A stretch of DNA of 60,237 bases, the filler included, from Hausera hauseri (taxonomy: Eukaryota), in NCBI GenBank assembly GCA_046269625.1. It is 12 parts of 12 records of this genome, joined end to end, with 100 filler letters (N's around TTAATTAATTAA, not from the genome) between each part and the next. Parts side by side here need not be neighbours in the genome. Positions count along the whole stretch, not along the records: positions 50,440 to 54,855 come from JBJURY010592667.1; 11 more parts are not named here. One strand, 5' to 3'. Below are positions 1 to 60,237 of the stretch, one piece after another. The notes under the pieces were generated by a model that was not told the DNA's origin, did no database searches, and saw only the letters and a program-made list of their open reading frames with translations. How positions within the stretch are numbered: the first letter of the stretch is position 1; every line of letters starts with the position of its first letter. The position numbers and the translations under genes were made by a program.

Positions 1-10405: not shown

Positions 10406-11471
10406 CAATTGTTTTGTTGTTGGATTAGACGAAAATGAAGAGTTCTACTGGTTATGGTACCGCGTCACATCGGATATTCACTTTAACATTGTTTATAAAT
10501 GTTGCTGCCACAGGTAAGTACATTGGATTAACGAGCTTGACAGTGACATTGTCGCTAGCAGTATACTTGCTGCTTTCCGGATAGATTGCGCGAAGTAGCG
10601 GTACACGTACTCAATGGATAAAAATCGGTTCGGTGACGTTCACGTAAATGTACATTTGACTTAGTCCTGTTTTTAGTTTGGGTTTAAGTGTTGCAACATG
10701 TGCCGTCTTCGTATTCGATGCCTCAAACCGCTGTTTTTCAAAACCCAATGCCATGGCCAAAGATTTGTACAATGAAATGTCGACAATATCCTTAGCCACT
10801 TCAATTTTAATGTACCATTTGCATCTGACTCGAAAACTTTAAATATCGCCTTGTACTTTAGATTTGAAGAAAAGTATTGATAGAGATTTGCTACAGATTC
10901 GCAATAGACATAGTCTCCAATGGATGCGTATGACGTTCACACCCTTTCTGCTATATAGATAAATTTACCCGTTGTCTGGTAATGTACGAGATTTAATCTT
11001 GGACCAACTACATATTCAGTTTTAATATGTTTACCTTTGTACTTTGCATTTTTACATCCAAATTTTTGCGCAATCTCAGAGCACTCAAAGTAATAGTAAA
11101 TTCAAACCCTGCCATAAAATGTACGTTTTGATCTAAAATAAAAATACCGATCTTGCCGTGTAAACCGTAATTTGCTTCAGTCGTGCAAACGACCAATTCT
11201 CCAACTGTTATTTTGTTGTTAGTAAGTGTCAGCGGACAAGAATGTGTTTTGGTTTCAGTGGTACAAAGAGGAATACAGTCTTGTTGTACGTTATATTCAT
11301 ACTAACTTTCAATGTTACCAGTGCGTAGGGAAAGTTAAATTCCGTCAGTGCAGCCTTCCATTTTCCATATAAATTCAAAGGATTGTTCCAATCTACAACG
11401 TATTCACTGGCGGAATTCTTCGGATGAGTTGTCGTACAACTGTTGCTCCGCAACACCATGTAAATACTCAT
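10406..11471 (-). pseudogene. Polinton minor capsid (penton)-like gene, copy 2
   Basis: Starts MSIYMVLRSNS...HPKNSASEY...PLNLYGKWKAALTEFNFP; C-part MYIYVNVTEP...PLLR...YLPV...TLHFR; frameshifted. Confidence 0.8.
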
Positions 11472-11507
11472 GATCTAGATGATGATGATGATTAAGCAGT
11501 CTGTTTA

Positions 11508-12500
11508 TTATCCATGACGACGTCGAAAATGTAACGTCAAATGTGTCGTTGACCCAAACAGAAATTTAATGGGTTCACAAAATTCATCAAGCATATACAA
11601 GGAAATATTGTGCACAATATTGTGAGACAATGATAAGTACATGGGTCTGAGAATATTAACGCCAATAGTTCTACCCGATGTTTTGAACGTGTCAGAATTC
11701 AGTTCGATAGACACTGTTGATTCTATGACATGCTTCATAGAGCTATGGTTTGTATTTGGCAACAATAGATCGTCCAACAATATTTTGATAGAATTCGCGT
11801 TGTGAAAAACACAGTTTTTGAGCCAATAATTCATCAAAGGCAAAATATGTAACATTGTCATGTAGTATAATCGAAATATGACTATCTGAGTTTATTTCAC
11901 ATGCCTTTACGGCTAATGTAGCCGTTTTCTTGACGTACTTACACAATTCCAGTTTCGTTTCCATAATTAAATCGTGTGGTATAATATATGAGCCGAAGAC
12001 TAATTCTGACTTAGTCCACTTTACTATAATATCGTATTCCGCATTGGATGAAAGGTCCAATTTTTCACCAATTATAACATGGCCACCTAACCATAGACAT
12101 TTGGAGTGTACATTGACTAATTGGAAACCCCATGCCTGAGGATAAGTTATAGAATTAAACTGCATATCAATGGGATTTTGATGAATTATTTTTATACGGT
12201 AGTTTGAAAATTAAGCATAAACCGAAAAATATTCTCGCGAATAATTGCGAAGAATATATCGTTAATGTCTAGGATTGTCCGCAAACGACTCAAAAAGGGT
12301 ACGTTTCTTGTCGAGTAAAGTAAATACCATTGTTATGACGTATTGTCATTGGTGAAAATGTAAATGTGAATTCCGTCAAAGCCACTTCCCAGGCTCCCTA
12401 GCGTAAATCGATTGGTTGGTCCAAGTGCATTATAAACTGTTTAGAGGTATTGTCATTGTCGTCATGTTGTGATAATGATCTGTTACTATCAAGTACTAAG
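11508..12500 (-). pseudogene. Polinton minor capsid (penton)-like gene, copy 1
   Basis: N-part NTSKQFIMHLDQPIDL..AWEVALTEFTF; C-part RPMYLSL...ISLYMLDEFCEPIKF...THLTLHFRR; frameshifted. Confidence 0.75.
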
Positions 12501-12513
12501 TAAATGCTGCTGC

Positions 12514-13515
12514 TCATTGAATCTGTGATGCAAAAATCCAACTCGGTGCAGTGTATCCGTGCCACTTGACGAGATATTGTTTATTCCAACCTTTGCCACG
12601 TAAACGTAGAATTTCCTGAATACGATATACATCGGGTTTCTTTGGCAGTACCTGCGGGTCCTGTTTATAGAATTTACCGCGTATTTCCTCACCGTTTGCA
12701 TCCTCTAAAACGTACATGACAAGTGTTTGTTTTTCGTTTATTGCCGAAATGCGGAAAACCTCGTCGCTCAAGTTCTGATTGAAATTTTTAATGAATGGCG
12801 TCGTACTTATTTTCAAAATACGTACGTATGCATCGATTTTATATTTTCAGCGTTTAATTTCCTGCCGTTTTCGTTGTGGTGTTCGGTTTTGATAAAGCCA
12901 CATGTCCAAATCATCGATTACATCAAGTGGCTGCAATCCATTGATGCCACGATGTGTCAAATGATTGTATGCATGAGTAATATCCGGCAGTACATTTACC
13001 CAGCGTTTGTTACTTTGCTTCGTAAAAAATTTGTTTTGGCGACCGTGCAATGTTCGATTAAATCGTTCAATGAGTGCAGCCTTGTGTTGGAAAAACACCG
13101 AATAGTGGTTTGTCCCGAACTGTTTCAAGACCGTTGCAACGTGGATGTTGTAGAATTCCTTACCGAAACCCGTTTATAAATGCTTCGGCTGTTGTTGTTG
13201 TTGTTGTTGTATCAGTATCTGGACAGCGTCATCAATCTCTACCGGATTTAGATTTCACGGCAATTTTACGTGCAAAACAACTAAGCACATCAACGCATGT
13301 CAGCACGTACCGATACCCATCGTTAATGCTGGCACACAGAATCATTTCCATCAGATCTATTTGCCGCAGTGCCGTATGCACAAGTTGGAAACCGCCTTTT
13401 TATCGGTTTGTTTGGGCTGTATGCTAAGTGTTTTCCGAGCCAACATTTAGTTTGTTCCCGAGTCTGTTTGAAGGCATTTGTTAGTTTGTTGATGCCAGTA
13501 TACCCGACGGGATGA
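12514..13515 (-). pseudogene. Polinton rve integrase with C-terminal chromodomain
   Basis: DGYRYVLTCVDVLS, KAALIERFNRTL, AYNHLTHRGI, SDEVFRI, DANGEEIRGKFY, chromo-like QYLVKWHGY...SWI; several frameshifts. Confidence 0.9.
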
Positions 13516-14979
13516 NNNNNNNNNNNNNNNNNNNNNNNNNNNNNNNNNNNNNNNNNNNNTTAATTAATTAANNNNNNNNNNNNNNNNNNNNNNNNNNNNN
13601 NNNNNNNNNNNNNNNAGGAAATAGTGACTACGTAACTCCTATGGAGCCGTATAGAAACAATAATTTCCACTCAAAATAATTTGAAAACGCGGCAAGAATG
13701 CTAAGCACACAACCGTTCGTCTGAACTTGGCGACCTGTCAGAATTTCTCCATTCGCTAACATTTGAATGGGCCATCGGCTGTAAACTTCAAAATATATAC
13801 GTCACGAATGTAACCGATCTTTATAATAATACGACAACCGTCCCCACCACGCTGTGTTAGCGGATTGTAAGGCTGCTAACGTTGTTTGGGTGGGGCGAGG
13901 CGGTAGGGACAGCATTGCTTTTTTCCCCTTTTACAATGAATAGCTGCTGCCTGTAAGATTCTCGTTGCTTACAAGATTTTTAAACTTCTTTTTTTAAATT
14001 TTCCTTTATATATTATATTTCATTTTTTTTTTCAATTTGTAAGCATCGGTAACACTGCTAACATGGGCGCTCCATCACTGGTAAAAATAATTATAAATGT
14101 AACATTAAATGACCTGTTTTAAGAATGAATACAATAATGGTCCGAGGCTACGTGATAACAAAAAATAAATAACTGAAATAATATAACATAAAAAAAGTAA
14201 AACTAAAAGTAAACAAGCCAAACAAATCATAAAAAAAAAATCCTAAAAGTTCCTAGAGATATTCTCTTAGCCCGCTAAAATCAAGATTTTAATAAAGTAG
14301 TATTATTGGAGCAGTAGAAGTAGAGCGGAAAGGTCAAAGGTGGACAGAATCTGACACATGGGTCAGTCTAAGATGTGGGAGTAGGGAATGAAAGTACAAA
14401 TGTAGGCGTCAACGGGAATTAGCCTATTCCAGCGCTATGAGTGGTGTCTGAAGAAGGAGATGGAAGAAGGAAGTGTGGGAATGAAAAAAACTCTGTGAAG
14501 AAGGATCCCATATGGGGCCCATGGAGAAAGGGGTACACATGGAAATCCAACAAGAACGTAAAAGTTAGAGAAGCAAGGAAGAAGAAAAAGTGTGGAAATG
14601 AAGGGGCTTATGGAGCAAAGAGGTATGAGGTGAGGAAGTGTGAGCGTAATAAGATAAAAGATGGGGATGGGGAATAAAATGATCCATAGGAAAACAATTG
14701 CCCGTGCGTCTGAAACCGGATTAGTCGAGAAAGTTCGGGAACTAGCAACCGAGAAGGTACATACGCTGACGCGTGTTAACAACGCCAACCAGTTGGTACC
14801 ATGCTCTAGTAGAAGTTGGACGGTTTGGTCTAGCAGAGTCAGTTGGTCCTGCAGCTTCAGAAGAGACAGACGCATTTATGTCAGCCAGCCAACTTTCGAA
14901 CAAAAACGGATACGTTGTATATGTTCACCGCTTTCAATGTTGAAGAAAACATCAAGAATATTTTGGACACCCCGATAAT

Positions 14980-15650
14980 GATCATCATCATCATATGCCC
15001 CGTCAAATGGCGTCGGTGACCATGTCTCTCCACATCTGTCGATCTCTTGTGCTCGATATCAAACCTGTTGATGTTTTTGTTTATGCAATGTTGTCAAACC
15101 ATCCATTAGTTTCTGCCTCTGTTTTCCTTTGGCTCTCTTCCCGTATACTTCCCTAATCCCCCCTTTCTCATTACATCTCAGAAAAACTGTGATTGTCGTT
15201 TTCTTATAACTGAAATGATTCTAATTTTCTTATTAATTTTTTTCAAAAATATATTCATTTTTCTCTGTTTATGATATTTTCAACATTCGTCTCAGGAATC
15301 ACATCTGTGTGGCCTCTAGATGCGTTTGTATTTGTTTATTCATTGTCCCAACTCACTTCCATAAAACAGTATAGGTATTATTTAACTCTGTTGGACCTTC
15401 TTCATTTGTATTGTTAACGTCTTGTTACAACTGATACTTTTTTCATTTTTTGAAGTGTTGCTTTAGCTTGGGCTATCCTGCATTTCACCTCAGTAATACA
15501 TCTTCCATCTGCCATTATTATTGTTTCCAAATATTTAAACATACTCGCTGGCTTAAGTTTTGTTCATTCTACATTTATTTTGCAACTTATTTGCTGTTTC
15601 TTTTTTGAAATGACCGTTATTTCTGTTTTCTTTGGATTAAGACTGAGTGG
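14980..15650 (-). mobile_element. RTE-clade LINE 3-prime fragment with (GAT)n tail
   Basis: LNPKKTE...FKYL...CRIAQAK...ILFYGSE...FLRRMLKI, followed by a tgatgatgatgat tail. Confidence 0.85.
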
Positions 15651-16549
15651 TGCACGTACAAGGACTGTGTGACGGTTTCTCCCACGTCAGATGACAGGCC
15701 AACTATCACATGCCACAACTTAGCAAAACCGATGCCAATGCAAGTGGCATACAATCTTGTTAACTGCTAACTGGTAATAATGCAACAAGTCAGGCCATGA
15801 AGCAAATGATAATAATATTTAATAAGTAATTAAATTAACAACCAAAGTTCATAGAAGCATGTTTCAATAACATAAAGCGTGTTTCAATGTCTCTTTAAAA
15901 GAGATCAACACCCATGCTTTCTATGGAGCATGTAATCATACGCGTCACGTAGTTCAAAGATATATGTCTGAAGTAATTAACTACTTATCCGTCACGTAAT
16001 TCTCGCTCCGTGTTACTTGTACAGCTTCCTTTAGTACTAATTTCGTTTTGTTAATGAACCCTTTTCAGTTCCGTTAACCTTTTGGTTCTCCTTTTACTAC
16101 GATTGCCCCTTTCTTAAACTTCTCAATTAAATTCTACAACAATGTCCGTGTGTGCGTATGTTTGGTAAACTGACCGTGCCAGTTGTTTCTCTATACATAC
16201 CCACGATTCTTCTCGGAGATACATTACACTGTTCACGAGCATCACAATGCGTTTCATCAATATAACAAAGTTAGATAACAGTATGTACATATTTATACCT
16301 TACCAAGGTTTCCTCCTTGCCACGTTTGGAATATCCATCAACGTAGACTACGATAAGCGCTTAGAACCTTTTGTGGCCAGCGGGTCGAATGGCTGGTGTG
16401 GCGCCAAATGGTAAACGACGGATTGCACAGTTGATGTATATACTTCGGCTACACAAGACAAAAATCTTGGCTGAGTAGTACACTTCTACTCTCCTTGAAT
16501 TCACAAGACCACGACTCTGGCTGATCCTTGGGAAGTTAGATGGTGTCAT

Positions 16550-16830
16550 ATCATAATCAATAGGTTCCGTGCTGCAAAGCTTAGCCTGTCATGAATCTCC
16601 ATTTCTCGCGATTCCTGGTGACCCCAGTTATCTCTGCTATTGATCAACTTCCAAGCTATTCTTGCAAACCTTCCTGACACTTCATTCTCTGCCGACCACT
16701 ACTTCTATTTCATGGTATTTTGCCCGTGGTGATCAAGTTCTCCAGATCTTCTCTTCTTAAAATATGACCAATCATAGATGCTTGTCTGTTTCTGATCTTA
16801 CTGATAAGTGTTCTTTCGTGATATAAAGAA
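16550..16830 (-). mobile_element. RTE-clade LINE 3-prime fragment
   Basis: IRNRQASMIGHILRREDLENLITTGKI..RSSGRQR, a typical RTE ORF end. Confidence 0.75.
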
Positions 16831-17944
16831 AAGTATTTCCATAAATGACCGTAGGCAACTTGACTTCCTTGTGTTAAAGAGCGAGAGAAAGTCCTTTCTT
16901 TATGAAGCTAAGAAATGAAAACCTTGCCATTTCGTTCAGACAATTGTCACTGAATATAAAATCAAGGCTACATCTGTCAGTAATCATAGACACAAATCAA
17001 AATCAATTTAAACATACTAATACATTAATGACTATTCAGTTCACTTTCACCATTTGTTTCGTATCCCAGACCTATTGCAAAAAACAAAAAAAAAGTGGAC
17101 TCACAAACACAAAAATGAAACGGTTGGTTTTCCCATCTTCATCTTCCTGCTGATCGTCATAATAGCTGTCTGGTACTTCAGGACGTAAGTGATTGCACAA
17201 AAGACCCCCCCTCTCCCTTCCCCTCTTTACCTGCTCACGCTACAACGAAAAGCTCCCAACCCATTTTCTCTGAAAATCCCAAGCAGCTTATTCAAGTTTA
17301 TCAAGCAAGAAACTTCATAAGCATACAGGCATAAAATACTTATGAAAAGCAATATGTGGAAATAATGTTTCAGCAATAAAATACAGAAGTGTTACAGAGA
17401 ATTGACCACCCTCAAAGATGATACATTTCTCTAAGAGGAAAATATAATTTAAGAAGTGGGTAGACAAAATATGGGCTGATACAGCGTAAATAATGATCTC
17501 TAAAGATATATCCCTTCAAGCTGTTTAAGTAGGGAGAGGAATGGGATTTTTTTTCCCCTCTTAAATACAACGACAGAATTAGAGAAAAACGAAAACTCCC
17601 TCTGTGCTTTTCATGGTGAAAAGAGGTAAGGATGTCAGATGCTGGCGTCTTGCTTCCAGCTTGCCGTTATCTTGACTGATGGATCTAAATGAGATGCTAT
17701 TCCTGTTTGGAAGTGGTAGCTCGACTCAGTGCTCCGACATTACGTGCTCACGCTGANNNNNNNNNNNNNNNNNNNNNNNNNNNNNNNNNNNNNNNNNNNN
17801 TTAATTAATTAANNNNNNNNNNNNNNNNNNNNNNNNNNNNNNNNNNNNNNNNNNNNCCATTAAACGTGAAAATTGCCGCTCATGATGACGAAACGGAATT
17901 CCGAATATCGGTACAGACAATCATGTCACGAAAGACAATAATAG

Positions 17945-18085
17945 CAAAGATTATCAAATTGGCATTATACGTCAATACACATTCACTCCGTTGTTAAAAC
18001 GAATGTCAGGGTCTCCTGAGATGTCGTAGGCGATTTGCCGTAAAGACACAGACAAGTGTTTTCGGGCCCTTCTGTATTGGCAACT
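17945..18085 (+). pseudogene. P5B-type ATPase (ATP13A-like) nucleotide-binding-domain fragment with internal deletions
   Basis: YQIGIIRQYTFTPLLKRMS|GSPEMS*AICRKDT|DKCFRAL matches three normally separated ATP13A segments (IGIVRQFPFSSALQRMS, KGSPE..C, GFRVIAL). Confidence 0.7.
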
Positions 18086-18429
18086 TTACAAACAAAATTT
18101 GCCCTCAATGCTNNNNNNNNNNCAACAATCACTATTGGATGAGACGGACGATGAAAAATGGGAAAAGTGATGGAAAAATTTGTTTTAATTTGTAATTGTT
18201 CATTACCTATGAAAATAATCGTAACAATGTCGATTTGTCTAACTGTGGATCCTTCATTTAGCTATTCATTGATCTGATCTAATCGTTGACGAATGCTGGA
18301 TGATCGGTTCACACACACAGAATCACGCATGCTAACAATCATAAATCAATGACACATTTAATGCATTATGATTGTACATATTCATTTTTTGTATGTTTGT
18401 TTCAGCAGATATCATTTGTGTTATTATAA

Positions 18430-19592
18430 AATATTTTGGATCATTAAATAAAATTGATTTTGGAATTCAAAAACTTTAATTCTTGTGGACATTATCATCC
18501 CATTTCTTTCTGTTTGCAAATCAAAGAATTGCAAAAATGTCGGATTTTCGTTTGGGCATAAATGTTCAGTGATGAATTGTGATGTAATCAAATTGAGTCT
18601 AAAACAACAGTAGTGTCAGAAACCGATCTATAAAGAACTAAAAGACTCTGATGGTAGAGGGGATAAAGAAGTGGCAGGTGAGACATGGCAGACTCATATT
18701 CTATCAAATCAGACAATAATTGTGGACTTATTTCATGGTTTATTAAAGTCAGTAGTATGACGCAACTTATGTCAGATTAAAAGTCTAAAATTTGATGTAT
18801 ATTAAATGCTCTTATTCCCAATTCTAATGGAATACGATCAGACTATGGATATTTATGTATTTGAAACTTTCCTCATTACAAAAAAGTATAGTAAACTTCT
18901 GAACTTCAACGAGACTAATTACACAGAAAATTGTGAACAGCTGGAAAAGGATGTATGTATTAAAATGAGGAAATTTTATTGGCATTAATTGAAGATGGCA
19001 GAATAAAAAAATCATCGGATTGCACGTCAAAATACCCATAAACAACACCACCTATGCGTATTTGTTTGACACTAATAGTAAAGAAAGTGGAAGTTTTATT
19101 AATTCAGGCAACATGACGAGCTCATGTGACGAAAATTTTATAAAATTCGTTGTTTATCACAAAAAGAGAAGAAATAATTATTTTCTTCCATGGTTCAAAT
19201 ACATTTTTGAAACATTAGTCTATCCTATCGTATTTGTAATCAGTAAAAAGGACGTTGTTTCAGTGAAAAACAAAATAATCTATGAAGCTGTAAATATGAA
19301 TTTGTAAGATGGTTTCCGAAGCCGTAATGATCAAAACACCGAAAGATCGGACAGGTTTGCTGATAATATAGTTAAACCGAATCATGCAAGTGATTGCGAT
19401 TTGGATAATTATTTACGCCCTTTTGTTTTATGCCGTATCAATTCTGCTGCATTTACTTGTAGTCAGTGTCACTGAACAGATTTTGTCATGGTTGTGAATT
19501 AGAATACAGTGATTGAGAATATATATTTTCTACAAATTTTACTGATATCAATTTTCTTGTTTTGGATTGGTCTCCAGATACACTGCATTTAA
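18430..19592 (+). pseudogene. USP32: USP32-like deubiquitinase catalytic-domain pseudogene fragment
   Basis: YKELKDSDGRGDKEVAGETWQTH...IIVDLFHGLLKS; PFVLCRINSAAFTCSQCH*TDFCHGC; LDWSPDTLHL. These match USP32/USP6 motifs ELKDSDGRPD, VDLFHGQL, CAWCPWYRFCRGC, DWDPTALHL. Stops and frameshifts present. Confidence 0.85.
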
Positions 19593-19689
19593 AATTTGCC
19601 TTTGGAGATGCGAAGAAATGTTCCGAATTCCAGCATATAATCATAATTAGTGACTTAGTTGCCAAGTCCAAATTTATTAAACCAACGTC

Positions 19690-20960
19690 AACTTCTAATC
19701 TAACGGTTAAGTTTTCACGGATATTTTTTCAAATTTCATATGAAAATAAATTGAAAAGAAAGCAAGCTTTGGAAACAATTCAGACAGAAATTAAAGAAAA
19801 TAATTTAACAGCAGATGACAATTCGCTTCTTTTATCAAAATTTATAAGTTCAATTATTGACTACACTGAAGGAAATAGAGAATTCGGATGCGGTACTATC
19901 TACAAATTAATCGAACGCCAAAACAATGTAACTCAACTTCTGTCAATTATTATTCCCGAAATAGTGAAAAAACTTGATGTTAAAAATATTGTGGAACAGT
20001 CAGAAGAATTTTGTTTTTCGTTAATGAAAATTTTTTAAACATCGTAAAAAAATCTGACAAGCCAATACCACCATTAATGCAGGATGTCATTCAAATATAT
20101 GCGAATACACTCAATGATACATATGCAGAAATCAAGCGATTGTCCTGTGAAGTCCTGAATAAAATTTCCAAATTAGAAAAATCATGTTTTCTAATTAAAC
20201 ACCGATAATATGGTCAAACCTCTTATTGGTAATCCTTGCCATCAGCATTTGAAAGTCCGCGTTGATGTTGTAAATTGTAACGTCATGTTGTATGGATTAT
20301 CTGGTAGTTTTCATCAGGTTCGTTCGAATTTGGCTCAACGATTGTTCGACGACAATCCTAACATTCGTAGATCTGCGATTGACATTCGTGAATTGGCCGG
20401 TGATCTGTGGTATGATATTGGTATGAAAATTTTGAATGAGAATGAGAATGATTTGAATGAACAGATTGATTTAAGTAACTATCCAGCTGGATACGAACGT
20501 CCGAATTTGGGCTGCCGAATGATAATGTTCCGTAATGGATCGAAGATATTATCACCGCTTACTCGTAACTTAGCGGATTGGTCAGAAAACACGCGAATTA
20601 AAGCGGCGCTATTGTTACCATTAAAAGAAAAGGAAATTGAATTACGATTAACAATTTTATACCTCTAATGAAATTCATGTCAAATGTGGAAGGATCTTTT
20701 AGTTCCGAGACACATTTCACAAGTGATAGCCTTGGAAAATTACTTAATTTTGCAATTTTACCAAAATTACCTTCGAAAGCCGAAAGAACAGCCGAAGCTT
20801 TACGTGGTATGGCAGTAACATGTTTATGGAGTATTCTGGTTGGATGTTGTAAATCGTCGAAAGAACTTAATTTCCGAAATCCGTTTGCTGATTTGTCATC
20901 ATCTATTTGAAAAACATTTAATCTGGTGGGATTTATGGAAGATCCCATTTTCTACTCGTC
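19690..20960 (+). pseudogene. DNAAF5: DNAAF5/HEATR2 (dynein axonemal assembly factor 5) pseudogene with large internal deletions
   Basis: EQSEE, HQHLKVRV, LAQRLFDDNPNIRR, LWYDIG...ENENDL, RPNLGCR...RN.SKIL...ADW...TRIKAALLLP, AERTAEALRGMAVTCLWSIL; frameshifts. Confidence 0.88.
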
Positions 20961-21084
20961 GGTGAAACGAATACACGATGAGGTGAGATTTGTCATTGTG
21001 TACTATTCGTTTGGCAAGCATTTTTTTATTTTGCCCCTTAACTATTCCTATTTCTTGTTTTTCCCATATGTTTTTGTTCATAAT

Positions 21085-22728
21085 ATGTCCACCGTTGACA
21101 CAACATCGTCACCTCTAAACAGAACCCACAGAATTGGTTGTCGCTTAAAGTCCGTATACTTTAAAATTCACATATTTGTTTACATAATCCCCTAATACTT
21201 TCACCATCCCTGAAGTTATTTCTTCAACCGAGAGTTTCCAGAGGGGATTCGGTCATCCCGGATTTTCAGGTACGTCACAGTGAACAACTATCCGACCGTC
21301 TGTCCTATATCAGTAGGTCCTACGCCATGGTCCGTTCCATCACCTCATCAGCCACTAGGACCTACTCCGACTCTTTCCCTTTTATTCCTCGTCAATAATC
21401 CTCAATTACACTCACTCACTACAACGTATTCTATTGACGCACATTTCTTACACCACTATGTACTATGTTTCGGTAATATTTCTGATTTTTACCTCACTTA
21501 CAACAACCTACCTGTAATTAACGTCGATTTTTGCCACCTTTTTGTTCCTTCATCCCTTTATGTCATTATTTATGTACACTTTCGCATTCGTGGTGGCATG
21601 GATTTTTCTCCCATCATTGACACTACTGACAAGACTACCTCTAAACCATCACCTTTCACTTTTCACCAAAAATCAACGACCGTAACCACGCCATCTACTT
21701 TCACCACTTATACACCTTCCGTCCCGCTAGCCAAGCACTTCTCAGTGCACGTAATATTTTATCGATCGCGAAAAATCCAGCAAAACCTGGCTTAGCTTTC
21801 ACAAACTTTGGCTGCAGTCTAACAACATTACTAATCCCTCAGCAAAAGCTCATAGTTTACTTTGCCCCTTACTAAACACAGTAAAGAGTTCTCTTCACGA
21901 TATTCTAGACATCTTTCAACAAGCCGACCCGTACACACATCTCTATGATGCAGTCTTAAAACTTACCGAACCGTCTATGGATTCCATAATCCATAGATTC
22001 TTTAATAATAACGCAATGGGAACACAAAAGCCTTCTGAGTTCCTGTGTACGTCGTTGACTCACCTACAAACGACGAAATGTTTCTATTTATAATCATACT
22101 TGTTCTGTTTCCAGAAACAGGTCACCATCGCCTACACGATCTTTTGTGTACTATTATCATAGCAAATTTAATAATAAAGCTAATAAATGCTGTTTAGGGT
22201 GTAGATATTACACTCCAAATTTACATTCAGACAAGGTTGTTTGCATCTACCATGCAAAATTTGGATTTCACGCTCAGAAATGTCTTTAAGGCTGCACCTA
22301 TAAGGACAACGCTAACCATAGTACTAACAGACGTTCTATTTCCCCTAATAATAGTCGGCCGATCTCACAAATCCAAAAAAAAACTAATTTCGCCGCCAGT
22401 ACTCACGGCAGAGTCTGACAAATGCAACTTCTCTAATACTACCTGCCGACACACTTCTTTTGCAGTCTTTACACTAAAGGCTTAGATAACCACACCAACA
22501 ACTCAATCCATAAACTTCCTTATCAACACAGGGGTTGCAGTTTCTTTGCTACCACTCACTTTCATTGTAGAAAATTCACCATTCAAAGATAAATTGTTAT
22601 TGACAGCTTTAGAACAACCGCTTGACATTTCAGGTACATCTAAATTGTCGGTCACCTTACCAAAATTTCAGTCCACGTTTCATTGGACGTTTACCGTCGT
22701 TAACGTCCGCACAGCAATCCTAGGTTCG
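21085..22728 (+). mobile_element. Ty3/Gypsy Ubl-Gag lineage copy B (Ubl-gag-PR), degraded
   Basis: Gag homologous to copy A (LWLQSNNIT, AVLKLTEP, GTQKPSEFL); double knuckle at ~22145-22300; protease FLINTGVAVSLLP...TAILGS. Confidence 0.92.
21379..21597 (+). other. Ubiquitin-like domain ending RIRGG, fused to Gag Met (ATG 21598)
   Basis: LLFLVNNPQLHSL...DFYLTYNN...IIYVHFRIRGG|MDFSP, 73 aa; compare ubiquitin LHLVLRLRGG. Confidence 0.8.
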
Positions 22729-22828
22729 NNNNNNNNNNNNNNNNNNNNNNNNNNNNNNNNNNNNNNNNNNNNTTAATTAATTAANNNNNNNNNNNNNNNN
22801 NNNNNNNNNNNNNNNNNNNNNNNNNNNN

Positions 22829-25800
22829 ATTCCAAGATGAAAAATACATATTCCAGTACTGAGGGGTTTGAAGAAACACACCACCACTGTACTATGTACG
22901 AATGAAAAATACAAGAAACCTGTTACAAATAGTTACTAAAAATAAAATGATAACACATGTAGGAAATAAACTGCCAAATAAGCTTAAAAACATAGAAAAC
23001 GCCTCAAAGGGACTGTCGCGAGACACACTCATGAAACGTAAAAATATTCTACAAAAAGGACGAGGGACCAAGATTTCAAAAAAATCACTCTAGCTCATTA
23101 TACAGCCGCAATGGGCGCACGCTAAGACTTCATCCGACCGAACTCTGATACTAGATTTAGGGGATATGAGTCACCCCGAATTATTGGCAAATCAAATGTT
23201 GTTATGTCTGTGGTCTATTCTGATTGGACGAATGGAATCTGAAAGTAGTGTTGAACGCAGGTGGTGGTGATTACAGCCGTCAGTTGCTTCCAGACACTCT
23301 GAAGCTCGCTTGAGACTGAGCTATAAATTGTGAAGTTTGACAATTTTGATACATATTCCGATATTTGCATTCTGCTATTATTCCACTGAACTTTTAGGCG
23401 TAGAATATAGCTTCAATTTTGTGAGTCTCTTATTTGTGAGACAATTTGAAATTATTTATAGCTTAATATTTTAAGCTCCTTCTTAGTTCCACGACCAGTG
23501 AAAAGGCAAAATGGATATCGAAGCTTACGAAACCCTTGTATTCTTTGAATATTTTCTAACGGTCTCTGCCATGAAGAGAAATGATTCTGTGAGATACTTA
23601 GACAATCTACATAAAACAGTTTTGATTGATAATATAGTGAAGCAGCATTCTAACTTTCGAGAAAATATGGAGAAATATAAGAGCATGAATTTGTCGATTG
23701 CATTATTTATGTGAAATAATTTTTTCTCCTTCAGACCAGGAGTTCATATTGCTCCGGAATTTTTTATCAAGTTATATATTTATTCTGGTCATAAATATGA
23801 GATTCTCCCCAGGATACTGTTCAGTATTGAGAAGACTAGAAACGTGCAGAGATATATTAGTTTGAAGAACACTGAATCCCTTCAATGTCGGTGGAATTCT
23901 TATAACGGTATTTTTCACTTATATTTGCGATAATATTCAAAAAGTATGAGAACGAACACGTATACTATGCACTGACCTTGGGGAAGCGTATTGTAAGTGA
24001 TTCTAGAAGATTATCGTGTCACCAATATATCGAATAAACAACTGGACGTCGCTTGGAGCCCCAGACGTACCTCTGTCTCCGAGTTACATATAGGATAATG
24101 TGCAAAAACTGATTCTTTTCATGTTGCTTATGACTTCTCTCATTCGAGGTGGTTTCACGTTCCTGGATTTTTTTACGACGTGGTGCAGATATCGCACTGT
24201 TTGCATGTCATTTAACACATTTTTTCTTTAAAATGCTATTCGACTTGGTATTTTCATACTGTAGATTATTTAATGTAATTCTCAGCTTACTAGCTGACTA
24301 ATGATGTGTAATTGAATAGATGAATTTATTGTAAATGTTTAAATTGTGAATTTCTTCTTATATGTACTGCATTCTCTCTAGTGTCTCAGTCTAATGCATA
24401 ATGTCCAAATTTTTCGCAGCATTCATTCGATAAAATATACAATTTCATTTTTCTTTTAATTGATTTCCTGGGAGGAATTGCAATTACATGTTTTTTGGTA
24501 TTAAGCAATGCAGAAACGTCTCAAGTATGACAATATGAATCTCCTCTGTGAATCATCATAATGAATCGTACAAATTTGCTCCATTAAGGAAAAGCCACTT
24601 TTATTTCAAATGAGGGAAATGTAAAATATTTTTCTTTATTTTATGGAAATCTACGTCATTCTACGTGCTGCGTCAATTTACATACTATTATCTTTTGCAT
24701 ACGAAATACAATTTGATTTCTCCGTGAGTTAGAATCCATTCCCTTAAACTACCAGCCATCACACGAAACCAATAAAAGAAAGAAACTGGACATAATTTTG
24801 TCCCACTAAGGACCTCGACCGAGAACAATAACCTACTCCGTCAGTTAAAGAACACAATTAGCTTATTAGTTCGAATATTTTAGTTTGTATTTAGCACAAA
24901 GTAAAATGGTATTTGTATGTATTTCGAAGGATTGTTTCGAATCAATTTTCTTAGCGATTCATGATGAGGAAATTTATATATAATCTTACGTCCCAGTTCC
25001 ACATACTTCGAACACAAAACATGGACCGAGTCGCGCTCGAATTGTATATATCTTGGATCACATATTCAATGTGCTTCCGAAAACTACATGTACAGTCTAC
25101 GAAAAAGAACAAATACTTCCTTTCTCTCGGAAGATTTCTGCCCTGTTCTCAAGATGTATGCGGTGGGAGAGGTGGATATTTGAGGCCGAAAAGAAAGTGG
25201 CGTTGGATTTAACAGGGTTAATTAGTAGACGCCCATTTGACACCACTCCTAGAACACGTATAGTTTCTGTTCAAGGAAATCATATAAGATAGGCGTTAGG
25301 ATGACTGGCAAAGATTTCCGTGTCATCGCTTAAATGTGCAAGTGTGGCGAGCGCCCTCTTAAGACGTCGTTGATAAAAATATTGAATAATAGACGATATA
25401 ATTCACTGCCCTTAAGGAGAGAGGAATGAATGTCACGAACCGAAGAAATGTGGTGAGAGTGGTTGACGGAGAATGTTCTATAATTTAAATAGAAAATTGA
25501 GACAATAAGTGTAATTGGCATTAATTGCGAACTCCTTCGAATAATCTAGTAATCCTTTGAGACACACTGTAATTCCACCCGTTTACTGCCGATATTCAAA
25601 TGCGTATCTCTGGTCAGTATTTATAGCATGCGTTTCATTCAGGTAATTTTAATAACCACATGGTACACCATAGCACTCGTTTATTTGACACTGAAGACCG
25701 TCAGCCTCTTCCAACAATACATTCCATTACTAGCTTTAATGTAAATTAATTTTTACTACAACGAGGTGAACTTTTGTAATTTCAGATTCTATACGAAAAA

Positions 25801-26794
25801 GTTGAAAAAAACATTTTTCTTTTAACGTGGCTTCTCGTGATTTTATAAGTGTGATAAAATTAGCTATAAACTTGAAAAGAATAACTACCGCGAAAAATAT
25901 ATTCCATTAAAAGGAAAGCAAATATTGGAGAAAACATGTTTTTGAAAGGATCAAAATATTTATTCAAGAACACTGAATAGACATGTGATATGAAAACACT
26001 CATATATACTGATCGGTTTTGTCTGCTTCTGTGAGGAATCTTTCGATAAATTTTAGATTTTTTGAAAATGCAATTTGAATGTGTACTCAAAACGCCCTGT
26101 AATTCTTCGAGAGAAAAATCTACGTCAATATGGAAATTTTTTCAGTGTTAAATGTCACATTTTACTGCACTTTGAATGCTGTTTCCATGAATTGGAAAGT
26201 ACCGGGAGTCTGTATCACAGCTATTTCTTTTTTATACAGTTTTAATAATAAAACAGTCTCTCGTTTTCAGTATTACCTAAACTTAATCAGATAATTTTGT
26301 GTCGCCCGTTGAGAGTTCAGATTCGCGACAATAAATTTTAATCTTAGGAGATGAAATTTAAATTATAAAGTGCGTATTGTGCATTGTACTTGTCGTGGGC
26401 TGCGTGAAATAATTAAAATTAAAAAATAATTCCGTAATTTATGTACGTATATGAAAGTGTGTCTATAGAAACCTGCATTGAAACAAAAATATAAAAGAGA
26501 TAAAAATCGAAACGCCAACAACCATATACAAAAATGAGTAGAAAAATCTGAATAAGTAAAAGAACCGAAAACCATGGGTCGGCCGTACCGTCCGAGATAG
26601 CCAAAATTCCAAACAACAGAGAAAAGAAAGGAAAGAGTATTTAAATATGTTTTTTTACGTAGAAACAACTGTAAAAGAACAGTAGCCAATATGAATTCAG
26701 AGTCTAAATGATACGAAATTCCAAGATGAAAAATACATATTCCAGTACTGAGGGGTTTGAAGAAACACACCACCACTGTACTATGTACGAATGA
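22829..26794. repeat. Contig with identical 77-bp ends (22829-22905 = 26718-26794): circular or tandemly repeated 3889-bp unit
   Basis: Exact direct repeat attccaagatg...tacgaatga at both termini. Confidence 0.92.
25290..25520 (-). mobile_element. Non-LTR (Jockey/I-like) RT relic
   Basis: SSVRDIHSSLLKGSELYRLLFNIFINDV, then SDDTEIFAS in the next frame (degenerate GVPQGS.LSP.LFN...ADDT). Confidence 0.65.
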
Positions 26795-27453
26795 NNNNNN
26801 NNNNNNNNNNNNNNNNNNNNNNNNNNNNNNNNNNNNNNTTAATTAATTAANNNNNNNNNNNNNNNNNNNNNNNNNNNNNNNNNNNNNNNNNNNNAGTGTC
26901 AATGTCGACAAAATCAAAAAGTTCAATGGTGTATTGACTGAAATGGCACATGCCAAATCAAAACAAAAGAAAGATGTTTTACTTAAACATTTTCCCACTT
27001 CTGAAGGAACAGATGGTACAGGTCAATACGATGGAAATAAATTTATATGGGTAACATTGAAACTAATAGTACCCTGGTTACAGAAACTCTAAACCACAAT
27101 TTTGAATATGTGCATATGATTATGGCAGATTGGTACCAAACAACATTATTTGTGCTTAAAGAAAGTGCTTAGCGTTGTTATGTTGTTACGAAATAAATGT
27201 TATTATTGAAGCACTGGTTTATTGATTATTGGTAATATTAACCCTTACTTATTCCACATTACTCGAGGAAAAATACAACACGATTTTTCAAAATAACTCT
27301 GTATTAACATAACAATCACAGCACTTGTATAACATTTTCAATGACAATACCATCATTATTGTCTTCATCATCGTCCAAATGAATTACCGCTGACAGTACA
27401 AATGCGATGTATATCACCTGACCATAGTCATCTTGGACAATGACATGATAACA

Positions 27454-27597
27454 TTATATCCTATAAATTGGACAAGTATTGTTGTATCGCATCCGAGTTT
27501 TGAGGCAATCAATGAAGAATACATGATCGTTATATGTTAGCGTTCTTGCATTAAAATGGTTCCTGTACTCGAGAGAAATTGGGCATGTACTGCTCAT
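27454..27597 (-). pseudogene. Degenerate RING-finger (E3 ligase-like) gene downstream of pPolB
   Basis: MSSTCPISLEY...TLTYNDHVFFIDCLKTRMRYNNTCPIYR: RING spacing with several ligands mutated. Confidence 0.6.
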
Positions 27598-28096
27598 TTT
27601 TAAAATAATGACAGAGCAGTACATGTTTTGGTTTTATTTATAAGTGTATTGGCGCACTGTATTGATTTATTTAATACTTACCGATATATCTCATATAAAT
27701 GATCTATCTAGTATTTTACCTAAATTGTCCATATATTACCCAATCTATATTACCAGCATATTAGTCATATTAGCTAAATATTACTTGTATTTTACACACA
27801 TGCACAAGCATACAGACATATACCTGAGATATACCTTTTCTCAGGTTAGTTGCACTTTAGTGTGCACAGAAATTCACACAAGAACACACACACGCACACA
27901 CTAAAAAGTGTTTAGCCTTATGTCAAAGTTATATTGTTACTAAATAAATGTGTTATGAAATTAATTGGTCTTAACCTATACAGTAGTTACTTAGTTTTAC
28001 TTGGTTTTATCCTATATCCGACATTACTTGATCAAGAAGACAACACGATATTTCTATACAAGATTCATTAAACAAAGAATAACAATATGTACATAT

Positions 28097-31000
28097 TTAC
28101 AGTGCTACATGTCCGTAAGATAGTGTATGAATTCCATCACTCAGGATCTGCCTCTTGTCATCCATCCAATCTAGACTTTTCTTATGCAGTGTTACTGTTT
28201 GGATCTTATGATCCCTAGATTGGATCCTTCTCATTTCCGATTTGATGTGAGTCTGCTCATGCAGAATTGTCACATAGTCCTCAAAAGTGATCTTCTTGGC
28301 TAAGGTAGCCCTTTGAACGTCCTTGACTCTCTTTTTGATCTGACTACATACGTCTAGGGCATTTATTTGAGATCTGGGAGCTACAAATCGCGAGATGATT
28401 GCTCCATTCACCTCTGCTTTGAATTTCCCAAGCATTTTCGGATAGTCCGAGGTACATGTGTTGAGCAAATTGGGAAAAGTCCTGATAAATTTCATCTGCA
28501 TGGATATGATAGATGAAACTCTCAGTATCACTATACGTCAGCTGCATGGACGTGAACTTGGGACGATTATATCGTAATGGAATCTGTACATCAAGGTCTT
28601 TGATAGATCCAATATTGCCATACCCACATATATGTGCTTGTTGAATACCAATGCTGTTTTCAGCATATGGATGCTGGCAAAGTTCTCAGAATATATGTTA
28701 TTGCTGTGGAAGTTGGGCTCGGCAATGATCTTCTTTGCCCGCTTCCACTCAGAGACCAGTTCGATGTTGATCCTTTTGCGGATATTCTCCATGGTCTTGC
28801 CAAAAATACTGTTGTTGTATAGCTTGAATTGATCATTCTCAAAGTCGTTCTTGGCATTAGTCCGCAGCTTCGTATGAAGATCTATGTATGACTGCAGCCA
28901 CATGGACTGGTTAAACTGCAGAGCTCTATGGATCTTAGTAATACGAAGTCCATGTCTAACTGCCTGCTGGAGATTGATGTAGTGGACTACATACCTCTCG
29001 ATATTACCCAGACGACAGAGCAACTTTCTCTGCTTTCCATGGGTGGGAGGCCTGCTCTCAGGGAGGAAAGGCAGCTTGATGCCTTGTGTGGATGGAAGCC
29101 GGATATTCCATATCTACCTCCAGTATGTATCCCTTATCTCCAGTGGGATTCAGGTCCAATATAGGGATGTTTTCAGGATTCTCGCCCCATTTGAAGTTAT
29201 CATATGGCAATGGGATGCACATTGCCCATCCATACAAGTTGTTGGCATCCAGGTATGATATATGTGAGGATTCCTTGGATGGATCATTCTGGGTCATATA
29301 CTTGTTGTTGTCCTCACTATACTTGTGAATGGCCTGGCATATTCCGCCTCTAATGCCTCTCTCAATCATAAGGATCATATCATAACCCTTAATGATTTGA
29401 AGCATGATATCAGTATATCTCAGCATTTCTGCCCAGCTCATCGATGGAGCTGTAAAGAAATGAGCCGGATCATATGCATGGCTCTTCACTGTAACATCCC
29501 TGAAGCTCTCAAAGACATCCGTCAGCAGCACGTCCGTCGTTGTATTCCCTTAATGTTCGGCATTGAAATGCCTGCCATACATTCTGGTCATGCTGGTAGT
29601 CAGCATCACTGATATCGCAATAAGAGAGGATATTGTAAAAGTCCTTCTTGGCCGGTAGTGAGATCTCATCCAGTGTTTCCCATGAAGTTATGTAGTCATA
29701 GGGAAACACGCATTTCCTTCTAACCAGGTCAAATGCAGTGGGAAAAAGCCGCTTCGTCTCCTTGAGTTCTTCTGCAAGGAAGTTCTTCACTAAACTGTCC
29801 AGTGAAGACGACATGAAACGAAAGCTGTCTATGAAGCGAAGCCTGATTTTCCAAACATACTTGGTAAAGTTGATGTATTTTTCCTCACTGTTGGGGATGA
29901 CATCACTGTTTCCTTCAATGTTGCCCAGTTCCCGAACAATGAAGTGGGAATCATAGCCACTGAGGTTGTGAAACACTACAGGCACATATGTACATGTTAT
30001 GCAGCGTAAAATGCAGCTGTTGCATGCTTCCCCTCGATATGCACCTGTAAAATGACAATGATCCCTGACTTTATAATTATCCTTAGTGAATGATTTTGAG
30101 CATAAGTAACATGTTGTTGCCTTGCGCCATTCTTCTTGTTTCTTCGACATGCTCATATTATCTTAATGCTGCTGCAGCATGTTTTCAAGCTTATGAGCCA
30201 TATCTTCAAGTCTCTTCATGAAATGTGCTGCTGCACATGGACCTCTGAATAGAAATGGTTCATTGTCTAGTCCTATGGCATACGTGCTATATGATGAGAG
30301 TTCATGATATTGATATGCCGTTGTGCTGCTGTGTTGAGGACTAGGAGTGCATGTCTGAACTGGATGCAGGATAGCTTCAAATTTGCAATAGATAACTATT
30401 GGGACCTTGATCTTCTTCTCGAACTCCTTGAATTCAATATAGTCTTCCTTGGAGAATTATAGCCTGATACATTAATTGTTATTGCAGTGCATTTTGTGCT
30501 CTTTACGCCTGTCCACTGCTAAATCACCACTGAAATGGGACAAGCATCGTTTACATATTTCTATTTGTCCATGATGTTTCGTAATTTGGGATCTGACTGC
30601 ACGTTCAAAGTTCTTGATCCAAACATAATATTTCTTTTCCCTATCATTTAGTAGCAGCAGATCCCTATGATTTCCAATTCAGTATTGCATATATGGAAGG
30701 AATAGAATTTGTCCTCATTATCGAATCCAATGATGTTGATGGATATATTGTTGATTCGACTGAACTTCTTGACTTCATCTATGGATGGTCGGAACTTAAT
30801 ACATTGGAAGTTATAGTTGTGCTGCACATCCTTATATAGCCAAACTTGTGAAGCATTATTTTGATCTCGTACGAGCTTGTATAGAATGGCATGAAACACT
30901 TGTTGTCATCATTAAGGACATTGATGCATGTTTTTATTAGCGATCCGAACAGGGAGCTGAATATAATAACTACCACGCATGGGAGAGTACTTGTGAACAT

Positions 31001-31579
31001 ATACAAGCAATTTCTTGATGGTTCCCAGAGTCCATCCGCTCTTGTTATCCTAACTCTCTTCAGCCTCGTGGATCAGCTTCTCTTGCGCCTCCTGTATCAA
31101 TTCTTCTATATTGGTGTTTTCCAATATGGTTCTATTTTTGGTCTTGTAGGACCTATTCAATTCTTCGCCATTAATATTGATGTATGTGGCTTTTAGTTTC
31201 ATATTCACTTTAAGGGCTTTGAGTTCAGCCATTTTGTCCTGAAGATTTCCCTCTGGCTCTTCCTTTGTGTATAAGCGGAAGTCTTGGAAGGTTGTTTCAC
31301 CAGTTGCATGCATAACATATTTGCGACATTTTCTCTTTAATGCTGCAGCATCAACTGGCCTCTGTCTTTGGCTTTTTGATGTGGTCGTGCCTGATGCTGC
31401 TGCACATGATGTGGCTGCGTCTGATGCTGCTGCGCTTGGTGCTGCTGCGCATGATGTGGCTGCGTGTTACAATTCTTTAAGATGTTTCAACCAATTATTT
31501 GAGGAGAACAATTAAAAAACTCACCATTCTTGGAAGTGAATTTGGCAATAATGAAATATGTACCAATGTCACCGTGCAT
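28097..31579 (-). pseudogene. Polinton/Maverick protein-primed DNA polymerase B with endonuclease-VII-like zinc module, disrupted
   Basis: CYLC...VRDHCHFTGAYRGEACNSC, PVVFHNLSGYDSHFI, FIDSFRFM, YLDANNLYGWAM, FKLYNNSIFGKTMENIRKR, YSDTES; many stops and frameshifts. Predicted 65-nt intron at 31460-31524. Confidence 0.95.
31378..31465. repeat. 15-bp-unit coding minisatellite (Ala/Ser/Thr-rich N-terminus of pPolB)
   Basis: Repeated gatgctgctgc/gatgtggctgc units; minus strand reads AATSCAAAPSAAASDAATSCAAAS. Confidence 0.8.
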
Positions 31580-33779
31580 GTCTATTTTTATTGATTTTTA
31601 TTTTATTTTGGATATTTTATGCAATAAAACAAAACACATGTAAAGAAAGTTAATAATTTTAATGGTAGGGCAAGTTTGGCTCTGCATATTGTAGTCAACA
31701 TGTTGCACTTGTTTTCTCAACATACTGCACATTTGTTTCAATGCATAAAATGCATAAACATGTCACGTAATTTGATTTATTTAAACAAAACTCAAGGTAA
31801 GACCTTGCTCACATGCATGAATCCGTGATTATGCTACTTGTATTGCCATCGTATTGCATTTGTCTTGTCAACGAGTTATATTTGTGTATTTTTTTTAATG
31901 CATCATATAAATTAAATGCACGAGAGTGACAATTTCGATTATGTTTTCGACCATAAGGAATCGAATGACGTCATAAGATTCTTCGAATAATGTATACTTG
32001 ATCGAGTTTTCGAGTTCGAATCAATAATTATTCGATTTTGAATAATGTATTCGAATATCTAACACCAGGTTCAGATTCATCATACATTGTTTCCTATCTA
32101 CGTTCACTATTAAATTTNNNNNNNNNNNNNNNNNNNNNNNNNNNNNNNNNNNNNNNNNNNNTTAATTAATTAANNNNNNNNNNNNNNNNNNNNNNNNNNN
32201 NNNNNNNNNNNNNNNNNTTCTATTTGTACATTCACATAGAGAATCGATGTTCCACTCGATTGCACCCGGTGCCATGTGCTAATTATCAATAATGGGGTTA
32301 TCAGAAATACAATATTATTGATTTTTTCACACTTGCACATGCGTAATGCACCCGCACAGTGCACCAATCGATGTGAACTAATGTTCACTACCGATTAGTA
32401 CTTTGTTCTAATCGACTCGACAAATAGTGCAATGTGTAGCTATCGATTTGTGAAATGTGCAAAAATGTGCTTAGCTACGGTGCCTAACGGCACCATTGCC
32501 TGCAGCATTACCGATCGATAGTACACCATGTGCAGAATTGATTCAACCGTTACCCCCGGGGGTGCGGCAGACTTTAATTTTCCCCTACTTATTTATAATA
32601 TAATGTTTTGTTTTACACAATGTTTCCTCTTATCTTAACTAAAAATAAAATTATTACCTTAAAATACCGCACATTATATACATCGAAAGCAACCTAATTA
32701 TATCAATATAAGTTTATCAATGCAAATCTTTATTGTTCATCTTAATTTTGCATTAAAAGTCATAATTTTTATTATTTTTTGCATGAAAAGTGTCTTATAT
32801 GCGGTATTTTAGGGTAATCAAATTTCAGTTTCATTGAACTAAATCACACACTTGACTAACCAGTATAAACCCCAAATTTAAAGTTTATTTGAAGGCCCCA
32901 TAAATTTTAACCAAGATGAATTTCACGGAATTCGACAGCATATATGCCGTTTTTTGTTCATTTTCAGGATTTGTTAATTATTTCTTTTCGATTTTTCTTT
33001 TCGTATTTATGAAAATCAGAACCAAAGAAAATCAGACCAATGTAAATAATTTTTTGATACAAAGTCAATTTTCCAAATATACTTTTTTGAGTCTTTTTTC
33101 GTTGAATTATTTTGTAAATGTTAGCATACTTCAACTAACGAAGTTAAATGAAATGTGTATATTGACTTCTCAAGTTGTTTGTATTTCATTAGATTTTTTT
33201 CGGTAAAATATGACTAAATTGGGTAAATATTTCAAAACAACAGCTTTTCATGCAGTTATTTTTCAGAAATTCTTGGTTAAATAAACTTTTCTATCATTTG
33301 GCTAACTTTGGTCCATTTTAATGAGGAATTTTGATAAATTTATGTATGTTGTTATTTTGACAAGTATGTTCTTAATTTTACAAAAAATATGCATGTTTGC
33401 TGCTCTTGCATGTGTGTGCCTGTATGCAAATGAGTTAGTATTGCCATGAGTGTGTGTTTCTATAATAATAATAATTTGACTATTCGTAAATTTTTGTAAA
33501 TTTTTTTGTTAGATATTTTCGTTTATTTTGCAATTTTTATAGAAACATTTATTTAGCTTTGATATTATATTTTTAACATTTATTTACTCAAATTTCTTTT
33601 CAGATTGCCTAAATTAAGTCATGCAGCCAGTACAATAGATGACAGGAAAGGTATAACTTTTTTTTCAATGTTTAATTGATATACGACAATAATCAATTTG
33701 TAGAAAATATTATTTAAATTCTACGTTAATTTTAACCATTTGATTTTTGTATTACGAATAATAACTTTTTCAAAAATAA

Positions 33780-35360
33780 ATGGATTTTCCTTTTCCGGAC
33801 AGTGTCATGAAAGGTTGGAAACGGGTGAAAAAAGTCTACCAAGCATCAACAACGACGGCGTTTACTCCTGTTCTTAGCATCGAAGGTCATGTCGCCCATC
33901 CATCTCTGACCCGAACGTTTCAAGCATTGGAAGGTTTAATTTTGGCCACGATGTTATCCGATGAACATCATTATCAGAACACATTATCTTTGGTGTCAGA
34001 ATATGAAGATGATATCAAAGTGTTGGGTAAAGTTTTACGACACGAATGGTTAGCGGTTGATTGGGAAACGCGATTGGAGCGTCATCAGCTTTTGACAGGT
34101 GGATGCTTTGGTACTGTTTACCGGGTTATTGATAATGTAACAGGCCAGTATTTCGCGTTGAAGACAATTGAGATAAAAGGGTATTCAGTGCAGGAATTTT
34201 TCGACGAACTATATTCAATACTAATGGAAAGAAACATTCTAGTTCAAGTTAACGGGTGCCCATATATTCTGCTATTACATGGAGCATTTATATCGAGTTA
34301 TAATGGTGCGTTTTGTATGGTGTTGGACTTCTGCCCATCTACTTTACAGTCGTTTTTGCAAGAACAGATAATATGTAGCAAAATCGAACGGCTTTACCAA
34401 GCATTTGCCAGTGGACTGGATATTGTTTCTCTAATTAAAAGCAAAATGGACGCCCAGTTGAAATTTGATTTTCATGGAATCTGTTTCCTGTTCCTCTTCC
34501 AATTGTTGACTGCATTGGACTATCTTGGTCGTCGACACATCGTCCACGGAGATATCAAACCGTAAAATGTTTTTTTAACGAATTTCGGCAACATAAAATT
34601 GGCTGATTTCGGATTGTCTCGACGATTTACACCGATTGATCGACAGTTACAAGTCATTCTTTTAAATAACGTCAAGAAGTTGGGTAATATTCCTATTTAT
34701 AATCAAATAGTTCGTAATCTTGGCACCCCGCGATATTTTGATCTAGAAATGGAGTTGTACAGTCTGGAGGATGCCGGGAATATTGAATTTTATACAAGCC
34801 GATTTAAAACGACCGGAATACCACAAACTAAAGACGAAGGCCCTCAAACGTTCTTCAGTGATGTCTACGGCATCAGGTTGATAATTTCTGAATTAATTCT
34901 TGGCAGGGTGTTCTTTGTTTTCTATCGGTATAAAAACATCGTCCGTAAACGGTTTCCAGTAAATGATAACGCTGATACGTACTGGCGCCTTTTGGTGACG
35001 TATGACAGCAACATATTCGACAATTATGTCGTTGGTGACATGCAGAAATTTCTCGAAGAAAAATACCAATCAGCTGCAGAACTATTGATTTCAACTCTGC
35101 GATCCCGATATTTTCGTTGTGAAAATTATCGAAATATTCAATCGGTGTTCCGGTATAAAAAGGTTGTTTCTGAACCGTCAATTGATACCAGCAAAGTTGA
35201 AATTATACCGTACTATAAAGATCTTGATATTACGAAATACAAGGTTAAAAATATCGATGAACTTACGAAATGGGAAGGTTTCAGTGACAGCTGGATTACG
35301 CAATGCAATGAAGTTTCCATATGGTGGAGATGTCCACAATTGTCGCACATGGATGGATAA
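33780..35360 (+). pseudogene. Divergent Ser/Thr protein kinase, intronless, with a nonsense codon in the catalytic loop
   Basis: GGCFGTVY, FALKTI, HGDIKP*NV (TAA at 34563-34565), LADFGLS, GTPRY, SDVYG; the two ORF halves are in the same frame. Confidence 0.9.
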
Positions 35361-35361
35361 A

Positions 35362-35893
35362 ATGGGTAACAGTTACAAACCAGGAAACAAAGGAGTCCCA
35401 TTTACTCCAAATGATGGCAGTGACGTTCAAATTGTTGGAGTGTGCGACGCTGTTTTGGAATGGCTTATTGGCATTCAAGCGACTGGAATTTATCCTCATA
35501 AAGGAGTGCAATATCGTGGTCAGTTACTTGGACTGACTGGTACATTAATATCAGAGTTTTTTGATGATATGTTTTTTATTCCACTTAACGCCACGGATTG
35601 TCATTTCGCACATAATCGCGATATATATCGAGACACTGTAAATTCCTGTTCAAGATTTACCGACAATCAATTCAGACCAAAATTTGTTACGGCGGTGACT
35701 GTTGCACCATCGCTCTTCAAAATTAGAAAAGCATGACGTTTTGGGTTTAGCAAAGAAAGACCTTGGTCCCATTGGAGTTCGTACGCTTTGTCCTCGAGAT
35801 TGGGCTTACAGAGTCTATTACGACAACAGCAATGATTCAACTATTGGTAAAAGTACGTTCGCAAACACTGATGAAGCAGTCATCAAAAAGTAG
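35362..35893 (+). CDS. Hypothetical protein (MGN start), probably frameshifted near 35720
   Basis: ATG one base after the kinase stop; protein-like composition; continues in another frame to 35893; no recognised family. Confidence 0.4.
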
Positions 35894-35929
35894 TGATGAT
35901 TCGACAAAAATTTCCCACATCTGAATTCC

Positions 35930-38900
35930 ATGCAAAACAAAAACGATGAACTAAATTTATTCATTTCAAACCATTATTCTGACATTCTGGCAGCATACCA
36001 GGTGTATATGTACAGCGCCATGCTCTACAGTGACTACATCTACATGCAGCAGTGCACTCTGCTCAACAAGTCCACCGACTACATATCAGACATCATCAGC
36101 CGTTTATCGGAATCACAAACCGTTCCATTGACAAAAGACAACACTACCAATTCCATATTCAGATGTGCTGCAACTCATCTGCTTTCAAATACATCAGCAC
36201 TACTCACCGACTTGACGGAAGTCGATTTTCATGACATTTATCGACACAGTAAGAATATTGTTGCATTGTTTCTTAAATCAAAAAATAATTTCTTTCTAAT
36301 TAGTGATTTAATGCGATCGGTAACTTTATTGCCATATATATCGAATACCTTGCATGATTTAAAGGGAGATTCGGATACCCACAACATCTTTCACTACAAA
36401 AATCGTCGAGCAGTTGCCGGACCCGGTTACGCAGGTTTGGCCACCCAGAGGTTGCCACGCCAGCGAGGTGGTGCCATGCGTCGGGTTGTCGCACCAATGC
36501 CGTCCGAGCGCCGGGCGTTTTTGCGTTACGCGCCACAATGCCAACCCGTCGCCCAGACCCTCTATCTTTACCGCCATTTTTTACTTAATAATAAAAGTAT
36601 ATACACTTACACATTGAAAGACACACTACACGAAACACGTATTTACCACCACCTTGCTAACCTTCTAGGCACTTCTAACTTTTCTTATCTTACAACGGTC
36701 TGATCATCCACAATTTTTACGATCTTCTCCTTTTCAGACACTTCCTTTCTCATTCAAATTAATTTCAAAATCCTTGGCGGCATGAACTCGCCACCTTCGA
36801 TCGACACCACTGAAAAACCAAAATCTATTCACATATTACGCTGCGCCGGTACAGTTACACCTCCAGGCCTCCCTTTCGGCCACCACTGTACTGATTTCTT
36901 TACCGCCAGTCAGAACCCAAGCCAAACTTGGCTTTAATTTCATCAGCTCTGGCTGCAATCTGCAAACATTACCGAATCTCTTCCAAAGGCCCATAGTCTC
37001 TTCTACTATCTACCAAATTCAATTAAAACTCGAATACCCAATCTTCTACAACTCTTCGAACATCCTGATTCTTACAAGGAGCTATACAACGCTGTTCTTA
37101 GGCTTACAGAGCCTTCTTTGGATTCTATTATTCAACGCTACTTCAATGAGAACACCCTAGGCAATCAAAAGCCCTCCGAATTTTTACAAATAGCTCTAAA
37201 TAACTTGAAATCACTCGAAGTAATACAGGAACACAACGCAAATCTTTTAAGACATTATTTTCTCCACGCTCTACCCTTACAAATTAGGGGTCCATTAACC
37301 GTGGTTGAAGAATCATTAGATCTTCACAAACTAACTGAGTTAGCTGACAAATCATGTGAATTATTGCAGATGCACACTCCCTCACTTATCTCTACTACCA
37401 TCACACTATATAACACACAAAAAATACACTGCAGGAACAAATAACTCAATTAAAAGCCGACAATAAAGCGCTGCTAGAAATCATCAACAGCATAAACACT
37501 AAATTAAACCAACTGTCTCTCACCACAAGATTTTCCTGGTGCCGCCCATTCTAATACATACCCACTGAGCAACAGACGATCGCCATCGCCCGTGCGATCG
37601 TCAATTTGTTATTACAATACCAGTTTTAAAAATAATGCACACTAATGTTGCATCGGGTGCAAATTTATTGAACCTAAATTTAAGTCAAACAGCACCATAT
37701 GCATCTACCATTCTAAATTCAACACTAAAGCCATAAAATGTTTACCAGGCTGCAACTTCAAAACAAATGAATCTAGGCAACCCTCAGCTAACAAACAACA
37801 TCAAACACAGCAAAAAACTACTAACGTCGCTAGAGCCATCGGCCATCTCTAGCGAAGGTACCGCTTTGCAAAATGACAGCCGAAACACAACATTTGCAGT
37901 TTTTACGTTGGAGGCAACTGTTGTTACTCCAATAAAACATAACATTAACTTCCTCATAGACACAGGAGCAGCTGTCTCTCTGCTTCCTCCTAGACATGAG
38001 GTACATAACAAAACACATTGACACAAAAAATTATTCACTGCATCAGGAGCAGAATTAAACATCTTCGGCACTACGAATATCACCTTTACATTACCACACA
38101 ACAAAAGCACATACAATTGGGCATTTACAGTCGCCAATGTCCAAACACCTATATTGGGATCAGACTTTCTGTCCCATTACCACCTACTGGTAGATTGCAA
38201 ACGCCGCTGCTTGATTAACTCAAACCAATTTGAACAACCTAATTCTGTGAATATCATTTCGACGACCGAACGGACGATCACTGGTTGTAAACCTGCTGTT
38301 AAATTATCACATTAATTTAAAGTATTATTATAATCATCCATTATTTAGAAACTACTATAATGCAGTTGACAAATATGATAATGCCAACTCTTTGACACCT
38401 TTCGCTAACAAAACCGCTCGCAACACGATTTTCAATTCCACAATATTGCACCAAATTCCATCTAGTCTTGATAGTACAACGTTTTCCCTAACTGAGGCTA
38501 AGCAAATCTCAACATCAGCATCACCGTCAACCATTTTATCATCACGTCCACTGGAGTTGCAATCCTATGTATCTTCTTCTTGCACTTGTTTGTTGCAGAA
38601 AGGCAAAGCTTTTAAACCAGTCATGCACACTTTCCATCATATTGTCACAGAACACGAGAGACCCATACGACAAAAACACAACCATTATCCCCACGTCGAA
38701 GACACGCAGTTGAAGCCGAATTTTCAGAACTACAATGCTTAGGCATCATCAGAAGATCTAAATCTTCATGGGCTTCGCCATTACATGTTGTCCCAAAAAA
38801 GGACGGATCTTTTCGCCATGCGCCGACTACAGGCAACTAAATCAGATCACATCCATGGACGCCTATTCTTTGCCTAGAATCAATGACATCTTACATAGAC

Positions 38901-39091
38901 TTCACGGCTTTACCATTTTTTCAAATATCGATTTCCATAAGGCATACCACCAAATCCCTGTAGCACCAGCGCACATTCCAAAAACGGCAGTAACAACTCC
39001 TTTTGGACTTTTTGAACATCTATACATGCCATTTGGCTTACGCAGTGCAGCCCAAACCTTTCAGAGGCATATAGACACCGTCCTCGCAGAC
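35930..39091 (+). mobile_element. Ty3/Gypsy Ubl-Gag lineage copy C (long N-terminal ORF-Ubl-gag-PR-RT), degraded
   Basis: Gag FHQLWLQS, GNQKPSEFL, ELADK; double knuckle ~37605-37755; protease FLIDTGAAVSLLP; RT DYRQLNQIT...YSLPRI, IDFHKAYHQIP, TTPFGLFEHLYMPFGLRSAAQTFQR. Confidence 0.95.
36575..36781 (+). other. Ubiquitin-like domain ending KILGG, fused to Gag Met (ATG 36782), frameshifted
   Basis: HFLLNNKSIYTY...LSYNGLII...SFLIQINFKILGG|MNSPPSIDTTEK; aligns with copies A and B across frameshifts. Confidence 0.75.
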
Positions 39092-39734
39092 NNNNNNNNN
39101 NNNNNNNNNNNNNNNNNNNNNNNNNNNNNNNNNNNTTAATTAATTAANNNNNNNNNNNNNNNNNNNNNNNNNNNNNNNNNNNNNNNNNNNNTAGGTCATA
39201 TTTCGGTGATTGCTGGAACGAACAAACGAAACTTCATGCAGGGAGCAAAGCCACGTATGGGAATGTTTCAAACTGCGTGATACTAGATCCAGTATTATAC
39301 ATTTCGTAGAATATTTCATTAATGTCAATACGAATGCAACAAGATATGTTTTATTTTAAAACTTGCCAAGAACTTAAAATAAATTTACCCTTAAAATGAA
39401 ATACAAGCAAAACGTAACCCTATCAAGTCAAGTCGCTGGCCAATGAAAACTCCTAATGAAAGGAATGATATGATCTACGCTGACGAATCTTGTCTCACGT
39501 GTTGTGCACGTGGACTTCAAGATTACTTTATAATGGTGACTTTGATGCTTGTTCGGTAAAGCAAAACAATGGGGGGCGACAGTGACAGCAAACAGAATTT
39601 GATTCTCTACAGATAATGTATACTCCGGGAGGGAAACAAACACAGTTGACAACGGTTCCATGGGAAAGTAGATCGCTTTGGTCAACGTACTGCACAAAAT
39701 CTAGAAATAGCACAATGTACTGGCATCACAAATC

Positions 39735-39985
39735 AAAAAATGAAGATGGAAATGGCTGGGACATCTACTGAGGTTGCAAAAAGCAAGCGCCCATAGCCCT
39801 AAAATGGAATCCAGCAGGAAAGAGAGCACAAGGGTGACCCAGAGAGACCTGGAGACAAACTACAGAGAACATAGTGAGACTGCAGAGACCTGGAGTGCAC
39901 TGAGCTGGTTTGCCCAGGACAGTTCTGGTTGGAGAAAGTTCATTGATGCCTTATACTTCAAGGAGAACTAGAACTAGAAGATTAA
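39735..39985 (+). mobile_element. RTE-clade LINE 3-prime fragment
   Basis: RWKWLGHLLR...ALKWNPAGKRAQG*PRETW...AQDSSGWRKFIDAL. Confidence 0.8.
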
Positions 39986-42311
39986 TAAAACAGGTGGCAG
40001 AAATGTCAGGGAAGTAGGTGCTGCCTTTGCTATAGCAAATCAGCAGACTGACCATGGAGGTGATGGCAGTGATGAAAGCTTTCATCTAGCTAGAGTCACG
40101 AAACTACACAAATATGTGTATACTGAGTGACTTACAAAGTATGATTGAGAAGGTTGAGGCAGGTTCACTAGGTGGTGATTGAAGTTACTGAAGAGGTTTA
40201 ACAATTGACAGTGACTTTTATTTTCATGCCTGGGCAATTAGTTGACCTACAATGAGGGATATTTTGAGGAGAGGATCAGAGCAGCTGTGAACATATCTGA
40301 AGTACAAAGAGAATAATCCACCTGACATAACATAAGATTTGACACTCAGTTTGTTAATCCACGTTTAAGTATGTTTTTCATGAACTTACATTAATTTTCA
40401 CCAAACCAGATTAATGAAAGTCTTAATGGTACAGACAATTTAAGCAGAAGAAATCAACCTGTTGACGACACTGACAGAATAAAATTAGAAAGCTTCAAAG
40501 TAGAACAGCTTGATCTATGTTGGGAAGTTGAAGGTAATGATAAAAAAATGTAAAAAATTTAGGCTAAAATAGCAATAATCTATTATTTAAATGTGTATTT
40601 CATTTCTACTGCATAAGAACACCGAGGGGATCTTTTGTGGTCCTCTGGATCTGAGATCCATCAGTTTAGTTTTATCTGTATTAAGGACAAGTTTTAAATT
40701 TAATAATCTTTACTATTGTTGATTTATGTGAAATATTAAAGTCACACATGCACATGAGATTCATATCTAAATGAGTGTACCTCGAACTCAATCAAAAGTG
40801 TTTTTACAATAGTTAAAGTAGCAGAACTTTATATACACATTTTTTAACACTTGGGTTTTATTTCGAACTGTTGAAATAGTCGACAGAGCTAGAACATGAT
40901 AGGAAAGTAAGAAATAACCAGAGACCTCTCGAACATCTTGACATTTTTATTACTTCCCACCATAGTTTGATTGATTTGCACAGGCTGCTGTATCAGGTCG
41001 CCTATTCTTTTATTTTGGCCTAATGTGAATGAGCAAGGTTTCTACCGAAATAAAATGGTTAAAAAAGATGCCGCTCAGTGTTCAACACAGTCAGAAGTGC
41101 GAGGGAAAGAAAACAGAAAAAAAAGGCACTCCGCATGATAAGAATATCTCTTCCAGGCAATCTCGAATTTCAGCATTGTTTGGTGACTGTCCATAAGATA
41201 GGGCGAGTTTGCGTACGGGACTATCCCAGTATTTGACCATCAGAAGGGGAAAAGCCTTTATATAACCAAGGGTTTTAATTATCAACCCTGGGGTGTTAAA
41301 AGTGTAACCAACTTTGTTGACTGATTGATATCACGAGAAAGAGGTTGCTCTGTTCTTTTCAGAGTGTGCAGGGGTGAATATAAGAAAGCTATCGGAAAGG
41401 GGGGATCACTACGGAACCCATTAGACGATACCGCTTACATGAATAGGGGCCATAAATGTTTGCGATAAACATTTATTTTTGTGTTTAAAACTGCTATTAG
41501 AATGCATATATTCCATTTAAAATTTTTATTAACAGGATCTGTGAAGTACAGTTGCCACATTTTATGAAAACCCTTGCAGTTCTTTGGAGATTTTATGTAA
41601 TATAACGTAACAAAACCTTTGTTGGATACCTGCTTAATTTGGAAATTGGATATCCAACTTCAACTGAATATTTTCTTTGAATAGTCAACGAAAATATTCA
41701 GTTAGACATTTTTTGAATCCACTCCCCTTTCTTGCATTCGATCTCCCTGCAGGTGATGAAAGTTATCACTTGTTAATTTAATTCCACTTATACACCATTA
41801 AAATAAAAATTTACATAATCCTTCCACTATCATTTACTTGAAAACAACATACTCATGCGTGCGCCTGATGGAAGGACATATGTTTTTCTGTATGGATGTT
41901 TTTTTTTTAATATTTAGAAAAGAAGTAAGAAAAGAAAACATTTTCAAATTAAAAAAAATAATAATACAAGTAATGATTCGATGTATTCAAGTTAACAAGT
42001 TTGCTTTTTCTTCTGTGTGTAATACAGAAATACGATTTCTTCTCTAATTTTTACACTGTAAGAAAAATTAAAGAAAAGTTTACAGGAATAAAATTTGTAA
42101 TATGATGTCGTAAAAATTTTGAATTCATAGACTATTTGCTATGGCTGTTTTTTATTGTTGGATTCAGTTTTTATTAATTGCTGTAGATTTTTTCAATTCT
42201 AACTATTCGGAAAAAAATCATAATCATTTTCAGATTTTAGTGTTTAATACATAAAATCAACAAAACTTTCTTTTTTCGAGTTCAACTGGATATTCCTTAT
42301 AATTTCTAAAA

Positions 42312-42385
42312 CAGGGGTCGTAAACTAGCGACCCATGGGCCGGATACGACCCGCCAAGGTGTCATATCCGGCCTGCGGCCTCCAT
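42312..42385 (+). mobile_element. hAT (Charlie/Buster-type) terminal sequence
   Basis: CAGGGGTC..AAACT..gacccatgggccggatacgacccgcc, preceded by the 8-mer ttctaaaa resembling the nTCTAnAn target; partner end not found. Confidence 0.6.
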
Positions 42386-44468
42386 TAGTCCTTTTCTGAA
42401 AATGAATACTTCTAACATATAGCGGGGCTTAAAATAGAAAAAAATCCAAACTGTTAAATGTTTTGTGCCAGTTATAAAGAAAAAGCAAAGCTTAATATGA
42501 ATATTTGCACCGTTTTTCTCTCGCCAAATATTGCCAGTACTAACCGGAACTTACTTGTTATGCAGCCATTTTTAAGCTATGTGACACAATGCGAATAGGT
42601 TAGAGATAAGTTAGAAATTATCCTTGTAATATGATAGTTTGTTAATAGAAAGTAATCGCAATAACTTATTTACTTTTTCTAACCATAAGAGTTTCTAAAT
42701 GTTAAAAGCAATACATCTCGGTCTACATAGCTGTTGTGTGTTAAAAAAGACCATAGTGCGGTACGCCAAACCAAATTTCAAACAAATCACATAACTATGA
42801 TTTTCAGTGATTAATTTTTAATCTCATTAAAATAAAATGCCAAAATCCACTGCTGCAAAAAGTTTGGGTTGATCTATTAAGAACAGTTACTTTTTTGTGA
42901 CAATTCAAATTTTGTTCGTAACATAGACGTTCTATAGTCGCCGTATAGTTATTTGAAAATAATGTAAATTTATGCAAAGAATGTTTATAAAAGGGATGTT
43001 TGAATTATCAATGAACATTTTGTCAAATATATAGGGAAGTTTATGAAGTAACCAGAAAAAATCGGGAGGGGAGCGGAGAATATAATTCTCTTCCGTTATC
43101 TACGTCCTTGTTTCTTGGGGATATTGGCAGACCATTCTGGAACAACCAGAGGTCAACAAAACTTTCAGAATATGACATTTGGATGTCTATAGGATGTTAA
43201 TACAATGAAGCTCGCCCATAACGAAATTGCATGTAGCGGAGATGCAAATCATGGAGACTTGTTTTCGATTCGCCTTGAATCTGCAATACTAAAATGCTAA
43301 ACTAACCTACTGTAACAAAACTGAAAATTTAGACATCAGCCTTAACGATTTTTTTTCCGCTTTTCGTTACTTCCGAAGTGATTACGTAGCACGTTTTGCT
43401 AACAGAATCGTAAGAAAGGGGATATGCTTAAAGTTATTTTTAGTTTCGACAATGACAGAACCTCCCCCCTCCCGACATTAAAATACTCAGAAAAAGAATC
43501 GATCCGTTGCGTACGTTTTTTACCTTCGGTGAGGAGGGTAGGCGGACAATGAAATTCTGATCAAATGGTCAGAATTTATTCTAGGAGCGGCGGTTAAAGT
43601 CACCCTTCTAACACTTATGTCAACTGCTTATGAGAAGTTCAATTGCATTTCGGTCACTTCCTCTTTTACATAGAATGATCCACATTACAATCCCTGGAGA
43701 GTTTCAGGACTCTTTTCTCATCATTTGAGATTTGCGATTCTTGCAGTGACACATCTCTGCCTCCAACTTCATTATGAATAATCTGAAGAGGAAATGCTGA
43801 ACTTTATAAACAAAATTCGAAATAATAATACTGAATGAAGAAAAAAATCCTGCGAAAAAAAAAATCGACATTATAGAATGTTTTGAAATTCGTCCCTTCA
43901 GGAAAGTAATAATTCTGTTTTCCTTTAGAGTATTAAAAATTAAGCATCACTGAATTCTATTATCATTTTTTTTTCTTCTCAATTAAAAAGGGGGAAAGTT
44001 GCTTTTTTGATTTCATATTAAGTTCCTAGAACATTGCGTTGTGATAAGTGATACTGAAATTTTTCTGGTATTTAATTTTGTAATTAGATTCAATTTTCGA
44101 TTGATCGGATATTACGAACATTTTTCTTGGTCTTCTCCTTGTTTGTTATAGGTGGGCAACTGTATATTTTCTCGGGATGACGTTACGAAGAGCCTATGAT
44201 CGAGCTTTTTTAACAGTTAATCTAGCTGTCAGGATCATACATTGTAATATGTATGTTATTCAGTCGTCAAAACGACGATTTTGAACCCCCCGCCCTGTCA
44301 TAAAAATTCTAAGATTATATCTATGGAATTGTCGCAGCAAGCGCCGAACGAATGGAATAATTGGCAGCTATTACCGGGGTTGGCGCCAAATGAAAAAACT
44401 CAGGTTGGCGCTGGGGGCGCCGACGTAAAAAAACGGGAAATATATGATTGGGGTATTTCACTCTTCAT

Positions 44469-44496
44469 CCGTGCAATGCCGGGTATGTTTTGTTAG
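44469..44496 (+). mobile_element. Helitron-like 3-prime terminus
   Basis: ccgtgcaatgccggg hairpin followed by a short spacer and (c>t)TAG|T. Confidence 0.5.
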
Positions 44497-44571
44497 TTGC
44501 TTGATAAAGTAAATGCAGCAATATATTTCCATCATGGAAATACGATTTATGTTCCTTTATATAGTTACAGA

Positions 44572-45096
44572 CATACCTCGGGTCGATTATGTAATCGCAA
44601 TAAGAAATTTGTGAAAAGCACGCACTCGTAATTTGACTTTTCTAATTGTATTCTAATTGTGACTGTAATCGGCTTTTGAAAATTAAAAAATTCTTAATCG
44701 TTATCCATTAATCACTTCAAATATATTACGTTATAGTCATTATAGTGGTAATCTGAACTTTATAAAGTTGTATAATTGAGCGTAATCGCAATCAGCACGA
44801 TGTCTGATTACAGAAATGCATAAAAATATATAATTATAAAGACAATTGGAGCATTATGTAATCGTAATCGTAATCATAATCGACATCAATGTAATCGTAA
44901 TCTGAAATTTCACCACTCCGTGTAATCGTAATCTAATCATAATCTGAAATTGCGAGACACGTGTAATCGTAATCGTAATCATAATCTAGTTTTTCTAGAG
45001 ACCTGTAATCGTAATCGTAATCATAATCAGCTTTTTAAATTTCAAAAAATCGTAATCGTAATCGATTACGTTCCTCTGTAATCGACTCGAGGTCTG
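44572..45096. mobile_element. Non-autonomous TIR element (MITE, hAT-like) with internal (GTAATC)n arrays
   Basis: catacctcgggtcgattat ... gtaatcgactcgaggtctg (16/19 inverted match); many GTAATC/ATAATC hexamers; no clear TSD. Confidence 0.75.
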
Positions 45097-46284
45097 GCGG
45101 AGAGTAAAATAGGAAGTCTACATCTCACGATTCACGAGAAAAAGTCATGAGACTGGCTGGAATATAAACACAACCACAGTGAGCATAAACACTGTCACTG
45201 GATATGAATAAATCTTTAGGCAAATACTGGTAAATGCACTGATATCTTCAGTTATTACACAAATAATGAACACTAAAAGGAAACGAAAGACATAATCCTA
45301 AAAGCTGCACAACTACGTTGACAACCTGGACAGCTGGGGTTGCTAACCGTAAACATGACAGTCAATAGGCTATACTGTTAGCAAACATTAGCTGCGAGGC
45401 TAGCTCAGAGAGTCATAAAAAAGCCTTTTCGCCTAACGCAGATCCTGCTTCAAGCCCCGTTGTTTATTTTTACTAAAAGCTGATTTTTCGGTCATACGTG
45501 TCACTTCAGAATAGTCAATACGCCAAGTCAGATCCATGTTGTTCAATAAGTTAGCCAGTGCTATTTAAATCTGCGGCAATGTACTCTTATCGAATTGTTT
45601 ATGGTATAAACAGTGAAACATATCTGTCTGATTTTGAAAATGAATTTTATCATAATATAAAGAAATGGCCGAATTTGTGTCCATTAAATAATAATCCATG
45701 TAAATAACGAAGATTTAGAACTAAAAGTTTGGTTATTGATTTTCAGTAAGCATTGAAAACCACACATTTTCAGTAAACACAAATTTAGAATAGACGATAA
45801 ACCTAACGTCTATTCATCATTATAATTATTATTTTCTGTATTATACTTAAATATTTAAAATATTTTTCATTATAAGAAGATTTTAAATGATTAATTAACA
45901 TACCAAAAGTTCTAATAAAGGTACTTGAAAATTTAAACTTATTTTGACTCACCCTTGACTCAGCTCATAAAAGGTGAGCAAAAGTTGCTAAAACAGTAAC
46001 TTTTCAAAGGCCATCATACAGGCCCCTAAAAATAAATTTTTGCTACAGCATAACAATTTAAAACAACATTCACCAACCTTTGGTTACTAAAAAAAATAAA
46101 CCATAAAACACAAACATTTAGAGCAGGTATAAAAACCTGCACCAAAATCATTTAACACGAAAAATTAACTTCAATCAAAAATGANNNNNNNNNNNNNNNN
46201 NNNNNNNNNNNNNNNNNNNNNNNNNNNNTTAATTAATTAANNNNNNNNNNNNNNNNNNNNNNNNNNNNNNNNNNNNNNNNNNNN

Positions 46285-46840
46285 AAGGACATGTACAAAA
46301 AACAATGGAAACACGTTCAAAGTCTTGCAGATGCCTTCTGGAAGCGATGGAGACAAGAATATATGTCGGTACTCCAACCGAGGAAAAAGTGGATCCATGA
46401 CAAGGACAATATTCAAGTAGGAGATATTGTTCTCCTCAGAGATGACTCAACTAAATGCAACGAATGGCCCACTGGACTCGTTATTAAAGGTCAGGAAAGT
46501 GGAAGTCAGAATTGTAAAGCAGGGGATCCCTAGAGTTTACCTCCGCCCAGTAACTCAACTTATTTTGTTACTTCCCCACAAAGGATGATCATACAGACTG
46601 CTGAGTAATATTAATAATAATAACAATGTGGTATGGGATATTCATACCAGGCGGGGAGTGTCTTGGTATAGTTAGGGATTAAGTGTATAAAAGACAAAGG
46701 TAGTTTTTTCCTAATGGTTTTCATACGCCCCCTTGTGGTGAAATTTATGTTTTTTAGAGGAAGGTTTTTGAGAAGCTCATTGTGATGAATTCAGACCAAA
46801 GTGCAGATGTCTCCATGGAGTCTTGGCCCACATAAGCCTT
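46285..46840 (+). mobile_element. BEL/Pao LTR retrotransposon 3-prime end: post-integrase domain, PPT and start of LTR
   Basis: WKHVQSLADAFWKRWRQEY...PRKKW...GDIVLL...WPTG, then YLRPVTQLILLLP; PPT aggcggggag followed by TG at 46659. Confidence 0.9.
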
Positions 46841-47117
46841 TAAAGCTTCGTTCCCATTGGTATCTACTCAGCCTGACTCGGTTCGACTCACCATGGTTCC
46901 ACGCTGTTTCCATTACACAGAACTTAAAGTACCGACACCATTTTTAGTACCTACTTCGTTGAGGTTCTAACCGGGCTGAGTAGGGACCAAATAAGACGTC
47001 AGAACCCAGTCTCTTCACTGATTGGTTAAGGGGCGGAGTCGCTCGTTGCGTCCAAGCCACACGCACCACAACAACTTGAGGCGCCATTTTTGTGTTTGCG
47101 AGCGAGGAAGCGACAAT

Positions 47118-48443
47118 ATGGCAGCGCAGAAATCAACTCCATGGTCTAATGCTGAGGTGCATGATTTTTTGTGCTTGGTGGCAGAGGAGAAAATACAGAG
47201 TGAGTTGGATGGATCTACTCGCAACGAGAAAGTATTCAAGGAAATCTCGGAGATGATGGCCACTCGTGGATATCTGAGGACGCCAAAGCAGTGTCGGGAA
47301 AAACTGAAAAAACTTAAATCCGATTATCGCACGATTAAAGACCACAACGGCAGGAGTGGTTCGAACCGTAAATCTTGCAAGTGGTTCGACCAAATGGAAG
47401 CTATTTACGGCCACCGACCTACCAACAACGGGAGGGAGATTGGCTTGGATACGGCCTCCTCACTGCTCGAGTCCTTGGTGGAAGATGGTGAGTTTGTTTT
47501 TTACCACAAGTTTATTTTTCTGTAATGTATTTTGGTGGGTCATGTTCAAAAAATGATTATATACAAAAGCAGAGACGCAGACGCCAGTGCTTATTGTTGT
47601 TGTAGGAATAGCATCTGTGCTAACTGTTAGCTACTCTTGTGTACTGCTTCGGTGGGCAAGTAAATAGTGCAGTGTTTTCTTTTTTTTTTTGTAGACTGTG
47701 CGTCGACTATGAACGACGAGCCGTCGTTTAATCTTGGTGTGGACCCTCCATGCTCCCCGGATCCTGTTGCTGAACCCTCGGCAGAATCAACGCCGGCCAG
47801 ACCACCGTCGAGGCCTAGCAGCACCACGCAGCCTGGCATTGGTAATATGGTTATAAAGTAGTGTAAATCCTTTTATTTGAGTGTTTTTTTAACTGTATGA
47901 CAAAAGCCAATATCCCACTCTAATATCATAATAAGGAAAAAATGTGACGATAGACATGTGGATTAATACATCAATAACAAACATGTTTATTTCACTGATG
48001 TTGGACAATTAAACCTTTTATGTGTTTCTCAAGGTTTAAAACCTGCACCCACATATGCAATTCCAGCAAATTCATGGTGTCTGCTTTGCACATCAATTGA
48101 AATTGTTCTTGCTATCTGTGTTTGGGCTTTAAACTTTTTAACGCCATTCTCGACCCCAGTTTTTTTAACCATGTGCAACCTCTTTTGTCAAGGAAGGAGA
48201 AAGCGGCATGCCAGTAAAGACTCTTCGTTGGTCTCGGCAGTGCAGACGGCGGATGACAGAAGCCATGGGCAGCGCGACCGACACCTTGAGTCACTTCTGG
48301 ATGAGGGACGACAGGCCAGAGAGCAAGAGGTGACCCTAAGGATGGAGGAGGCCACCATGATGCGAGAGTTGATGAGAGAGAATGCCGCATTTAACCAAGC
48401 TCTGCTTGAGGTGTTGGGGGACATGGCACGTTCACTGTCCTAG
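47118..48443 (+). CDS. Harbinger Myb/SANT (trihelix) DNA-binding protein, 3 exons (47118-47487, 47695-47841, 48193-48443)
   Basis: WSNAEV..FL...RNEKVFKEISEMM...GYLRTPKQCREKLKKLKSDY...WFDQMEAIYG. GT-AG introns of phase 1/1 join the three ORF pieces in frame. Confidence 0.9.
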
Positions 48444-49059
48444 AGGAACATGTAAATTGTAATGTGTGTATAACAGCAGACTTGATCTATTTTTTAATTG
48501 AATAAACATTTACTTTAACCATTGTTTCATTACTTCTGTGAATGTGGTGCAGTGTTATTAAAAGTTTTACAAGTGGACTTTAGCAGCTAATGTTAAACTG
48601 TGCATAAAGTGACATTCCCCATAATAAATTACACAGTACTCCATGTGGAAAAATCAAAGAAGTAAAGTAAGTCCAAAGGACGTGTTTGGTAAAACTATTA
48701 TTCAGAATAATGGAGAGAGAAGAAACTGAATTGATTTTAGATTAAGAATTTGTCCGTTTGAATGGGTTTTCCCAAAAAATCTGAGCTCTTGTTTTTTTTA
48801 AAGTTTGTCCAAACTTTTAATACGACAACGTAAACATGTATTCTACATTGGCATTCTGTTCTGCTTTGAATACATTTGCCAAAAGTCAATGTAGTTGGAC
48901 AAAGCAAAGTATGAAGGTGGAAAATGTCTACAAGCACATTTCATTATGTATTTAAGGTTATTGCAATATTTCATTTTGTTCATTAAGCTTGACACGACTG
49001 CTTTTCTGAACTATTGAAATCAGAATATAGTTAGCTGACTTACAATTTAATTTTTTTTA

Positions 49060-49480
49060 TCCATTTTTTCATTAGGTGGGTAACTGTAGTAACTATTAGT
49101 CATGGTTGTACTCCAACTACTGAATTTGTTGCAAATTAAAATAAAAATAGGCCACGTGAAAAAGATATTACCTTAGAAAGTAACTGCCGGACATAAAAGT
49201 ATTTTTTAAATTCTCCCTTTTTGTACCTTGTGTGGGCACATGTAATATTTATAATGGTTGCACTACAACAGTTCAGTAGCAAATTAAAACAAAAATAGAC
49301 CACATGAAAAAGACATTACTTTACCAAACATGGTATTATTCATATCAAAGTACTTTTTACCTCTCCTTTTTTACCCGGCACACGTAATAACTTTATTAGT
49401 CGTATTTGTACTCAAACTGCAGTTATGTTGTAAATTTAAAAGAAAAGTAGGCCACACTAAAAATGGTAGTACCAAAAAAA
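49060..49480. repeat. About three diverged ~150-bp tandem units between the Harbinger genes
   Basis: aaattaaaa...ataggccacgtgaaaaagatattac recurs near 49133, 49281 and 49432. Confidence 0.6.
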
Positions 49481-49657
49481 TGCCTGATATTAAAGCATTA
49501 ATGCTTAATGTTAAAATATTGACTGCGTCTTTAAATTGTTGTGTTTGTGATAAGAAGGAGATGACGGATACTTGTATTGCTATGACAATTTTTATTATCT
49601 TAACAACACTGACAAGGCAAAATGTGAAATTATCATGAAACCGGCTACAACATCTTT

Positions 49658-50339
49658 TCAGTTGTTGCTGACGAGGTACTCCATGAGAGCATTTCGGAGA
49701 TATCTTCCCTCTGCCACATCCCGTGCCACTCCCGGACCCGGCTGCTGGTGCGCAGGTGCTGGCACTGGTGCAGCTCCTGCATCAGGCTGGTCCAATGTTG
49801 TCTCGTACCTCTCTCCATGGCTTTCGCAAAGGTTGTGTAGAGCACAGCAGGTCTGCACCATCAACTTTACGAGTTGCACATCACAGTCATTTTGTTTCAG
49901 AAGGCAACGCCATCTTCCCTTAAGTCTGCCAAAAGCATTCTCCACCACAACACGTGCACCACAAATTCTCTTGTTGTATAACTGCTGTTCTGCAGTGAGC
50001 CTACCAGTGTCAGAGAAGGGTTTTAGGAGCCAGTGAAGCAAAGGATAAGCTGAGTCTCCCAGGATGTAGTAGCCGGTATCCACTGTGCCAATGCTCCTGG
50101 TGTGTGGTGGGAAGAGGTTTCCCCGGTTGGCAAGCTCTGACAGAGCAGAGAGTCTGAAAACCCTAGCATCATGAGAGTTTCCTGACAGTCCAGCAAACAC
50201 ATTCCAAAACAGTCCCTTTCCATCCACAACAGCCTGAAGTATAATGGAATGCCAACCTTTTCTGTTGAAGTAGTCTGTGTGGTACTGTTGTGGTGCTATA
50301 ATGGGTATGTGGCTGCCGTCAATTGCACCCACACAATGT
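49658..50339 (-). CDS. Harbinger DDE transposase (HARBI1-like), C-terminal part, open frame
   Basis: CVGAIDGSHIPI, YFNRKGWHSIILQAVVD, HDARV, GDSAYPL, RVVVENAFGRLKGRWR, CCALHN. Confidence 0.96.
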
Positions 50340-51636
50340 NNNNNNNNNNNNNNNNNNNNNNNNNNNNNNNNNNNNNNNNNNNNTTAATTAATTAANNNNN
50401 NNNNNNNNNNNNNNNNNNNNNNNNNNNNNNNNNNNNNNNGAATGATTCAATATGCCTGCGGAAACGGAATAGGTTTTCGAACTACACAGGTGAACGAAAT
50501 ACAACCAAGATTGAAAGAAGTTTAAGAAGATGTGCAAAGAATAAATACAGCCTTGGTGGAATGCAGACCTCCGGATATTGGAACGAACCCGAGTGGTACG
50601 CCTACTTAGACGCGATATTTGTAGAAAGATCCGCGACTCCTATACAGCTAAATGAAATAGAAACATGTCCGCGGAACAAGAGGTTCAAGGTGGAGATGCT
50701 CCTGGATTCAGCTCTAATGGAAAAAGATCTAATCGAACTAATTTACGTAAACATTACTGAAAGTAAGTTAAGACAACTTATTCCGACATTAACTAAATTA
50801 TCTAGTGAGAATACAATTTATACCACGGTGCCGAAACTTTTGATAAGGAAATACTTTAAAATACAATTAATAGATGTCGGGATTATCCCTGACTAAACAA
50901 ATTGGATAGTAGCAATAATAGCTAACGAACAGACAAAAGAAAAGGCCACACGTAAAGCTAAACGGAACAATGCGTGTGACAAATTATGGGAGTCCGTAAT
51001 GCTGCAATGTATTTTGAGTATTTACAAACGGATGAAAATAAGGAACAATATGACATATAAATTTAATACCACTGAGTGAAATAACAACAAAAGGCCCAAG
51101 GCCGAAACGCTCAGTTGGTAGGCCTAAAAAGATACGAGAAGAAGTCGATTATAATGGAGAATTAATTAGAGAAATGAGACAGATGTCGATTCCAACCTTC
51201 AGTACAAACAATGAGAAATTAAGCCAGTTGATGAAGAATTTAATACGAATTGTAAATCACTCAAGCCTTCGAGATGATGTATTAGATGATAAAAAAAAAA
51301 TTTTCGATGCAGCTAAAATGATGAGAAGTTCGCGTTTAAAACTATAGAAAAGTAACTTTACTGATGAATCGGTAATTGAAAAAATTATGTTAGAGAACAC
51401 CAACAGAGTTAAGAAAAGTATTACTATATTTAGCTATCAAAATAAACCCTAATAGGGAAAATGAAATCAATAGAGCTGTAAGTTTAGTACGTAAAGCAGC
51501 AAGAAGATTGCCCTACGACGTAAATTGATCAAGACTATTCGAAAAGGAGGAAGACAGGCGGGAGAGTAATAAACTCGATGATATGTTGCGTAATTTAACA
51601 ACGACGGATGCCGGCTACCGGAAAAACGAATCAAAT

Positions 51637-53460
51637 TGGTTAATCAGCCTTCTCACCTTGATGATGCTAATAAAGCACATAAGCGCTGTTACCGTCTACT
51701 ACTATAATAAGTTTAAATTAGGGCAGAGATATTCCTTAATGGGTCTGGAGGTGTGCCAAGATACCACACCGCACAAGTTGGAGACAAGAGAGAAAAATTA
51801 CTTCCTGTGTCAACAACAAGAACTAATATCATTAGATGGAACGGAATGCATATTGAGACGATCACGTAGCATTTTAGACAGTGGGTTGGAACACGGACAT
51901 TCTTCAATAATCAAACCAACAACTCCTCTAATTCCAATGAATTTAGAACGCCAGCACTGCAAACAAGCTAAGGAGACTGGAAGGGTACAATGGGACAGTA
52001 TGCAATTAGAAATGCAATTAGGAAAGATAATTAGGGCGTATAAGATAGTGGCCGGAAGATTGCATATGCATAGAGTACATTGTTACGGAGCGGAATACGA
52101 TACCGGAAAAGGATTACAAGCGAATGTAGTGGTCGTGGATTTTTACGAATCAGAAATGCGATCACAGAAAGTAATGTTCCATAGTGTCACTAAGTTATAC
52201 ATTGAGAATCAAAAATGTCATTTACAAGACGGAAACTGAGCATTTAGAAGTTCTGTTATAATCTTGGAACCTCCATCTGGAAGAACTTGTAATTTTATTA
52301 AAATTAAGGAACTGAAGTTTAATGAAACTACGGGAAAGCGATATGCGGATAAATCGGAAAGCAACTCGAGGACACGCGAGGATGTATCAGAACACTCTAC
52401 ACCCACTATATTAATCTCGGATCAGCACGGATTGAAATTTATTAAAAAAGAGATTATCTCTTGTTGTGATATAGTGCTGTTCGCTACTAACTATGAGGTA
52501 TTTTTCGTCGCAGAAACGGAAATAAATGCAAAGACTTACAAACTAAAAACGCAGGATGTGCGAATTGAGGACTATCTGAAAAACAAAGACGATTACTTCT
52601 ATTACAAACGGCAAATCGGAATAACGGAGTTGTATCACAAAATGATAATGAATAACTGTAAATTAGATACCGAGATCATGAGGACAAAATTGGCCCTTAT
52701 ATACGCCAACCCAGAAATGGTTTCTCCAATAATACCTACGACAGAGGGAATTTTCTGTCGGGTTACAGGCGAAGTACTGCTAACCTATGAATGCGAAAAG
52801 AGAGATGTACCCCTCAACGTGGAAGAAAAACGTTGCATTCAGGAACTTCCTGTCATCTATCAGAATACTCCGAGGTTAGCTACACCATTGACAAGAGTGT
52901 TATTGGATAACGCTACCCAACCAACTATCTTTAAAGATTGTAAAGCAAGCTTAGGCGAGCCCATGTTTAGACGTAGTGAAACAGATTGGGTTAGTTTGCC
53001 AAAAGAGGTATTACTGCCGCTCCAAATAAATTAACAGAAAAAAACCTTGCGAAAGGAATTACGGACGATAAATTTCAAGATACCTCGTCGAAGGGCATAT
53101 ACAGGCCTAAGGAAATCGAAGCCTTCAGACAATTCCTCGCTTTTCCGCAACAAAGAACACAAATTAAATCGAGCCATGGCCTCAGTAATAGATGATACCC
53201 AATATCAAGCTAAATGGGAATCTCTACTTGGCGTAAACCATTATCAACGAGTAACGACCGAAATACTCTATAAAATTTAGGGACGATTTTTGATTTTCGG
53301 ACAAGACGCATCGGGATTTTTACCGATATATTTCCTGATACAAATGATTAAAGCAGTCATCCAAGCAGTAATAAATTGGTAAGAAATATTTACATTAACT
53401 GGATTTTCATATAAAATACTGACTGCAATCGTAACGCCCTTTGGAAAGTTATTAAAGACA
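51637..53460 (+). pseudogene. Chuvirus-like envelope glycoprotein (class III fusogen-like)
   Basis: Signal-like WLISLLTLMMLIKHISA; YSL..LEVC; HSS; C...TG; VAG..HCYG; YLKNKDDYF; NC.L...RTKL; GEVLLTYEC; CIQELPV; PLTRVL; GIY...FP; C-terminal hydrophobic FLIFG...IYFLIQMIKAVIQ. Confidence 0.8.
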
Positions 53461-54149
53461 TACGAAGAAAATAAATGGAAATTGGACGTAGAACGCCATA
53501 TTGGCTACTATAATTGTAAACGAAGACGAAGGCCTGTATTCTTGCGAAAGCGGAAATTTTCAAAACCTAATACGCGAAGAAATATTTCAGATGATGACGA
53601 GCCTAAGGGAGGAGAAGTACTTCCAGGAATAAACAGATATGAGACGTACTCTGTCATTAAAGCGCCATTGTCTATGCTATCTTCTACCGCTCCAGTCTAT
53701 GAAGATTGTGCCAAACGATCAATGAGTTCATGTCAGACGGAGATTTATAAAAGAACAATTAACGTAGAAGACCCTTATTAAGGAACGAAACGCTATGGAA
53801 TCCTACGGAAAATGTGTTACCGACAATCCGCAGATGGTCCCAGGATGTTGTATTCTCTGAGAGAACCTTGAAATATAGAAACTAAATAAACGATTTGGGA
53901 TAATTCAAGATTAAAAACCTTTCAAAATACTGAATTACACACTAACAATCGGGAACCGTTAATCAGCACTTACGAAGTAGAGGACTTAAATATCGAAAAC
54001 AATGAATTATATCCAAACGGGGAGTTAAGACAACTGGCAGAGCATATAGTGTCCTCCCCAGAAATCTGAATTAACGGACACAAGATATCGGCGGTAAAAC
54101 GCTCAAAGAATACATTGAATTGTTTCAGAACGGAAATAGAAGGAAGACC

Positions 54150-54855
54150 CTTCGCAAAAATCATTATAGGAGATTGAGAAGTTTATGCTTTAATCGATAC
54201 AGGGTCTGAAATATCTTACATTAAAAACGATTCAATATCTGAAACGCTAAGTGGACAATTACATCCACCATCTACCAAGGATCCAGGAAGCACGGCAGCT
54301 TTTGGTGAAATGTCGAAACCGATGTTTAAATGGAATCCAGAAGTCCAAATAGTTAGACAAAAATTTAGTCATGAGTTTTCAGTTATGGAACAATTTACCG
54401 ACGATGTCGTCTTAGGATGTGATCTACTCAAAAGAATACCAAATATAATGATCGACTTACAAACGGGGAGGCTGGTAAAAATCGGACTAAATAAAGGTAT
54501 AAAAAACGCCAAAGAAAGAAAATTTGGAGAAGTATGGATACCAATTGATGAAAACATTCTACCAAGAACGGAAATGCTAATTTACGCCAAAATACAGCAA
54601 GATGACGATCAAGCGGTATATTTTGAACCTAAAGATACATTAGATTTAAATATAATGTTTAGCAATATACTAACAAGAGTACACTCCGGTCGGTTGCCAA
54701 TCAGAATAGCTAATAACGCACCAACCCCCGTTAGGCTTCATGTTTATACCACTCTAGGAAATACCTATAGAGTATCGTCAGTAACTATTGAAGAAAAAAC
54801 TTATAAATATGCTGAATTTCCACTTCATGTCGAAAATAAGTTTTCACCTGAGTCT
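54150..54855 (+). pseudogene. Retropepsin-like aspartic protease plus dUTPase-fold-like spacer of Gypsy pol
   Basis: VYALIDTGSEISYI, DDVVLGCDLL, then ILPRTEMLI...LPIRIAN...VRL...TLG. Confidence 0.88.
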
Positions 54856-56299
54856 NNNNNNNNNNNNNNNNNNNNNNNNNNNNNNNNNNNNNNNNNNNNT
54901 TAATTAATTAANNNNNNNNNNNNNNNNNNNNNNNNNNNNNNNNNNNNNNNNNNNNTCATATTTTAAATGCATATTATAATTACTTATTATATATTATTTA
55001 TTATAAACACGTATTATATACCCTTCATGAACAATTTTTGTTTTTGCAAATCATATATATTGCTTTAATGCATTTTAGTGTAAAAGGAATACTTAGGCCA
55101 ATTTGCCCGAATCGCCTTATTGTTAAGTTCAACTGAACTGTCACAATCGACAATTGGAATGCTGTACAGGTGCCAAATATTTGTTAGCTTTCAGTTATAT
55201 TCGTTGTTATTGTTTAAAGATGTCGTTTTCATTCTAGGAATACGTAACGACAATAAAAATGAAAGTGTCTGTCAATATGATAATACTATGCTATATTTAG
55301 TTGCTTGTGCTAGGACCCATCGGTGACGAAAAGAACGCGTGGAACGATAGATTATCTCGCACCGGAGACTGCGCAATGTCGGGCACAGTACAGACGTTGA
55401 GTCATAGTCGTTGGGTTGTATAATATGAGGGGTTTTCATTATTTCATAAATTTTAGTTAATAATACAGATACAGAGTGGTTTTGAATTTCTTTATGGAAT
55501 AAACTATATAGGAATAAATTAAGCTAAAATTATTGAAGGAAAATTTCTCAATGGGATTTTGATAGATGTTAATTCGAAAATGAGTTCGCGGTGCACGTAA
55601 TTGGTTTCTTGTTTGCAAAACAAGCAATATTGCCTTGACCGGAAGATGCTAAAATCTTTTTCCAGTGTGACACAATGATCATTAAACTTATTCATACAAA
55701 CACAAAAAACTTATTGGTTTAAACTATTTGGCCACTTTTTTAATTTCGGCTCTTGTTGATTTTTACACCTGCAAATTCAGTATTTCTTCCAGAATCTTCC
55801 CATGCCGGTTAAGTACTTTTTCGTCCGTTAGTGTTTCGGAACTGATCGTTTGGTTGGGGTGATCATTTAAAATTTTGCGCTGCCTGCCGACGTTCTTATT
55901 AAAGACAGCCAAGTTTTGGGTGGTCCAGTCGGATCATATGAAGTGCAATTCCCTCCTCACTTATGAGTGTTGGTAGGATGGTTTGTTGTTTCGATGATAG
56001 CGCGCAACCAACCATTTGTTCCTTCGATCAATGTAGAGTTTCAGTGGAGTCGAAATATCTTTCATGCACTTCTGTTGCGATTTGATACTGGAGCGGCAGA
56101 GGTTCTGTCTCGTATTATCGTACGTTCCAATTAATGAAGTACGGGCGTCTAGGTGATATTTGTTTCGGTTTGGACCGGTGTTGGGTCATGAATTACAAAA
56201 GTGTACAAGTCGAATGGATCGTCTTCTCGTAGTTTACCCAAACTTTTCTACTTCAGACATGCTGGGTGATTCTTGTTCGATCAAGTCGTCCGTATCTTA

Positions 56300-59200
56300 C
56301 TCATGATAGCCGAATGCTGGTTTTACGTTCGATAGGTGAACTATACATTCAGTACAGTTGCATACTATTTTGGCACTGTGCTCAGTCATTTCTGAGTTTG
56401 TAGAACCCGTGTCTTTGTCGGTTTTTAAGCACACAAAGGAAGATTCTTAAAGATTCTTCTACACGAGTGCTTTTTTGTGGTTATTGTGGAATGCAGGGTT
56501 CTTGTCAATTGATAAATAATTTCGTGGTAGGTTAAGAGCAAAGATGAAAGTTACTTCCTCATTGCTCGTAAAATCGTACAGGAATGAAATGAACACCAAA
56601 TAATAATTGTTATGAAGAGGCATCGGTGCTAGTATTAGGAGTGTTTCTACAACCCAATAGCACGATGGGCAGCTCATCTAGACAGTTTTTCTTGTAATGG
56701 CATACGATTCGTAAGGGTGATTTGAGTTTGGGATTAATCGTTCAATCAAACCGTTCGCTTGTGGATGGTGTTTTGAACCAAGTGACTTGGTTAATTAGTT
56801 GAACATTGTTGATTTGAATTGGGTACCTTGATCTGTTGATCGAGAAATCTGTGTATTTAGTAATACGGCCGCAACCCTTTGCGTTGTAATTTGGCGAATT
56901 GGAATAGCTTCGGGCTATTTCGTTTTCCTGTCAAGAATGGCTAGGATAAACTGATATCCTTTACATTCGGGAAGTAGTCCTACTATATCCGTATGAATGG
57001 TTTCAAACCCTAGCCAGTAGGATAGTGCAATATTGGTGGATGTAGTCTTATTGACTTTATACTGTTGACCAAGTGAACATTCCTTTGTCCAACGCATTAT
57101 ATCCCTTAGAATGCGAGGCCAACAGACTACTGCTTACTAGACGAGCTGTGGTTTTGATCCGGGGTGATAGATATTGCGGGTGGTATCGAATGTCTATTTC
57201 CACACGTTTTCTACAAGAATGGGGCCTGGTCAACCATTGAGGATGGTGTTATAATATATTCCATCCTTGTCGAATGTCTTGAAGAACGTGATATCGTCTT
57301 AGAATGGAGGGGGCATGATCGTGCAGATTGTGAACACATTTCCTTTGAGGAAGAGTCGGAAATGTTTGATGCTGAGAATTATAGCTAGTAATTTGTGGGA
57401 AAATAATTCAATTGGAACATGTTTGTTACCGACTGGTTGGGTGAGTATGACACCTGCAGCAATTGTGGATGCATCTGTCATTAAGATAAACGGTGTATCT
57501 AAATAATAAACAATTTAGGATAGTGTAGTATGTGGATGTGAAATAGTGCCGTTTTTGCATCGGCAAATGCCTGTTCAGCCTTATCTGTCAAATTTATCTG
57601 GGATTTCTTATGTCCCTAACTTAAAGCAGACAGAGGCGGCAGTATTTCCAAACAGTGAAGAATGTAGCGATAACAGGAATTAATTGTGCCAAAGAAGCTG
57701 CGAAGCCCAGACTGTGCTGAATATTGAATTCTGTAGTTACCGCAATGTCGGTATGAACCGTCTTTTTTGACTATCATGTGCAGTTGTGATGTCCATAGCG
57801 ATGTAGAGCTGTGAATCATGACTGGTTCTTTGAAGTATCTAAATTCAGCTTCCGCGGATGCTGGCTTGACAGGATCAACCTTCCCATATGGTTGCCGAAT
57901 TGGGCGATCACATGATGTGACAAGAAAATGTGATGTTTTCACATCTTTCTGTGTTTCTTGTGTTCAGCGTTTGGGTATTGCACTTGGAGCAATGGTGCGA
58001 TCTCAACGGAATTTGAAATTTTGATGCTCGTGACCGCGTTTATGATTAGAATAAATACACGTGGAGGCAATGAATTGCACCCACTGGTCGGAACCAAGAA
58101 ATGGTTGCATGACGTCGGCCAATATGAAAGACCTGTGGTTGGAATTCGCGTGCCATTGGCAGCTTTGAGCGATGCGTGAGACCAACGTTGGTCTAGCGTA
58201 TATGCTAGGTATCAGCGATAAAGCTGCGCCTGTGTCGATTAAAAAATGGAGTGTTTTCGAGATGCCAGTGTTGTAGCTCTTCTTCAAGTTTGAAAATAGC
58301 GTTGACGATGTGTTCCATATTTTTGTGCGGCATTTGTGATGATTGGATTTCCAGTCAATGTGCCGATGATCGTGTGGGTCTATTTAGTTTTTTGACGGCT
58401 AATAAAATTTGCGGCCGCGTCAACAGATTTTTGCATCTAGACCAAAGTGATCGTGATAAATACAAGTGTCATGCATTTTCACAGCTGGGGATGACTTGTC
58501 TTAGAGACAGCAGTGATAACATTTGTGGTGGACTCGCCGAATCGCGTATGAAAATAGCAAATTTTAAAAAGTTTGCCTTTCTGGCGCTTGGGGGTTTGAC
58601 GTCCAGGTGACGGTTTGTCTCTGGTCGGCAGATTCTTGGGGGTTACAAGTGTCTGCAGGGCAGCAATAATTGTGTCCAGTTGATTTTGTTGGATCGCATT
58701 AACGGACTTAATGCTTCCGGTGTTGCGAATGCTACGGTGTCTTTATTACACTCGTATATTTTATCGGCTTTCGATGCCACCGTCCAATATGATATAATAC
58801 AGCAATAGCACAAGTGCCGCTTAAACTTGGCTTGGCAAACTACTAAGGAAGTAGTCGCTTTGTGAAAACCAAGTAAAATTGGCCTCGTGATGACAGATAT
58901 GCTTTGCATATGGCTGATTTAATTTTACCAAACGGCTTTTCATCTTACAGCAATGTGACTTGATCCGTTATGCCTGAGAGCGTTATTGACTGCAGCTATT
59001 GAATCAGGGTTAGGACCTTTTTAACTGGCTAGTAATGCTGTATTGAGTGGCCAATGTTTCAAACACATAAAACCACTTCAATGGCATTCCGTCTGTACCG
59101 ATGAAGAAGGTTAAACACGCTTGTTTGGGCGGTTTGGTCGGTGCTGCTGAAGCAAGTTCGGCTTTTTTGTCGGGCGCATTGGTGTCAACGAAAGTATGGT

Positions 59201-59540
59201 TATTTTCTATGAAAATTGTTGATATTGTGCGATATTTTCCGTTGTATAAAAATATGTTCTATATATTGTTGGTTCAATATCTGCAGCATTTCCGTAAACG
59301 TCGTGGTTAGAAAGCGATTTTTGTAGAGCTGTGCCGCGTTTGGCATTTCTTTGTTTAATAATCGTATATTCTTGTTCAGAATGACTCGAGATTTACTGAT
59401 TGAATTTGAATTTGCTGACGATGTTGTTAACCGGATTTATTTAAAAGTATTTGAAGATTTAGACGGATTGCTATCAACAGTTGTGCTTGGTGTATTGGGC
59501 GTTAATTCGGTAACCACTGCCACCACTTTAATAACCCTAT
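56300..59540 (-). mobile_element. Ty3/Gypsy copy D related to the Ubl-Gag lineage (gag-PR-RT-RNase H-integrase), heavily degraded
   Basis: Gag PLKWFYVFE...IT; knuckle CIYHDHFG..AKIC; FLIDTGAALSLIP; WTSQLHMIVKKDGSYRHCGNYR; TDAS..AAG; IHTDIVGLLPECKGYQFIL; TDQGTQF; HPQANGLIER. Confidence 0.88.
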
Positions 59541-60237
59541 TAATCGCAACAGCCTTAACCTAGTTCAATAAAAAATATGACCGAACAGTCGAATGAAACG
59601 ACTGGGAAAAACAAAATAAAAGAAATAACAAACATGTAAAATGTTGAACTTATTTCCTACTTCATTGTGGGCAGGTTCGTGTGCCAATTCGAATGATTCC
59701 TCGGTGGTGATCGGATGGAACCGGCCAACAACTCCGGCGAAGAGAAATCGACATCTCTTAGGAAGTGGAGGTGAGCATCTTTTAATTCACATTATTTACT
59801 CATACATAAGATTGCAAGGAAATTTACCATTTTCAGGAAACCATCATTTTATCATTAGTAAGACGGTTTTTGAAATTTTGGTTCCATTCTAATTCGAACA
59901 TGTACTGCATAGATAATACATACTTTGACAAGTGAGTTTTTCTGAGTGTTCTAAACTCATGAAAAGTTAGATATTATCATGACTTTCGTGTGAATTACGA
60001 AGTCAAGTATTTCAAGATTTTAGCTAAATATAATTTATCCTCGATTTAAAAATTACTAATTGACTTGTACAAAAAACTAGAATTTTAAGAGGAAATTTAA
60101 ATTACACAATGCTAACTTTTAATTAGGCAAGAAAATATTAACGTTTAAAAACATTTAAAACTGATGTCTTATTTCATTTGAAAATATCGCATACAGCGCC
60201 ATTCCCCGCTGGTGGGGAGTTTTTGAACTTTTTTTTG

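Follow-up and report, generated by a model that had tools for sequence, protein, structure and literature searches.

The stretch of DNA analysed here, called the window throughout (60,237 nucleotides from Hausera hauseri), contains in one of its contig pieces what is very probably a decayed copy of a multicopy retroelement with a class III fusion glycoprotein (G) encoded in frame before the protease. The element most likely belongs to the Ty3/gypsy group with the gene order GAG-ENV-POL, and its ancestor likely made Gag, Env, and Pol as one chain. This reading rests on gene order and predicted fold in the window, on unbroken Gag-G-PR-RT-RH-IN frames in relatives, and on the co-divergence of G and RT.

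In retroviruses, splicing keeps Env apart from Gag-Pol and thereby fixes the proportions of the components. For a lineage whose Gag, class III fusogen, and Pol form a single membrane-threaded chain, assembly, stoichiometry, and processing would call for another solution.

Results

The contig piece and its reading frame

The piece under study is a single contig, positions 50440-54855, lying between 100-base spacers (44 N, 12 letters, and 44 N). Because it is bounded by these assembly spacers, RT is absent from the piece and the neighbouring pieces in the window are not its flanks. No LTR, RT, integrase, or capsid was detected within 50440-54855. Its features are as follows.

50440..54855, + strand: whole contig piece, read as the interior of a multicopy Gag-Env-Pol element; spacers at both ends
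50717..50857, + strand: remnant of the helical half of a helical plus ubiquitin-like module (frame +2); top-scoring match when all six frames of the whole window were scanned with the module profile, i-E 5e-4
51117..51128, + strand: GRP-K motif (frame +3) in the spacer leading up to G; 9 of 24 relatives also carry one ahead of G
51637..51687, + strand: predicted internal signal sequence; hydropathy 1.92, with a predicted signal-peptidase site after the last residue
51688..53313, + strand: class III fusion glycoprotein ectodomain (PF24664); stops at 52237 and 53278, and 53010-53165 in frame +3
53314..53460, + strand: predicted transmembrane anchor (53314-53373) and following helices, then a basic stretch; one stop at 53380
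53461..54141, + strand: predicted cytosolic tail and linker, sharing the frame of G and protease; contains four stops, with stop depletion in frame +1 alone
54142..54465, + strand: retropepsin-type aspartic protease with the motif ALIDTGS; the codon for the catalytic Asp is at 54196 and a single stop at 54175
54508..54834, + strand: conserved region found in relatives between their last protease and RT; P0002 1110-1340 matched by tblastn, E 1e-15

From 51421 to 54834, frame +1 holds 10 stops in 1138 codons. The G part has 1 stop in 457 codons, the tail 4 in 237, and the protease part 1 in 231, compared with shuffle means of 32, 17, and 17; 0 of 2000 shuffles were as low in each part, and the depletion was confined to frame +1. 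There is one compensated frameshift, at which the G profile switches to frame +3 (53010-53165, E 4.7e-9) and then returns to frame +1. The copy is decayed and dead, interrupted by point stops and a single compensated frameshift just as a first-pass annotation of the sequence had described. That annotation began the element at 51421; the anatomy it gave was right, but coding sequence continues, frameshifted, in other frames further upstream. It also named an “N-domain” ahead of G. Upstream coding does exist, but it corresponds to the far end of Gag, the chains of relatives beginning with a capsid and zinc knuckle.

The fusion glycoprotein

A profile scan of frame +1, with X placed at stops, matched PF24664 (Monjiviricetes_fusion) over aa 75-680 (51643-53460) with E 4.8e-43 and 147.5 bits against a cut-off of 27, covering positions 6-601 of the 653 in the model. 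The frame +1 protein has hydrophobic segments at aa 73-93 and aa 632-651. Both had been seen in the first pass: hydropathy placed the signal-like segment at the same coordinates, 51637-51687, and the anchor that had been put at about 53290-53450 corresponds to aa 632-651 (53314-53373). The order first read in frame +1, a Cys-rich ectodomain followed by a tail and then an ALIDTGS protease, is reproduced by the PF24664 match and that to the RVP protease family, and the eight near-invariant cysteines of G are retained in the window copy. When the start of G in relatives was located by an AYDC-like motif, a matching hydrophobic stretch preceded it in 22 of 26, and 21 of these had a small residue at -1; the signal and its cleavage site are predictions throughout.

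An AlphaFold model of the G region, built from a 101-row alignment, reached a pLDDT of 86.6, the frameshifted stretch being of low confidence. The predicted fold is gB/G-like with a long central helix, with the signal before it and the anchor after it. Comparison with chuvirus G and herpes gB, which the first-pass annotation had proposed as a check, produced matches to both by Foldseek: the best for chuvirus G had E 9e-33 and TM 0.57, with 15-18% identity in structure alignments, and the best for gB had E 9e-12 and a TM of about 0.38, with high rmsd and about 10% identity. The viral-fusogen relationship on which the first reading depended was thus found by profile as well as by fold, and the two together support the assignment of the window G as a chuvirus/gB-type class III fusogen.

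The protease and the region before RT

The RVP protease profile (PF00077) matched aa 908-1006 at 21.7 bits, against a cut-off of 20.7, and a protease profile made from the clade of relatives described below matched the window protease with E 1.5e-18. A profile scan found one protease domain in the window, and the clade protease profile revealed no second, decayed protease in the tail. When the window protease and the region after it were compared with 33 protease regions of relatives, the 12 best were all the last protease before RT. In P0002 RT begins at 1449, so that roughly 100 codons would separate the last position of the piece from RT. RT and integrase pieces occur elsewhere in the window (4736-5900, 38635-39091, and 56660-57121) and were rejected as a continuation; they lie on other contigs, and their likeness to clade Pol is just 25-47%, where clade members reach 46-89% among themselves.

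The Gag end

In 14 of 26 relatives a module of 150 residues was matched between the Gag zinc knuckle and G, by a profile built from 11 of the relatives. Its predicted fold (pLDDT 91) has two parts, one helical and one ubiquitin-like. The helical remnant in the window was also found by tblastn with P0161 aa 535-606 (E 0.009), and the ubiquitin-like half gave only a weak match of 19 residues (E 0.02). The GRP-K motif between this remnant and G is one that we take to be AT-hook-like. Continuity of Gag with G is visible in relatives only, the window being frameshifted upstream of 51421.

Relatives in protein databases

A word-index search with the window G gave no match, but a full HMMER search of 1.84 billion proteins returned 382, the strongest of which were chains of 1,250-3,240 aa. 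A second search, made from P0002 and restricted to proteins of 1,570-4,997 residues, gave 13 matches, all 13 with G and protease. Pfam scans covered 19 and 11 proteins, and the architecture counts refer to 26 hand-picked clade members that include several near-duplicate pairs. A protease follows G in the same chain in 23 of these 26, and 3 (P0004, P0014, and P0017) end at or in G. Of the 26, 15 include RT in the chain, 14 show a zinc knuckle ahead of G, and 8 combine knuckle, G, protease, and RT in one unbroken chain. These intact relatives make a single G-PR-RT chain with a conserved internal signal, in line with the ancestral chain first proposed.

The first assignment to a gypsy-type element also holds among the relatives, whose Pol has the order PR-RT-RH-IN with a GPY/F motif; among solved structures a clade Pol comes closest to Ty3 Gag-Pol (E 1e-100). 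Pfam scans of clade members turned up no BEL/Pao domain. Judged by these relatives, the element is likely Ty3/gypsy; the window itself shows only the protease and the region before RT.

Repetition of the protease is common. Two to five protease domains follow G in 17 of the 23 relatives that have one there, some carry one or two more after integrase, and P0152 (4,844 aa) has seven. Beyond the GPY/F motif, 15 of 17 Pol-bearing chains run on for 370-1,570 residues and contain at least two further hydrophobic segments, which are predicted to supply a second membrane protein with its signal and anchor. An Atlas search with the post-integrase ectodomain of P0121 yielded no usable match. A DEDD-type exonuclease ORF and ankyrin repeats were found at two loci; these, like the post-integrase extension, fall past the point where the window piece ends. 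A search of viral and prokaryotic collections for DNA of a complete G-bearing element found none. One gypsy locus there, L001, is 34% identical to clade Pol, and two Pol-half loci, L002 and L003, were without a 5' half and showed no LTR pair.

Phylogeny of G and RT

The window G falls inside a G-then-protease group in both trees made: a 119-row tree in which the group has 26 rows, 4 shorter proteins included, and a support of 100, and a 37-row tree in which it has 19 rows and an SH-aLRT of 98. This group is separate from a named chuvirus G, from wasp and beetle proteins, and from one BEL/Pao-type protein. With the stand-alone status of rows judged by protein length, G does not appear to branch from within the stand-alone glycoproteins of chuviruses or insects that were sampled and sits in a separate Env-before-Pol clade. 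An endogenised chuvirus without linked Pol was accordingly rejected as a source, G not being nested in chuvirus glycoproteins. The window G sits on a long branch, sharing only about 30% identity with the closest relatives.

Among 13 relatives, G distances and RT distances were correlated (r 0.91; 0 of 9999 permutations as high) and 8 of 10 splits were shared, which implies a long, stable association of G and RT.

Copies in the same organism

Run X1, the one public run in which the stretch was found, comes from the same organism and possibly from the window's own source, since contigs of 693 and 1,293 bases match the next piece without a difference. No RNA data set was listed with the stretch, a result that has no bearing on expression. 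Over the element piece 13,745 contigs of this run align, with 30 of 30 bins covered at summed depths of 900-45,463, which are not copy numbers; flanks on the next piece have depths of 3-9. Diverged copies traverse the tail without gaps. Pieces about 81% alike bridge 53593-54073 and 53688-54012 gap-free, and 53817-54237, across the protease active site, with one gap. From 51421 on, 26 of the 27 best-supported differences (27 among the 40 listed of 1,078) fall at codon positions 1-2 of frame +1 (P 2.6e-4), as expected if the family was constrained in frame +1 and the window copy decayed alone.

Discussion

Alternative explanations

The alternative that bears most directly on the reading frame accepts the same element and the same order, but has Env stop in the tail in this host family, with Pol made separately by read-through, by re-initiation, or from spliced RNA; the shared frame would then be a relic, and Pol would be untethered from G. 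Four stops in the tail are a slight excess over the 1.4 expected at the rate of the remaining frame (P 0.053), three relatives end at or in G, and in the scheme of Chary and Hayashi GAG, ENV, and POL are three separate ORFs, with ENV-POL gaps of up to 2,000 nt allowed (PMC13524379). Set against this are the depletion of tail stops in frame +1 only, the tail length retained by diverged copies, and the continuation of 23 of 26 relatives into the protease. We regard a separately made Pol as unlikely.

Other explanations would make the adjacency of G and protease accidental. Fossils of chuvirus glycoproteins are often found beside gypsy fragments in arthropods (PMC10084718), and the top viral fold matches of the window G are chuvirus G, as they would be if a chuvirus gene had been inserted once into an ordinary gypsy element or if the contig were an assembly chimera. 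The first-pass annotation had itself named a one-off insertion or chimera as the outcome that would undo its claim. Yet thousands of collinear contigs extend over the whole piece, G groups with Env-before-Pol chains and away from named chuvirus and insect proteins, and both the upstream helical remnant and the downstream protease match the same clade, in which G is followed by protease. An accident of this kind is very improbable and is already for the most part disproved by the copies that run from tail into protease. We give just as little credence to a composite in which G ends a BEL/Pao element of the Anakin type and the protease starts a second element. Capture of chuvirus G is known in BEL/Pao (PMC7642597), and one match, P0030, has DUF5641 before G. 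However, P0030 lies outside the clade, whose scanned members lack BEL/Pao domains, and in the window G precedes the protease with neither an LTR nor a non-coding gap between them.

A possible mechanism

If the ancestor of the decayed copy was a single Gag-Env-Pol chain, Gag would be made in the cytosol, after which the internal signal would thread G into the ER. Signal peptidase would free the predicted N-terminus of G and, by the same cut, leave Gag with a membrane tether. The G anchor would halt transfer, so that tail, protease, RT, and integrase stay cytosolic, with Pol bound to G until released by the protease that the element itself encodes. The second membrane protein would be exported, in most relatives, by a further signal downstream of integrase. 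A single membrane-threaded chain would thereby supply core, fusogen, and enzymes in equal amounts on one membrane, from which they could bud together as an enveloped particle.

A broader proposal, which we advance tentatively and hold to be somewhat short of an even chance, is that the clade represents an undescribed old lineage of enveloped Ty3/gypsy elements that encode virion and replicase as one chain of 2,600-4,800 residues. Such a chain would follow the flavivirus plan, with four membrane crossings, a class III fusogen ahead of Pol and a separate attachment protein behind integrase as its two envelope proteins, a Gag that ends in a ubiquitin-like module, and up to seven proteases. The co-divergence of G and RT suggests that the fused lineage is long-lived. 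The second predicted membrane protein could be the missing receptor-binding partner of the gB-type Env, and the window copy contributes a divergent, high-copy family.

Comparison with known systems

The first-pass annotation took env of such elements to follow pol and considered the layout unusual; this part of its claim falls, because GAG-ENV-POL gypsy elements with a gB-type Env are already published. Chary and Hayashi (eLife 2026, PMC13524379) describe, from non-insect genomes, Ty3/gypsy “ancient errantiviruses” of this order with HSV/gB-type ENV in Nematoda, Bryozoa, and Platyhelminthes. Their text also counts 114 gypsy elements with chuvirus-like G in arthropods and cites Sacco et al. 2022 for nematodes (PMC13524379). 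Going by description and not by sequence, these elements resemble those here in a gB-type Env between GAG and POL, a signal or two hydrophobic ends, Ty3/gypsy Pol, and multiple copies; they span about 8-9 kb (less 6 kb of added flank), which fits the shortest relatives, but are described as three ORFs. The fused polyprotein, repeated proteases, ubiquitin-like module, and second membrane protein do not appear in the sections of that paper compared here (PMC13524379), and its preprint version names neither ubiquitin nor ankyrin. In the mostly open-access literature searched, no prior description was found of the fused topology, the helical plus ubiquitin-like module, up to seven proteases, or the post-integrase membrane protein.

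A continuous gag-env-pro-pol ORF, as reported for the nematode elements called NERVs, is matched end to end in 8 of 26 relatives; the window copy is broken. The NERVs of Sacco et al. 2022 (J Gen Virol 103:1739) are said to be Metavirus elements with a captured RNA-virus glycoprotein before pol. Reportedly they form one continuous gag-env-pro-pol ORF and are limited to chromadorean nematodes.

Other systems share single components. Anakin elements of mosquitoes carry a chuvirus-like glycoprotein of the same family but have BEL/Pao Pol (Dezordi et al. 2020, PMC7642597), and P0030, the sole BEL/Pao-type match here, has G after an integrase-end domain. For gypsy, a section of Dezordi et al. 2023 (PMC10084718) reports no clear capture of chuvirus-type glycoproteins. 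Two published groups were considered as the same kind of element and rejected on what parts of their texts describe: Troyka (PMC12440569), which is without envelope, and rotifer elements (PMC5408684), which have env after pol and share the DEDD exonuclease ORF. Chuvirus/Monjiviricetes glycoproteins and herpesvirus gB have the PF24664 family and class III fold in common with the window G, but each stands alone, measures about 650 aa, and has its signal at the N-terminus.

In flavivirus and alphavirus structural polyproteins a cytosolic core is followed by internal signals and membrane proteins, and the chain is cut by signal peptidase and viral protease. The likeness to the clade is one of working plan only, with no homology, these being positive-strand RNA viruses with class II fusogens. 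Since the gene order is already published, and known in a few invertebrate groups, the value of the present elements lies in the further anatomy of the relatives, a variant worth describing for its conserved internal signal, repeated proteases, ubiquitin-like module, and predicted second membrane protein.

Other elements in the window and features of related loci and proteins

Several further features were located in the window apart from the decayed Gag-Env-Pol piece:

817-4053, GC-rich frame of 1,078 codons with DUF5906
8267-9189 (+), further protease and pre-RT region (E 6e-10)
28097-30162, DNA polymerase B of the protein-primed type, with endonuclease VII
33780-34565, decayed Ser/Thr kinase-like fragment
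35089-35736, decayed glycogen-debranching C-terminus-like fragment
35900-36703, decayed CPSF_A-family piece
49661-50338 (-), DDE_Tnp_4 transposase (E 1e-33)
56100-59200 (-), decayed gypsy element, separate from the main piece

The DUF5906 frame and the polymerase B/endonuclease VII region lie on different pieces, and we infer that both are polinton-like parts. Within 32218-39091, the three cellular-gene-like fragments stand in a row and are followed by a gypsy gag-protease-RT. The gypsy element at 56100-59200 had a high summed depth, which is not a copy number, in a public sequencing run from the same organism, and is flanked on either side by low-depth sequence. The protease and pre-RT region at 8267-9189 resembles that of the clade, the relatives in which the glycoprotein precedes the protease, mostly in one chain; no glycoprotein match was found upstream of it.

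Two loci carrying the Pol half of relatives, L002 and L003, have ankyrin repeats within the long ORF and, 3' of it (6861-9923 and 7268-10374, respectively), two frames, one of 460-490 aa and one encoding a DEDD (RNase_T) exonuclease. P0003 (HBK71150.1), a clade Gag-Env-Pol chain of 2,627 aa, is assigned in its record to a Flavobacteriaceae genome bin; the likeliest reason is that the bin contains animal DNA. In P0148, immunoglobulin domains come first and a PF24664 glycoprotein is fused after them.
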